From the NCBI GenBank assembly GCA_025558095.1, contig JAIVFI010000041.1, positions 186,001-250,000 on the forward strand: a stretch of DNA of 64,000 bases. Direction: 5' to 3'. Each line of letters starts with the position of its first letter. Position 1 is the stretch's first letter. The position numbers were made by a program, and so were the translations under genes. The stretch is from Hyaloraphidium curvatum SAG 235-1. Its lineage: Eukaryota > Fungi > Monoblepharomycota. Positions 1-64,000 of this stretch are shown here, in pieces. The notes under the pieces are model-generated. The model saw nothing but the letters and a program-made list of their open reading frames with translations. It did no database searches and was not told the origin of the DNA.

Positions 1-1083
1 TACCCGGCCGTCACCGCCAACGGCTGCCGCTCCGGCGCGCTTGCGGGCGGTTGCCGCCGCCACGCCGTCCCGAAACGATGTAGGAAGCTTCTCGTTTCCG
101 GCCCCAATTTCCAGGCGGACAAGCGAGGGGTGTGCCTCAAACATTTCCAGCAGCGAACGACCGCCGCGCTCCCCGATGGGGGTGTAGTTGAGGTCCAGTT
201 CCTCCAGTGTAGTGTTGGCCTCGAGCGACTGGGCGAGGAGCGTCGCGCACACGTCGCCGATGCCTGCGTTCCCGGTCAGATTCAGGTACTTCAGGCGGGT
301 ATTTTCCCGCAGCGCGTCCGCGAGCGGGCGGATGCCGTCCAGGCCGATCGAGTTGGCGTAGAGGCCCAGATGGGTCAGCGCGGGGTCCCAACGCAGCGCG
401 TCGGCAAAGGCCGCCGCGCCGCGGTTGCCAATCGAGTTGTTGTCGATGTTCAGCAGCTCGATCGGGGCGCCGGAGCGGACGGCCGCTGCAACCGCGGCGG
501 CTCCCTCGGCCCGCGCGGCGTTGCCGCCGAAATTGAGCGCGTGCAGAGCGCTCGATTTGAGTAAATCTGCGACGGCGCGGGCGCCCTCGACACCGGCAGC
601 GTTGTCGTGGGCATGGAGCGTTCGCAGCGTGGTGTTCCCCTTGAATGCATCGACAAGGGCACGGAACCCTGCGGGGCCGATGGCATTGTTGTGCACGTGC
701 AGGGTCTCGAGGGCACGGTTGCCCGCCAGCACCGCAGCCAGCGCCTCGGCCCCCTCATCACCCATATCGTTGCCGCCCAGGTTGAGGTCCTTCAGTGTGT
801 CATTGCCCTTCAGCGCGCCCGCAATCGCGCGCACGCCCTCGGGGCCCAGGGACGTGTTGAGCAGGTGCAGGTCCCGCAGGGCCTTGTCGCCGGCCAGCGC
901 CGCGGCGATCGCGCGGCCGCCGTCTGCCCCGAGCTCCTCCTCCGACACGTACACGCCCGGCTGCGCGGAGCGCCCAGCGCGGGCGACTCGCGCACGCCAC
1001 AGCGCCGCCGCGGCCTCGGCGTCCACGGGGAGCGCCGCACCCGCCGCATCGCGGATCGGAGAGTCGGGATTGCCGGCCTCCAT
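1..1083 (-). CDS. RNI-like leucine-rich-repeat protein (NLRC3/LRR_6-like), 3' end beyond window
   Basis: Manual translation from ATG 1083 gives ~28-aa repeats: LRDLHLLNTSLGPEGVRAIAGALKGNDT / LKDLNLGGNDMGDEGAEALAAVLAGNRA / LETLHVHNNAIGPAGFRALVDAFKGNTT. It is absent from the ORF track, consistent with no stop before the window edge. Confidence 0.85.
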   Translation of the reverse strand, partial: MEAGNPDSPIRDAAGAALPVDAEAAAALWRARVARAGRSAQPGVYVSEEELGADGGRAIAAALAGDKALRDLHLLNTSLGPEGVRAIAGALKGNDTLKDLNLGGNDMGDEGAEALAAVLAGNRALETLHVHNNAIGPAGFRALVDAFKGNTTLRTLHAHDNAAGVEGARAVADLLKSSALHALNFGGNAARAEGAAAVAAAVRSGAPIELLNIDNNSIGNRGAAAFADALRWDPALTHLGLYANSIGLDGIRPLADALRENTRLKYLNLTGNAGIGDVCATLLAQSLEANTTLEELDLNYTPIGERGGRSLLEMFEAHPSLVRLEIGAGNEKLPTSFRDGVAAATARKRAGAAAVGGDGRV

Positions 1084-1235
1084 GGTCGACGAGACGGCAC
1101 AGCGGCACGCGGAGGCGCACGGGGCGGGACAGTTGATCGGGGAGGCGGAGTCTCGCGCGATCGACCGCGCGCCATCCCCTCGCGGGCATCGTCCACTGAC
1201 TGCGCCGATTCGCGCTTCTCTATCCTTCGTTGACC

Positions 1236-2090
1236 ATGTCGAACCCCGGTTTCACCAAAACAACCGTGTCCCGGACCGCCGAGGGCGATTCCTTGAAACT
1301 GGACCTGTACCTCCCCTCCCCCCGCCCCCCCGGCGCGCTCCCCTGCGCCCTGCTGCTCCACGGCTTCGGAGGCAACAGGAGCCACCTCTCGGGCCACGCC
1401 GCAAAATTGGCCGCGGACGGGACCGCTGTGCTGTGCCCGGACATGTCCCCGCTCATGAGGTTTCCGCTCGAAAGGTCGCAGCTGAGGAACGTCTCCCAGA
1501 TTATCGACCACGTCGCGTGGCTGTTCGGCCCCGCGAGGCCGGCGGGGGACCTGGACGCGTCGCGGTTCTGGATGGCGGGCCACTCGGCCGGCTTCGCGGT
1601 GCTCTTCGAGGCCGCACTGACCGTCGATCCCGCTCCCTGCGTGCTGGTCGCCCTCGACGGGGTCCCCTGGCCGCGGACCATCGCCCGCGCGCCGGACTTC
1701 GACCCCCGCAAAACTCAGCTCGTCTCGCTGCGGTGCGAGCCCGGCTCGTGGAACCGCAACGGCGAGATGCACCGCGAGATGGTCGGAAAGACGGTCGCCC
1801 CCGCGTGCGGGAAGCTCTCCACCCCGGACGGCCCGCGGTACACCGTGCTGGACGTTTTGTTTCCGGGCAGCCAGCATGGCGACCCCATGGCCGCCCCCGA
1901 TCCGCCCGGGTTCGCGATGAGGGCCATGGGGCTGGTGGGGTTGCCCGGGAGGAAGGAGGGGTTCGCGGCGGTCATCGAGGCGGTTGGGACGGACGTGGCG
2001 GCGGGTGAGGGGGGGCCGGGGAGGGGGCTGCCGAGGACGAGGGCGGCGCTGGGGGGGTTGCAGTGGGCGGTGGTACGGGACCTGCCCTGA
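1236..2090 (+). CDS. alpha/beta hydrolase (chlorophyllase/cutinase-like)
   Basis: LLLHGFGG oxyanion segment, GHSAG nucleophile elbow, ALDGV, and C-terminal QHGD His. Intronless. Confidence 0.8.
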   Translation: MSNPGFTKTTVSRTAEGDSLKLDLYLPSPRPPGALPCALLLHGFGGNRSHLSGHAAKLAADGTAVLCPDMSPLMRFPLERSQLRNVSQIIDHVAWLFGPARPAGDLDASRFWMAGHSAGFAVLFEAALTVDPAPCVLVALDGVPWPRTIARAPDFDPRKTQLVSLRCEPGSWNRNGEMHREMVGKTVAPACGKLSTPDGPRYTVLDVLFPGSQHGDPMAAPDPPGFAMRAMGLVGLPGRKEGFAAVIEAVGTDVAAGEGGPGRGLPRTRAALGGLQWAVVRDLP

Positions 2091-2599
2091 CGGGACCTGC
2101 CCTGAACTGGCCCGGGCGCGATCGGCGAGCTCGGACGGGATGCAAGAGGGCCGGAAACTCGGTCCCGAGCCGTTGTATTGCCCTATGTTGCCGATCCGTG
2201 CGACCGATGCTGTGCCAAAGCCGGGCTTTCGGGTGTTCTGGCCTCCGGGACGCAACGGCACCGAAGTCCGGGAAGGAGCCCCGCGCAACGCCAGCGGCCC
2301 AAACTCCGGCGGCTTGGCCCCGGCTTGCGCGACCGTGCGCAGCGTTGGTCGTTCCCGTAAACGCCCGGCGTTGCCAGACTGCCGGACGCTGTTGTGCGGG
2401 CGCCCGAGATAGCGCCGGCCGCAGAGGGGGACCCTCCGCGAACCCGCGCGCCCTGCGCCACTCGTGATCTCGTTCCGGGGGCCAAACACGCCCGCGGCCG
2501 CCCGGCACGCCGCATCGCAGCGCATCGCGGCTTTCTTTGTCCGCAGCTTTCCGGGCCCGGGGGATTTAAGGCTCGTCGGGGCCACCCAGGCGGGCAGCC

Positions 2600-5000
2600 A
2601 TGGGCGACGGCCACATGCTCTCCGCCGACACGGCGCCCGCCGAGCGCGCGTCGGCGGGGCGGAAGGAGCGCACGGCGTCGCACGGCTCGTCGGGGTCGGA
2701 CGCGGGAAAGCCGCCCAGCCGCCGCGGCTCGTCGCCCGGCCGGAAGGCGAACCCGTTCGCAAAGGCGCTCGACAAGGTCGGCGGGCTCTTCTCAAAGGGC
2801 CGCGCACGGCGGCTGAGCAACGCGTCGGAGTGGTCGCAGAACTCGGCGTCGTCGGCGTCGGCCATCTCGGACCGCAGGCAGTCGATGCAGGCGGACCGCG
2901 ACCGCGGGGCGACCGACCGCGCGATCGCCGCGCTGGCCGCCGAGCTGGACGCCGTGTCGCAGGCCGCGACCCCGGAGGCCGCCCCGCAGCCGGCGCAGCA
3001 GCCCGCTCCCCAACCCGCGGGGCACCCGCCCGCCCTCCGCATCCCCACCATCGCCGTCGACGACCACGCCTCGGACGATTTCCACCCCAACGGCCTGCGC
3101 AGCCCCGACCTCGAGATGCGCATCTCCGCCGAGCCCGCGGAGGACGACTCGGGCTCCGAGGCCTCCTGGAACGAGGAACTCGAGGACCCCGACTCGCCCG
3201 GTTCCGGCCCCGCGGCGGACAAGCGCGGCCGCCGGCGGCGCTCCTCCATCGCCCCGCAGAACCCCCTCAACAGGATCGGCGACTGGATGCGGCGCTTCTC
3301 CGTTTCGCCCGCCGCGGGCCCGCACGCGCCGCGGGGGGTCCCGCGGACCTTCACCGAGCCCGGGAACCACGCCGGCGAGGCGCACGCGGGCGGGATGCAG
3401 ACGCTGCCTCTGCCCCCGATCATGCACCGCTCGCGGAGCGTGGACGACGGGGACGATTACTCGCGGGGGGGCACCGCGACGGAGCCCCGGCCGCGGTCGG
3501 AAAAAGGACTGACGTTCCAGGAGGACGGGGCGCACAAGAAGAAGCGCAAGGAAAAGGACAAGGAGGGCGAGGGCGTTGAACGCCGGCGGTCATCGGTCTT
3601 CTCGTTCCTCTCGGGCGGGGGCAGCGCCACCTCGGAGGACGACAACAAGTCCGCCGGCTCCCTCTTCTCCTTCGGCCGGCGGCGCACCCGCACCGAGGGC
3701 TCCATCTCCATCGCCGCCGCCAGCCCGTTCGCCGAGGTCCCTCTCCCGCCCTTGCTGTTGGCGGGACGGTACAAGGACGCCCGGCAGGTGCTCGACCACG
3801 CGACCGCCGAGGCCGTGCGGCGGCACCTCCCCCGCCGCCTGCGCGAGGCCGTGAGGTGGCCGCTGCTGTACTCGATGGACATGCACGGCACCTCGTTCTC
3901 GTCCTTCTACCTGCTGGTGGAGAACAAGGGGCCCACGGTGTGGGCGATCGAGGACGAGAAGGGGGTGCTGTTCGGGGCGTTCGTGAGCGAGGACGTGAGG
4001 GTGGTGCCGGACGGCAGGGGGTTCTACGGCACCGGCGAGACGTGGGTTGCCTGCTGCGTGCCATCGATCACATCATTGATCCCCCTTTCCCCCCAGCTTC
4101 CTATGGGAACGCCTCACCACCAAGCCCGCATCGTCGCGCGGCGTCTCCCCCGCGCGCGAGTACGCCACCATGCCCGCACACGGCCACGCCAAGTCCCCCG
4201 CCCTCGAACCCTTGCGCGCCGCCACCATCCACGCCGTACACCAGCACCCCGCCCCCGGCGGCTCGCCCTCGCTGGCGCCGAACCTCCTCCACGCCTCGAC
4301 GGCGCCCGCGGGCGGGCGCTCCCCCGCCGCCGGGCCGGGCGCCTCGCCACGGGTCAGGTTCGGGGACGAGCCCGAGGACGAGATGCCGGATATGAAGCTG
4401 CCCTCCTCGTTCGACGACGAGCCCCCCGTCGCAACCCGCGTGGGGACCGACCCCCCTCCTTTGAAACCGGCCGGCATCCTCGCGCGCTCCGACACGGTCG
4501 CCTCCGCCGCCGGGACGCAGCCCTTCCGCGCCTTTTCCCGCTCCGAGAGCGAGCCCGGCGTGGGCCAGGTGCGCATGCACCAGGCCGCGGGCCTGGCGGG
4601 CGAGAGCTTCTTCGTCTCCACGCGGCGGGACTGCATCGTGTTTGGCGGCGGCGCCGCGCACGTGGGCCTGTACCTGGACCGGGATTTCGACGGCGGGTAC
4701 TCGGACGGTCGGTGCACGACCTTCGAGCTCGAAGGCACCCCGCTCGGCTCCGAAGCGGAGGACTTCGCCGGCTTCCTGGGCGGCCGCGCCGATTTCCTCG
4801 TGCACACGGGCGGGGACGAGAACCACCTGCGGCAGTTCACCGTGCGCGGGATCGAGGTCTGGGGGATCGACGAGAACTTTGTCCGCAGGAGCACGGACGT
4901 GCCGCCCGAGGAGATCACGTCAGACGAGGCGAGGGCGATGGGGCTCGGGTTCGGGCGGTGGGTGGAGGGGGACGACAAGTTCGGGGAGATGAAGGACTGA
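2600..5000 (+). CDS. TLDc-domain protein (Oxr1-like), 2 exons
   Basis: LLYSMDMHGTSFSSFY...LFGAFVSE...FYGTGE, then intron 4042-4096 rejoining as TFLW. The C-terminal half reads IVFGGG..GLYLDRDFDGGYSDGRCTTF...FTVRGIEVWGI. Confidence 0.85.
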
Positions 5001-5084
5001 GGATCCGGGGGCGTTTGATCGTTCTTCCTCGTCGATGGAATATCTCATTGCACATCCGACCCAGCACATTGCCCCGGCCGATAA

Positions 5085-6148
5085 TCAGCCCTTGAAGAAC
5101 CCGGTGTCGATCACGTAGCTCTGCCCCGAGACGTAGCTCCCCTCGATGCCCGCGAGCAGCAGGGCGACGTTGGCCACCTCCTCCGGCATGGCGAACCGCT
5201 TGACGTTGAGCGACTGGACCATGGGTTCCAGCTGCGGAATGTGGCTGCCCTTTGCTGCGTCGGCGACCCACCCGACGCTCTGGGTGAGCTCCGTGGCGAT
5301 CAGGCCGGGGTGGATACTGTTCGCTCTGCCGGTAGCAAGAGGGGTCAGCACACCCGGCGGGACCCGCGGAACAGTGCGGGCCCACTTACCGGATCTTGAG
5401 CGCGGACCCGAGGCCGGCGGCGACCTTGGCGACGCCGCGGACGGCCCACTTGGAGCCGAAGTAGCCCATGTTGGGGCCGCTGCCGTCGGCGAACATGCCG
5501 GCGACGGAGGAGGTGATCACAATCGACTGCAGACCGCCCCAAGTGAGCCAGAAGTCCTACAATCGACAATCCGACAGGCGCAGACCTTCCACTCCTCGAC
5601 TTTGTTCTTTGCCATGGACTTGGCGGAGTATTTGAGGCCGATCACCACGCCCATCTCGTTGATCTCCATAATCTTGCGGTACTCAGCCAGGTCCAGCTGG
5701 TCCAGCGTCTCGCCGGGGGCGTGCATCGCGCCGGGGATGCCGGCGTTCAAGCACGACACGTCGAGCGGGCCGAGCTTCTCCTCGATCTGGGAGACGGCGG
5801 AGTCCCACTCGGATTCCTTGGTCACGTCGAGGGGGACGAAGATGGCCGTGCCCTGGCGGAAATGGAGGAACGGCGAACCGTGGGAGAGTTAGGAAGCGGC
5901 GTGGCGTCGAGCAGGGACGGCGCAGGCACGCTCACCGGCCCGTGCGCGTCATTGAGCTGCTTGGCCGCCGCTTCGCCGTGCGATTTCCGAGAGGAGAGGT
6001 CGCTGACCACGACCTTGGCCCCCTCCTTGGCAAAGACGCGGGCCATGGCGAAGCCGATGCCGACGGGGGAGGTGCTCCCGGTGATCAGAGAGACTCGGCC
6101 CTTCCCCGTCGAGGGGTTGACCATTCGGAGGGCGCGGACGGCGGACAT
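5085..6148 (-). CDS. short-chain dehydrogenase/reductase (SDR), multi-exon
   Basis: LITGSTSPVGIGFAMARVFAKEGAKVVVSD, DVT, LNAGI, catalytic YFGSK (YxxxK), NSIHPGLIAT, SYVSGQSYVIDTG. GT-AG introns, e.g. 5935-5853. Confidence 0.9.
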
Positions 6149-6922
6149 GGCGGGCGGTGTCGAGGAGTCGAATGAAAGCAAGTCCGAGGGCGAGGCGGGA
6201 TTGGCGCAGGGGAGACAGAAGTGGCAAGTGAAGGCAAGGAGTCCGAAATCGCCACTCTGCTTAGCCACAAGTTGCGGCGCAGTTTCCGAAGAATGAGTTT
6301 CGACTTTTCGACGCTGGGATCATCGCGATGCTGCTCTGCCGCTTGGTTGTATGGCATTGATGAAGTGCAAGTCGAGTAGATTGCTGCGGCTCTGGAAACG
6401 CTTCTCAAGCTCTCGATCAGGCGCCTCCATCATGGATGACCTCCCAATCTCTTTGCAAGAGCCACCTTCTGAAGGTCTTCCGGAACCAGTTTCCTTGTGG
6501 TTTTGTTTCCTTCTTCGTCAAACTTCCTCCAGAGCTCTCCCTACAGCAATCACCAACCTCCGGTGCCAGTCCAAAACAGCAGGACATCGAGAAAGCCAAA
6601 CGATCAGGCGAGATGTTGTTGAGGTCACGCTACATTTCGCCCGTCATGGACGATCAACAGGCCGCCTCGTCGGCGGGCCGGCGCCGTGTATAGCCAGTGA
6701 CGCGTCAGAACCTGCGACTGTTCACCCCGTTGCCGCGCGTAGAGGCAAGGTGCTGGGGCCGCCGAGAACCTCATCAGCGAGTACCGCTTGAGTGCTTTGC
6801 GTTTAGCCCTGCCGAACGGAAGTAGCCCGATCGACCGCCGCGCTCCTGGCTGAGCCTCCGCCACAGCAGCGCGAAAACGTCCACCTCTCTCCACTGCTCT
6901 GTCCGCGATATCTCCCGCGACA

Positions 6923-8605
6923 ATGCGAGCGCGGGCGTTGATCCTCGCGTCCGTGTCTGCGGCGCTCGCCTGCTCGCCGCCCGCGGCGGCCGGGGGAGGG
7001 TGCCCCTCGGGCGCCCCGCCCGGCCTGCTTGCGGTGTCCTCTTCTGACGGCAGCCCGCCGCGGTACGTGCCCTCGTGTGCCGCGGCCGTCGTGGCGGGCG
7101 ATTGGCCGCCTGCCGCTGTCGCTGCCGATGGCGGGCGGAAGAGGGCGCTGGAGCAGGGATTCGTGTTCGACTTTACGTGCCTTTCCAACGACACGGCGCT
7201 CTGCGACAAGGCGAAAAAGGGCTTCGAGTCCGGTGAGTTGTGACGGTTGTGACGGTTTGACTCAATTGTAGGCCGCGTCTGAGTTCTGAACGCTCCCGTT
7301 TCGCGTTCCACCGATTCCCCTTCTCCCTTCCAATCGATACCTTCCCCGGCTTGCCCTCAAGCCGGCACCAGTATCTCAAAGGCGCTCGCCATCAAGACCG
7401 CCATCACCGTCAACGCGACCATGCGCAGCTTTTGCGGTTCTGCCCCCTCCTCCTCTTCATGCTCGCTCGCCAGTGTTCTCGGTTTCGGCAGACCCACCAA
7501 TGCCTTCGTCTACGGGGCACCCGCCAATTTCTTCACCGTGGCGCAGCCGCATCTGAAGCAGATCGCTACACAGGAGATTCTGGCAAAGCTACCGCTGGCA
7601 GCTTACGACATCGAGGCTGAGTTTAACACCGATTATCCGTGGTACTTTCCTGGCGACGACGGGCCGAGCCCCGATCAGGCAGATTTTGAGACCACCGTCG
7701 TGCATGAGCTGGTGAGAGGCTGCCGCTAAACTAGAGGCGCACCTGACCACGGATCTTACTACCCCGCACAGCTCCACGGTATCGGCTTTCTCGACCTGTA
7801 TGGCGTGTCGGAGCTGCCCGGCCTCGAAGACGTCCTCCTCCCCCCGGTCGACACGGACCCCGACGCCATCTTTACGAGCTTTCCACCTCCAGCGGCCTTT
7901 GCGGCAAACATCTTCTCAACGTCTGGAAGCGAGAGCTGGGTCCGCCTCCAGCGCGTCGTTTCAAATTGGTCCGTCCCGGCCGGCACAAAGATCAGCGACG
8001 TTCCCGCGCTATTCAAGGCCTCTGGTGCGCCCTACGACGCTGCAAAGAAGCTTTACGCTCTGGGAACCTCCGGCCCGAATGTGTTGCAGGTCAAGATTCC
8101 TCGACTCCTGCCCACCTTCCCATCCGGCGGCTCCGCGATTCTCGCGACATTCTCCACGTGGAAACAGGGTTCGTCTGTTTATCATCTGGATCAGTCGTAC
8201 TCGGACCAAAACACCTCGGATTTCCTGATGGCGCCGTCGGCTGGGGTCGGGGAGAGCATGCAGCAGCAGATTGCGGCGAGCGACGAGCCCGACTGGCCCT
8301 ACGCACCGATCGGACCGAGGACGCTGGGGGTTTTGGCGGGCATGGGGTGGCCGACAGTGCTCCGGGAGGTTACAAACGGCACGGGCAGTGCGACGACGGC
8401 GGCCACGGCTACGGCGAGCCAGACGTTAGCACCCACGGCATCTGCGGACGCTGCGACAAGCACCGCTCCCACGGCTTCGCCGTCGGCTTCGGCCTCAACG
8501 ACGCGGCCATCGGCATCTGAACGGATGGGTCGGTGGCGTTCCGGCTGCATGAACGCGCTCTTCGGCGCCCTTGCGCTTGCGACAATGCTTCTTTACGCGT
8601 GGTAA
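6923..8605 (+). CDS. secreted, probably GPI-anchored zinc metalloprotease (metzincin-like), 3 exons
   Basis: Signal peptide. Introns 7233-7361 and 7712-7771 reconstruct HELLHGIGF. Downstream are SSVYHLD and DFLMAP, a Ser/Thr/Ala stalk and a hydrophobic C-terminal tail. Confidence 0.75.
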
Positions 8606-8750
8606 TCTGTGTTACGGATGATGTGTATCGAGTGGGTCCATCTCGTCTTCCCCGGCTTCCGTCGTGGTGTGTGTGGGAAGCCTCGTCATCGGTCGGCCGA
8701 CAAACTCCCATACCTCGTTCAGTCCAGCAGTTGCCCCTCCCCTTGTGACA

Positions 8751-10148
8751 ATGCCCGCCCCCCACGCGCACGCAGGACACGGCGCGGGCCGCGCCAACGA
8801 CTCGTGCGAGCGGTGCGACCGCGCGGTCTCGATGCGGAAGCGGGCCACGGAGGTCGCCTCCCGGGACAAGTCGGAGAAGCGCGCCCGCTCGTGGGCTTCC
8901 GTGGCGGCCCCGGCCTCGGCTGCCTTCGGCGACGCCGTGCGCAGGGCGGTGGCGGCGACGGATGACTGGTCGGCGCGCAAGGCGAATGCTCCGTGGAAGA
9001 AGGTCGTGGCCTCGATGACGGACGCTCGGCTCGATTTCGAGGACGGCGCCGCGCTCGTGCTCGCCGCCGGTGGTCCCAAGTCGCACATGCGCGCCGACAA
9101 GTGGGAGGTCGCGGCCAAGGCCTTCCCCAACATCCTGCTGCCTTTCCCCAAAGCCAGGAGCTGCAAGGATCCCCCCGAGGCGGAAGCCTACGCCGTGTTG
9201 ACCGCAGCCTACGCGGCTGGCTACGAAGATCTCAAGAAGCTGCTCGTCTTCTGGATGCGCCCCGAGGCCAGGTTCGCAGGCAACGTCGGACGCCGCCCCG
9301 ACGACGGAGCTGCCGCCGACACGCTGCTCCCCGGCCCCGGATTTCGCTGCGCCGCATCCGTCGACGGCCCCAAGTCGCAGCTGCCCGGCGTGGCACCGCA
9401 CCAGCTCAAGTCGTTCTTCCACGGACCGATCGCCCTGATCTCGTTCGCCGCCCTCGACGTGCTCGCCGGCTTCGCAGAGTGCCCCGTTCTCGCCCGCAAG
9501 ATGGCCCGCGACCGCGATCTCCTCCGTGCCTGCGCGGACTTCCTGTACGATGGCAGCGTGGGCGTGCGCGTGTCGGGGATGAACTGCTGCCGCACCTGGA
9601 TCCACACCTGCTCCGAGATGCTGCACGATCTCGCGTTCGAGGACTCCAGGGATGTGTTCACTTCGGTGTTCGATGCAGCTGCGCGCGCGGAGGCCGGAGA
9701 GTTCCTCGTTCACGGCCCGATGCCCGATCCCGAGGTCCCCGGCACCCTGCTCGGCGAGCTGGCCGCCGTGATGGAAGGCCACGACGACCACGAAGAAAAC
9801 AAGGACGTGCACGGCACGGTTTCGCGGTTGCTCCAGGTGTGCGATCTCCTCCAACCCGGCAAGGGCTTCGTTTCGTCGAGGGGCGCGGCCCGGAGCGACG
9901 TCGAGGGGTGCAGGCAGTTCGGCCGCAACAACGCGTACCGCTGCTTCGTGTGCGGCGGGCAGGCCGGGCCGGGCAAGAAGCTCGAGAAGTGCGGCCGCTG
10001 CAAGCTCGCTTGGTACTGCAGCAAGACGTGCCAGGTCAAGGGGTACCCCGAGCACAAAGCCGTGTGCCTGGCGGCGCAGGCCAAGGCGAAATCGGCCAAG
10101 GGAAAGGGCGGAGGAGGAGGCGAGGTGGTGATCGGGTCGGCTGCTTGA
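8751..10148 (+). CDS. MYND zinc-finger protein
   Basis: C-terminal CFVC..KKLEKCGRCKLAWYCSKTCQVKGYPEHKAVC. Intronless. Start taken at ATG 8751. Confidence 0.85.
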   Translation: MPAPHAHAGHGAGRANDSCERCDRAVSMRKRATEVASRDKSEKRARSWASVAAPASAAFGDAVRRAVAATDDWSARKANAPWKKVVASMTDARLDFEDGAALVLAAGGPKSHMRADKWEVAAKAFPNILLPFPKARSCKDPPEAEAYAVLTAAYAAGYEDLKKLLVFWMRPEARFAGNVGRRPDDGAAADTLLPGPGFRCAASVDGPKSQLPGVAPHQLKSFFHGPIALISFAALDVLAGFAECPVLARKMARDRDLLRACADFLYDGSVGVRVSGMNCCRTWIHTCSEMLHDLAFEDSRDVFTSVFDAAARAEAGEFLVHGPMPDPEVPGTLLGELAAVMEGHDDHEENKDVHGTVSRLLQVCDLLQPGKGFVSSRGAARSDVEGCRQFGRNNAYRCFVCGGQAGPGKKLEKCGRCKLAWYCSKTCQVKGYPEHKAVCLAAQAKAKSAKGKGGGGGEVVIGSAA

Positions 10149-10280
10149 CCGTGCAGACATCTTTCAGTCTTGGTGCAGAATGTCATCGAGTAGAAGGCGA
10201 AAAATGCAATCACGATCCAATCGATAAACTACGCACAGACGATCCTATCCGCTGCACTCCAGAGCCAACAATGCCCGCGA

Positions 10281-11483
10281 TCACACGAACGACGCCGCCT
10301 GCACCGTGTAGACTGGCGTCGTCTCCCCGCTCGTGAAGTTGAATGTCCCGATCCACACGCCGTCCCTGACGGCGTCCATAGCAAACCGGTTGATCCGGCC
10401 CTTGCAGTTGCCCGAGCATGTGGTGTCCCAGCGGTTGTACACCGCGACGGACTGCAGCGCCCCGTACGAGCAGGGATACTCGGCCCGCAGGGTCGGGCAG
10501 GGGTCCCAGAAGCCGTTGAAAGGCCCCGTCGCCGTGTGGCAGATCTGTCCCGGACCGGTGTTGGTGACGTTGGTCGACTGGTACATGACCGAAGTCAGGT
10601 TTCCGTCGTTGCAGAAACTTCCCGTGAGATCCAGGAACCCGGGCATGAACGAATTGTTCCAGCGAAGAACGGTGGAAAGGGTGATGTTGACGGCGCTGAT
10701 GGGGATCTTGCCTGAGGCCGTGTACAACTCCACTTCGGCCAGGTTGATGGCGGCTTGGGTGACGGGGTACGCCTGGGGCCGAATGAGGACGCTGCATGCG
10801 GAAGGAAGGAGCCCCATGCCGTCGGGGCAGACCTGCGCCCAAGCACGGGGGGTGGGAGCGGCTGCCGTTGTTGTGGGAGCAGCGGCGGTTGTCGTGGGGG
10901 CGGCGGCGGTGGTTGCGGGAGCCGGCCTCGGCAGCCCGTTGCCAACCACGCACCTGCACTGGCCCGACGAGTAATCCGTGTAGAACATTCCCGCCTGCCT
11001 GCGTGCGAGGCTGTGCGCGGGCGACTGGTCGGCGATGGGCATCGCGGCAAACACCGCGCCCGAGCCGAGGCCGATGGCCGGCCTGGCCTTCCACGTTTGT
11101 CGGTAGTCCACGCAAAAGTCCAGCGCGAGCAGCGACTCGCCGGGCGCCAGCGGGCCCTCAAAGTCGGGGCCCGGCGCGACGCTGAAGAGCAGCGCGCCAT
11201 CGGCGCCACGCCGCTCCCCCGAGAGACGCGCGATGCCCGCGGCCTCGGCCAGCACGCCGCCGGCGATCTCGAGCTCGCCATCGAACCACGCCGCCGGCGC
11301 GGACCCGCCGTTTCGCACCACGAGGCCCGCGCACTGCCGCCATGCCTTCCCGCCCTTCGACGGCCGGGGCCCGCCGCGAAGTTCCACCGTCGCGTCCGCC
11401 CACCAGCGGTCGGGCGAAGCCGCGGCGCCGGCAACAGCGAGCAGCAGTGTGGCAGCGCCCGCAAAGAGGGAAGGCAGCGGCAT
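10281..11483 (-). CDS. secreted two-domain protein: CBM/Ig-like N-domain, AAPTTT linker, F-type-lectin/discoidin-like C-domain
   Basis: Signal peptide MPLPSLFAGAATLLLAVAGAAA and linker TTAAAPTTTAAAPTTTAAAPT. C-domain has INLAEVELY, FCNDGN, ICHT and VAVYNRWD..C...C..RI. Confidence 0.7.
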   Translation of the reverse strand: MPLPSLFAGAATLLLAVAGAAASPDRWWADATVELRGGPRPSKGGKAWRQCAGLVVRNGGSAPAAWFDGELEIAGGVLAEAAGIARLSGERRGADGALLFSVAPGPDFEGPLAPGESLLALDFCVDYRQTWKARPAIGLGSGAVFAAMPIADQSPAHSLARRQAGMFYTDYSSGQCRCVVGNGLPRPAPATTAAAPTTTAAAPTTTAAAPTPRAWAQVCPDGMGLLPSACSVLIRPQAYPVTQAAINLAEVELYTASGKIPISAVNITLSTVLRWNNSFMPGFLDLTGSFCNDGNLTSVMYQSTNVTNTGPGQICHTATGPFNGFWDPCPTLRAEYPCSYGALQSVAVYNRWDTTCSGNCKGRINRFAMDAVRDGVWIGTFNFTSGETTPVYTVQAASFV

Positions 11484-12754
11484 CTCGGCGGTGGAATCGG
11501 GATATGATGCCTCGAGTTGTCCTTTGTAGGGGACGTAGGGACCTTCGATGGCGTTGCACTGCGCGGTCCCTAGCTCGGATTGACTGTCTCCTTGCCAAAC
11601 ACGCTGCTTTGGAGCCTAGGTGGGAGGCCTCCTCAGTCTGAGGCATTTCGACCTCTTCTCCAGCGGGAAACGCAGTGGATTCGGTCTCGCGAATGTCCGC
11701 CTCGACCTCCAAAGCAGCTAACTGCCTCATCCGTGGACGAGTGTGCTGATCCACGCATGCTCATCCCATCGAAACATGGAATGGGAAATCATGCGCTGCT
11801 AGTTGCCTCGACCGGACCGCATGTAAGAAGCAATATGCAGGTGAGATGAGGCGAGAACCATCAAGAACGGTGCAGCTCTTGAGACCCAAAGGAATGGAGA
11901 TACGAGCTCGCATAGAAACGGCGTGCAGAAGTGCAGTCCAGTAATGCTAGGCGTTGACGGCCACGCGCATGATTGGGAGGCACGCGCGGTCACCACCGAA
12001 CCCCGCGAGCATCACCCTCCAGACGCGTTGCCCGCGGCAATCGCCTCAAAACTTTACTCTTGTCATGGCTTTGCAGAGATCTGGCGCGATTCTGCTCGGG
12101 CGGCTCCCCGGCGCGGCGCGTCCACTATACGAGCGGAGCGTGCCCCGCCAGGACACGTCGGCCACGGCCTTCCGGGCGTCCTGGGTGCCAACGGCGCCTG
12201 CAGGCTCGACCCGTGTTTACTTTCGGGGGAGCGAACGAGGACGTGCATGTCGGGTTGGCGTGGGCCCCTGCCAGGGGTGAGCGGCAGGCGCGGCTTCAGG
12301 ACGGGGAGAGGAGGAATGGCGGGCAAAGTATGCTTGCTCTGCGCGTGGACGCGATCTAGCGTCACTGGCTGCGGCGCAAGAGAGCCACTGGGCGTCGCTG
12401 GATTGCTCGGCTGTGCTTCATGTGCGGGGGGAAGGAAGTTCCGCCTTGGAATGTCTCCCTGCCTCCCCCTGCAGTCGGAAGACGCGTGTGTCGCGCCCTA
12501 CGCTACCCAGGTTCTCTATCTGTTTTCTCTTTGTCGGCGCGGCCCATGTCACGTGACTTGCCGCGCGCCGCGCGCCGCGCGGTGGTCGTGCAACCGCGGG
12601 TTGGTGGGACCGGGAACTTCGCGTCACCTCCCGGTTCAAAAGGCGGATCTCCCCCCCCCCCCCCGCGCAGCTCGTCACACCGCCCACCTCCGGCTCCGAA
12701 AGCTCGATCGCCGACGGCCAACCACCGCCTCCGCTCCGCTTCCGCGCCGCCAAG

Positions 12755-15700
12755 ATGAAGCGCTTCGCGCTCATTCTGACCCTGGGCCTTTTGGCCCTCT
12801 TCGCCGTCGCCCGCGCGGCGCCGGTTTCGGACGACGCCGTCGACGAGACCTCCAAGGATCGCCACGGGCTGTTTGCCCGCCTCGGCGGCTACTTCACCAA
12901 GACCGTGACCTCGAAATCGGTAAGCGCTGCCCGGGCCGCCGGCCTGTGCCGATCAAGCTGACCGCCCTGATCGCCAGATTTCGACAACCACCCGGACCAA
13001 GACCTCCGTCACCACCAAGACCAGGACCTCAACATCTGTTACGACCAAGACTTCCACCTCCAAGAGCACCAAGGTGGGAGGCTGTCGCGGAGTGCAGCTT
13101 CGAGGCTCGTTCTGACTTGGTGCCACCCCCGCTTCCCTGGCTCCTTGCCTCTGCCTCCTCCTCCCTCGTCCGTTGATCAGACCGTGACAAAGTCGACGAC
13201 GACCACCCGCGTTTCGACGAGCAAGGTCACAAAGGTAGGTCACGGCGGCGGCGACGCCCGCCTTGCGGACGGCCTTGTGATCTGATCTGATCGCGCCTGT
13301 CCTCCGCAGACATCGACGAGCAAGGGCACGACGACGCGCGTGTCCACGAGCAAGGAGACCAAGGTGTGTTTGCTCTGGGCCGCCTCGGAAACCATTGCTG
13401 ATTCGGTCGCCCTCCCAAGACTCGCTTCGTCACGGTGCCCGTGCCGACGACGCAGAAGGAGACCGAGACCAAGGTGTGTTTGCTCTGGGCCGCTTGGGAG
13501 ATCATTACTGATTCGGCCGCCCTCCCAAGACTCGGACCTCGTTCGTCACCGTTCCGACGACGCAGAAGGAGACCAAGGTGTGTTTGCTTTCGGCCGCCTT
13601 GGCGATTATTGCTGATTCGGTCGCCCTCCTTAGACTCGCACGAGCTTCGTCACCGTGCCAACGACTCAGAAGGAAACCAAGGTGGGGACTTTTCCGTGTC
13701 GTCCGCCTGGCCGGTCTTGACCTCGGAACTACGCCAGACCTCGTTCGTGACCCTGCCGACAACCATCATCAGCTCGCGCACCAGCTTCGTGACGCTGCAG
13801 ACCACGCAAAAGGAGACGAAGGTGAGCGCTTTTCAAGCTACTCCTCAGCTGCTCCTCGGCCGATCGTGCGCTGATCAATTGGCTCGACAGACTTCTTTCG
13901 TGACGATTCGGACCACCGACACCCTGGTTGTGCCGACCGTGAGTTCATTCTTCATCGGCGTGAACAATGGCTTGACTTGCTCGATCTGGCAGACGATCCT
14001 GGACCTGCAGACTACGACCCAGCTGCTGACGGACACCCTGCGCACGACCGAGACGCTCATTGTGCCGACCGTGCGTGATTGCGTTGCTCAGCTATGGCGC
14101 CGTTGACCCCCGGAGCCTGGCAGACGATCCTGGACCTGCAGACTACGACCCAGCTGCTGACGGACACCCTGCGCACGACCGAGACGCTCATTGTGCCGAC
14201 CGTGCGTGATTGCGTTGCTCAGCTATGGCGCCGTTGACCCCTGGATCCTGGCAGACGATCCTGGACCTGCAGACTACGACCCAGCTGCTGACGGACACCC
14301 TGCGCACGACCGAGACGCTCATTGTGCCGACCGTGCGTGATTGCGTTGCTCAGCTATGGCGCCGTTGACCCCTGGATCCTGGCAGACGATCCTGGACCTG
14401 CAGACTACGACCCAGCTGCTGACGGACACCCTGCGCACGACCGAGACGCTCATTGTGCCGACCGTGCGTGATTGCGTTGCTCAGCTATGGCGCCGTTGAC
14501 CCCCGGATCCTGGCAGACGATCCTGGACCCGCAGACCACGACCCAGCTGATCAGCACCACCGAAACTCTCGTCGTCTCCACCGTGAGCTGCTGCGGGTTG
14601 CTTGATCGGAGCCGCGCTGACCTGTCCCTCGCCGCAGACGCTTACGGACACCCTGCGGACGACCGAGACCCTCCTTGTGCCCACTGTGAGTGATTTGCGC
14701 CGGGCAGCCATGGCGCCTTTGACACCAGATGCTGCCAGACGATCCTGGACCCGCAGACCACGACCCAGCTGATAAGCACTACTCAAACTCTCATTGTCCC
14801 GACCGTGAGCTGCGGCGGCGTGCTCGATCGGGAGCCGCGCTGACCTGCCTTCTCGCCGCAGACGCTGACGGACACCCTGCGCACGACCGAGACGCTCCTT
14901 GTCCCGACCGTGAGCTGCGACGGCTTGCTCGATCGGGAGCCGCGCTGACCTGCCCCTCGCCGCAGACGCTGACGGACACCCTGCGCACGACCGAGACGCT
15001 CCTTGTCCCGACCGTGAGCTGCGACGGCTTGCTCGATCGGGAGCCGCGCTGACCTGCCCCTCGCCGCAGACGCTGACGGACACCCTGCGCACGACCGAGA
15101 CGCTCCTTGTGCCGACGGTGAGCTGGGGCGGCTTGCTTGATCGGGGCCCGCGCTGACATGCTTCTCGCCGCAGACGATTATCCAGCCTTCGACGGTTACA
15201 CTCACGGAGCTGGTGTCTACCACGGTTATCCAGGGATCGACCGCGACCGAGGTGGGCGGCGGCGGCGGGGCGTCGAAATCGAGCAAAGAATCTCACCCTC
15301 GTTCTCCATCGCAGACCGTGTCTACGACGCTCATCCAGCCCTCGACGATCACGCAGCTGGTGTCTACGACAGTTTTCCAGGGATCGACCGCGACCGAGGT
15401 GGGCCGCGCAGGCGTCGATGTCGAAATCGAGCAAAGAATCTCACCCTTGTTCTCTATCGCAGACCGTGTCTACCACGCTGATCCAGCCCTCGACGACCAC
15501 GACGACCCAGATTTCGACGAGCACGGAGCTTTGCACCTCGTCCACGACTACCACGCAGAGTACGACCACCGCAAGCACGACCACTTCCGCCACCTCGACC
15601 CCCACCTGCTCGTCCGACACGTCGTATGGGTGGATCCCTGGACAGACCTACTCGCCTTCGTCGGAGCCCCGCTGGTCACTGATCATCGGACCCATCGGAC

Positions 15701-16193
15701 CCGGTACGTACACCGCCAACCTGGCTGCCGGCGCGTCTAGCTTCAAGAATGGTGGCACCGGAGGGTGCTCCCAGCCGGGGACTGGCGGCGGATGCGGCGT
15801 CCCCTCCGGCAACGTCAACCTGCAGATCACCACGACGGGCATCTCGGCCTCGTTCACGATGTCTGGCGCCGCCACCGACGCCCACCTCTTCTACTCGTGC
15901 ACCAAGCCCACCGGAGGAGAGGCACCCGGATCTTTCAACGTCGTCGCGGACTACGGCGCCTGCGGCCTGCAGAGCTTTACCCTCAACAGCGGATCGGATT
16001 ACCCGACAACATGCACGGAGGTGCGCCACTCGCGGCGCGCGCTTTCGTTGGACTGCGGCTAATCCCGGCCTCCATATCCCAGGTCTTCGTGATGATTCAC
16101 ACGAGCGGCCCCGTTTCCACGACCGGCTGCCAGCCCGAAGGTTGCGTCCCGCTCCGCCTCCGTGGCCGCGGGTTCCCGCGCTGGCTCGCCTGA
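12755..16193 (+). CDS. secreted Thr-rich mucin/adhesin-like protein, 23 exons, ~705 aa
   Basis: Signal peptide MKRFALILTLGLLALFAVARA. Exons 12755-12919, 12978-13073, 13181-13234, 13310-13363, 13420-13473, 13530-13577, 13634-13681, 13738-13821, 13891-13938, 13993-14070, 14124-14201, 14255-14332, 14386-14463, 14517-14582, 14638-14685, 14739-14804, 14862-14909, 14966-15013, 15070-15117, 15174-15251, 15315-15398, 15463-16020, 16083-16193. All are flanked by GT..AG and are multiples of 3. Confidence 0.85.
13364..13681 (+). repeat. diverged tandem repeat, 3 intron+exon units (104-110 bp)
   Basis: Three introns GTGTGTTTGCT...CTGATTCGG..GCCCTCC..AG, each followed by a TR..FVTVP..TTQKETK exon. Confidence 0.85.
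13993..14516 (+). repeat. tandem repeat 4 x 131 bp (78-nt exon + 53-nt intron)
   Basis: ACGATCCTGGACCTGCAG... starts at 13993, 14124, 14255 and 14386. Copies are nearly identical, including the introns. Confidence 0.95.
14862..15173 (+). repeat. tandem repeat 3 x 104 bp (48-nt exon + 56-nt intron)
   Basis: ACGCTGACGGACACCCTGCGCACG... at 14862, 14966 and 15070, with GTGAGCTG...CTGAC...CTCGCCGCAG introns. Confidence 0.95.
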
Positions 16194-16526
16194 TTCGCCT
16201 GATTGGGGGGGGGGGGAAGACGCACGGATCAACATCGCTTAGCGCTCCGCGCAACACCATCACACCAACCATCTACGTCGATCTACGTCAGAATAGATAT
16301 CGCCATGTGCTTAATTTCTGTCTGTTCCCGGCCCGAGATCGGCTCTCGTCCGTCCGAGATTTCGGCGAGCCTCCGATCCGCGTTGTTCGTCAGCCGCGAT
16401 CGGCTGTTGGGAAACGTCTCCCCGTCCCATCGCCCGCCTGCATCGCCCTCTTCCAGACCGGAACAACCTTCCGCAACCGCCTCCGCCTCTGCTTTCCCAC
16501 GTCGGCCCCCCGCGCCGCCCTCCGCG

Positions 16527-17495
16527 ATGTCCGCCCCCGCGAAATCCTACTCCCTCTGGGACTCGTCCTTCAACTGGATATGGTGCCGTCCTCGCCCCAT
16601 CGCGCCGCCGGACGAAGGCCTGACTATCGGCGCAGGAAGCGGATGGGCCCGGACGTCGACCGCAAGCTCGCGCCCTGGAAGAAGCGCGTCTACGGGGACG
16701 TGGGTCGCCCGCGGCTACAGAACGCCCGGCGAAGGGAGGCTGACTGCCCCTCCCGTCCCGCTCCGCCTTTGCCGTCGGGGTTGCAGGTCACGGGCAACAT
16801 CCTGGAGATCGGCGCCGGCCACGGCGCCACTTTCGCCTACATGGACCCCTCCAAGATCTCGCATGTGACCGCCTTGGAGCCCAACGAGGCCATGCACGAG
16901 CTGCTCCGCGCCAACGCCGCCAAGGCCGGGTTCGAGGAGGGCAAGGGCAACCTCGCAGTCGTCTCGGAACCCGCGGAGGTCTCGGCGCCGCCGCCGGACG
17001 GCGCGCAGCACGCTGAGGGGGAGGCGGCGCGGTTCGACGCCGTCCTGTCGAGCCTCGTGCTTTGCACGGTGGCGGATCCGCCGGCGGTGCTGAGGAATGT
17101 CCACGCGTGGTTGAAGGACGGGGGCCAGTTCAGGTTTTTGGAGCACATGGGCGATGCCGCGGGGACGCGGAGGAGGTGGTGGCAGGAGAGCCTGACGCCG
17201 GTGGGTTCCTCCGTGTGCGGATTGGAGGCGTTCTTTCTGATTCGTTTGCGGGAAGGTTTGGAAGTACATCGGGCACGGGTGCCACCTGGATCGGGACCAC
17301 GCCGAGATGGTGCGGACGCTGGAGGAGGGCGGCAAGAGGCTGTTTGGGCGGGTGGAGCTGGAGGAGATCGACCCGCTGGAGGAGACCGTGGACGGCATGG
17401 TGGGTTGCCCGCGGCTAACTGGAGATCGAGGCTGACTTCAACGACCGAAGTGGATCGCGAGGCCGCTCATCTTCGGCACGGCGTGGAAGCAATGA
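16527..17495 (+). CDS. class I SAM-dependent methyltransferase (METTL7/Methyltransf_11-like), multi-exon
   Basis: ILEIGAGHGATFAY, TALEPN, FDAVLSSLVLCTV..P..VLRNVHAWLKDGGQFRFLEH, GCHLDRD. The last exon ends WIARPLIFGTAWKQ*. Confidence 0.85.
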
Positions 17496-18117
17496 AGATC
17501 AGCCTATGTTGGTGTGTAGATGATTAAGCAATCCATTATTAGTTTACTGCGCTCCACGGCTTCGAGGATGGAGCGGGTTTGGCGATGGCCGGACGCGGCT
17601 TGTAGGCGGGGGGGTGTCCAGTCATCGGTCCGCGCCGAACTCCACCACCGATTCGGCTCCCCCGTGGAGCCGACAGCTCCTCGGGCCACACGCTTCCACC
17701 GAGCTCCATAGCGAGTCCAACTGACCAAGCTGCTTCTTAGAGGAGCCGGCCAGTGCCTCTTGTCGGCACGTGAGTTCGCACTGGTTGTCCAAGGCCACTC
17801 CCCGGCCGCCCCCGGCCCGCGATGACACTTTTCTGAGGCTTGGGCGGCCGGACCGGGCTTTCGGCGGGAAGCCATGCCGCGGCCGAGTCTGACTGCGGAT
17901 CCACCTCCACAGCCTTCAAACGGCTTCGGACCCCGCCGATCGGACTTCTATTCTTACGGGCGAGCCATTGATTTCGATTTCAGGCGCCGGTTCCTGGGCG
18001 GCCTGTGCGCGGCGGCGTTGCACCCCAACCATGTTTTGCGGGCGGCCGAGCGTCCCCGGCTCCACCCGCCCGCATCATCTCTCGGGCCACGGGTGCCCGG
18101 GAGCGCGGAGCGAGAAA

Positions 18118-20109
18118 ATGGACAATCCACCGCCGTCGACGACGAGGGCGCGGTCGTCCTCCCTCGTCGGCAACTCGCTGGGGAAGCCGCCGCCGCCGCC
18201 GCCGCCGCCGCCGATAAGGACACCGCGGACGCCGGGCGGCGGGCCGCCCACGCCGACCGCCGGGCGCGCGCCGGGACAGCTGCCGCTGTGGGCACCCTTA
18301 TGGACCCCGGGCTGGGCGCTGAGGGCCTTTTCCGCGGCCGCGGGGGCGCTGCGGGGCGGCTGGCCGGGATGGCCCGCTCTGCCCGCGATGCCGTCGCTGC
18401 CGCACCGCCGCCGCCGCCTGCTTTCGGCCCGCACCGGCGTGCTGGTGTGTCTGCTGCTCGCCTTTGTTTTGCTGGCGTGGTTGGGCGAGCGGGCCCGCGA
18501 GGCACGCTGGCGCGGCGAGGTGGACCGCCGGGCCCACGAGTGGCGCGACTTCGTCAAGACCGTGCCGCCCTACACGTCGCACCTGTACCCGACAAAGCGC
18601 GGCATTGTCTACACCGCCTCCCGGGCCGACTTGCCGCTCTGCATCGTGTCGATCATCATGCTGCGGACCCTCGGCTGCGTGCTACCGATCGAGGTCGTGC
18701 ACTTCCGCGGCGAGGTCGGCGACCGCGAGCGCGGCTGGGTCTCGCGAATACCTGGCGGCAACGTGGTGCTGCGGGAAGTCGAGGGCATGGTTGGAGAGCT
18801 GGGAAAGCGCTACTGGGAGGGCGTGGGCCGCGCGAACGGTTCGGCGGCCGCCCCCGCTCCCGCGCCGGACGGGCCCATCTGGTTCCCGCACCTGCCCGTC
18901 AAGTGGGATCGCAATCCCCGGGGGACCAATCCTGGCCGCAATTACCAGCTCAAGGCCGCCGCCATCCTCTTTTCGTCTTTCGAAGACGTGCTCTACATGG
19001 ACTCGGACAACTTCCCCGTCATGGACCCCTCCTTCCTCTTTGAGCACGCCAGCTTCCGCGAGGGTACCGTCGAGCTCGATGCCGCGGGCGGCAAGCGGCA
19101 AAAGGCACCCGTCTCGGCCGTCTTTTGGCCCGATTACCGCCCGATCGACCGGGACAACGCCATCTTCCGCACCCTCGGGCTGCCGCGCACCTCGAGAGCG
19201 CGCGCGGAAAAGTCGCAGGAGGCCGGCCAGCTGCTCATATCCAAGCCGCGCTCCTGGAAGGCCCTCAACCTGGCCGTGTACATGGCCTCGGACTCGTCGC
19301 TGCCTATGCGGGGCGGCCGGCCGTACTACTACTACCTCCTGCACGGCGACAAGGACACCTTCCGGTTCGCCTGGCGCGCTACCGGCACGGGCTACTACAG
19401 CGTCGGCACCGAGGGCCGCGCGTACGTGCTCCCCGCGGGCGACCTCATCGACGAGGTCGAGCACGACCTCTTCGGCGGCCTCTTCTCCTCCCGCCGCCCC
19501 ACCTCGGGGCCCAACACCACCCTCATCGCCAGCGACGGCGCCGAGGTCCTCGTCCCCGAGCTCGCCCGCGGCTTCTGCGGGCACACGATGGTGCAGGCCC
19601 ACCCTTCCGCGCCCTCGATCCCGCTCTTTTTCCACACCAACGAGGTCAAGTACCACGTCACGGGCCCGCAGTCCTCTCTCGCCGCGCTCTCGGCGCGGCT
19701 GCACCCCTCGGGCCGGCGGTGGACGTTCTACCAGCGGTACGCGTACCGCGACCCCCGCACGGGCCTCGTATCCGCGCAGATTCCCCGCGAGCTGCTCGCG
19801 CGCACGCGGGACCGGGACACGCACTGGCTGCGCGGCCTGCCCGGGTGGTCCTGCCGCGCGCTGCAACCCGACCCCGAGGCCGGGTTGGAGGTGGAGACGG
19901 TCCGGGTGGACGACAAGGAAGGGGGGGTGAACGACGTCTGGCGAAAGGGGGTGCAGGGGATGCTCGAGGCTTGCGGGGGCGAGGAGGAGGTTGGGATTGT
20001 GGGGAGGGGGAAGGGGAGGAGGGAGAGGGAGGAGGAGGACAGGGGAGGGACGGGGATGCGGACGAGGAGGTGGGGGTGGAGCCGTTGGGTGCTGGGGGAC
20101 GGGGTGTGA
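18118..20109 (+). CDS. alpha-mannosyltransferase, GT71 (MNN2/MNN5-like)
   Basis: Type II TM anchor, then RGIVYTA, LRTLGCVLPIEV, NYQLKAAAILFSSFEDVLYMDSDN, AVFWPD, QEAGQLLISK, GDKDTFRFAW, FCGHTMVQ. Intronless. Confidence 0.9.
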   Translation: MDNPPPSTTRARSSSLVGNSLGKPPPPPPPPPIRTPRTPGGGPPTPTAGRAPGQLPLWAPLWTPGWALRAFSAAAGALRGGWPGWPALPAMPSLPHRRRRLLSARTGVLVCLLLAFVLLAWLGERAREARWRGEVDRRAHEWRDFVKTVPPYTSHLYPTKRGIVYTASRADLPLCIVSIIMLRTLGCVLPIEVVHFRGEVGDRERGWVSRIPGGNVVLREVEGMVGELGKRYWEGVGRANGSAAAPAPAPDGPIWFPHLPVKWDRNPRGTNPGRNYQLKAAAILFSSFEDVLYMDSDNFPVMDPSFLFEHASFREGTVELDAAGGKRQKAPVSAVFWPDYRPIDRDNAIFRTLGLPRTSRARAEKSQEAGQLLISKPRSWKALNLAVYMASDSSLPMRGGRPYYYYLLHGDKDTFRFAWRATGTGYYSVGTEGRAYVLPAGDLIDEVEHDLFGGLFSSRRPTSGPNTTLIASDGAEVLVPELARGFCGHTMVQAHPSAPSIPLFFHTNEVKYHVTGPQSSLAALSARLHPSGRRWTFYQRYAYRDPRTGLVSAQIPRELLARTRDRDTHWLRGLPGWSCRALQPDPEAGLEVETVRVDDKEGGVNDVWRKGVQGMLEACGGEEEVGIVGRGKGRREREEEDRGGTGMRTRRWGWSRWVLGDGV

Positions 20110-20335
20110 GCGCCGCTGGCGGTCGAGGGGCTTGGGCAAGGAAGCGGGAGGCGCTGGGCGCCGGAAGAGGCGGAAGGGCTGAGTGCAACGAAGGAAGAGA
20201 TAGACTCTGAGTCTTGGGATCCTTTCGCATTTTCCCGTCCGGCTCTATCGGGCAACTTTGGCGGCGCCGCGTCATCCGGGTGGCGAGCTGACCCCGGCTT
20301 GTAGTCCGCCCGGGGACCCGGAAGCCGTCGCGCTT

Positions 20336-20815
20336 CTATCCACCGCCGCCTGGGGGCTGCTCCTCCTTGCGCACGTCTGCGCTCAGGTCTGCGCCCGAGT
20401 CCGTCTTGGCCGCCTCCAGAAGCGGATGCCGCTGGCGGGCATCGGCACCCGCGCCCGACCGCCCCGCGCCCTCCTCGGACAAGAATTCGCCGTCGTCGAC
20501 GTCATCCCAATCGTCCTCGTCGCTGAGCGTGTCCGGGTCTGCCAGCGCAGGCACGCCGTGGAAGAACAGCCAGTTGCAGGCCTCGCAGAAAGTCGGGTTC
20601 GCGGGCGTGCCCGCCGGCGCATGGCCGCACGGCGGAGGTCCCGGATCTCGTCGGCCGTCCACCGGCGGCGGCACCGTGTCCGCAAACTGCGTCCGCCGAA
20701 TGTCCACGCCGTTCCGCACGGGCTGCAGCAGGGTCATGTTGGCGCGGTCGGCAAAGGTGAGCGCCGCCAGCCTCTGCGTGCTCGGCGGGGCTCCGGCGGG
20801 GTTGCGCCCGAGCAT
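20336..20815 (-). CDS. hypothetical protein
   Basis: 159-aa ORF with coding-like codon use, CGH...FCEAC motif and an acidic tract. No family recognised. Confidence 0.4.
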   Translation of the reverse strand: MLGRNPAGAPPSTQRLAALTFADRANMTLLQPVRNGVDIRRTQFADTVPPPVDGRRDPGPPPCGHAPAGTPANPTFCEACNWLFFHGVPALADPDTLSDEDDWDDVDDGEFLSEEGAGRSGAGADARQRHPLLEAAKTDSGADLSADVRKEEQPPGGGG

Positions 20816-21344
20816 TCAGTTCATATCGCGAGCCGCGGCCGTGCGTCTGCGGGAAGCTTCCCACTCATTGGCACGGGCTGAGTGCCGACAGCCACCGCAA
20901 CAATGGAGCCATTTGAAACTTCCGCCAGTCACAGTGCCACACAAGAGTCGGGCCATGGCGCCATATGACACGAAGATAGAAAGGGATCCATGGAACATTC
21001 CAACCGGCCCCGATTCGAGTGCGGGCGGATCCAGTTGGCCGGTTGAGCGGGGTTCTGCCGCTGCTCCGCCACGAGCGGCACAATTCTCCTGCCGCACAGG
21101 GTCCACCCACCCACCGAATCCTCTGGTTGCAGAACTCTATCTTCTTTCGGCCGGTTGAGGCTCTTTGGTCAAGAGGAAATGAAGGGAGCAATTCGAGCTG
21201 GGAGATGAGACATGATTCACCATTGCCCAACAATCTATCGACCAGCAGCAATCCAGAGATCAAAAAGAAGTAGGGTCAGTAGATCAGTTTGCCTCTGAAA
21301 AGAACAACAAGAAAAAGAGGAAGTCGGCAGGGTCCGAGTCAAAA

Positions 21345-22562
21345 TCACTCGTTCGACACGATGACCTTGAGGGCCTTGGATTCGGCGGCCTTGCCGAAGG
21401 TCTCGTAGGCCTTCTCGATGTCCGCGAGCTTGAACCGGTGCGTGATCACCCTCGATGCATCGACTTTGCCCGACTGCACGAGCTTCATCAGCATGGCCGT
21501 GGTTTCCGTGTCCTGTAGGGACGAGGGCGTTGTTGACATGGCCCGAAGCAGTTCGAATGACCCTGTCACTCACCACCAGGCGCGTCGTGATGGAGATGTT
21601 GGCGGCCCACAGCGTTTCGAGATGCAGATCAACCTTCTGGCCATGGACGCCGACGTTCGCGATTGTCCCGCCCGGCGCGACCATCTTCTGGCAGAGCTCG
21701 AAAGTGTAGGGGATGCCGACGGCTTCGATCACGGTGTCCGCCCCACGCCCGTCCGAAAGCTCCTTGATCATGGATTTGGCTTCGTCCGGCTTGGCAATCC
21801 AGTCGGCTCCCATGTTCTTTGCCACTTCGAGCCGGGACGCGTCCAGATCAACGGCCATGATCCCCGCAGGTGAGAAGAACCTGGCCGTCAAGATCGCCGC
21901 GAGTCCAACGGGCCCGGTGCCGACGACCGCCACCAGGCTGCCCGGCGAGACCTTGCCGTTGAGCACTCCGCATTCGTACCCGGTCGGAAGGATGTCGCTG
22001 AGCATCACGAGCGCCTCCTCGTCGGCCCCGTCGGGGATCCGGTACAGGCTCGTGTCGGCGTGCGGGATGCGGACCTTTTCCGCCTGCGTGCTGTCGATCC
22101 GATGCCCGAGAATCCAGCCCCCGCTTTCGCAGTGACTGTACATGCCTGGAGTTGTGAGATGTCACGAAGTTAGCACGCCGTGCACCGTGTCGGCACCGGC
22201 GCGGGGAGCCCACCCTTGCGGCAGTAGAAGCAGCGCCCGCAGCTCGAAATGCACGAGATGAGCACGCGGTCGCCGGGCTTGAACGAGGTCACGGCATCTC
22301 CGACGGCTTCGACGACGCCGGCACCTTCGTGTCCCAGCGTTCTTCGGAGCAGCGCGGAGCTGAATTCGCATTCGCGCCACGGCCGCGCTGTTTACCTTCC
22401 GAGCTCGCACGTCGCTACGTCGCCCTTGAGAATATGAAGGTCCGTGCCGCAGATGGTGGTCGTCGTAATCCGCACAATGGCGTCGGTTGGGGACACGAGC
22501 TTCGGCTCCGGGCGGTCTTCAAGCCGGGGCTCGCCGACGCTCTTGTAGACGAGGGCTTTCAT
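21345..22562 (-). CDS. zinc-dependent alcohol dehydrogenase (MDR family), 4 exons
   Basis: MKALVY..., [32 protein letters not shown]|[25 protein letters not shown]. Confidence 0.92.
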
Positions 22563-22731
22563 TGAGTGTGGTGGAGAAGGGGATGGGGAGTCGATTCAAT
22601 ATGAGTCACACTTTTGCCAACAAGCAATCCATCGACCAACAGCCACACAGAGTGGAAAAGAAGCAATAACTCTTCTCATTACGCTCTACTATATGCTGTA
22701 CAGAAGATCAGCTGACGAAGCTGGCCTGCGA

Positions 22732-23608
22732 CTACTTCGCCTCCGCGGCCGCCAGCGGCTGCCAGTCCGGAGGGGTCTTGACGATCTGTCCACAAGGAAA
22801 TTAGCGACAGCCGAAACCAATGCGCCGCGGCAACTCACGATCGTCGGGCAGTGAACGTGGTGGATGACGTGGTCCGAGACGCTTCCCAGCATTGCGCGCT
22901 TCAGCGCGCCCATCCCCCGTGATCCCATGATCAGCGTGTCGGCGGACAGCTCGGCACACTTGCGGGTGATCTCGTCCCGCGGGTCGCCTGTCGGGGGACG
23001 GTGTAAACGGCGGTCCGGCCTACCAAAAGACCACTGATCCCCCTACCCCTCATGGCGATGGCCTTGCAGGACACCTGTGGCGGGTCGCCAGTGAGCACTT
23101 GGATCCAGAGAGCAAGTTTTCTAGTCACGGTACCTTCTTTGCCTTGACTTTTGCGGCGGCGGACTTGAGCAGCTCGTGGGAGACGGCGCGGTACTGAAGC
23201 ACAAAAGCTAAAGCTCGATGGGCAATCCGCAGGCGACGACAGCGCCCACCTGCTCCTCGACTTGGGTCAGGTAGTCGGTGAAGTCCATGTCTGCCACCCC
23301 GGAAGGTCCCGGTGAGCTCCTCCGTCACCTCCTGGCTTTCCAGGCCGACACCCACAGCTGGCGCCGAAGCCGGGCACCGTCGCCACGGGCCGCACGTTAA
23401 CCAGCACGACGAGGTCGCTCTCGGGCCGGACGAAGTTGTCCAGCGCCCACTGGAGGGCGTAGGAGCTGTGCGGACTCTGGTCGACGGAGATGACGACGAC
23501 GCGGGTGACGCTGCCGGCGGGGGCCGCGTCGTCGTGGTGGACGATGACGCTCTCTTTGTGCTCGTCGCCCGCGGCGGCGGGCGCGGCAGGAGCCGTCGCT
23601 TCGCTCAT
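22732..23608 (-). CDS. universal stress protein (USP/UspA, ATP-binding type), multi-exon
   Basis: VVVISVDQSPHSSYALQWAL, GDPRDEI, LIMGSRGMGALKRAMLGSVSDHVIHHVHCPTI|IVK. Confidence 0.9.
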
Positions 23609-23644
23609 TGTTGGTGGGGTGTTGGCGGTGAGTCAAATTCCGGT

Positions 23645-23735
23645 GGCGGAGGACGCGGAAGCTCGAACCGAGCCTCCATCCGGTGGCAAATGACGCAGCG
23701 GACCAGAGCGAATGTCGCAAAGGAAAAAGCGGATT
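23645..23735. promoter_or_regulatory. ~90-bp element upstream of USP gene, copy A (GGTGGCAAA at 23682-23690 followed by TGACG)
   Basis: Aligns by eye with 26544-26629. Lies ~40-130 bp upstream of the USP ATG. Confidence 0.6.
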
Positions 23736-23829
23736 ATGTTGCACAGGCAGTCGAAATGAAAGCCGTCCCCTTTGCCTCATCGCCTGGAATCAAATCGGCT
23801 CGACTGATTATCTCTCCCACCGACGGCCC

Positions 23830-25434
23830 CTACGCCCAGCATACATTTTCCAGCGTCAGATACACTCCCGCCCCCCTCAGCAGCCCAAACACGCCCACCG
23901 CGACGGTAAGCAGCGTCGCCGCCACGGTCCGGATAAGCCCCATCGACACGGGCGTCCCGAGAAACGTCGCCCTGAGCTCTGATCCCTCGAGCGCAGACGA
24001 CATCACCGCGATATTGTCGCCGGCCCGCGTCCGCAGCGCGGGGTCCGCCCCAGGGCCCAGGCGGAGCACGAGCAAGCGCAGCTCGGCGCGGGTGCGGTGT
24101 AGGAGGGCGTTGGCGGCGTCGATCTTGGCGTTGCTCCGCGCGAGCCCGATGAGCTGGACAAAACCATTGACGACGTAGAATACGATGCCCATTACCAGGT
24201 ACGCGGGGAAGCAGGAGCCGCCGGCGACGTAGAAGACGGCCTGGATGCACGTAACAAAAAAGAGGCCGACGCTCATGGTCTGCACGTGCGAGTCCTCGGC
24301 GACGCGGAGACTCCAAGTTGGGGAGAGGGCACGGTACAGGGTTACGTAGAGCTCCCGGTCCGCCGGTTCCACCCGGGAGGCAGGAGGAATATCCGTCCCG
24401 AGCTGCTCGGCGTGGTGGAAGCGGTCGACCAGGGAACCCAGGGCGAGGCGGAAGGCGCGGACTTGTAGCCGGGTTTCGAGGCTCACGGCGCGGAGGCCCG
24501 AATTGTTGCGCAACAACGTGAACTGCGCGAGGAGGAAGTACGAGAATTGAACGACGAGTAAGAGGACACAGGAAGCAGCGCTCCAGGCATGGGTCCAGGT
24601 GTCCTCTGCCAGCGTTACCAGTGCCGAGTAGTTCTCGAGAAACGGGTATGCAACCATGGCGCCAAAGAATGACAAGGAGAAGAAAGCGACGACGCTTGTA
24701 ATCACGCGGGTAGGCAGAGATCCTAAGCACGAGAGTCCGGAGCAGGGGCAGTAGGAATCGCCCTTCGCATGGGCAGCTAGGAGCGAGGCCCCCCTGTGGG
24801 CTTCTGCGTCCTTGCTTTCAGCGCCACCGTTGGCCCGGGTGAGCTGGAACCAGCGCGCCAACGGCGCCATGGAGTCGTCGTCCATGATCTCGGCAGCCGG
24901 TTGCCCGTTCACCTCTTCGTCCCGTTCGCCGGCTTTCAATTGATTGACATCGCGCATCATAAACCCCGAGACTGCGAACACGAATCCGCTGCTGACGAAC
25001 TGGAACACGACCGCCGCCGTCGCGACCGCCAGGTTCTTTGTGCCAAACGACTCCCGGCCGTAGACCCAGCATGTAGCGAGAGGGGGGTAGAAGACGAGCT
25101 GCAGCGCGAACCAGTGGGGCAGGGCGAACTTGGCGTACGGCCGCAACAAAATGCCAAGCGCGGCAATCTTCCGCAGGCCCGGCGACGGTGCGAGCGCCTC
25201 CAGCATCGCCTTGGGGGTCAGAGGCAGCGCCTGACGGGCGGCCCGTGCCGGGTCGTCAAAGCGGTGCGCGGCCCACGGCGGCGGGACGCCTAGTGGGGGA
25301 GCAGCGGGGAACAGCGCGAGGAGCTCCCGGTCCGAGAAGGAGACCATGGCCGGGAAGTCTCCCGAGTCTTCCGCGGTGGCCATTGCGACGGCGCCGGTTT
25401 TTAAGTGCCGGATGGAGAAACCGGTCACGTCCAC
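23830..25434 (-). CDS. 7-TM membrane protein, candidate gustatory-receptor-like (7TM ion channel) family
   Basis: Intronless 534 aa with no signal peptide and seven hydrophobic segments. The C-terminus reads LARSNAKIDAANALL...LRATFLGTPVSMGLIRTVAATLLTVAVGVFGLL. Confidence 0.6.
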   Translation of the reverse strand: MDVTGFSIRHLKTGAVAMATAEDSGDFPAMVSFSDRELLALFPAAPPLGVPPPWAAHRFDDPARAARQALPLTPKAMLEALAPSPGLRKIAALGILLRPYAKFALPHWFALQLVFYPPLATCWVYGRESFGTKNLAVATAAVVFQFVSSGFVFAVSGFMMRDVNQLKAGERDEEVNGQPAAEIMDDDSMAPLARWFQLTRANGGAESKDAEAHRGASLLAAHAKGDSYCPCSGLSCLGSLPTRVITSVVAFFSLSFFGAMVAYPFLENYSALVTLAEDTWTHAWSAASCVLLLVVQFSYFLLAQFTLLRNNSGLRAVSLETRLQVRAFRLALGSLVDRFHHAEQLGTDIPPASRVEPADRELYVTLYRALSPTWSLRVAEDSHVQTMSVGLFFVTCIQAVFYVAGGSCFPAYLVMGIVFYVVNGFVQLIGLARSNAKIDAANALLHRTRAELRLLVLRLGPGADPALRTRAGDNIAVMSSALEGSELRATFLGTPVSMGLIRTVAATLLTVAVGVFGLLRGAGVYLTLENVCWA

Positions 25435-25770
25435 CCCGATGGCGTGTGCGCCGGACGCGGACGGCGCAAGGGGTGCTCGGACCCGGAATCCTAGGCTTCG
25501 GCGCTTAAAGCGCGCGCGCGCGCTGGAGATAACAGGACTGGCAAGACGACCAGGAGACCCAGTCTCTTGGTCTTATAGCCTTTATTACTAGCTAGTTTAG
25601 CAATTCCGATATTCTCCCGCATTTCCTCCGCATCTCGTATTGGCCTCGGTCAACGCGACGCCGCGGCCGGCGCTGCGGGTCACCGCACACGACTTCGCGT
25701 GCAAGGTTATCTTTTGTAGGTTGCCGCGGAGCCGAGCCGACACGCGCAGCCACGCCCGCTCTGACCGGAC

Positions 25771-26073
25771 ATGCCAGACTGGCGCGCGGGAATGCGCCCC
25801 GACGACAACTTCGGGTTCCCCGAACAGGACCGCGCCGAGGCCATTTTGACGGGCATCGTCGAGGCCGCTGCCAAGGCGCTGAACCCCGAGGCCAGGATTG
25901 AGGAGGCGGAGTTCGCGCAGGATTGGACGGGGTATTATGCCAAGGTCAGGGGCATCACCGGGGAGATGTTCTATAATTTCAAGAGTGCGGTGGAACTTGA
26001 ATGCGAGGCGAGGTGGGAATCCTCGGAAGGAGGTCCCTACGTGACGGTCGAGGTGCTGAGGACGACGGCTTGA
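25771..26073 (+). CDS. small hypothetical protein (possibly with an upstream exon)
   Basis: 100-aa ORF with strong G/C third-position bias and globular composition. Confidence 0.45.
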   Translation: MPDWRAGMRPDDNFGFPEQDRAEAILTGIVEAAAKALNPEARIEEAEFAQDWTGYYAKVRGITGEMFYNFKSAVELECEARWESSEGGPYVTVEVLRTTA

Positions 26074-26543
26074 GAGACGCAGCCCGTGCATGTACCGTTC
26101 ACGCCTCGCAACTAATCATGCACCGCTTGTCAACCACGATTCCATGGTCCCTGGCCTGGTCGCCCATCCCCCTCCGCCCGACCGGGAGGGGGGCCGGGGT
26201 TGGGGCGCAGCAGATCGGGGACCCCCGACGAGGCACCAGGTCTCCTCACATCACGCTCTTTGTCGTTACGACGCGTTTGTTGCTTGCAACATCAATCCCG
26301 CAGATCGGATGCCAAGAGCGCTACTACGGCCCCCGCGTCGCACAGCAACAAGGCAGCGCCAGCGTATCGGTCGACTTCCCACGGAATCGGCAGCTTTAGC
26401 GCACCAAGTACTGTTTCCGGCGTGATGAGCAAGATGCCGTCGTTGTCAATCTCTAAGGACCGCATGACGCGGTCAAATACGATTGCGGGAGAGGGGGCTG
26501 GGGTGGCCGGTGCGGTGGCCGCAGCGGGAGCATCGTGTGCAGC

Positions 26544-26629
26544 GGCGAAGGACGCGGCTTGAATCGAGCTCCATCTGGTGGCAAATGACGGAGCGGACTC
26601 GAGCGAAATTCGCAAAAAGAAAGCGGATT
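26544..26629. repeat. copy B of ~90-bp non-coding element (GGTGGCAAA at 26577-26585)
   Basis: Direct repeat of 23645-23735, sharing ctccatc.ggtggcaaatgacg.agcggac..gagcgaa..tcgcaaa...aaagcggatt. Confidence 0.8.
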
Positions 26630-26954
26630 GGAGCACCTCAAGACCAGTGTTTGACAAATCATGACAGATGCCGCCCCGTGAGGGCTGCTCCTTGGGTGAG
26701 GAGCCGGGCCCAAGGTAAGATATCCGACCCAGACTACAGAGCCTCCTTTGACTAAAGAAACTCTGGAGCCGCCCTGTGTTAAGGCGCAAATCACGGCTAT
26801 GGAGCTGAATTCCTTGTACATTTGAGAGTGTTGGCCAGATTTGAGGGAGAGGAGAACGTTGTCATCGGACCCCCTCTGTTGCACCTCGTGCGAAGCCCGC
26901 GAGGGGCAAACTCGTGCTTCAACCAACGACCACGTCCGAACTCGACTCCACGCG

Positions 26955-28154
26955 ATGCCCGCCACCGCGCCCACGCCGCAGATACCCGCCCTCGTCTACC
27001 GCGCGCGCAGCCCGGCGAATGAATCGTGCGCGGCGCCGGCGGCGGCGATCGAGGGCGCGGCGGCGGGCAACAGCGCGGGCGACGCGCCGGCGGCCGCCTT
27101 CAAGGATGATTTCGGGAGGTTCGGAGGAGCCACAGCGGTGCTGTGCAGCCTGGTGGACGCGACGGGCGCGCCGGGCCCGGGGGGAGAGCGCGACGCGGCG
27201 ACTTCGGAGGGTGCGGTAGACGCGCCGGATACCGGCACACCGCTGGTTCCAGAGGCCGTGCGACCGATCGCCCAACAGCGGAAGTGCCCGGAGGACGACG
27301 GATCCGCGGCCGCGCCGGCATCGGAGCAGGCTTCGCACCCCGCGGCGAGCGCCCAGCGGGTCACCGTCGGCGACAAGCTCATGCTCATGGGGAGCCTCGA
27401 AACCTACAAGGCGCTGTGCGGGCTCACCGCCGAGACGGGCAGCCACCTCCGATCGCTGTTCAGCATGCTCTTCGACGCCGACGACGTGGCCGCGTTCTCG
27501 CGCCTCTGCCTGCCGGCGCTGGCCCAGCTCGACTTCCACCTAGAGGAGTGCGCCTACGGCCGAGGGAAAGAACTGGAGCTTTTCGGGATCGGGTTCGATT
27601 GGTTCGGCATGCCGAGGCTGCGCCGGCTCTCGTACCACGGCCGTGTCCTCCCCGCCTTCTTCGCCGCGCTCGAGGCTACCTCCCACCTCCTGCACCGCAT
27701 CGACCTGCAGCCCTTCGACGCCTCCGAGGCCCTCGCGATCCCGGACCGCATCCTCGCCGCCGTCCGCGCATTCGGCCCCGCGATCGACACCTCGGACGGC
27801 ACCGCGGCGCTGGCCCGCAGGCCCGCGTTCAGGCCGCGCGTGCTCCGCCTGGGTGCATTCAACGGATTCGACCGCGAGTGGGCCGCGCTGTGCGGGGAGC
27901 GGTGGATCGGGGGGCTCGAGGGGCTGGAGGTGCGGAGCCTCCCGACGCGCGCGCTGGCGAGGGGGCTGCCGGAGTGGTTCCCGCGGATCAAGGTCGAGTG
28001 CCTCGTCCTCGATCACGGCGAAGCGGACCACGAGGAGGTGATGGAGGTGCTGAGGAGCGGGCTGGTGGCGACCGCGGGCGCGCGCCTCGCGCTCGAGGGG
28101 GGCTTCCTCGCCGCCGAGTGCCCCGATTTCTCGGTCCCCGATCCATGGGGTTGA
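26955..28154 (+). CDS. hypothetical protein with degenerate LRR-like C-terminal region
   Basis: Ala/Pro-rich N-terminus, then LPALAQLDF, MPRLRRLSY, LHRIDL, LEGLEV motifs. Intronless. Confidence 0.55.
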   Translation: MPATAPTPQIPALVYRARSPANESCAAPAAAIEGAAAGNSAGDAPAAAFKDDFGRFGGATAVLCSLVDATGAPGPGGERDAATSEGAVDAPDTGTPLVPEAVRPIAQQRKCPEDDGSAAAPASEQASHPAASAQRVTVGDKLMLMGSLETYKALCGLTAETGSHLRSLFSMLFDADDVAAFSRLCLPALAQLDFHLEECAYGRGKELELFGIGFDWFGMPRLRRLSYHGRVLPAFFAALEATSHLLHRIDLQPFDASEALAIPDRILAAVRAFGPAIDTSDGTAALARRPAFRPRVLRLGAFNGFDREWAALCGERWIGGLEGLEVRSLPTRALARGLPEWFPRIKVECLVLDHGEADHEEVMEVLRSGLVATAGARLALEGGFLAAECPDFSVPDPWG

Positions 28155-28460
28155 GGAACGCTGGCATGGGCTCGCCGTCGCCGTCAGCTGGCAGGGAACG
28201 CGGCAGCGGCGGACTTGACGGGATAACTACGGGGCAAGCGCGATCGCGCCGTCGGACGGTGCGATCGCTCGCCAAAAAGCCACCAAGCCGCTCTCCACTA
28301 GCCGCGCTCTCCATGTATTCTACTCTCTCTCTCCCGCGCCTCGCAAAAGATCGCTATCACTAGGGTATACCGCTCCGCGCTCCCGCGCGAATGCTCCGCC
28401 GCACCGAGCTTCCCGCCGAACGCAAATGTCTGTCGAGGGACGGGGCAGGCCGCCCGCGGC

Positions 28461-29345
28461 CTACCCCACGTCGTCGTCGTCGCCTCCCCCGCCGTTGATC
28501 CGCCGCAGGTGGGACTTGTGGTGCGTCTGTTTCCGGCCGCGGCGTCAGCTTGCTTCCGGCGGCAGGCGGGGCAAGGAGGAGGGGTACCTTCATGTTGTCC
28601 ACGCGCACGAACGACTTGCCGCACCCGGGGATGGGGCAGTAGTGCCTGCTCCGCGGGTCCTCGTCGTGCACCCTCGAGTGGCGGTTCTTGACCGCGGCCC
28701 GCCGTCAGCAGCGTCCCCCTTGAACGCAACGGGCGGACGTACCATGTTCCCGAGCGTCCCGTACACCTTGCCGCACTTTGGGCACGCGTACTTTTTGCCC
28801 GGCCTGTTGGGGTCGCGGTGGTTCTGCGTTGGATACCACGCGAACGGGTCGTGCGGGTTGGGCGGGGGCGGGGGGTAGCCCTGCTGCTGCTGCTGCGGCT
28901 GCGGCTGCGGGGGGTACGGGTCGGGCGGGCGCTGGGTGCGCGGGGCGGGCTGGTAGGGGGGGTAGGAGGAGTAGGGCTGGTAGTACGGGCGCTCCGGGGG
29001 CGCGTACGAGTGCGGGGCGGCGAAGGGGTCGAAGGGGTCCAGGAACGGGCGCGCGAGGGGCGGCAGCGGCTGCTGGGGCGCCGAGTGCTGGAAGGCGTGC
29101 GGCGGCATCATCCACGGCGGCGCGGACAGCCGCGCGGGCGGGGCGAAGGGGTCGGCGGGCGGCGGTGCGCCGGGCGGGTCGGCGGGCGCGCGCCAGTCGG
29201 GGAGCGGCCGCCAGCCCGCGGGCGCGTCGGGCGGCGCGGCGCCCGACGCGGCGAAGGCGAGCGCGCCCATGGCCTGCGCGGCGGCGCTTTCCGGGCCGGC
29301 GGAGAATGCGCCCGACGGGGGCCGCGCCCCGCCGAAAAGGTCCAT
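28461..29345 (-). CDS. C2H2 zinc-finger transcription factor (2 fingers), 3 exons
   Basis: YACPKCGKVYGTLGNM|NRHSRVH...HYCPIPGCGKSFVRVDNMK|THHKSH. Pro/Gln/Tyr-rich N-terminus. Confidence 0.88.
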
Positions 29346-29654
29346 CGCCGCGGCGGCCGCGCCCTCCTAACACTCGCACCGCGGCAGAGCGCGGGCCGCG
29401 GGCGGCATCGGCCCCGGGCGGGTTGGGGATAAGGTGGGGAAGGTGGGGATGTTGCGGGACCCGATTCGATCCCGTGGGGATAAAAAGGCGGGGAACGACC
29501 GCGCCAGCTCGATCCCTCGACGAAGATCGCCCCGAAAGGGGCCCGGAATTCTCCTTCTGGGCACAAAGACATCTGCCTGGCATCAGCCCCGCCGTCCCCG
29601 CCGCCGCCGCCCCCCACCGCGCCCCGCAACCCGCGGCCGCACCGCGCCCCATGC

Positions 29655-30780
29655 TCACTCGTTGATCTTGCGGCGGCCGCTGCGGCCCCGCAGCAGCGGC
29701 CTGTACACCGGCTCGCCCCCGTCCTCGGCCGCGCCCTCGGCGATCCGCTTGGCGTGCGCGGTGTGGTGCGTCTGCCCCCCCCCCCCCGGATGGCGAGAAG
29801 CCGTCAGCACCGTCATCACCCTCCGAACGCCCCCCATCCGGGGCTTCGTCCCCGCCCGAGCGACCCACCTTCATGTTGTCGATCCTTGCGAACCGTTTCC
29901 CGCACCCCGGTATCGGGCACGTGTACCAGCTCTCGGTCTGGTGCACCCTCCTGTGCCTGTTGAGGTGGCCCCTGCTCCCGTACGCCTTGCCGCACCCCGG
30001 GTGCGGGCACGGGTACTGCTTCCGCCCGTCGGCGCCCACCGTGGACGGCGCACGCTCGTCCGAGTCGTAGTCCGAGCGGGAGGGCGAGGCCGCGCCCGTC
30101 GGGGGCGTCTGCGAGTAGCCGTCGCCGGCGGGGAGGGGGACGGGGTACCCCGGGAGGCCGGTGGCGGGGTCCGTCGGGTACCCCTGTCCTGCCGAAGCGG
30201 GGTATGGGTTCTGCGGGAAGCCGAAGGCGCTGCCGCCGGGGAACCCCGGGCCGGCCGGGTACCCCGCGCTAAAGGCCTGCCCCTGGAACTGGGCCCCGGC
30301 CGGGTACCCCGTCCCCGCGGCGGCGTACCCCTGTCCCTGCGTAAAGCCCTGCGCCGCGTCCTGCCCCGCCGCTTGGTAGCCGGCGGGGGGGTAGTACGGG
30401 TACCCGGCGGAAGCCTGCTGCCCCGCGGACGCGCCCGCCCCCTGGGCCCCCGCGCCCGCGTCCGGCGCCCCCGGCGGCGCGTAGCCGTACTCGCCGTAGC
30501 CGAACTGCGCCCTCTGCCCCTGGCCGTCGCCGGCCTGCGGGTAGTACCACCCGTGCCCGGGTGCGAACGCCGCCTGCCCCTGCTGCCCGCCGCCCTCCCA
30601 GCCGTAGTCCGCGTACCGCGCGGCCCCGTTCCCGCCGCCGCTGCCGCTCCAGTACCCGCCGGCCCACTCGGCCGGCGCGGCGGGCGGCGGCGCGGTGGCC
30701 AGCGGCCCGAGCTTGCCGGCCTCGGTGGCGATGTCGTCGAGCGTGACGCCGAACGAGACCGGCGGGGGCGACGCGGACAT
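29655..30780 (-). CDS. C2H2 zinc-finger transcription factor (2 fingers), 2 exons; tandem paralog
   Basis: YPCPHPGCGKAYGSRGHLNRHRRVH...YTCPIPGCGKRFARIDNMK|THHTAH. Gly/Tyr/Gln/Pro-rich N-terminus. Confidence 0.88.
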
Positions 30781-31849
30781 CGGGCCCGTGTTCTGTGCGG
30801 CAGGTGTTCCCGGGCGAGAGAGGGGGGAAGGAAAAACGGGATGGGGTGGAGGTGACTGCGCGGCAGGCGCTTGGGGATCAGGCGAGAGCCCGCGGTTGGG
30901 GTCCTGGGTCGGCCGGCCGACGGGTGCCGGGGCTCGGGCGGGTCGCTTCCCGGCGGCGGAGTAAATCCAACCGTCCGGGCACGCAGGATTCCGTCCTCGC
31001 TGCGGGGCAGGGAGCGCGGGTGTCGGGCGTCGGTGGGGGCAGAGCCCCGTCCCTCGAATCCTGGGAAAGGGTATGGGGGATCGCGCGCGTGTCCTCCCTT
31101 CGCCGCCGCCGCGGGGGGCCGCGGCCGAGACAATGAAGAGAAACGCAGTGCGAAGGGCTTCGCCGCGGATCGGACGGGTCAGGTGGGGGAGGGGGAAGCC
31201 CCCGCGGCCCGGAGGCTGATGGAGGCCGGACAGGGACGTCGGCATGGGGGGCGCGGGAGGCCGCCGGGCAGAAAAAGGCGGATGCGGAGCAACAACCAAG
31301 AAGGATGGGACGGTAGGCACCGATATGGTCGAAGCCTTTGGATAGGAGGCGTCCGGAGAGAGCCCCCCAGATGGGTCGGCTGGCCGCCGTGCAACCGTGG
31401 TTGCCCGGTTCTTCGCATGACGGCCTCCATGTGGACGGGGAGGAAGCGATGCTCCCAAAGAGCGGATACGGACGGGTGGAAACGGCGTCCGGGGCCCCGT
31501 GGACGTCCCGGCGCCGCCCAGCCCAACGACTCGGACTCCCAGGCCGCGCCCTCGTCCCGAGATCCAATCCGGCCCGCGGAAGGCAGCCCAAGCCATTTCT
31601 CACCTCCGTTCATCATCCATCCGCGTAAGTTCCCCGGGATTCGGCGGTCCGGTCCAGCGTCGCCACGGCCCGTCCGAGGTGGCGAAGGTTCTTCCGGCAC
31701 GCGGGCCGAGCTCAACTCCGTCTCCCGGACCTCCACGGACCAACGCGCGCCCGCAACGCGCGAGCGGACCCGGACATCGACGGACGGCATTCGTCGAGTA
31801 GAGAGGAACCGAGGAGCGTCAGCCGGCGAGAGGAAGAGAGGAAGCCAGG

Positions 31850-33668
31850 ATGTCTCTGCTCTTGGACCCCAAGACCAAGCTGAACCCGGGTGGGCAGGCG
31901 CGGCTCCAGTCAGCTCCGCTCGTGTGCTGACGACTCGCCATGTCTCCTGCCCACAGCGGGCACGCCCGACCTGTTGGTCCCCGCCTCCCCGCCCCCCCGG
32001 CGCGCCTGACCCCCCCGCGCAGGTTCAACATCCCCAAGGAAATAACGGACTACCTCGCGGTGCTGGACAAGTTCATCGATGAGAAGGTCTCGTCTCGCCA
32101 CGCGCGCCGAGGGGCGGAATCGGGCGCTGACTTTCGGTTGCCGGCCCCGATTCCTTGTCCCGATGCCTGGGCTGCATCCCACCCCGCCGTGCCACCCCTC
32201 GTTGCCCCGTTTGCCCCGCCCGCCGGCACCCCGCCCTCCAGATTACGCCCCTCCAGATGGCCGACGACAACAACCGCTTCTTCGACCACCGCCGCGAATG
32301 GGCCCGCACCGATTTCGACAACCGCGGCCTGCCCCGCCCCGAGTGGGAGGCCCTCCTCCGCAAAATGCGCGAGACGGCCACCGAGGCCGGCCACTTCCGC
32401 TTCCCCATGCCGCCCGAGTTCGGCGGCCGCAACGGGAGCAACCTCGCCATGGCGGTGATCCGGTGGCACCTGGCCCGCAAGGGGCTCGGGCTGTTCAACG
32501 ACCTGCAGAACGAGTCGTCGATCGTGGGCAACGTGCCGACGGTGCTCATGCTCAGGGACTTTGGGAGCAAGAAGCAGCAGGACATGATCCCGGACGTGCT
32601 GGCGGGCAAGAAGAGGATCGCGTTCGGGCTCACGGAGCCCAAGCACGGCTCCGACGCCACCTACATGGAGACCAAGGCCGTCAAGGACCCCAAGACGGGC
32701 GAGTGGATCATCAACGGTGGGTTTCCGGCGACCGGAGGTGGCACGTACGCTGCTGACCGTGATCCCCCGCGCGCCTCTCCACCCTCCCTCGCCCGCTCCC
32801 TTTGCGACAGGCGCCAAGATGTGGAACTCGGGCATGCACCACGCCACCCACGACATGGTTTTCGCCCGCACGGACGGCAAGGACGGCAACGCCAACGGCA
32901 TCACCTGCTTCATCGTGCCCGTCACGGCCCCCGGCTTCAAGATCGAGGAGTACCTGTGGACCTTCAACATGCCCACGGACCACGCCCTTGTGTCCATCAA
33001 GGACGTCCGCGTCACGGACGACGACATTTTCGGCGAGCGCGGCCAGGGACTCCTCATCGCCTCGCACTTTGTCCACGAGAACCGCATCCGCCAGGCCGCC
33101 TCGTCGTGTGGTGCCGCAGAGTACTGCGTGGCGGAGAGTGTAAAATACGCCAAGGAACGCAAGCCGTTCGGCAAGCCGCTGGCGGCCAACCAGGCTATCC
33201 AGTGGCCGCTGATCGAGCTGCACACCGAGGCCACCATGCTGAGGGGGCTCATCTTCAAGACCGCGGCCGAGATGGACAAGATGCCCAAGCCCGACGTGGC
33301 GCTGTACCTCTCCGACCGGATCGGTGGGCGTTGCTCGTGCCCGATCCCGCGTAACCTGCCGTTCCTGACGCCGCCTCCCCCCATCCCACCCCCACCCCCC
33401 AGCCATGTGCAACTACCGCGCCAACCGCCTGTGCTGCAACGCCGCCGACCGCGCCATGCAGATCCACGGCGGCATCGGCTACTCGCGCCACAAGCCCTTC
33501 GAGCACATCTACCGCCACCACCGCCGCTACAGGATCACCGAGGGGTCCGAGGAGATTCAGATGCGCCGCGTGGGGCAGGTGCTCTTCGGCATCGAGGGGT
33601 ACTCGTCGCGCAACGTCAAGAAGGAGGAGGAGGGGCTGTACAGGCACAACCCGAAGGCCAGGCTGTGA
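31850..33668 (+). CDS. acyl-CoA dehydrogenase, multi-exon
   Basis: RFFDHRREWART, AFGLTEPKHGSDA, WIING|AKMWNSG, YAKERKPFGKPLAANQAIQ, AMQIHGGIGYS, YRITEGSEEIQ. Confidence 0.92.
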
Positions 33669-33767
33669 GCGGAGCGGGGTACAGGCGTGTTTGGCCGGAC
33701 GTGATTAGACTTTTTGACCTCCTTGGTCGCGATAGGTCGTCTATCTTCGAGATCGTCCATGCCAAAT

Positions 33768-35710
33768 CTAGCCCATTCCGGCCCTGGCGATGGCCACCAA
33801 CGCCGCCCCCACGGCCGGTATCTTTGACCACGCCACGCACATCGTCCCGAACCCCACGAACGAGATGGACGACACCGCGCTCGCCGTCGGGAACGGCACC
33901 AGCAGCGCCGCGGTCCCGATCCCGTGCGCGGTGCCGCCGATCGCCGCGCCGACGACGAGCGGGTCCCAGGCGTCGGCGCGGGAGAGGCGAAGGATCGAGA
34001 GGCCGAAGACGGCGCCGAAGATGCCGGAGCTGACGACCAGGGCGGCGCAGAGGGAGATGTAGGGCATATCGTCCTTGGCGTCGGGCCGGACGTGCTGGCC
34101 GAGGGCGTACTCGACCTGCATGGCAAGCGGCGTCGTGGCGGCCCTGTTTGATCGCAGATAAGCGGGCAGTTAGATGCCGAAGGTGTGCGAATCCTTGCCT
34201 GGGGACTAGAGAAAGCGTGACTGCGGGCTCGCAGAAGAAAAGACGGGCCAATGCAGCGTGGAAGAACATGGAAACCAGACTCGAGATCCCCAGCGTCGCG
34301 CCAAGTTCGACGGGCTGCACAAGAGCGTTCCAACGGGGAAGTCGAGGGCCGGCAACAGCGACTCACGTATCGGAGGAGCACGGCGCGGTGCTCAAACAGC
34401 TTGAAGCCCAACGCCACGACCGCGGCGTCCAGCACGCTCAGCATCACGTCGCCGGCCCCGGGCCATCTCATCTGCTCCGGAGTTGCCGAAAAGAGCCTCG
34501 AAAAGCGAAAGTCGTTGAGGTAGAGGGGGAAGGTGGAGAAGAAGGAGATCCCGAGCGACAGGGAAACAAGGTACAATACAAGCCACATGAGGAGCGTGCA
34601 GGTGAGGAGCGGGTGCAGCAGCAGCTTGGCGCGGTCGGGCAGGGCCATGCCGGCAAAGTAGCTGAGCACGTTGGCGGCACCGAGGAGGATGGTGGTGACC
34701 GCCTTGCCGCTGGCAAAGAAGGCGACGAGGCCGATCGTCAGCAGGATCGTCCACGCCCCCACGTGGAGGAAGAGTGGGCGGGAGCTCGGCTGCTTGGCCG
34801 CCGCGCCGGGTGCCGCGGGCTGGGCGACCACCGAGAACACGCTCCGCCTGCGCGACGAAATGTCTGTCCCGGGGGCGTTCGGGGCGGCGATGTCCAGCTC
34901 GACGGCGTATGGAACATCCGTGATGGGATGCTCGCCGTCGAAAGCAGGCTCGACCGCTCCGGCAGAATAGGCGCTCGCAACGTGTCCTGCCTCTTCGTCA
35001 CCTTCGGAGTCGTAATCGTCGAAGGAAGAAGGGTTCACGGGCGTGGGAAGAGGCCGAGCCAGAAGCGGATCGACCGTGTTGGAGTCTTCGTCTGGGGCCG
35101 GAGCGATCGGGGTGCCCGGTGCTCCAAGGGGTACTTCTTGCCCGGCGGTGGTGCTGGTCGGCAGTCTGCTGTCGGCTGCATCTCCAGCCGCGCCGGGAAA
35201 CAAACGCAGCTTGGCCCGGCGCACGGCTCCAGCGAGGTGGGCGTTGAACGGAATGAAAACAAGCATTCCGATCACTTGACAGACATCAGTGAGGGACTTC
35301 TACGCTGCGCAGAAGGACCTACGGAATATGACGGCGACTTTGATCGCCTCCACGAAACCAATGAACCGTCCGTTCAGTATGACGACGAGGGCGGGGCTGA
35401 AGAAGACTGCCATCCACTTGAGCAGGAAGCACACGCCCGGTTGGAACGCCATCAAGATCTTCGTCATCGTCTTTTGCGGCAGAACACGTTGGAGCAGAAG
35501 CAGCAGCCCAAAGACCAGCAGCATCCCGGTCACGTTGCTTGGGAAGCGGAATCCGACGCGTTCAAAGGCTTTGTCGATCCCCCACATCATCGAGAGGAAG
35601 AGAAAGACGACGGGCGGAGTCATGATCCAATTCTCAAGGAGGCGTCGGCGGTGTTTGAACACATAGCGCCGGAACACGTGTCCGAGTTGAGCAACGCGTC
35701 CGAGGGCCAT
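33768..35710 (-). CDS. LrgA-LrgB (CidAB) fusion membrane transporter, PLGG1-like, multi-exon
   Basis: LrgA-like FPSNVTGMLLVF..LLKWMAVFFSPALV. LrgB-like AAVVALGFKLF, SLVPR, GAAIGGTAHGIGTAALL. Confidence 0.8.
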
Positions 35711-35930
35711 CGTGCCGAGCCATGCGACGCGACTATGGCGTCCTCCGTAAAAGAATCGACAGCGAGAGAGCCGATCGGCGCGGTCGAAGGCGATCCGCCG
35801 CGGGGTGCGAAGGTGCGAAAGTGCAGTTCACAAGTCCAATCGCGGGCGGCGCGGGGACGGACAGCGCGGTCCGAGCGAACTCACTCACCCCAACCCCGCC
35901 GAGCCTCGGCAGCCGCGCGGTGCCGCGGAG

Positions 35931-37776
35931 ATGGCGGAGGTTCAGCCAAAGAAGAGAGCGCCGCGGCGCAAGAAGCCGTCCGCGCAGGAGGAGGTCGTGC
36001 TCGTGGCAGTCGGAGAGAGCGGCACCATCCACGGCCTGCCGACCGAGGTCCTGGAGCAGATCGTCACGTAGGACGCTCGCTGCTCTCTTCCTGCTCTGCA
36101 TGCTGACCCGCGCAGGATGCTGGTGCGGAACCACCCGCGCCATGCGCTCGAGCTGGGCCTCTCGTCGAAGCTCTTCGCCGGCCTCGTGAACTCGTCGCTA
36201 GCGTGGAAGCACATCGCCGAGGCCGCAAAGATCAAGATCCCGAAGGCGACCAAGACCGTCCCGTTCCCGTTCATGACCGCGGTAGCGAGGAACTGGGCGA
36301 AACTGTGCTGGGGGTGCTACCTCCCGAGCAAGGCAGGGGTCTGGCTGCCTTCTCCGGAGTGCGCGCCTTCTCATTCCTTCTGAAACCACTTTTTCTTAGG
36401 ACAAGGTCTCCGTGCAGTATGGGACGCTGGATGCCATTATGCTGTGCACGGCGTGCCGGGTGGCTCGTTGGGATCCCGAAGACGACATCGAGAAGGACAA
36501 GGCCACGAAACCCCTGGAGCGGCTCACGATCTCGAAAACCAAAGCCAAGGAGCAGTTCAAGCTCACGGACAGGGATCTGGCGAAGCTGGATGCCCACGGA
36601 GGTTATCGATTCGACGAGGTCCGGCAGCTCGCGCGGAAGCTCCACGGAGGCGACGAGGGCATCCGTGCCGTGGTTGCGCACACGAAGGAACGCCGCATGC
36701 ACCTGCGCGAGACGCGCGAGGAGAACCGGAAGGAGCGGGCCAGGCTCAGTGCCGAAAGTGAGGCGTTGGTCTGCACTGTGGGATCCCGGGCTCACGCATC
36801 GTTGCAGACCGCACCAAGCGCCAGGAAGCTCTGAAAGCCAAGCTGGCGGAACTCAACCTCGAAGTCGCCCCCTCGAACCCCATGGCCCAGCGCTTCATCG
36901 ACGGATACTACGGACCTTTCGGGCTGCGCAAGGGACAGGTTTACGATGCCGCCTCGGATCCGAACCTGAAGGACACCGTCGACAGGATCGGTAGGTCGCG
37001 GCGAAGCGGCTCTTTGAACCTGCCTAATTGTCGAGCTCAGTCCTATGGGACCGGCTCAGGAAGGAACGGGCCGAGAGCCTGCCCGAGGAGCTCAAGAAGC
37101 ACGGCCTGGAGTTCAGCCCGGACTCGATGTGGTGCGAGGCCTACATCGAGCAGACCCCGTTCAACCCGGTGCAGCTGACCATGGTGGTCAAGGAGCTCAG
37201 TGGGTGATCCTGCCGTTGCTGCCAGCGGCGCGGGCTCACCGTGGACGATCCTCCAGCGGAACTGAAGTGGTTCTTCGAGAAGACAGACTTCCGGAAGCTC
37301 CGTTACGGCGAAGGGAAGGGGGAGGACCGGACTTACCTGAACGACGACGATACCGCGGGCTCATTTTACTCGTATCTCGGGAGGAAGCCGAGGCCGCTCA
37401 GCTTGCTGGGACTGCGCCAGGCTCAGAGCCAGATCATGTCCAAGATGCTCGACGAACGCTTTGCCGCGGGTGGGTGGTTTGAAGCCCGTTCTCATTGACT
37501 TCTGTTGATCTTTGTCCAACACAAGGCAACCGCGAGCGCATCACGAACGAATCGGACGGCTTCGCGGACGCGCCGCAGTGCATCATCGACCGCTTCAACA
37601 CCATGATCGCCACACGCTTGCAGCCCGCGCCGATCCTGATGCCCTTTTTCCCCTTCGGAAACCTACTCGACGCATTTGATGGATACGATTCGGACGGCGG
37701 GTACTCCGACGAATACTCAGACATGGGTCCGGAGGACGTCTGCTCGGTGGGGTCGGAACTGGAATGCGCTTCGTGA
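35931..37776 (+). CDS. hypothetical protein: F-box-like N-terminus, CxxC..CxxC finger, XPA-C-like helical region; multi-exon
   Basis: IHGLPTEVLEQIV, CWGC...CTAC, ISKTKAKEQFKLTDRDL..YRFDEVRQLARKLHGG. Several GT-AG introns; boundaries approximate. Confidence 0.6.
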
Positions 37777-37864
37777 ACGCTGCTCATTCTCTGGCCGCAG
37801 ATTATGTGATTCATAACAAGCACGCCGTGCCTATGGTACATCGACAATAGACCATATTTTTGCT

Positions 37865-38920
37865 CTAGTGCTTTGCCTCCGCGACCAGCGTCGTGGAACC
37901 CGCGACGAGCTCCGATGACGTCGGCAGGCCTGCCTCCTTGAGCGCCGCCGCCATCCGGTTCGGATAGTCCGTGAAGATGCCGGTGACTACCTTGGCATCG
38001 ATCATGGCCTTCATTCTGGCCTGGACATTCTCGGTCCACACGTTGACCCCCATCCCGGCCGCGATGCAGCCCTTCATGAAGCCAGCCGAGTCCAGCGTGC
38101 CGTCAACGTGGTTGAAGCCGACCGTGTCCGAATCCCCGAGGCAGCCGGGGTTGTACGCGTCGGCGTCGATGAGCTCCAGGTACTCGACGCACTTGCCCGG
38201 GCGGTCCGAAAAGAGCGCCGCCACGGGGATCGCATGCGGGTCCTTGAGCGTGGCGGCCATGTGCTCGCGGGCCACCGTCACCTGGTGGTGGTCGAAGCAC
38301 GACAGGAGGACCCGGTCGGTGCACTTGAGCTTGGCCACGAGGTCGATGATCTTCTGGGTCAGGCCGGGGTACATCCGGGGCAGCATCTTGATCTCGATGT
38401 TAACCATGGCCGTGTCGGAACGCGAAAAGACGGCCATGAGGCTCTCCTCCAACGTAGGAAGCCGCACTTCGCCCGAGGAGTACAGCTTCTGGTCCGCCTC
38501 GGGGATGTACGCCGCGATCTCCTCGTCGGTCAGGGTCTGCAGGAACCACTGCCGCTTGGCAGGGGGCAGCTTGATCTGCTCGACGAACCAGGAGCCGGCA
38601 TCGAGCGTCTTCAGCTGCGCGAGCGTAAAGTCGGAGACGTAGTAGCTTTTGGCGCCGGGGAACTTGGTGAGCACGTCCGGCGTGGTGCGCTTGAGGTCGT
38701 CGTCGTGCACGACCACCAGCTCGCCGTCCTTGGTGAGGTGCACGTCCAGTTCGACGGCGGGGCAGCCAAAGAGCTCGATGCCCTTCAGGAAGGCCGGGAT
38801 GGTGTTCTCCGGCGCAAAGGCGCGCGCCCCGCGGTGCGCGATGTTCAGGACGGGAGGCAGCCGCACCGCGGTTTGCGCAGCGGAACCGTTGCCGCGTTTG
38901 CGGATCAGCGGGTTCGGCAT
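37865..38920 (-). CDS. glycerophosphodiester phosphodiesterase (GDPD)
   Basis: [56 protein letters not shown]. Intronless. Confidence 0.93.
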
Positions 38921-39176
38921 CGCTAAAGGCTCGGTAGCGATGGGCCGAAAAGAGTTGTTCAGGGACCTTCGATTCCGCAGGCCGCGGTGGTCGTGCGCAG
39001 GGGCGTGAGTCGGCCAGCTGTTGAACGTCGCGCGGATCACGTCCCCCTCCCTTTGGGGTTCAACACGCCGTGCTCTTGCGCGGCGTTCTTCTCTTGATTT
39101 AAATCTGCTTCATCTGACAGCGCTTGGACGCGTCTGAACCCGTCAAGCCGTCTCCGGGACCGGGAAGCGGGTCACC

Positions 39177-40640
39177 ATGGCCGATGTCTCCCGCACCGGC
39201 GGGGGTCAAAACGTCGCGTATCCAGCATACGATCGCACGAAAGTGACTCCTGGCATTGTCCACATCGGTCTAGGCAACTTCTCGCGGGCCCACCTTTCAT
39301 GCTATCTGGATGACTTGTTCGCGGCAGGAGGTGAATGCTGTTGGGGCATTCTTGGAGCCGGTGTTCGGGAGGCCGATGCGAGAATGAGGGACGCCTTGCT
39401 TGCGCAGGACTGCATGTCGACCCTCATCGAGCTGGATCCCTCGGGCACCCGCGCCCGGCGCCTCGGCTCCGTGGTTGGCTTCATCGAGGTCGATCCGGAC
39501 AATGCCGCGCTCATCGCCGCCATGTCGCGGCCCGAAATCAAGATCGTCAGCCTGACTGTCACTGAGGGCGGATATTTCGTTGATCCCGCGACCGGAACCT
39601 TTGATCCGAGGCATCCAGACATCGTGGCGGACGCGAGAAAACCAGACCGGCCACGGACGGCTTTCGGTGCGATCGTCGCTGCTCTTCAAAGGCGGCGCGA
39701 TCACGGCACCGTGCCGTTCACCATCATGTCTTGCGATAATCTCCCGGGCAACGGGGATGTCGCCAAGGCTGCCGTTTGCGGCCTGGCACAGCTTTCCGAT
39801 CCCCACCTGGCCTCGTGGATCGAAGCCAATGTGGCGTTTCCGAACAGCATGGTCGATCGGATAACCCCGGCCACGGGCAAGCGGGAACGTGATCTGGCAC
39901 GGACATTTGGTCTCGACGATGCCGTGCCCGTCACCTGCGAGCCTTTCCGACAGTGGGTGCTGGAGGACAAGTTCTGCGCTGGTAGGCCTCGCCTGGAAGA
40001 CGTCGGCGTCGTCTTCACCGAGCACGTTCACGACTTCGAGACCATGAAGATCCGCATCTTGAACGGCGGACATGCCATTATTGCCTACGCCGGCGGGCTT
40101 CTGGACATCGAGCTGGTTCATGAGGCGATGTCCGATCCGCTGATTGCGGGGTTCTTGGCCAAGCTGGAGAAGGAGGAGATCCTGCCTATCGTGCCGCCTG
40201 TGCCAAACACTGACCTCGGCGACTACCTGGCCCTGATCATCGGCCGCTTCTCGAACCCGGAAGTTGGAGACACGATCCGCCGGCTCTGTCTTGACGGCTC
40301 GAGCCGGCAGCCGAAATTCATCATTCCGTCGATCCGGGACAACCTGAAGCGCGGCATTATTCCGCGCGGCCTGATTTTGGAGAGCGCACTGTGGTGCCGA
40401 TATTGCGCAGGCGCTACGGATTCCGGATCGGAGATCGAGCCCAATGATCCGAACTGGGACCGGCTCCAGACGGTGGCGCGGAGGGCGAGATCGGATCCCG
40501 CCGCGTGGCTCGCGATGGACGACATCTACGGCGAAGTCGGCCGCGATCGACGAGTCGCGGAGGTCTTCGCCTCGTTTCTGAACGATCTGGACAGTCGTGG
40601 GGCGCGTGCTGTGCTTCAAGACTTCCTCGACTCGAAGTAG
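39177..40640 (+). CDS. mtlK: mannitol 2-dehydrogenase (long-chain polyol dehydrogenase, bacterial MtlK-like)
   Basis: GIVHIGLGNFSRAH, IVSLTVTEGGY, MSCDNLPGNG, FPNSMVDRITP, EPFRQWVLED, MKIRILNGGH, RFSNP..DT. Intronless. Confidence 0.9.
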   Translation: MADVSRTGGGQNVAYPAYDRTKVTPGIVHIGLGNFSRAHLSCYLDDLFAAGGECCWGILGAGVREADARMRDALLAQDCMSTLIELDPSGTRARRLGSVVGFIEVDPDNAALIAAMSRPEIKIVSLTVTEGGYFVDPATGTFDPRHPDIVADARKPDRPRTAFGAIVAALQRRRDHGTVPFTIMSCDNLPGNGDVAKAAVCGLAQLSDPHLASWIEANVAFPNSMVDRITPATGKRERDLARTFGLDDAVPVTCEPFRQWVLEDKFCAGRPRLEDVGVVFTEHVHDFETMKIRILNGGHAIIAYAGGLLDIELVHEAMSDPLIAGFLAKLEKEEILPIVPPVPNTDLGDYLALIIGRFSNPEVGDTIRRLCLDGSSRQPKFIIPSIRDNLKRGIIPRGLILESALWCRYCAGATDSGSEIEPNDPNWDRLQTVARRARSDPAAWLAMDDIYGEVGRDRRVAEVFASFLNDLDSRGARAVLQDFLDSK

Positions 40641-40750
40641 CTTCGTTCAGCGTCCCTCTTCCGTCGGCTGAATGGACGTAGATGGCGTACGGTGGTGTGT
40701 GCATGCGGTATAGATGATGTCGGCGCCGCGAACTGTCAACTAGAATCGCG

Positions 40751-42718
40751 ATGGCGACTTTCGAGCCCTTCTCTGAGGCATTACGCGATGACAGCGACTC
40801 GAGCAGCAGGAACCCGCCTGCTCCAGCCCCGGAAGCAGCGGTCCAGGGCGACCGATTGGACCGCGCGGAGCGTGTGCTCCCCGGTACTGCCGACGCGTCA
40901 CGGACCCCATCGCTCCTACGCTCGGTGACATCGGCCATCTACGACGGCTTTTCGAGATTGAACTCGTATATAAGAGGACCTCCTCGGGGCCCGTTTCGGA
41001 GGATCCTTGTCGTGGGCGGAGGTTATGCTGGAATCGCGGTCGTCCGACAACTCGAGAGCCTCGCTGTCTCGAAGCACAGGTTGAACGTCGAGATCGTGCT
41101 CCTGGAGCGCCGTGATTCCTTTTTCCATTGCATTGCGGCCGTCAGGGCGCTCACCGAGCCGGGCTACGCGGAAAAGCTCTGGATTCGCTACGACAGAGTC
41201 TTCGCGGCCGATTCCCGTGGCGTCCTCATGACGGGCACCGAAGTTCTCGAGGTTCACCCTTCCTACGTACTCGCGCGTCAGTTTTCTTTAGATGACGACT
41301 CCTTGCACCACGTAGAAGTTCCCTATGACTATTTGGTCATCGCGACAGGACTGCCGAACCGGATCCCAGCACGTTTCCCTCCTTCCTTTGTGACATCAAA
41401 CTCGGCCATTGAGCTTCAGCGGGCCATTTACGAAAAGCTGAATTCTGAAGCCGTCTCCACCGTGCTGGTTGTCGGGGGCGGTGGTGTTGGTGTGGAATGC
41501 TCCGGCGAACTGGCCAGCTTCTTTGGCGACAGAAAACGCATCGTGCTCGTCGAGAAGATGGCCACCCTATTGCCCGGAAAGGGTATCACCGACGATTTGC
41601 GGAACAGCATACATCAGCGGCTGGGCGCTTTGGGTGTCGAAATCCTCGTGGGCTGGGAGGTCATCGAGGATCCTTCGCGGCCGAAGGAAGATTTGACGGA
41701 CGCGGAGTACCATGAGCTTGGTGTGGAACTCTTCAAAGGATGTGGCAAGCTATGGTTCGAGCAGCACGGCTTCGTTGGTGGGCAGGCTAGAAGGATTCAT
41801 TTGCGACGGCCGGCGTGGTGGCTCGAGGCCCGGGCTCGCGCTGCGGAATCTGGGGACGATCCTGGGGAACCGAATGAATCGGACGGTCCTGCAGTGGAGC
41901 TGGACAGAGAGACGGAGACCTTCATCGACTGCGACATGCAGCTGATCTTCACCGGAAACCTCCCGCCCAGCGTTCCCGTTCTCGCTTTTCCAAAGCTTCA
42001 CGACAGCGGCGAAGAAGACTCGCCCACGATGCGGCCGAGCGATCCACCCGAACAACCCCCTGATTCGGAAGAGCTGATCACGTCTGGAGACGACGGAGCG
42101 GCGGTGATCTCGCCACCGATCCTTACTGGCCCGATTCCACACGAGCCCCACACATCCCCTTGGCTGCATCCCGTGACATTCGAGCTGCGCGTCAACAGCC
42201 ACCTCCAGCTGGAATCGTCTGCTCCCAAGGCATTCCCTACACCGCACGTCTTTGCCGTCGGCGACGTCTGCGGGGTCTCGGCTCCCAAGCTCGCGTGGTC
42301 GGCCAAGAGCCAAGCAAAGGTCGTGGCGGCCAACATCGTTAAGCTCATCCGCGAAGAGGGGCGATTCGGCATCGCAGGAGCCGCAGAAGAGCCCGATCAG
42401 AGCTTCCCGGTCGACGAAGACGACTCTGTGGGATCCAATGTCGGCAGTCAGCCGACCACTGCGGAGGATCTGAGGAACCCGTCATCGGCGACCTTTCTGC
42501 CGAGGCGCCTGGAATTCTTGGCATCCGTATCGGCCGATCTCGAAGAGTACGCTGACTACGAGGGCGCGTCGGACCCCGTCGGCCTCATTGTTATGCTCGG
42601 ACGCACGGGCGGAGTGGCGCAGATGCCCGTCCTCGGGCTTTTGGGCGACTCCTTCGTTTCCATGGTCAAGGCGCGCGACGGCGGACTGGGCTGGCAGCTG
42701 AAGGAGATGGGATACTAG
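40751..42718 (+). CDS. FAD/NAD(P)H oxidoreductase, AIF-M2/AMID/FSP1-like
   Basis: ILVVGGGYAG, YDYLVIATG, VLVVGGGGVGVECSGE, VFAVGD, AKVVAANI. Several acidic insertions. Confidence 0.85.
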   Translation: MATFEPFSEALRDDSDSSSRNPPAPAPEAAVQGDRLDRAERVLPGTADASRTPSLLRSVTSAIYDGFSRLNSYIRGPPRGPFRRILVVGGGYAGIAVVRQLESLAVSKHRLNVEIVLLERRDSFFHCIAAVRALTEPGYAEKLWIRYDRVFAADSRGVLMTGTEVLEVHPSYVLARQFSLDDDSLHHVEVPYDYLVIATGLPNRIPARFPPSFVTSNSAIELQRAIYEKLNSEAVSTVLVVGGGGVGVECSGELASFFGDRKRIVLVEKMATLLPGKGITDDLRNSIHQRLGALGVEILVGWEVIEDPSRPKEDLTDAEYHELGVELFKGCGKLWFEQHGFVGGQARRIHLRRPAWWLEARARAAESGDDPGEPNESDGPAVELDRETETFIDCDMQLIFTGNLPPSVPVLAFPKLHDSGEEDSPTMRPSDPPEQPPDSEELITSGDDGAAVISPPILTGPIPHEPHTSPWLHPVTFELRVNSHLQLESSAPKAFPTPHVFAVGDVCGVSAPKLAWSAKSQAKVVAANIVKLIREEGRFGIAGAAEEPDQSFPVDEDDSVGSNVGSQPTTAEDLRNPSSATFLPRRLEFLASVSADLEEYADYEGASDPVGLIVMLGRTGGVAQMPVLGLLGDSFVSMVKARDGGLGWQLKEMGY

Positions 42719-42883
42719 TTTTCTTGATTGTACGCCCTTACTTTCGATGGGCGGGATGACTCAATGTGTGACCGCTCGGCACCGGGTGAATTTTCCAATC
42801 CGCGTCCCCCGCCCCACGCCGCTCCTTCCTGTCAAGAAGGCGAGCCACGAAGGCACACACCGGTTGAGCACCTTGGCGTCATC

Positions 42884-45014
42884 ATGGCCTCGATGCGGTC
42901 GTTCACCAAGGCCGAGGTGGCGAGCCACAACCGTGAGGAGGACCTCGTGAGTGTCGACCAGACCCACTCGTTCGCAGCACTCGAGCTGCGAAGCTGACTT
43001 GGTCCGGCAGTGGGTCATCATCGACGGAGGAGTGTACGACATCACGAAGTTCCTCGCTGCCCATCCCGGCGGCAAGAACGTGTTGGTTCGGCGCGCTGGA
43101 ACGGACGCCAGCGAGGACTTTGCGCAGTGGCACGACCCTATGGTGCTCACGCGAGTCGCCAAGAAGTTCTTGATCGGTCGTATCGCTGGAACCCTCCCCG
43201 AGGCTGCTGCTTCGACGGCGGTCGCCCCTGCTCCTCCGCAGGCGGCCGCTGTCCGGGTGACCAAGCAGGCGACTTCGGTCCCTGTTCCTCCCCCCATGTT
43301 CGACCAGGCGGTGAGTTCGCTCTAAATACTGAATCAACACGGACCTTATCTTCTTTGCTCGTCACAGCCGTTTGCGGAGCCCGCTTGGGAACAGCAGCTC
43401 ACCCCATTCTCGCCCTACTACAACGAATCTCATGTGCGCCTCCGGGACTGGCTGCGAAACTATGTTCGCAACAGCGATTGGAATGCCCGCGCCGAGGAGA
43501 TTGAGGCCGTGGTGAAGGCGGGCGGCTGCCCGGACAAACGTGCCTTCCTGGAGCCGGGCGAGCTCGGCCTCACGCGTGCGCTGACGGGCAAGGTCGCCTG
43601 GCTCGCGGACGACGAGTATCCGGGCAAGCTGCCCGCGCTGCCGTGCGGGATCAAGCCGGACGAGTTCGACATGTTCCACTGCCTCATCGTTTGGGACGAG
43701 CTCTCCATGTCGCCCCTGACCGGCCTCAACAACTCCCAACCTTACGGTGTGGTTCCTCTGATGCGGTTTGGCTCGCCCCACCTGCGCCAGACCGTCGTGC
43801 CGGAGATCTTTTGGGGGCGCAAGACCATCGCGATCGCGATCACCGAGCCCGGGGCCGGCTCGGACGTCAGCAACATTCAGAGCACCGCGAAGTTGACTGA
43901 CGATGGCAAGTTCTGGAAGATCACGGGCGAGAAGGTGTGTTTGTGGGCGTGACATTCAACAATCCCGGGTTTCTGAGGCTCGGGTTTCTTTGATTGACAG
44001 AAATGGATCACGAACGGCGTCTGGGCTGGTGAGATCTGCTCCTAATCTTCGTTGCTGGACTTCATTGATGGTCTTTCCCCGACAGATTACTTCATGACGG
44101 TGGTCCGAACGGGAGGAGAGGGCCCGAACGGAATCAGGTTCGCGGCGCGACCCGACCGCTTGTGGGGTGACTGACAATCGGCGTCTCCCAGCATTCTCCT
44201 CGTTCCCCGTAGCGACAAGGTCAAGGTCCGGCCCCTGGAGACGTCTGGCGGTGTGTTGAGTGGGACGAGCTTCGTCAGCTTTGAGGAGGCCCTTTGCCCT
44301 GTGGAGAACGTGCTTGGTGAACTGAACAGGGGTTTCAAGGCTTTGCTCACCAACTTTAACCACGAGAGGTGGGTTCTGCCCCGTGTGGACGTCTCCTTTC
44401 GGTCCTTTTGCTGACGATTGCTACAGGTGGACGATTTGCGTGTCCTCGCTTCGGAGCTCGAGGGTCTGCCTTGCCGATGCCTTGCACTATGCCAACAAGC
44501 GCAAGACTTTCGGCAAGCGTCTCATCGATCACACCATTCTTAGGGACAAGTTTGCGCGTACGTGCCGGGCGCTTTGCTAACGTGTGCGGCTTCTAACCTT
44601 GTGTTGTTTTCCTCAGATATGGCCCGCGCGATCGAATCGTCCCATGCTTGGCTGGAGCACCTCACGTACCAGATGGTAGTCATGCCCGAGGAGCTGCAGG
44701 GCGAGCGGCTCGGCGGCGCCCTTGCGCTGCTCAAGCTGCAGTGCACTCGCACATTGGAGCTCTGCGCGCGCGAGGCGCAGCAGATTCTCGGTGGCATCGG
44801 CGTGACCAGGGGCGGGTGAGTGTTGGCGCTTTCGATTTGGTCTTGGACTCGACGTTGATTGCTTTCCGTGCCATTTAGACAAGGCGGCAGGATCGAGAAG
44901 ATCTCGCGCAGCCTGCGGGCGTCAGCCGTTGCCGGAGGCAGCGAGGAAGTGATGGGAGATTTCGGGGTTCGCCAGAGCCTGAAGGTTGCGCAGTCTCTTG
45001 GCGCAAAGGTGTAG
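42884..45014 (+). CDS. cytochrome b5 - acyl-CoA dehydrogenase fusion, multi-exon
   Basis: EVASHN..|WVIIDGGVYDITKFLAAHPGG..AGTDASEDF..WH (b5 domain). ACAD motifs IAITEPGAGSDV, KWITNG, FNHER, YANKRKTFGK, EAQQILGGIG, GGSEEVM. Confidence 0.9.
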
Positions 45015-45309
45015 TGTAGAGTCGATTATGGCCACGCCAACTTCCTCCTCCTCCTTCCGGTTGGGTCGTACTGTTTTGCTTGGTTCGACCAACATCCAAA
45101 GCAAATATGCACCGGCATACACCAATTCCTAATTGAACTGCTGTTGTTGAGCTAGCCCAGTTCGTTTCGGGCCATGATGCTGCTGCGGCGCGGCGGAGTC
45201 GCGGCTAAAGGGCTGACCGGTCACGCGGGGCCCCTGTCAAACTCCGTCCTCGCGCATCGAGGTCAGAAGGCCTTCGGTCGGCCCTCCGCTTCCTCCATCG
45301 TGCGCGGTG

Positions 45310-46647
45310 ATGGCGGGAGAAGAGCTGGACGGGCCGTCCGTGCCCGCGCCGACCGGCGAGGCTCTTCGGCCGGCCTCACCTTTTAGACCGTCGGATGCGG
45401 GGTCCCCCGCGCCATCGGCGGCCAACCTCAAGGTCACGATGGTCGCTTCCGTCAGCGCATCGCCTTTATCGGGGCCATATGTCGATGGCGACCTCAAGGT
45501 ACCGACAACTGGACCCGCGGCAGGGACCGCGCACCCCTTGGCGGGGAAGCGGGTCCCATCGTATCGCCACCTCGGACATTCGGCTCCGCCGGCGCCACTC
45601 AAGTACAAGGAGCCCTTCTGGGGCCCGAAGGAGCGGAACCCGCGGAAGCTCAACGGGGATGTGGCCGCCGTCGCATTTGACGATCAACGACTTCCGAACT
45701 GGCTGCGGGACAATTACTTCCTCCAGCATGGCCACCGCGTCGAGATGAACTCGTGGCACGAGTGCTTCCGGTCCCTTGGATTCTGGCACAACGAGACCGC
45801 CAACATCTACACCCATCTGGTCGGCTTTGCCGTCCTCTCGGTCTGGGGAGTCTTCTCGATGGTTGATCTAGCATCACGGGAGCCGACGGTGGACGACGAA
45901 GAAACCGGGCCTTTCTTCATTTCTTGGCTCCTGGCCTTCGTGCGGCGCCACGCGGACGTTTTTGCAATGGTTCCGACCTTCATCGGAGCCATCTCATGTC
46001 TCGGATTCTCGGCCGTGTTCCACCTTGTCTACTGCCATTCGCCGAAGGTCTGCCACCACGCCAATAAGCTCGATTACGCCGGAATCATTCTCCTCATTTC
46101 GGGTAGCACCTTGTCGACCGTTTACTTTGGACTCCGCTGTGACGGTGATCTTCGTTTGCCCTACTTGACGTTTTCGATGGCCACGGGCTTCATCTGCTGC
46201 TACGTGCTCGTCTACAAGTCGTCGCTGCAGAGCCCGCGGTACGCCTGGCTGAGGGTGGCAGCGTTTACGATGCTGGCGTGCTCTGGCCTCGTCCCAGTGC
46301 TCCACTCGCTCCGGAGGCACGACTGGTCCTACGTGAATATGGCCTGGCAGTTCACGACCTACACGCTTCCAAGTGGAATGATGCAGCTCGTAGGCGGCGT
46401 GATGTACGCCATCAAGGTAGGCCGTCTTCGGTCAGGGATCTCCACTGGTGTCTGACATCCATTTCAGTTCCCCGAGCGATTCGCGCCGGGACGTTTCGAC
46501 TACCTCTTCCACTCGCACGCAAACTTCCACGTCATTGTCGTCGCGGCCATCGTTGTGCACGCGGTCGGGCTGTGGAACTGCTGGTACCTCTGGCACGGCC
46601 CGGAGCAACTCGGACTTGCCCTTCTCGGGAGCGAGTCTTGCACGTGA
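45310..46647 (+). CDS. PAQR/hemolysin-III family membrane protein (IZH/AdipoR-like), 2 exons
   Basis: WLRDN, HNETANIYTH, FSAVFH..CHS, KLDYAGI. Intron 46417-46467, then FPERFAPGRFDYLFHSHANFHV. Confidence 0.92.
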
Positions 46648-47094
46648 CCGCTAGCTCCATCTATGCCACACCTTCTCTTTGTCGGCTTCCTCCGTCGATC
46701 GCTTGTCGACTATCGTCAACTCCTACTAATCGGAAACCCTGTGAATAAGCTATGTCGATCGATTCCTGCAGCTTCTTGTAACTACTTCTCTGCTCTATGT
46801 AAATAGATTGCTTGCGCTATCCACCATTCGATCGTGCGGAGGGTTGGGGGACAGGGACACCCAGATCGCTGGGCGCGCAGGCTAAACCCAAGACACGCCT
46901 CCCGAACTCCTGTCTCCCCCGCCCTCTGGGCCTCCCGGTCCCGCGACAGGCGCTCAAAGCAGCGCGCGCGATGGCGGCGGTCACCTCCAGCCCGTCGGCG
47001 CCAGTGCCGCGGCGCAGCTTCGTCGAGGTGGGCGGGCTGACTCTTTCCTCGTTTCCTTTGCCTGACCGGTCCGCATGCCCGTCCTCCCTCGCCG

Positions 47095-47760
47095 ATGCCG
47101 CGCGACCTGCCGCCTGCTCTGCTGCCCAAACAGCGGATGGCGGAGATCTACCACGAGCGCCAGTCGCTGCAGCTCTGCTGCCAGCACGCGCTAAACAACC
47201 TACTGCAGAAGAAGACCTTCACCAAGGCCGACCTGGACCGCATAAGCGTCAAGCTGCACTCGGCGTCGATGGCCATGGCCCGCGACGGGGGCGGCGGGCG
47301 CCCGTCGGCGAAGCGCTTCTTCCGGCAGCTCTTTTCTTTCAACCAGCACCGGTCGGTGCTGGGGACGGGCTACTACGACGTCAACGTGTTGGAGGCCGCG
47401 CTCCTGAACCAGGGGCTCGATCTGGAGTGGTTCGACATGCGGCGCTCGGTGTTTGAGATCGATTTGGAGGACGACGAGGACCTCGAGGCGAGCAGCGACA
47501 GCGACTCGGACTCTGGCGCCAAACTGGGGCGCCGCCTCATCGGGATGATCATCCACACGCCGGAGGACCATTGGCAGAGCGTGCGATGGTTCCCCGTTCG
47601 GGATGAGGAGACGGGGCAACTCGTGAAGGAATGGTGGAACCTGGACTCCAAGCTGGACTTTCCCACCATCCTGGGCCGGGCAGGGAGGGTGAAGGCATGG
47701 CTCGACAAGAGGGCGGATGTGCAGATCCTGCTTGTCTACTCGCCGATGGGTCACATTTAG
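47095..47760 (+). CDS. Josephin-domain deubiquitinase (JosD-like)
   Basis: IYHERQSLQLCCQHALNNLLQ (catalytic Cys), GYYDVNVL, HW (His), WWNLDSKL (Asp). Start codon uncertain. Confidence 0.88.
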   Translation: MPRDLPPALLPKQRMAEIYHERQSLQLCCQHALNNLLQKKTFTKADLDRISVKLHSASMAMARDGGGGRPSAKRFFRQLFSFNQHRSVLGTGYYDVNVLEAALLNQGLDLEWFDMRRSVFEIDLEDDEDLEASSDSDSDSGAKLGRRLIGMIIHTPEDHWQSVRWFPVRDEETGQLVKEWWNLDSKLDFPTILGRAGRVKAWLDKRADVQILLVYSPMGHI

Positions 47761-47882
47761 GATTCGTTGTCATTGAGTAGTCTTGATAGTTGCGATGTAG
47801 CACGCAATCTTCTGTCACTGTAAATTGAATTGAAAGGAATGCTCTGATTGAATTTAGACGATGCATTGGATAATATCCGTTC

Positions 47883-49472
47883 TCAAACAGCTGACACTTC
47901 AGGATGCAGGGCGGCACACTTGGCGCCCGCTCCCTCGATCGGAGCTTCTGCCGATATGACTGACGACCTCCTTCTCCGTTCCAGCGCAATGTCGTACTCC
48001 AAGCTCGTCACGAGCAGCCGATCCGGGTCCTCGATCCCAAACGTTTGCGGCGCCCCCGTCCCCGCCATGTCCTTGCCGACCAGCTTGCCGTCGACAACGT
48101 ACTCCTTCCCCATTTTCTCCTGGCCCCATTCGATCACCTTCCTGATCCACGGCGTCGGCACGTCCAGGATGTCGCCGACCCCTTTGATGGCCACTAGTCC
48201 GCAGGGCACGTCCTCGGACAGCAGCCTCGAGTTGAAGTCGGGCACCCACCCATTCTCCACCTTGACCATCGGGTGGAAGATGCCCTCGTAGGCACCATTG
48301 GTCCTGAGCAGCGTGTATAGGGTTGAGGGGTCGCCGATATGGTCCGAGTAGCAGTTGTAGAGGTCGGTGTGCAGGTCCGTGATCTCAGGCGGCTTCTCGA
48401 GGCCAATCTGCTTCGCGAGAGCCGCAATCACCGCTTGCGCCTCCGACTGGAGGGACTCAACGACCTCGACGGCGAACTCAGAAACGCCCCTGTAGAAGGT
48501 GGGCTTGTCTTTGACCGGATGGCCGTCCCAAGAAGACCAGGTGCCGTACATAATGCCGGGGTGGAGCACGGGGTTACCCAGCGCATCGAAGGGGATGAAG
48601 GACGTCTCGATCGGCTGGGGGTTGAGCAGAAAAGTTGTTCCGGGGAAGAGGGAGTTGAGGAGCTCGCGGACCGCGGCGGCTTCCTCCTTGGGTGCGCCCG
48701 GCGCTAGAGCCATGTCGACCACGGCCTTGGTGCCGCAGAGGTTGATGTGGGCAGGGGCAATGATCCTGCAGGCCCACGGAAGGGTGCGGGTTGCCGCAAA
48801 GAGGGGCAGATGCACGAGCGCATTGGAGTGCCCGGTTGCAGCTGCGTGCTCCTTCATTGCGGACTTGAGCTGCAGGTAGTTGACGGCTCCCATAGCGGGC
48901 AGATAGACCAGGAGATGCCGGGGCCTCATGTGCGGGGCGAGCTCCCGGATCAGGGCGTCCATCCTGGGACCGTTGAGGGAAATGACGATGATGTCGGCCG
49001 CAGGAAGCAGCTCCGCGGCGTCCGAGCTTACGCCGAGCACGGGCCCGGTCGCGCCCGGCTTGCCCTGCGACTCGAGGATGATACCGCCGTTGGCGACGAT
49101 GGCTTCGTGCAGCACCTGAGCACGAGCTTCGTACGATGGAGACATGTAGATGTGCACAGTATGGCCTAGAGCAGCCATGACGGCGGCGGCCGTTTGCGCT
49201 GCGAGACGAAATAGGAGGAGCGAGTCAGAAAGCTGTCTCCGTGCGACTCTGGCCGAAACTGTTGCCTGCTCACCTCCGCTGCCGCAGCCGCATACGACGA
49301 CATTGAGGCGGGCGTCGGGGGGAGCCGGCCCGGCGTTCTTGAGGGCGCCGATGACTCCGCTGCGCCTGTCGAAGTGGGTGCGCGGGAGCGTCACGCGCCA
49401 CGCCGGCTCCGCGGCGGCGTCGTGCGGGTGGCGGGGAGTGGTCTCGTAGTGGGCCGGCTTCTTGCCGGGCAT
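47883..49472 (-). CDS. NAD-dependent opine (octopine/tauropine-type) dehydrogenase
   Basis: VVVCGCGSG|AQTAA (probable in-frame intron 49273-49199), TLPWACRI, GTK, NPVLHPGIMYG, FY, DFNSRLLSEDVPCGL, VPTPWI.KVIEWGQEKMGKEY. Confidence 0.85.
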   Translation of the reverse strand: MPGKKPAHYETTPRHPHDAAAEPAWRVTLPRTHFDRRSGVIGALKNAGPAPPDARLNVVVCGCGSGGEQATVSARVARRQLSDSLLLFRLAAQTAAAVMAALGHTVHIYMSPSYEARAQVLHEAIVANGGIILESQGKPGATGPVLGVSSDAAELLPAADIIVISLNGPRMDALIRELAPHMRPRHLLVYLPAMGAVNYLQLKSAMKEHAAATGHSNALVHLPLFAATRTLPWACRIIAPAHINLCGTKAVVDMALAPGAPKEEAAAVRELLNSLFPGTTFLLNPQPIETSFIPFDALGNPVLHPGIMYGTWSSWDGHPVKDKPTFYRGVSEFAVEVVESLQSEAQAVIAALAKQIGLEKPPEITDLHTDLYNCYSDHIGDPSTLYTLLRTNGAYEGIFHPMVKVENGWVPDFNSRLLSEDVPCGLVAIKGVGDILDVPTPWIRKVIEWGQEKMGKEYVVDGKLVGKDMAGTGAPQTFGIEDPDRLLVTSLEYDIALERRRRSSVISAEAPIEGAGAKCAALHPEVSAV

Positions 49473-49649
49473 CTTTGCTTGCTTCGTTTCTCTGACTGAC
49501 TGCTGGGCGGATGACGAGAGTGAGGAGCGTCCTGAAGGGACCCGAGCGCCGACGGCGGTCCCTCAAAGGAGTCATCCCGGAATCATCCGACTTCACACCG
49601 CTACTCACTACACTACAGACATAGGACATTACAATAGGAGGACCGAACA

Positions 49650-51202
49650 ATGCCGCGCACTTTGCTGGGCCTCACGCGCGCCCGCTTTCGCTGGGTTCTC
49701 GTTGGTGGAGTGGTGCGCATCTCTCCGCCCCGTCCCGCCCATCGCTGACCTCCCTCTTCGCAACGCATGTCCAGTTCCTCTCGCAAATGTTCGTCAGCGG
49801 CTTCGTCTGGGCCTACGGCGTGTGGAGCGCCACGTACTGCAACGCAGGGCCCGACGCCATCCCCGGCGCAAACGACAAGCAGAGCTTGTGCCAGATGCCC
49901 GGCGCAGTCTCCGAGTTCACCTCGTCCATCTTCGGTTTGATCGTCGGACGCATTGCCGAGCACCCGAAAGTTGGCTTCCGCACCACGGGCCTCGTCGGTG
50001 CCGCCGTCTTTGCCGTCGGATACCTCGGGGCTTCGTTCGCCAACTTCTCGACCCAATATGCGCTCGTGGTCTTTTGCCAGGGTTTCCTCGTGGGCCTCGG
50101 ATCGAGCTTCAACTACTTTGCCCTCCTCGGCATGATACCTCAGTACTTCCAGAAGGAGCATGATTGGCGGACAGCTGCTTTTGGCATCGCCATCGCCGGA
50201 ACGGGATGCGGCGGATTCACGCTGGCCGCCGCCACGCAGGCCATGATCACCGCCTGGGGTGTTCCATGGGCGCTCAGGGCCACGGGCATCATCGGGGGCT
50301 CCGTTCTTCTCGCCGTCTCCTTCCTCTGCATACCGGCAACATGGTGGGAAGGCGACGGAGGCGTCAAGTTGGCTTCACCGGCCGCCGCGGCGGACGTCGA
50401 GCGCGGCGAAAAGACGATTCCGCGCACGGACGTTAAGGCTTCCGGGGCTGTGCCCCCCGAGGCCACAGCGGCGGACCCGGACGCCTCGGCCGCCGCGGAA
50501 GCCGCGGACCTTACCATGGCGGATGCAGTCGAGATGAAGCTGCTGCCGACCCTGTCGCGCACGCTGACGAAGCGCCGTCCCGCGGAGGCGGCGCGCATGA
50601 CGATCAAGCAGATCATTTTCTTCAAACCCTTCCTCCTCTGTTGCGCCATCATCTTCTTCCTCCCTTTCGGCTCCCTCGCACCGCCCTTTTTCGGACCGTC
50701 CTACGCCCAGGACGTGATCGGCATGTCCGCCGCCGCGGCTTCCTACGCGGTCATGATACTGAACATCTCGTCGACCGTCGGCCGGGCCGCGCAGGGCTTC
50801 CTGGCGGACAAAATCGGCGGGCCGACCAACAACCTGGTTGTCTGCGTCTTCTTCGCAGGCTTCCTGCAGCTGGTTTTCTGGCCCTTCGCAACCACCCCCG
50901 CGTCGTTCGCGGCGTACATGGCCCTTCAGGGCCTCGTCGGCGGAGGCTACAATGGCTTGTTACCAACTGTCATTTCGGCCAACTTCGACGAGAACGTCGC
51001 CGCCGGCAGCATGTCGATGGCCTACAGCTTCTTTGCGTGGGGCGGGCTCTTTGGTCCCATCATACAGGGCATCATCGTGGACCACACGGGCTCGTACGTG
51101 AGCATGATGATGTTCTCGGGCAGCGTGGTGCTTGCGGCGTTCTTCTTCGCGCTGTGGCTGCGGATGGTCATGACCAAGGGCAAGCTATGGGTCAATGTGT
51201 GA
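49650..51202 (+). CDS. MFS transporter, monocarboxylate transporter (MCT/MCH)-like, 2 exons
   Basis: Exon 49650-49712 and intron 49713-49774. About 12 TM; IPQYF..R..AFGIAIAGTGCGG, GVPWALR, VGRAAQGFLADKIG. Confidence 0.88.
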
Positions 51203-51526
51203 CGGGCAGCTATACATTCCTGTATTCCAAATCAGATCCCGGATACTGTTGTCGCGAGGCCTACAATGCCGGACTCGTATACCGCCGAGCCGCGATCGTC
51301 GCTCTACGGGAAAGGGGCCGGAGCGGAATCCAATATCAACTTCGGCGACCATCCACTTTCGCTCCTCAAATCGCAAATTGCAATCCCCACATCAATTTAG
51401 GCATGTCGCTGGTCGTCATCCTGCGTCCTCGCCGGCGAACAGGTGGGGTGATGCCCGGCACCCGCCCGCGGCACCGCCCCATCGAACGATCGAATCATCC
51501 TCGCCTCCAAAACCCGCCCGAGCGCG

Positions 51527-53909
51527 ATGGGCCTCCGGCCTGTTGCTCCGTGCCTTGCCCTCGCGGCGCTCCTCGCCGCCGTCGCGCCGGCGGCGGCGCA
51601 AGTCGGAGGTGCGCGGCGCGTCCGGCGCCCGCCGCAGCGCTGACCCGGACGGCAGTGTGCCAACCCTACACCGGCGCCACCTGCGCCGGCATCCTCCCGG
51701 CCGGCTACTCGGTGTGGACGAACACGTCGGCGCAGCTGGCTATCCAGGAGGCCGGCGTGGCCGCGGTGAAGGGGAGCCTGGCGATCATCTCGGGCATCGA
51801 CCCGCGGTGCTACAGCGCCTTCATGAACTACAGCTGCACGGTGGGCGGCAATCGCGTTTCGCTATACACCACGGTGACTGACCCGCGTCCGGCAGACGTA
51901 CCTCCCGCACTGCGCCAGCACCGGTGCCGTCCACCGCCTCAATCTCCAACGCTGCTCTGACCCCCGCCGGGCCCCGCAGGCAACACCCCCCAGTTCCAGT
52001 GCCTCGCCGACTGCCAAAACGCGGCCACGTTGTGCACCAACATCTTCAACATCGGCGGTCGGCCCGACCAAATCCCCACCTGCATCACGGTGCCCAACGG
52101 CGCGCCGCCAAACACGCCGTACCCGACGACCGACTGCTTCACGCTGCTGGGAGGGCAGTCCAACGGCTCCGGTCGGTTGCGGCGCGATTCGGATGGGGGA
52201 GCGGCAGCCTGACGGGTATCCCGGCCTGCAGAACCGGTCGTGTGCCCCGTCCCACTCATTCGGAACCCCTACAACGGGACCAAGACGCCCGTGACCTGCC
52301 CCGCGGAGAACGGGCAGTGCTGCTTCCCCTGCCCCGTCGCGGACCTGCTCTACCCCACATGGTGTGCCGCTCCCCGCCGTTCCCCCCAACCCCACTGATC
52401 CCGGTACCCGCGAGCCAGGCAGGACCCCCAAAAGGCTCAGACCGTCGTCGCGATCCTGAACGTCGTCTCCATGGTCCTCCTCATCGTCGTGCTGGCGCTG
52501 TGGTCCACCCGGGACGGGGTGTGGACGCAGTCGCGGATGCTGACGGTGATGTTCTCGCTGCTGAACGCGCTGGGGCTGGCGGCCGTCAACGGGCTCGTGC
52601 TGCTGACGCAAAGGTACGCGATGCAGTGCATGAGCTCGGTGGAGACGTCGATCAACGCGCCATGGTGCACTTTCGAGGGTGGGCGCGGCCGGTGCCGTGC
52701 AGGTCATGGTTCGCTGACCAAACTCGGCAGGCTTCATGTACGGCTTCTTCGGCATCGGCTTTTCGTGGTCGGAAGCGCTCTTCAACATCAACCTCTTCCT
52801 CGTGGGTCTTTTGCGGCCGTCGTTCTGCCCGCGCCTGACCCCCGGCCAGATCATGTGGTTCAAGCGCGACCCCATCCCCGCGGTCGCGTGCTACATCGCC
52901 TTCCCCCTCATCTGGCTCATCTCGGGCATCCTCAACATGGTCCCCTTCATCGTCTCGGGGTCGGCCTACAACTTTGGCATCCACTGCGCGCCCCAGAACC
53001 TGGCCCTGTTCCGCAACATGAGCCTGCTGCCGCTCATCGCGGGGCTGTGCGTGAGCATCTTCCTTGGGTTCGCCAACGTGCTGTACGTGTGCAAGGTGGG
53101 TTCCCGCGCCCGGTCGGGGGTCGCGGCGGGTGCTGACGGCCCGGGCGCCAGATGGCCTGGGACATCTACGTCCGCAAGGACACGCGCTACTTCTCCGTCG
53201 AGGACGGCGAGCCCCTGGCCCCTCCCCCCGAGGGCACCAAGCGCGAGTTCACCCCCGAGCAGAAGGCCATGCTGCCCAGCTTCTGGTCCTCGGGCGGCGG
53301 CGTGCACGCGACGGGCAACGCGCGGATGGACACGTTCGCCATGTGCTGGCGCACGTCGATACTCTCGTTCACGGTGGCGCTGGCGTTCTTGGTGTTTGTG
53401 GTGGGTGGACTGCCGGGGTTGTCGTGCGGCTGCGGCGGCTGACAGTCCACGGATTCCGTCCACAGATCTACTGGTTCACCGACGCCGAGCCCAAGCTCCT
53501 GGCGGCCACCTCGGGGGACTTTGCCCAGGCCAACGCGGCGTGGGCGGGGGACTGGCTCGCGTGCCTGCTGGCCAACGCGCCCAACGGGCAGGACGCGTGC
53601 TACCAGATCCCCAAGCCCTACATCCCGGACTGGTACTGGAGCTACGCCACGGACGTCCTGAGCGCCCTGCCGGGCATATTCTACTATATCACACTTGGAA
53701 CGGACCCAAGCGACTACAAGCGCTTGGTGTCGTGCTCGTGCTTGAAGAGGAAGGGAGGGGCGCAGGAGGCCGACGGGGCGGAGGCGTCGGAGGCCAAACC
53801 GGCCGAGATCAAGGCCGCCGATGGCGCCGCAGAACAGCAGGACGTTGCGGCATTGCCGCAGGATGGCTACGCGAACGGGTCGGGGGCCGGAGAGAAGCCA
53901 CCGTCGTGA
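51527..53909 (+). CDS. Frizzled/Smoothened-like GPCR (cysteine-rich domain + 7TM), multi-exon
   Basis: Signal peptide, CRD CQPYTGATCAGIL..CYSAFMNYSC..C..CLADCQNAATLC..C, linker CPVPLI..CCFPCP, then multiple TM helices and WLACLLANAPNGQDAC. Confidence 0.75.
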
Positions 53910-54203
53910 GGGGGTGGAGGGGGAGAGGGGGGTCGGCGGCCGGGCCCGTCTGTGCCGCCGTGGACGGCGCGCTGGGCGCAAATGGCAGCTAAGATGCTAA
54001 AGAGAATATTGCAAATGAGAATTGATCGATATCAGCGGTTCAGAGGGTTCGAAGTTGATCGCCTGTGTTCAGGGGGCGGAACGCCGACGATGAGGCGCAG
54101 CGGGGCGAGTGTCCGCGGCAGGAGTCAAACTGGACCCAATGAAGGCCCCCGGGCGTTCCACCCCCTCTATGGGCCCCGATCCCGGGCATCCCACTTTCTA
54201 GCG

Positions 54204-57200
54204 ATGCGGACACCTCGTCAGCGGGGGCGGCGGGCGGCGGGGCGGGCGTGGGCGTGCGCGCTTGCGGCAGCCCTCGCTCTGCTGGCCCTGGCGGCCCCCG
54301 CGGCCGCGCAGTGCCCCGAGCTCGCGCCGGGCCCGCAGTACTTCACGTCGGTGTACGCGAGCAGCTTCGCGGGCGACGTGCTGTCGTACACCGTGGCGTC
54401 GCCGGTCGTGCGCGGCCGCACGCTGTCGCTGCGGCTCGGCCCGGCGGGGGGCGCGCCCGCCTGCGCCGCCGCCTTCGCCGCGCCGACCTCGCAGGACGCG
54501 CAGCAGTGCCTGAACCTGTACACCTTCTCGGGGACGTGGGCCGCGCTGCGCTCGTGCGGCTGGGCCGTGCAGTCGCAGACCGCCGCCGCGACCGTGTTCG
54601 CCTCGACATTCACCGTGCGCGTCGTCGACACGCTGGACGGCGGCACGCAGCGGCCGTCGCAATCGACGTCGCCCGTCACCGTGTCGTTCCCCGGCTCGGT
54701 CGACGTCTCGGGCGGCGTGTCGGTCTCCAACCCGGACCTCACCGTCACATCCTCGTTCGGCTCGTCCTGGGCCGTATCCACAGAGGGCTCGTCGCGCCGC
54801 GCAATCATCTCCTACACCGCCTCCTACACCGCGCCCGTCGTGCTCGGCGCGCCCTCCTTCACCCCGCCTGCCGCCCTGGGCGCGACGCAGGCCACCTCGC
54901 AGGCCGGCACCCCCTCGTGCGGCTCCAACCCCGTCGCCGGCACCCTGTGCACCGTCTCGGGCACCCTCTCCATGCTCCTCCCCTCCTCCACCTGCACCCT
55001 GCAAGGCACCTTCCCCGTCTCGTTCCCGCGCTCGGTGCAGGGCGCCGCGCAGGACGCCTTCGCGACCTCCTTCTCCACCGCCGCGCAGGACCTCTGCCCC
55101 GCGACCGTGCCGCCGGACATCGAATTCACCTTCGAGCCCGCGTCGACATCGCCGGGCGCACCCTACGCGGCGGGCAGCGAGGTCAGCATCGGCTTCTCGG
55201 TCCCGCAGAACTCGCAGCGGCCCATCGCCTCGGCGCGACTGCTGACGGCCGAGAACCTCCGCGGCGGGGAGAGCGCCGGGCGCATGGTGGACCAGTTCGT
55301 GCGGACGCAGCTGGGGACGTCCATGGCGACGGCGTGGGAGGACCCGCTCAACCTGACGCCGGTCGGGGGCGCGGCGGTGCTCAACCGGCTGAGGTTCTCG
55401 CCCGGTTCGGGGTTGGTCCCCGAAGGAAGTATGTTGCCGCTGCGCCGGTGCACCCGCGTCCGCATGCTGACCTCCCCGTGCGTTTCAGCGACCTCGGTCA
55501 TCGCCTACACCACCTCGCTCACGCTGCGCCTCTTCTTCCCCGCCAACGGCCGGCGCCGCCTCGAGTTCCGCGACGCGCAGCTCACCCTGGAGTCCGGAAA
55601 CGGCACGGGGGACGCGCACGGGCTGGAAAAGAGGGCGACGGTGCCGGGGTCGAGCACGTTTTTCGACGCGGCTGCGAGCGAAGACTGGAGCTACGATCCG
55701 GTGCCGCGGACGACGACGACGACGACCACAACGACCACAACGACCACAACGACCACCACTACGACTACGACAAGTAGCGATACGACCACGACTACGTGAG
55801 TTGGCTGCGGAGGGTGCCGCGCGTGAGGGCCGGCGCTGACAAACTCCTCGTCCGCCACCTCACCTCACAGCACAACTACAACCACGACCACGACAACCAC
55901 AACGTCCCCCGCCGTCGAGACGACGGACGCGACCACGCTGACGGCGTCGCCCGAGCCCACCACGGCGACCACGCGGCCGCCGACAACGGCCACGAGTGGG
56001 ACCACCCGCACCGTCTCCCCGACGGCGGAGCCCACGGATCCCACCATTTCGGAGACGACGCGAACCGTGCAGACGACTGTCACGGTTGTTTCGGGCACGA
56101 CGGTGACGGTCACGCTGCCCCCGCCGCCGGCGACGAGCACGACCTCGCAACTGGCGACCAGCGCTGCGACCAGCCTCGCGACGACGTCGGACTCGTTTAC
56201 CCTGCCCACGGACGGCACCATCCCCACCACCACCGCGTCGACCGAGACATTCTTCACCATCCCCACCCTCCCGGTCGACACGGAAACGACGCCGGTCGTC
56301 ACCCTCACTCGCACAAGGACCCGGTCGTCCTCCGAGAGCCTGGCCACGGACCTGCCCACGGACCCGACCGAGCCGACAGGCAGCTCCGCCGTTTCCCGAA
56401 GCAGCACCACCACCAGCTCCCGCCGGACGACCACTTTCACCCGCCCAACCCTATCGACGACGACAATCGTCATCGGCCCGACCAACCCCGCGGCAATCAC
56501 GATCCAGAACGCCAGCGAGGCCGGGACCTTCACCGCCATCACCATCGTCGTCGCCTCGATCGCCGCCGTCTCCACGGGCGTCTCGATCGTCGTCGCCACC
56601 ACGGCCATCGTCTCGGTGGCCGCGTCGGCAGCCGCGGGCGGCACGGCGGCGGCCACCACCGCGCTGTCGGCCGCCGTGCCGGGGGTCAACGCCGGGGCCA
56701 ACATCATGGCGACGGGTACGTTCGGCGACGAGGCGGCGATCGAGCTCGGCGACGCGGCGCTCAACACGGGCGACCCGTCCGTGGCGGCGCTGGTGGCCGA
56801 GATGGCCGGCGCCAACCTGACCACCCTGGCCGCCGTGACCAACGCCGCCGGCGGCGCCAACGGTGCCTTCGTCACCCCCGGCGGGACCACGTACGTGGTC
56901 ACGCAGTCGGGCGCCGAGACTGGCGGGACGACGCAGGTGCAGACGGTCAACAACACCCCCGGCTTCATGGACATCGTCTCCTTCTCGCAGTACATCTTCA
57001 TCACCGGCGCCGGCGTGGACGCGGACCTCGCGAGCACCGTGAGCACGTACGCGTTCAATATGGGCTGGACGTGCGGCGTCGTCAACGTGGCGGGGTTCAA
57101 CAACTTTGCCGAGTGGTTCTACGCGGGATCGTACGCGGGGGGCACGGAGCAGGATTTCCAGAGGAGCACGACGGACGGGCTGGCCAGGAGGCAGACTTCG

Positions 57201-59290
57201 CAGCCCAAGCAGGGGCTCGAGGCGAGCGTCTACAAGGCCGGCATCCAGCCTGGGTACGTTTTGCTACTTGCGTGGGCGACCGATTGTCGCTTACTTTTCT
57301 TTCTTCATTTTCTTCATCCAGATTCCTCTTTATCATCGTCTTCCTCTCGTACATCGTCATCCAGTGCATCCTCCTCGGCGTTGCCGGCATCGGCTACGCG
57401 GTGGTGAAGCTGCTCCCCCGCTGGAAGCCCGAAAAGGCCGCCGCGTGCAAGGCCGGCGAGGTGCTCATCCGGCACCACCTCATCGGCTTCTCCGTGCGCG
57501 TCTGGAACGTCTTTTACGGCCCCATGGTCATGGCCGCCATGTTCCAGATGGTCTGGGGCTCCCGCAACGGCGCGCCGCCGCAGGTCTGGATCCTCAACGT
57601 GATCGTGCTCGTCGCCCTCTGCGTGGCCGTGCCCGGGTACATGCTCTGGCGCATCCTTCGCGAGTACCCCAAGGATGTGCTGTGGTCGCGCGAGGAGCTG
57701 CTGCTGCGCATCGGGCCGCTCTACAACACCTTCTACCCCTCAACGGTGGCGTTCGTGGTGCCGGCCATGATGTACAAGCTCGTGAGCATGTCGACAACGG
57801 GCGCGGCGTATTCGGCGGGGTGGGTGCAGGTGTCGATCCTCGCGGTCGCCGAGACGGCGTATCTGGCCGTGCTGTGGGTCATGTGGCCGAACCAGGACAA
57901 GAAGAGGTGGGTTGCTCCGGGTGGCGCGCTTTGGCACTGCTCACGCTGGCGTCGCCTTTGCAGGAACATCGTCGAACTCCTGGTCTCGTGCGCCCGCATA
58001 GTCAACATCATCCTCCTCATCTGCTGCATCCCCGGCGTCGGCGTGCCGCAGGAGGCGCGGACCAACATCTCCTGGGCCTCGCTCGGCATCACCCTCACCA
58101 CGGTGCTCGCCATGGGGCTCATGATGCTCTTCAACGTCGGCACCAAGGGCTACCTGTACATCACCCGGCGTATGACCATCAGCCGCTCGATGAAGAGGAA
58201 GATCGAGGAGATCCCTGAGCCTTCCGAGGGATCCGAGGGCGGCGACCGCTCGGCCGGGTCGTCGGAGCCTGCCATGGTCGCCGACGACGACTCGCAGCGC
58301 TCGTTCGAGATCGAGTACCCGCGGCCGCCCGTGCAGGATCGTCGCTCCCGCCGGCGGAGAGAGCAGCCCGAGATGGAGCAGGTGCGCGGCGGGGTGGACA
58401 TTTTGGATGCATACGCCGCGTCGGAACCCGGCGGGATCGGGGCCGAGGCCGCGCCGTACCCGGCCGTCGCCCAGCCCTTCCAACCACCGGCATCCTACGC
58501 GGCGCCGCCGTACGCGACGCAGGCGCAGCAGGCGCAGATGTTCAACGTCGGCACGAGGGCAATGAGCCCGTCTCCGACGGCGGCCTCTGCCCCCGTGGGC
58601 GGATCCCCGGTTGTGCGGGAGCCGACCAACGTCTACGCGCCGAGCCAGTTCAGCCAGACCCCGCTCACCATGGGTGGCATGCAGTACGTGGCGCGCTATG
58701 CGCCGCCGAGCGAGTTTGGCGGCAGCGAGCGCGGCGAGGTCGAGGTCGTGGGGACCGAAGGCGGGAGCGCGTTCGGGTCGCCCTTCCTCTCGCCCTCGGA
58801 GCGGATCACGGGCGTCAAGTACGCCCCCAGTGAGGCCGGTGTGTCGCGTTTGGAGGCGATTGGGGCGTACGACTATGGGCCCATGTCGCCCCGGCCGGAC
58901 GACCCGACGCCGATCCCGGAGCTGAACCTTTCGTCGCCGGTGGAGCCCGGGGACGTGTTCGGCAACTATGCCGCATCGGTCGTGACGAGTGCCGGCGGCC
59001 AGCCTGCGGGATCGGACCTCTACAACTTGTACGGCCGTTCGGAGCCGGGAACTCCCAGGGCGGCGCCTGTGGTCTCGCCCGCAGTCAGGCGGATCACTTC
59101 GACGTCGCGACCGACCAGCGCCGGCAGGACCGCGACCATTGGCCGCGCTGCACTGATGTCGCCGCCGCCGGCAGCAGGGACGCCCTCGGTTCCTGTGGTT
59201 TCGGTCGTGGCGACTTCCTCTGTGGCAGCACCCGCCCCTGCTCCTTCAGCGCCGGGCTCGTCGCCGCAGTCGCCCGCATCAGCGCGTTGA
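54204..59290 (+). CDS. ~1,600-aa cell-surface protein: Cys/beta-rich (ZP-like) ectodomain, Thr-rich stalk, FLC/TRP-like multi-pass domain, Pro/Ser-rich tail
   Basis: Signal peptide and introns 55429-55488, 55796-55870, 57254-57321, 57907-57963. Motifs GFMDIVSFSQYIFITG..NMGWTCG and IGPLYNTFY..AF resemble fungal flavin-carrier/TRP (PF06011-type) proteins. Confidence 0.75.
55709..55900 (+). repeat. coding poly-Thr microsatellite (ACG/ACC/ACA), interrupted by an intron
   Basis: (ACG)n then (ACGACCACA)n. The run continues after intron 55796-55870. Confidence 0.85.
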
Positions 59291-59380
59291 TACCTATCTA
59301 CGTGGTTGGTAATGTCTATGTCTGTCGTTGCAATGTGTATTGCTCGCAACAAAAGAGAGCGTTGAGGAAAGACCTGCTGC

Positions 59381-60093
59381 CTATTCCGCACAAGCCAAAT
59401 GGAGCCAACCTCCGCGGCTCGTCTTCTCTTTCTCCATAGCGTCATTTCCTCGCCTAGTGCTTCGCGGTCCGGCTGCAGCCTCCTTGCGGGCGATCCACTC
59501 GCCAACCGAAATCTCCTTGCCGCAAGCTGGGCAGTGCGAGGTCCCAAAGTGCGATCGGATGATCCGGAAGCCCCTCTTCTCCGCATCATTCTTCATCTTT
59601 TCGCGCTCAGTGCCTGCCGACCGCTCCCGTTCTTCCGTCTGCTGCTTCTGCGTCGGCAGGTCTCGCCGCCTCACGGCCCAGCCGCGACTGCGCACCTCGG
59701 CCCGCACGCCGTCGTCGAAAATGTCCATCCGTCCGATCGTGGGCTCTCCAAAGTGACATTCGTAAGGACTTCCGTACTCGCTGTAGATGATCTTCTTCTG
59801 CGGCGGGCTTATTGATAAGATGAGCTGAAAACGATGCGCAAGACTCGACTCACGCCGCTGACGTGCTCCTTGATTGCGCTCAAGAGCTCCTTCTTTGCCT
59901 TGCGAGGCGAGAAACGGCCCTCCGGCAGTGGGGCAAGCCGGAGCTCCAGCTCAATCGGAAACTCGTATCGTTCGTAAGCTTCCTTGGCCTCGTGGCCGAC
60001 GGACACCCGTTCCACCACAAAGTCCGACCCGGGCAAGACGGCGTCCTTCTCGGGAATGCCGAAACCGCGCCTGAAGGCCGCGGCGGATGGCAT
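59381..60093 (-). CDS. hypothetical protein with C-terminal PARP-type-like zinc finger, 2 exons
   Basis: Splicing joins ..EHVSG|KKIIYSEYGSPYECHFG. The C-terminus reads SHCPACGKEISVGEWI...WLHLAC. Confidence 0.65.
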
Positions 60094-60245
60094 GTTGGTG
60101 GGTGAAGAGGACGGTTTGGTGTCGGTTGGGTTCGGATGAATCATGCTTGATGAATCGGCGCCCCCGGGGCCTGGCGCACGGAAAGCGGGAAGCGAACGAA
60201 ACAGCATGTTTCAACGAATCAAACGCCAAGCACATGAATTCAACC

Positions 60246-62468
60246 TCACGACGACCACTGGAAGGCCTGCAACCTCTTCTCCTCCGGATCACCCGCCCAC
60301 CGCGCAAAGATGACCCCGTACCTGCACCCTTGCTCCAAAGTCCACCCTTCCCCAGGCTCATAGTGCTCGAAGCGCCTCCTTGGGAAGTCAAACTCGACCC
60401 TGGCCTCGCCTCCCGGGGGAAGCACGACCTTCCGAAAGCCTTTGAGCTCGCGCACCGCCCGCTCCAGTTTGGAGCCCTCGGCAAACACGTACACCTGCAC
60501 GACCTCGGCGCCCTCGCGCGTTCCCGTGTTGCGCAGCAGGACGTCGCATCGCACGTTGCCGTTCTCCGCCGAAAGGATCCGCGGATCGGACAGCTCAAAC
60601 GTCGTGTACGTGAGCCCGAATCCGAAATCGAACAAGGGCTTGTTGCCGTCCCGATCGAGCTTCCTGTAGCCATGGAACAGGTCGTATACGGCCGTTTCTG
60701 CGGTAGGATCGAAGTAAGGCAGGTGCTCGGCATCCTTGGGAATGATGACAGGCAGGCGGCCCGACGGAGCCGAGGCACCGGAGAGGATCTCCCCCAGAGC
60801 CAGCCCGCCTTTCTCGCCGGGATACCAGGTCATGAGCACCGCCCCGACGCTGTCGATCCAGCGTTCCATGAGCACCGTAGTGCCGGCTGTGACCACGACG
60901 ATCGTCTTTGGGTTCGCCGCCGCGCATTCGGCGATGAGCGCCTCGTCGGCGGACGACAGGTGCAGGTCCAGCACGTCCCCGCCCTTGCCGAAGCCGACGG
61001 AGAGCTCGTCGTCCGCGAACACGTCGGGCTTGACTTGGGTTGCGCCCCTGAGCTCTGCCCATGCAAGCGTCCCGAAAGACTTGAAGTCCTCCAGCGTGCG
61101 CGGGAGCGGGAACACCTGGGCCATCATCCCCGGCCCGACGTCGGGCTTGATAAACTCCCCTTCGTCACGCCATGTCCGACCGACGACGACGACCAGGGCA
61201 TCCGCAGCCTGCGCCGCATCTCCCGCGCCATCGAGGTCGTCCGAATGGGTCACGTTGGCCTCGCCGAACGCGGCCTTGATCCCTTGCAGCGGGACGACCA
61301 CCCTCGCTGGGTCCGGTCGCGTGCTGCTCGATCCTCGGTCTCCGAGATTCGGCACACGCGCAAGCCGGCCAACCACGTGGATCTTGGAACCGCGCGCGAG
61401 CGGGAGCAGATTATCCGAGTTCTTGAGCAGGACGGTGCCCGCGACGGCCGCTTCGGCGGCGAGGTCCTGGTGCGCCTTCTTCTCGGCGTCCGTGAGAAGC
61501 GCCGAGGATCCGCGGCCGAGGAATCGGAGCCGCTCCCTGACCACGCGCGCCGCGGCATCTTCCAGCCGCTCCTTGGACACCCGGCCCGCGCGCACGTCGT
61601 CCGCTAGGCTGGAAAACATGTTGCGCACCGGCATTTCGACCTCCAGCCCGGCATTGAGGGCCTCGTAGCCTGCGGTCCGGATACCGAAGACGAAGTCGCT
61701 GACGGTGAAGCCTTGGAAGCCCCACTCGTCCTTGAGCACGTCCGTCAGCAGGGTGCGGCTGCTCCCGCACCATTCTCCGTTCACGCGGTTGTAGGCCGAC
61801 ATGACCGACGCGACCTCGGCTTCCTTGACGATGCGCTCAAAGTGCTGCAGGTAGACCTCGTAAAGCGTCCTCTCGTCCGCGCGGACGTCGACCTTGAACC
61901 GCGAGTTCTCGATCGAATTGAGCGCGTAGTGCTTGGCGCATGCCATGACGCCCTCCTCCTGCACTCCCAACGTGCGCGCGATCCCCATTTCGGCCAGGTG
62001 GTGCGAGTCTTCGCCAAAAGTCTCCTGCGTCCTTCCCCAACCGGGGTGGCGGACCAAGTTCACGCAGACGCCGGCGAAAAAGTCGGCTCCCAACGCACGG
62101 CATTCACGCCCGATCAAGCGGCCGATACGCTTGTTCAGGTCGACATCGAATGTGGCACCACACGCGATCGCGGCAGGCAATGTTGTGCCCCCCGGCAGCA
62201 TGACCCCGCGGGGTCCGTCCGAGAAATGGATCGCAGACGCGATGCGAGCCAGGGCCGGTGGCAAGCCCGGCAGACCGTCGGGAATGGCGGCAAAGGGCCA
62301 AGGCGCGTCCGTGTAGCCGCCGAGGCCCATGCGCTTGACGCCCGGCCAGAACGCGGTCGACCCCGCGAGCAGATGTTGCAACACGTCCGGCGAGACGCCC
62401 GCGACGGCAGCGCGTGCTTCGCGGTCAAAGTCGCGTCCTGCCGTGTCCGGATCCGGCGAGGAGGCCAT
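60246..62468 (-). CDS. glycoside hydrolase family 3 beta-glucosidase (cytosolic, with fn3-like domain)
   Basis: FSDGPRGV, RHPGWGRTQETFGED, ACAKHYALN, VMSAYNRVNG, LKDEWGFQGFTVSDF (nucleophile Asp), VLLKN, FGFGLTYT, EVVQVY, ELKGFRK. Intronless, no signal peptide. Confidence 0.93.
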   Translation of the reverse strand: MASSPDPDTAGRDFDREARAAVAGVSPDVLQHLLAGSTAFWPGVKRMGLGGYTDAPWPFAAIPDGLPGLPPALARIASAIHFSDGPRGVMLPGGTTLPAAIACGATFDVDLNKRIGRLIGRECRALGADFFAGVCVNLVRHPGWGRTQETFGEDSHHLAEMGIARTLGVQEEGVMACAKHYALNSIENSRFKVDVRADERTLYEVYLQHFERIVKEAEVASVMSAYNRVNGEWCGSSRTLLTDVLKDEWGFQGFTVSDFVFGIRTAGYEALNAGLEVEMPVRNMFSSLADDVRAGRVSKERLEDAAARVVRERLRFLGRGSSALLTDAEKKAHQDLAAEAAVAGTVLLKNSDNLLPLARGSKIHVVGRLARVPNLGDRGSSSTRPDPARVVVPLQGIKAAFGEANVTHSDDLDGAGDAAQAADALVVVVGRTWRDEGEFIKPDVGPGMMAQVFPLPRTLEDFKSFGTLAWAELRGATQVKPDVFADDELSVGFGKGGDVLDLHLSSADEALIAECAAANPKTIVVVTAGTTVLMERWIDSVGAVLMTWYPGEKGGLALGEILSGASAPSGRLPVIIPKDAEHLPYFDPTAETAVYDLFHGYRKLDRDGNKPLFDFGFGLTYTTFELSDPRILSAENGNVRCDVLLRNTGTREGAEVVQVYVFAEGSKLERAVRELKGFRKVVLPPGGEARVEFDFPRRRFEHYEPGEGWTLEQGCRYGVIFARWAGDPEEKRLQAFQWSS

Positions 62469-62708
62469 CTTTGCCCAGATCTTGGCCCGTCCACTAGGAG
62501 CCCGATCGCGATCGCGTGCGCGCGTCGCGCCGCCGCGCCCAATCAACCTTCTGCGCTCCCAAAGACAAGCGAGGGCGAACCGCGAAGCAGGCGCAAGCTC
62601 CGCGACACACAGATTCCGGCGCGCACGTGCCTGGCCCCGACCCCGCGCCCGGACTGGCACGCGCGATCGCGGCGACCCAACTCGAATCAACGCCAACGGC
62701 GGGCAAAG

Positions 62709-63858
62709 ATGCCCAAAACCCTGCAATACAAGGAGTACATCAATTCCAACATCTTCCCTGGATCTCATTGGGCCGCGTTCGACGCGTACGAGTTCGCCGC
62801 CGTCGTCGAGAAGCTCGCCCTCCATCTGTGGCGCGCCTGCGACGCGCTCGAGCAGTATGACGCGCGGCGCGCGAACATTGCGCAGCGGAAGCGGATCTAT
62901 GACGCGGCCAAGGAGGTGACCACTGCCACTACTGGGCTTATCATGGTCCTCTCGTACTGCTGGGAAGATCCGGGCGACATCTACGAGGTTTTCGACCCGG
63001 ACTTCAAACGTTTCTTTCGGGGCGGCATTCCGGCCATCCGCGCGCCCGTCGAATTGGCGGAGAGCATTCTACTTGCCGTCTTCCGGATCCTTGGGCCGTC
63101 GCTGCGAAGGACCATCAAGCTGACCTGCGATCCCGCGCGCTGGACAGCGTTCGGCCTGGGCGACGTTCGCGGAATCTTTTCAATACAGGACAACGGTGAA
63201 CGCGTCGAAGCCGTGCGCAAGCTCGGAGCCCGGCTCGAAGGATCCATCTTCGATGAGGAAGTTACTGGGCCTTTCCTTTGGGCCGCCCTCGTCCTCCTCG
63301 ACCTCTCGGCCAAGGGGTCCGCCGTCCGCGCGCGAGTGTCCCTGGATGTGAAGCTCCTCGATAGCATCTGCTGGGCCCCGGCCGTCACGTGGTGCATTTG
63401 CGCGCTCGTCGACGGCAGCCTGACCCCGCAGAAGGCCGCCAAGTTCAAGGGGAATATCAACGGCCTCAACAACGTGAACGGGCCACACGTATCGTGCGGA
63501 TCTGCGCCATGGAGAGGCCGAAGAAGTTCGAGCTGCACCGGAAGAAGCAACTGGATGCCGGGAACGTGCCCGGCCTGGATGCCCTCCTGTGGTTGGTGGA
63601 CGAGTTCATTGACGTCATGGCAGACGAGTGCCGCCGCCCCCCGGGCTTGAAGTCCGCGGACAAAGGAACTGCGACCCTGGCGACTTGGAAGGGCCATTCC
63701 CGGGCTGCGACGGATGCTTGCAGCCGTGCAACAGCAACGTCCCTCTGTAGCGCTGCGGTCGGTGCCGCGTGACTTGGTATTGCTCCCCGGAATGCCAGAA
63801 GCAGGATTGGGCGGATGGAGGCCATAAGAAGTTTTGCTTCCAGTTTGCCAGCCGTTGA
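62709..63858 (+). pseudogene. probable MYND-finger pseudogene
   Basis: Coding-like signal changes frame near ~63490 and ~63705. The terminal frame reads CDGCLQPCNSNVPL*RCGRCRVTWYCSPECQKQDWADGGHKKFC, with TAG at 63748-63750. Confidence 0.7.
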
Positions 63859-64000
63859 TTGTGTAAGATCCGACCCCGCTCGAACAAGGAGTGAATCAAG
63901 GTCTGTTACGAGACTTTGTCAAGCTTGTTCGCGTCCGAGACCTCGTAGAGCTGGTCCTCGTGCGGGATTTGGTCTTGCTTGCCCGACCTTGCGACTTTGT

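Follow-up and report, generated by a model that had tools for sequence, protein, structure and literature searches.

The closest precedent for the gene described here is found in spider silk genes, and the likeness is best taken as an analogy, not a homology. In genes such as those for flagelliform spidroin and Argiope MaSp2, iterated, homogenised small introns bound the repeat units, and some silk genes have two intron types that alternate within a two-exon, two-intron core unit; the authors of that study stated that they were aware of no other case in which two homogenised types alternate (PMC9779670). The cassette gene of the chytrid-grade fungus Hyaloraphidium curvatum SAG 235-1 lies in a window of 64,000 nucleotides (contig JAIVFI010000041.1, positions 186,001 to 250,000). 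As in the silk genes, its introns bound the repeat units of a repetitive, probably secreted protein and are homogenised within the gene. The two-type alternation is shared as well (introns 14-16 here, introns 6-10 of a paralog), and so are hints that paralogs exchanged sequence or expanded in parallel. The differences are that a fungus and not a spider carries the gene, that the product is a Thr-rich stalk and not a Gly/Ala/Pro silk, that exon size is much lower (48-96 nt) and the gene itself small (3.4 kb), and that homogenisation is incomplete, leaving five intron families plus singletons. The first-pass annotation of the window had presented the gene as its best candidate for an undescribed surface-variation system, a description that is not supported, since iterated homogenised introns bounding repeats are known for spider silk and other repetitive proteins (PMC9779670). 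The same build is known from spider silk genes; no new mechanism is revealed at present.

The same annotation had likened the gene to the micro-exon genes (MEGs) of schistosomes, in which symmetric exons of 6-36 bp make up ~80% of the coding sequence (CDS) and for which variation by alternative splicing has been demonstrated (PMC5825161). The fungal gene does resemble the MEGs in its probably secreted product and in a run of symmetric exons, skippable in frame, between longer first and last exons. Its short exons measure 48-96 nt and account for 61% of the CDS, unlike those of the MEGs, and there is no sequence relationship; membership among the MEGs is not supported.

The Als, Flo and Epa adhesins of fungi keep their repeats inside one exon and have an N-terminal ligand-binding domain and a C-terminal GPI signal. 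The product of the cassette gene is like them in having a signal peptide and long Thr-rich, beta-branched, probably O-glycosylated repeats whose copy number changes by recombination. It is unlike them in that the globular domain is C-terminal, a GPI-like tail is lacking, and the repeats are split by introns. In animals, the fibrillar collagen genes with their 54-bp exons, elastin, and titin PEVK are cassette-exon genes whose introns are long and lack homogenisation. These share with the fungal gene the use of one short in-phase exon per module, obtained via exon duplication, and a frame that survives the loss or gain of a module; the homogenised introns and the fungal setting set the cassette gene apart, and the proteins are unrelated. 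A build of one short in-phase exon and one co-duplicated, homogenised intron per module has so far been documented mainly in animals (silks, collagens, elastin, and titin) and schistosome MEGs; the cassette gene shows it at work in an early-diverging, intron-rich fungus as well.

Structure and expression of the cassette gene

The gene, in a model rebuilt from the sequence, lies on the + strand at 12755-16193 and consists of 23 exons separated by 22 GT-AG introns that measure 53-107 nt, with the ATG at 12755 and the stop codon at 16191-16193. The first-pass annotation described it well in this respect: all 22 introns are in phase 0, 20 internal exons measure 48-96 nt, nearly all of these (19/20) begin with a Thr codon, and of the "at least four" repeat families that it proposed, all four that it named are found. 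All exon lengths are divisible by 3, and all 21 internal exons are symmetric, which agrees with its further point that the frame would in principle survive the removal or copying of any one of them. Once the 22 introns are removed, the frame is open for 705 codons, giving a product of 705 aa. It was also right that the ORF track had missed the gene. ORF lists do so because the length of 17 of the 22 introns is not divisible by 3 and 13 introns contain in-frame stops. For the annotation of chytrid genomes this has a practical side: genes of this kind escape ORF-based methods and are difficult to assemble from short reads.

The gene is transcribed and spliced. RNA-like contigs from run X1 hold spliced joints, bounded by GT..AG, exactly at introns 1-8, 14-16, and 22, so that 12 of the predicted junctions are matched to the base, and loose contig ends are compatible with the junctions of introns 9/10 and 20/21; these are k-mer contigs, in which junctions within near-identical copies (introns 10-13 and 17-19) are not resolvable and rare isoforms are invisible. 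Unspliced versions of introns 2, 3, and 5-7 occur in the X1 contigs at similar depth. A skipped-exon joint was not found in these contigs, which cannot show rare isoforms. The RNA joints place the ends of introns 4 and 5 at AAG acceptors (13419 and 13529), as the exon sequence in the first-pass annotation had implied. A naive splice model, which took CAG acceptors 36 nt downstream for these two introns and so produced exons of 18 and 12 nt, was discarded, the RNA joints using AAG.

All features of the gene are on the + strand. Transcription starts at or before 12678, giving a minimal 5' UTR at 12678-12754, and record 1 of the X1 contigs spans 12678-12918 and then joins 12977. Exon 1 (12755-12919; 165 nt, 55 aa) translates into a signal-peptide-like N-terminus. 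Exons 2-4 (96, 54, and 54 nt), together with introns 2 and 3, occupy 12978-13363 and code for a basic Thr/Ser/Lys-rich part of the stalk; RNA joints are present at introns 1-3, and introns 2 and 3 lack sequence relatives. A cassette array follows at 13364-13890, comprising exons 5-8 (54, 48, 48, and 84 nt), of the type ending K-E-T-K, and introns 4-8, with five RNA joints. Tandem Repeats Finder (TRF) reports a period of 104 and 3.1 copies here, and introns 4-6 form intron family A, with identities of 82-89%. At 13891-13992, exon 9 (48 nt) and intron 9 (54 nt, family D) act as a bridge, since the exon 9 peptide merges the motif of the preceding exon family with the motif of the next; intron 9 is 89% identical to intron 5 of the paralog.

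The most regular part of the gene is at 13993-14516, where a 131-bp cassette is present in four copies as counted in the assembly (TRF period 131, 98% matches). Each copy is a 78-nt exon with a 53-nt family-B intron (exons 10-13), and the exons are 100% identical. The 78-nt exon type resembles a fusion in which the 66-nt type supplies the start and the 48-nt type the end. Exons 14-16 (66, 48, and 66 nt) and their introns, at 14517-14861, have three RNA joints and intron types that alternate as C, B, C. They are followed at 14862-15173 by three copies of a 104-bp cassette made of a 48-nt exon and a 56-nt family-C intron (exons 17-19; TRF period 104, 94% matches), the exons being 96-100% and the introns 86-100% identical. 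Two copies of a cassette of ~148 bp (15174-15462; TRF period 148, 89% matches) contain exons 20-21 (78 and 84 nt) and two family-E introns (63 and 64 nt) that are 86% identical to each other; a loose RNA end at 15313 fits a spliced junction.

Exon 22 (15463-16020; 558 nt) codes for the last Thr-rich linker and, from ~15595, for most of a Cys-containing beta-sandwich at the C-terminus, and an RNA contig spans 15461-16018. Intron 22 (16021-16082; 62 nt, phase 0) is removed by the RNA joint 16018->16081 in a 725-nt contig and, judging by alignment A1 and the structure model, interrupts the domain just ahead of its last beta-strand. The translation of exon 23 (16083-16193) supplies that strand, two Cys, an Arg-rich C-terminal tail, and the stop codon. 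The minimal 3' UTR, which includes a G12 run, covers 16194-16230, the RNA contig reaching 16230.

Cassette duplication, the paralog, and competing readings

The explanation that we consider probable as a whole is that a secreted Thr-rich stalk gene grew by duplication of exon-plus-intron cassettes, with concerted evolution and purifying selection acting on the copies. TRF arrays with periods of 104, 131, 222, 104, and 148 bp extend across 13352-15501; each unit holds an intron, and every repeat unit terminates at one. None of the periods 104, 131, and 148 bp is divisible by 3, and therefore the introns were copied together with the exons. The introns themselves fall into five sequence families (A-E) and six singletons, at only ~5 kinds of position, and identity within the families is 74-100%, compared to 51 +/- 4% in shuffled controls. 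Family B (introns 10-13) is 96-100% identical and family C (introns 14 and 16-19) 84-100%, and homogenisation across the gene is partial. Repeat periods and intron families agree with the first-pass claims that the repeat unit includes the intron and that the gene is modular, built from tandemly duplicated exon-plus-intron cassettes.

By this account, the 20 short symmetric exons of the stalk arose through repeated tandem duplication, presumably by unequal crossing-over or slippage, of units made of one or two exons with their introns, and an in-frame deletion fusing two exon types also took part. Only units composed of an exon of 3n nt and a whole intron keep the reading frame. All introns are in phase 0 because the array goes back to a handful of founding cassettes, and the uniform phase reflects inheritance and purifying selection. 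This means that "22 of 22" overstates the surprise, because the 22 introns do not count as 22 separate events and their phase is mostly inherited. The effective number of independent introns is ~5-11, which gives P from ~0.03 down to 4e-5 for an assumed phase-0 share of 0.4-0.5. As for selection, substitutions between cassettes are mostly synonymous. For example, exons 15 and 17 code for an identical 16-mer peptide, yet they differ by 6 synonymous and 0 non-synonymous substitutions. Such a pattern argues for purifying rather than diversifying selection on the peptide modules.

A paralog is present on another contig (G000:C12:239057-240785), with 12 exons and 11 introns, all phase 0. The first exons of the two genes are 63% identical, and four of the five intron families (A-D) are common to both. 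The paralog has an expansion of its own, a 259-bp two-exon unit present three times, and its introns 6-10 alternate as C, B, C, B, C with 100% identity within each type; the two paralogs add a second example of strict alternation between two homogenised intron types. Intron identity is higher within a locus (93-100%) than between the loci (84-94%), and concerted evolution would for this reason be what keeps the copies alike. Different units were expanded at each locus, and therefore copy number has changed over evolutionary time by DNA-level events, a part of the first-pass interpretation that is supported. Orthologs with this stalk were not seen in other species; related contigs from two public runs (L015 and L016) carry the C-terminal domain behind single-exon Thr-rich linkers, without the cassette array. 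Two non-canonical joints in the RNA, 13937->14738 (an 800-nt skip) and 15116->14520 (a 597-nt back-joint), were considered as exon skipping and rejected, being the ordinary junctions of the paralog. They have 2/67 and 1/65 mismatches to the paralog's spliced CDS, compared to 5 and 2 to the cassette gene, and three loose-end sequences match exactly in the paralog's spliced CDS. Another phase-0 exon stalk in a secreted protein of H. curvatum was partly confirmed by eye and with a script; a generic chain scanner for runs of symmetric exons was dropped since it returned false chains in GC-rich DNA.

The two non-canonical joints and three loose ends have a bearing on whether the gene is a working surface-variation device, in which exon skipping and frequent unequal crossover would produce a ladder of stalk lengths or epitope variants of an adhesin, as in the MEGs. 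They fit the canonical mRNA of the paralog better than any skip, the exon sizes are outside the MEG definition, an adhesin architecture is absent, and the modules appear to be under purifying and not diversifying selection. H. curvatum also lives freely in the plankton as a saprotroph, where no immune system would be driving variation. Such a device is therefore unlikely, even though the internal exons are all symmetric and any skip would be in frame, copy number differs between the two loci, one further phase-0 stalk has been partly confirmed in this genome, and the unspliced forms in X1 indicate that splicing is not fully efficient. Variation of the protein by alternative splicing, as proposed in the first-pass annotation, is not supported. 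Equally doubtful is a broader proposal, that H. curvatum has a whole class of symmetric-short-exon secreted stalks and that regulated skipping or intron retention tunes the length, and perhaps the module order, of this one. If true, a fungus would have its own version of micro-exon-gene variation, with homogenised alternating introns as recombination or splicing guides.

Short, uniform introns (53-57 nt) that fall into sequence families could also point to introner-like mobile elements, inserted once per unit into an earlier single-exon repeat. A 28-nt core from family C, the largest of the intron families, has 9 matches in the 32-Mb genome when 3 mismatches are allowed, all of them in the two genes or in a fragment of the paralog. 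Each repeat period is the sum of an exon and its intron, and the identities of exons and introns rise and fall together, which co-duplication explains and separate insertion does not; this origin is the least credible of those considered. Hardly more probable is an artefact, in the form of a collapsed or mis-assembled repeat, or a decaying pseudogene. The near-identical 131-bp copies are indeed hard to assemble, and unspliced contigs occur, but a frame open for 705 codons over 22 introns, a transcript that is found and spliced, the mostly synonymous substitutions between cassettes, and a second intact locus built alike all speak against it.

The stalk protein and its C-terminal domain

A gene grown by cassette duplication would here code for a signal peptide, a Thr-rich stalk of ~475 aa, and a C-terminal disulphide-capable beta-sandwich. 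The N-terminus opens on basic residues, followed by a hydrophobic core of ~15 aa and an Ala-rich stretch at its end, and is judged by inspection to be like a signal peptide. The stalk begins ~30 aa past it, is 39% Thr and 9% Ser, consists of the repeat families, and has no N-glycosylation sequon. From inspection and composition, the product is probably secreted, mucin-like, and heavily O-glycosylated, and we infer a role at the cell surface or in a matrix. The term "adhesin" in the first-pass annotation is not supported. There is no transmembrane segment and, by inspection, no GPI-like tail, the C-terminus being Arg-rich and not hydrophobic, and no N-terminal binding domain was seen, exon 1 having no Pfam match above threshold. 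The sole globular part is the C-terminal beta-sandwich.

Pfam and other searches were run exon by exon. Relatives of the C-terminal domain amount to 14 matches in its own genome (own-genome paralogs at E 5e-28 to 1e-13) and 18 among 1.84 billion representatives (E down to 3e-63). Alignments A1 and A2 show similarity over the whole domain, with its conserved Cys and the Gly-rich C-x-x-P-G-x-G-G-x-C-G core. One paralogous family member, P0004 (KAI9006384.1, H. curvatum), has an exact coding match at a paralogous locus of this assembly, and its AF2 model has a pLDDT of 84. Exon 22 and 17 family members matched no Pfam family for this domain, a PDB profile search gave chance matches only, and Foldseek against the PDB returned nothing at E <= 0.001. 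In the wide VIA-align search, the best Z was 5.3, in the noise range, to generic sandwiches (MATH/TRAF, ToxA, and CBM-like folds). Shape matches in the ESM Atlas, at TM 0.60-0.67, were to unnamed bacterial proteins, and the Atlas feature search stayed below 0.9. The domain is a Cys-containing beta-sandwich of a lineage-restricted family, from Hyaloraphidium and relatives, without a Pfam or PDB relative, and the gene marks this uncharacterised family. With at least 10 loci in the genome, the family may serve as a cell-surface or matrix module. Tails like that of exon 23 are also seen in P0008 and P0012.

Gene structure, transcript and splicing

The region from 12755 to 16193 on the + strand holds a single gene, with its ATG at 12755 and stop codon at 16191-16193, according to a reading of the sequence from 12300 to 16700 and a scripted splice model. 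Its 23 exons are separated by 22 GT-AG introns, each 53-107 nt long. All 23 exon lengths are multiples of three, so all 22 introns are in phase 0, as the first-pass annotation had stated. Its 20 internal exons of 48-96 nt, described there as nearly all Thr-first, are exons 2-21 of the model, 19 of which begin with a Thr codon. Also as proposed, the mechanical ORF list misses the gene and contains only fragments of it, because 17 of the introns are not multiples of three in length and 13 carry in-frame stops.

RNA agrees with the predicted junctions. In the k-mer contigs of X1, a public sequencing run that behaves as RNA, GT..AG-bounded joints fall exactly at introns 1-8, 14-16, and 22, and loose ends agree with junctions at introns 9/10 and 20/21; junctions within near-identical copies are not resolvable in such contigs. 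The transcript covers at least 12678-16230. Read tools marked no segment of the window as resembling human DNA. The RNA joints include AAG acceptors at introns 4 (13417-13419) and 5 (13527-13529); the third copy of this cassette has TAG, and intron 4 of a paralog on contig C12 also has AAG. Unspliced contigs cross introns 2, 3, 5, 6, and 7 (13044-13765) at a depth similar to that of the spliced joints, while the intergenic flanks have almost no coverage. It is thus likely that introns are retained to a substantial degree or that pre-mRNA is plentiful, contig depth being a weak measure.

Complementary homopolymers flank the gene: a run of 13 C (12653-12665) closely precedes the mapped start of the transcript, and a run of 12 G (16206-16217) comes just past the stop codon, the latter with a 1-nt length difference in one DNA-like contig. 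The downstream neighbor at 16528-17527 (+) encodes a class I SAM-dependent methyltransferase (Methyltransf_23/11/12, E 4e-15) with high X1 coverage and no evident tie to the stalk gene.

Origin of the cassettes and the C12 paralog

Tandem Repeats Finder reports arrays with periods of 104, 131, 222, 104, and 148 bp across 13352-15501. Since none of 104, 131, and 148 bp is divisible by three, the intron was carried along in each duplication, as the annotation had it, and the reading frame is kept only because the copied intron is spliced out. Pairwise alignment of all introns gives five families, namely A (introns 4-6), B (10-13 and 15), C (14 and 16-19), D (9), and E (20-21), with six singletons; identity within families is 74-100%, against 51 +/- 4% in shuffled controls. 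The sites that introns occupy are of only about five kinds: at the end of the signal exon, behind K-x-T-K, V-P-T, and T-A-T-E, and within the C-terminal domain. The families, the few positions, and the co-duplication together indicate that the uniform phase was inherited from few founders, and the effective number of independent phase events is 5-11 rather than 22. The stalk arrays thus probably grew by tandem duplication of exon+intron units. In the 131-bp unit, the 78-nt exon begins like the 66-nt exon type and finishes like the 48-nt type, which indicates that an in-frame deletion took out an intron. An introner-type origin was considered and rejected: the 28-nt core of family C is confined to this gene, its paralog, and, elsewhere in the genome, a degenerate 3' fragment of that paralog.

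Searched at the DNA level, the genome yielded one related locus, the paralog at G000:C12:239057-240785 (L013:5058-6785; G000 is the window's own assembly). Its 12 exons are separated by 11 introns, again all in phase 0 (11/11), and its 367-aa product has the same signal exon (63% identity) and Thr-rich stalk modules, lacks the C-terminal domain, and ends with an Arg-rich tail. Intron families A-D are common to both genes. The paralog has expanded a 259-bp two-exon cassette to three copies, unlike the units expanded in the window gene, and its introns there alternate C, B, C, B, C with 100% identity per type. Intron identity is higher within a locus (93-100%) than between loci (84-94%), and between loci the internal cassettes are more alike than exon 1 (70%) or the promoter (57%). 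Such a pattern suggests that the two loci expanded recently and independently and evolved in concert, possibly with exchange between the two genes.

The promoters, at 57% identity over 400 bp, share GTCACGTGA, a CACGTG-box, ~180-210 bp upstream of the ATG (window 12548-12557; L013:4880-4889), and a block closer to the start, CGCGTCACC...CAAAAG.CGG (window 12620-12647; L013:4940-4966). An inverted repeat of ~138 bp with 89% identity (L013:7029-7165 and L014:~460-600) brackets ~3.4 kb that separate the 3' end of the paralog from a degenerate copy of its final exons with the Arg-rich tail (L014:600-930; G000:C12:~244600-244930). Repeat and fragment look like remnants of an insertion, an inversion, or a partial duplication.

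Variation, constraint and comparison with known genes

The annotation saw here a surface-variation system working through exon skipping and crossover, and two non-canonical joints in the X1 contigs could be read as skipping: an 800-nt skip, 13937->14738, and a back-joint, 15116->14520. Both were rebuilt from their reported coordinates and differences and compared with the canonical spliced CDS of the paralog and with products of the window gene. They differ from the paralog at 2/67 and 1/65 positions and from the window gene at 5 and 2, and so fit canonical junctions of the paralog better than skipping. X1 loose-end sequences also match the paralog's spliced CDS exactly, one of them being present there alone and absent from genomic DNA. 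Joints and loose ends together establish expression and splicing of the paralog. No exon skipping in the window gene is shown in the X1 contigs, which can miss rare isoforms. Nor are the modules free to vary. Cassettes with the same peptide differ mainly at synonymous sites (exons 15 and 17 have six synonymous changes in ~14 sites and no non-synonymous change in ~31), so the module sequence matters. The variation system is therefore largely unsupported.

The architecture is an already known type of gene build. In the MaSp2 and flagelliform silk genes, small near-identical introns, sometimes of two alternating types, delimit the repeat units, and such iterated introns have been argued to favor unequal crossing-over and homogenization; regular repeat-delimiting introns are known in several proteins (Baker, Corvelo and Hayashi, PMC9779670). 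Spider silk genes share this architecture with the window gene and its paralog, although the protein is unrelated and the kingdom different. The proposed likeness to schistosome micro-exon genes (MEGs) is poorer: in these, symmetric exons of 6-36 bp account for ~80% of the CDS and splice variants have been demonstrated (PMC5825161), whereas the short exons here measure 48-96 nt and account for 61% of the CDS, with no variants shown.

In the H. curvatum genome the cassette build appears to be recurrent. A small secreted-looking gene at G000:C41:378085-378454 (L017:4085-4454) begins with three exons of 138, 39, and 72 nt, all in phase, encoding a signal peptide and then Thr-rich peptides. The build is not obligatory, because L005, a member of the C-terminal-domain family, holds its Thr-rich repeats within one exon, as do two related public-run contigs.

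The protein product and its C-terminal domain

The spliced frame encodes 705 aa with, on inspection, a signal-peptide-like N-terminus. Between residues ~56 and 530 the composition is 39% Thr, 12% Leu, 9% Ser, and 8% Val; this part contains no N-glycosylation sequon, and eight of the nine Cys lie within the final ~175 aa. Database and fold searches took single exons as queries. They found no Pfam family for the C-terminal domain, and among 1.84 billion representative proteins only 18 matched it at E <= 0.001, of which three carry the name H. curvatum and most others come from assemblies of public runs. A search with the C-terminal exon gave 14 matches in its own 31.9-Mb assembly, and one of these loci encodes exactly, in both exons, P0004 (KAI9006384.1), a protein of Hyaloraphidium curvatum (Fungi, Monoblepharomycota). 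An AlphaFold2 model of residues 28-193 of P0004, a complete family member, from a 17-row alignment is all-beta and confident (pLDDT 84, pTM 0.82). Foldseek found no relative of it in the PDB at E <= 0.001, the best VIA-align Z of 5.3 gave no convincing structural relative, and the Atlas matches (TM 0.60-0.67) are unnamed bacterial proteins. Alignment and model place intron 22 ahead of the last strand of the domain.

The label "adhesin" is unsupported, because the 705-aa product has no TM segment, its C-terminus is Arg-rich rather than hydrophobic and so gives no GPI-type signal, and the domain has neither a Pfam family nor a convincing structural relative. Als/Flo-type adhesins, unlike this gene, have another domain order, another anchor, and single-exon repeats.

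Arg-rich C-terminal tails recur in the window gene (16083-16190), in the family members P0008 and P0012, and in the domain-less paralog (L013:6750-6785), and might act as a signal for processing, sorting, or wall binding. In several members (L002, L015, L016), an intron follows right after the conserved Y-S-C-T-K of the domain; the gene of P0004 and proteins predicted from public-run contigs are among its carriers, and the window gene lacks it. Many database models are truncated right after this motif.
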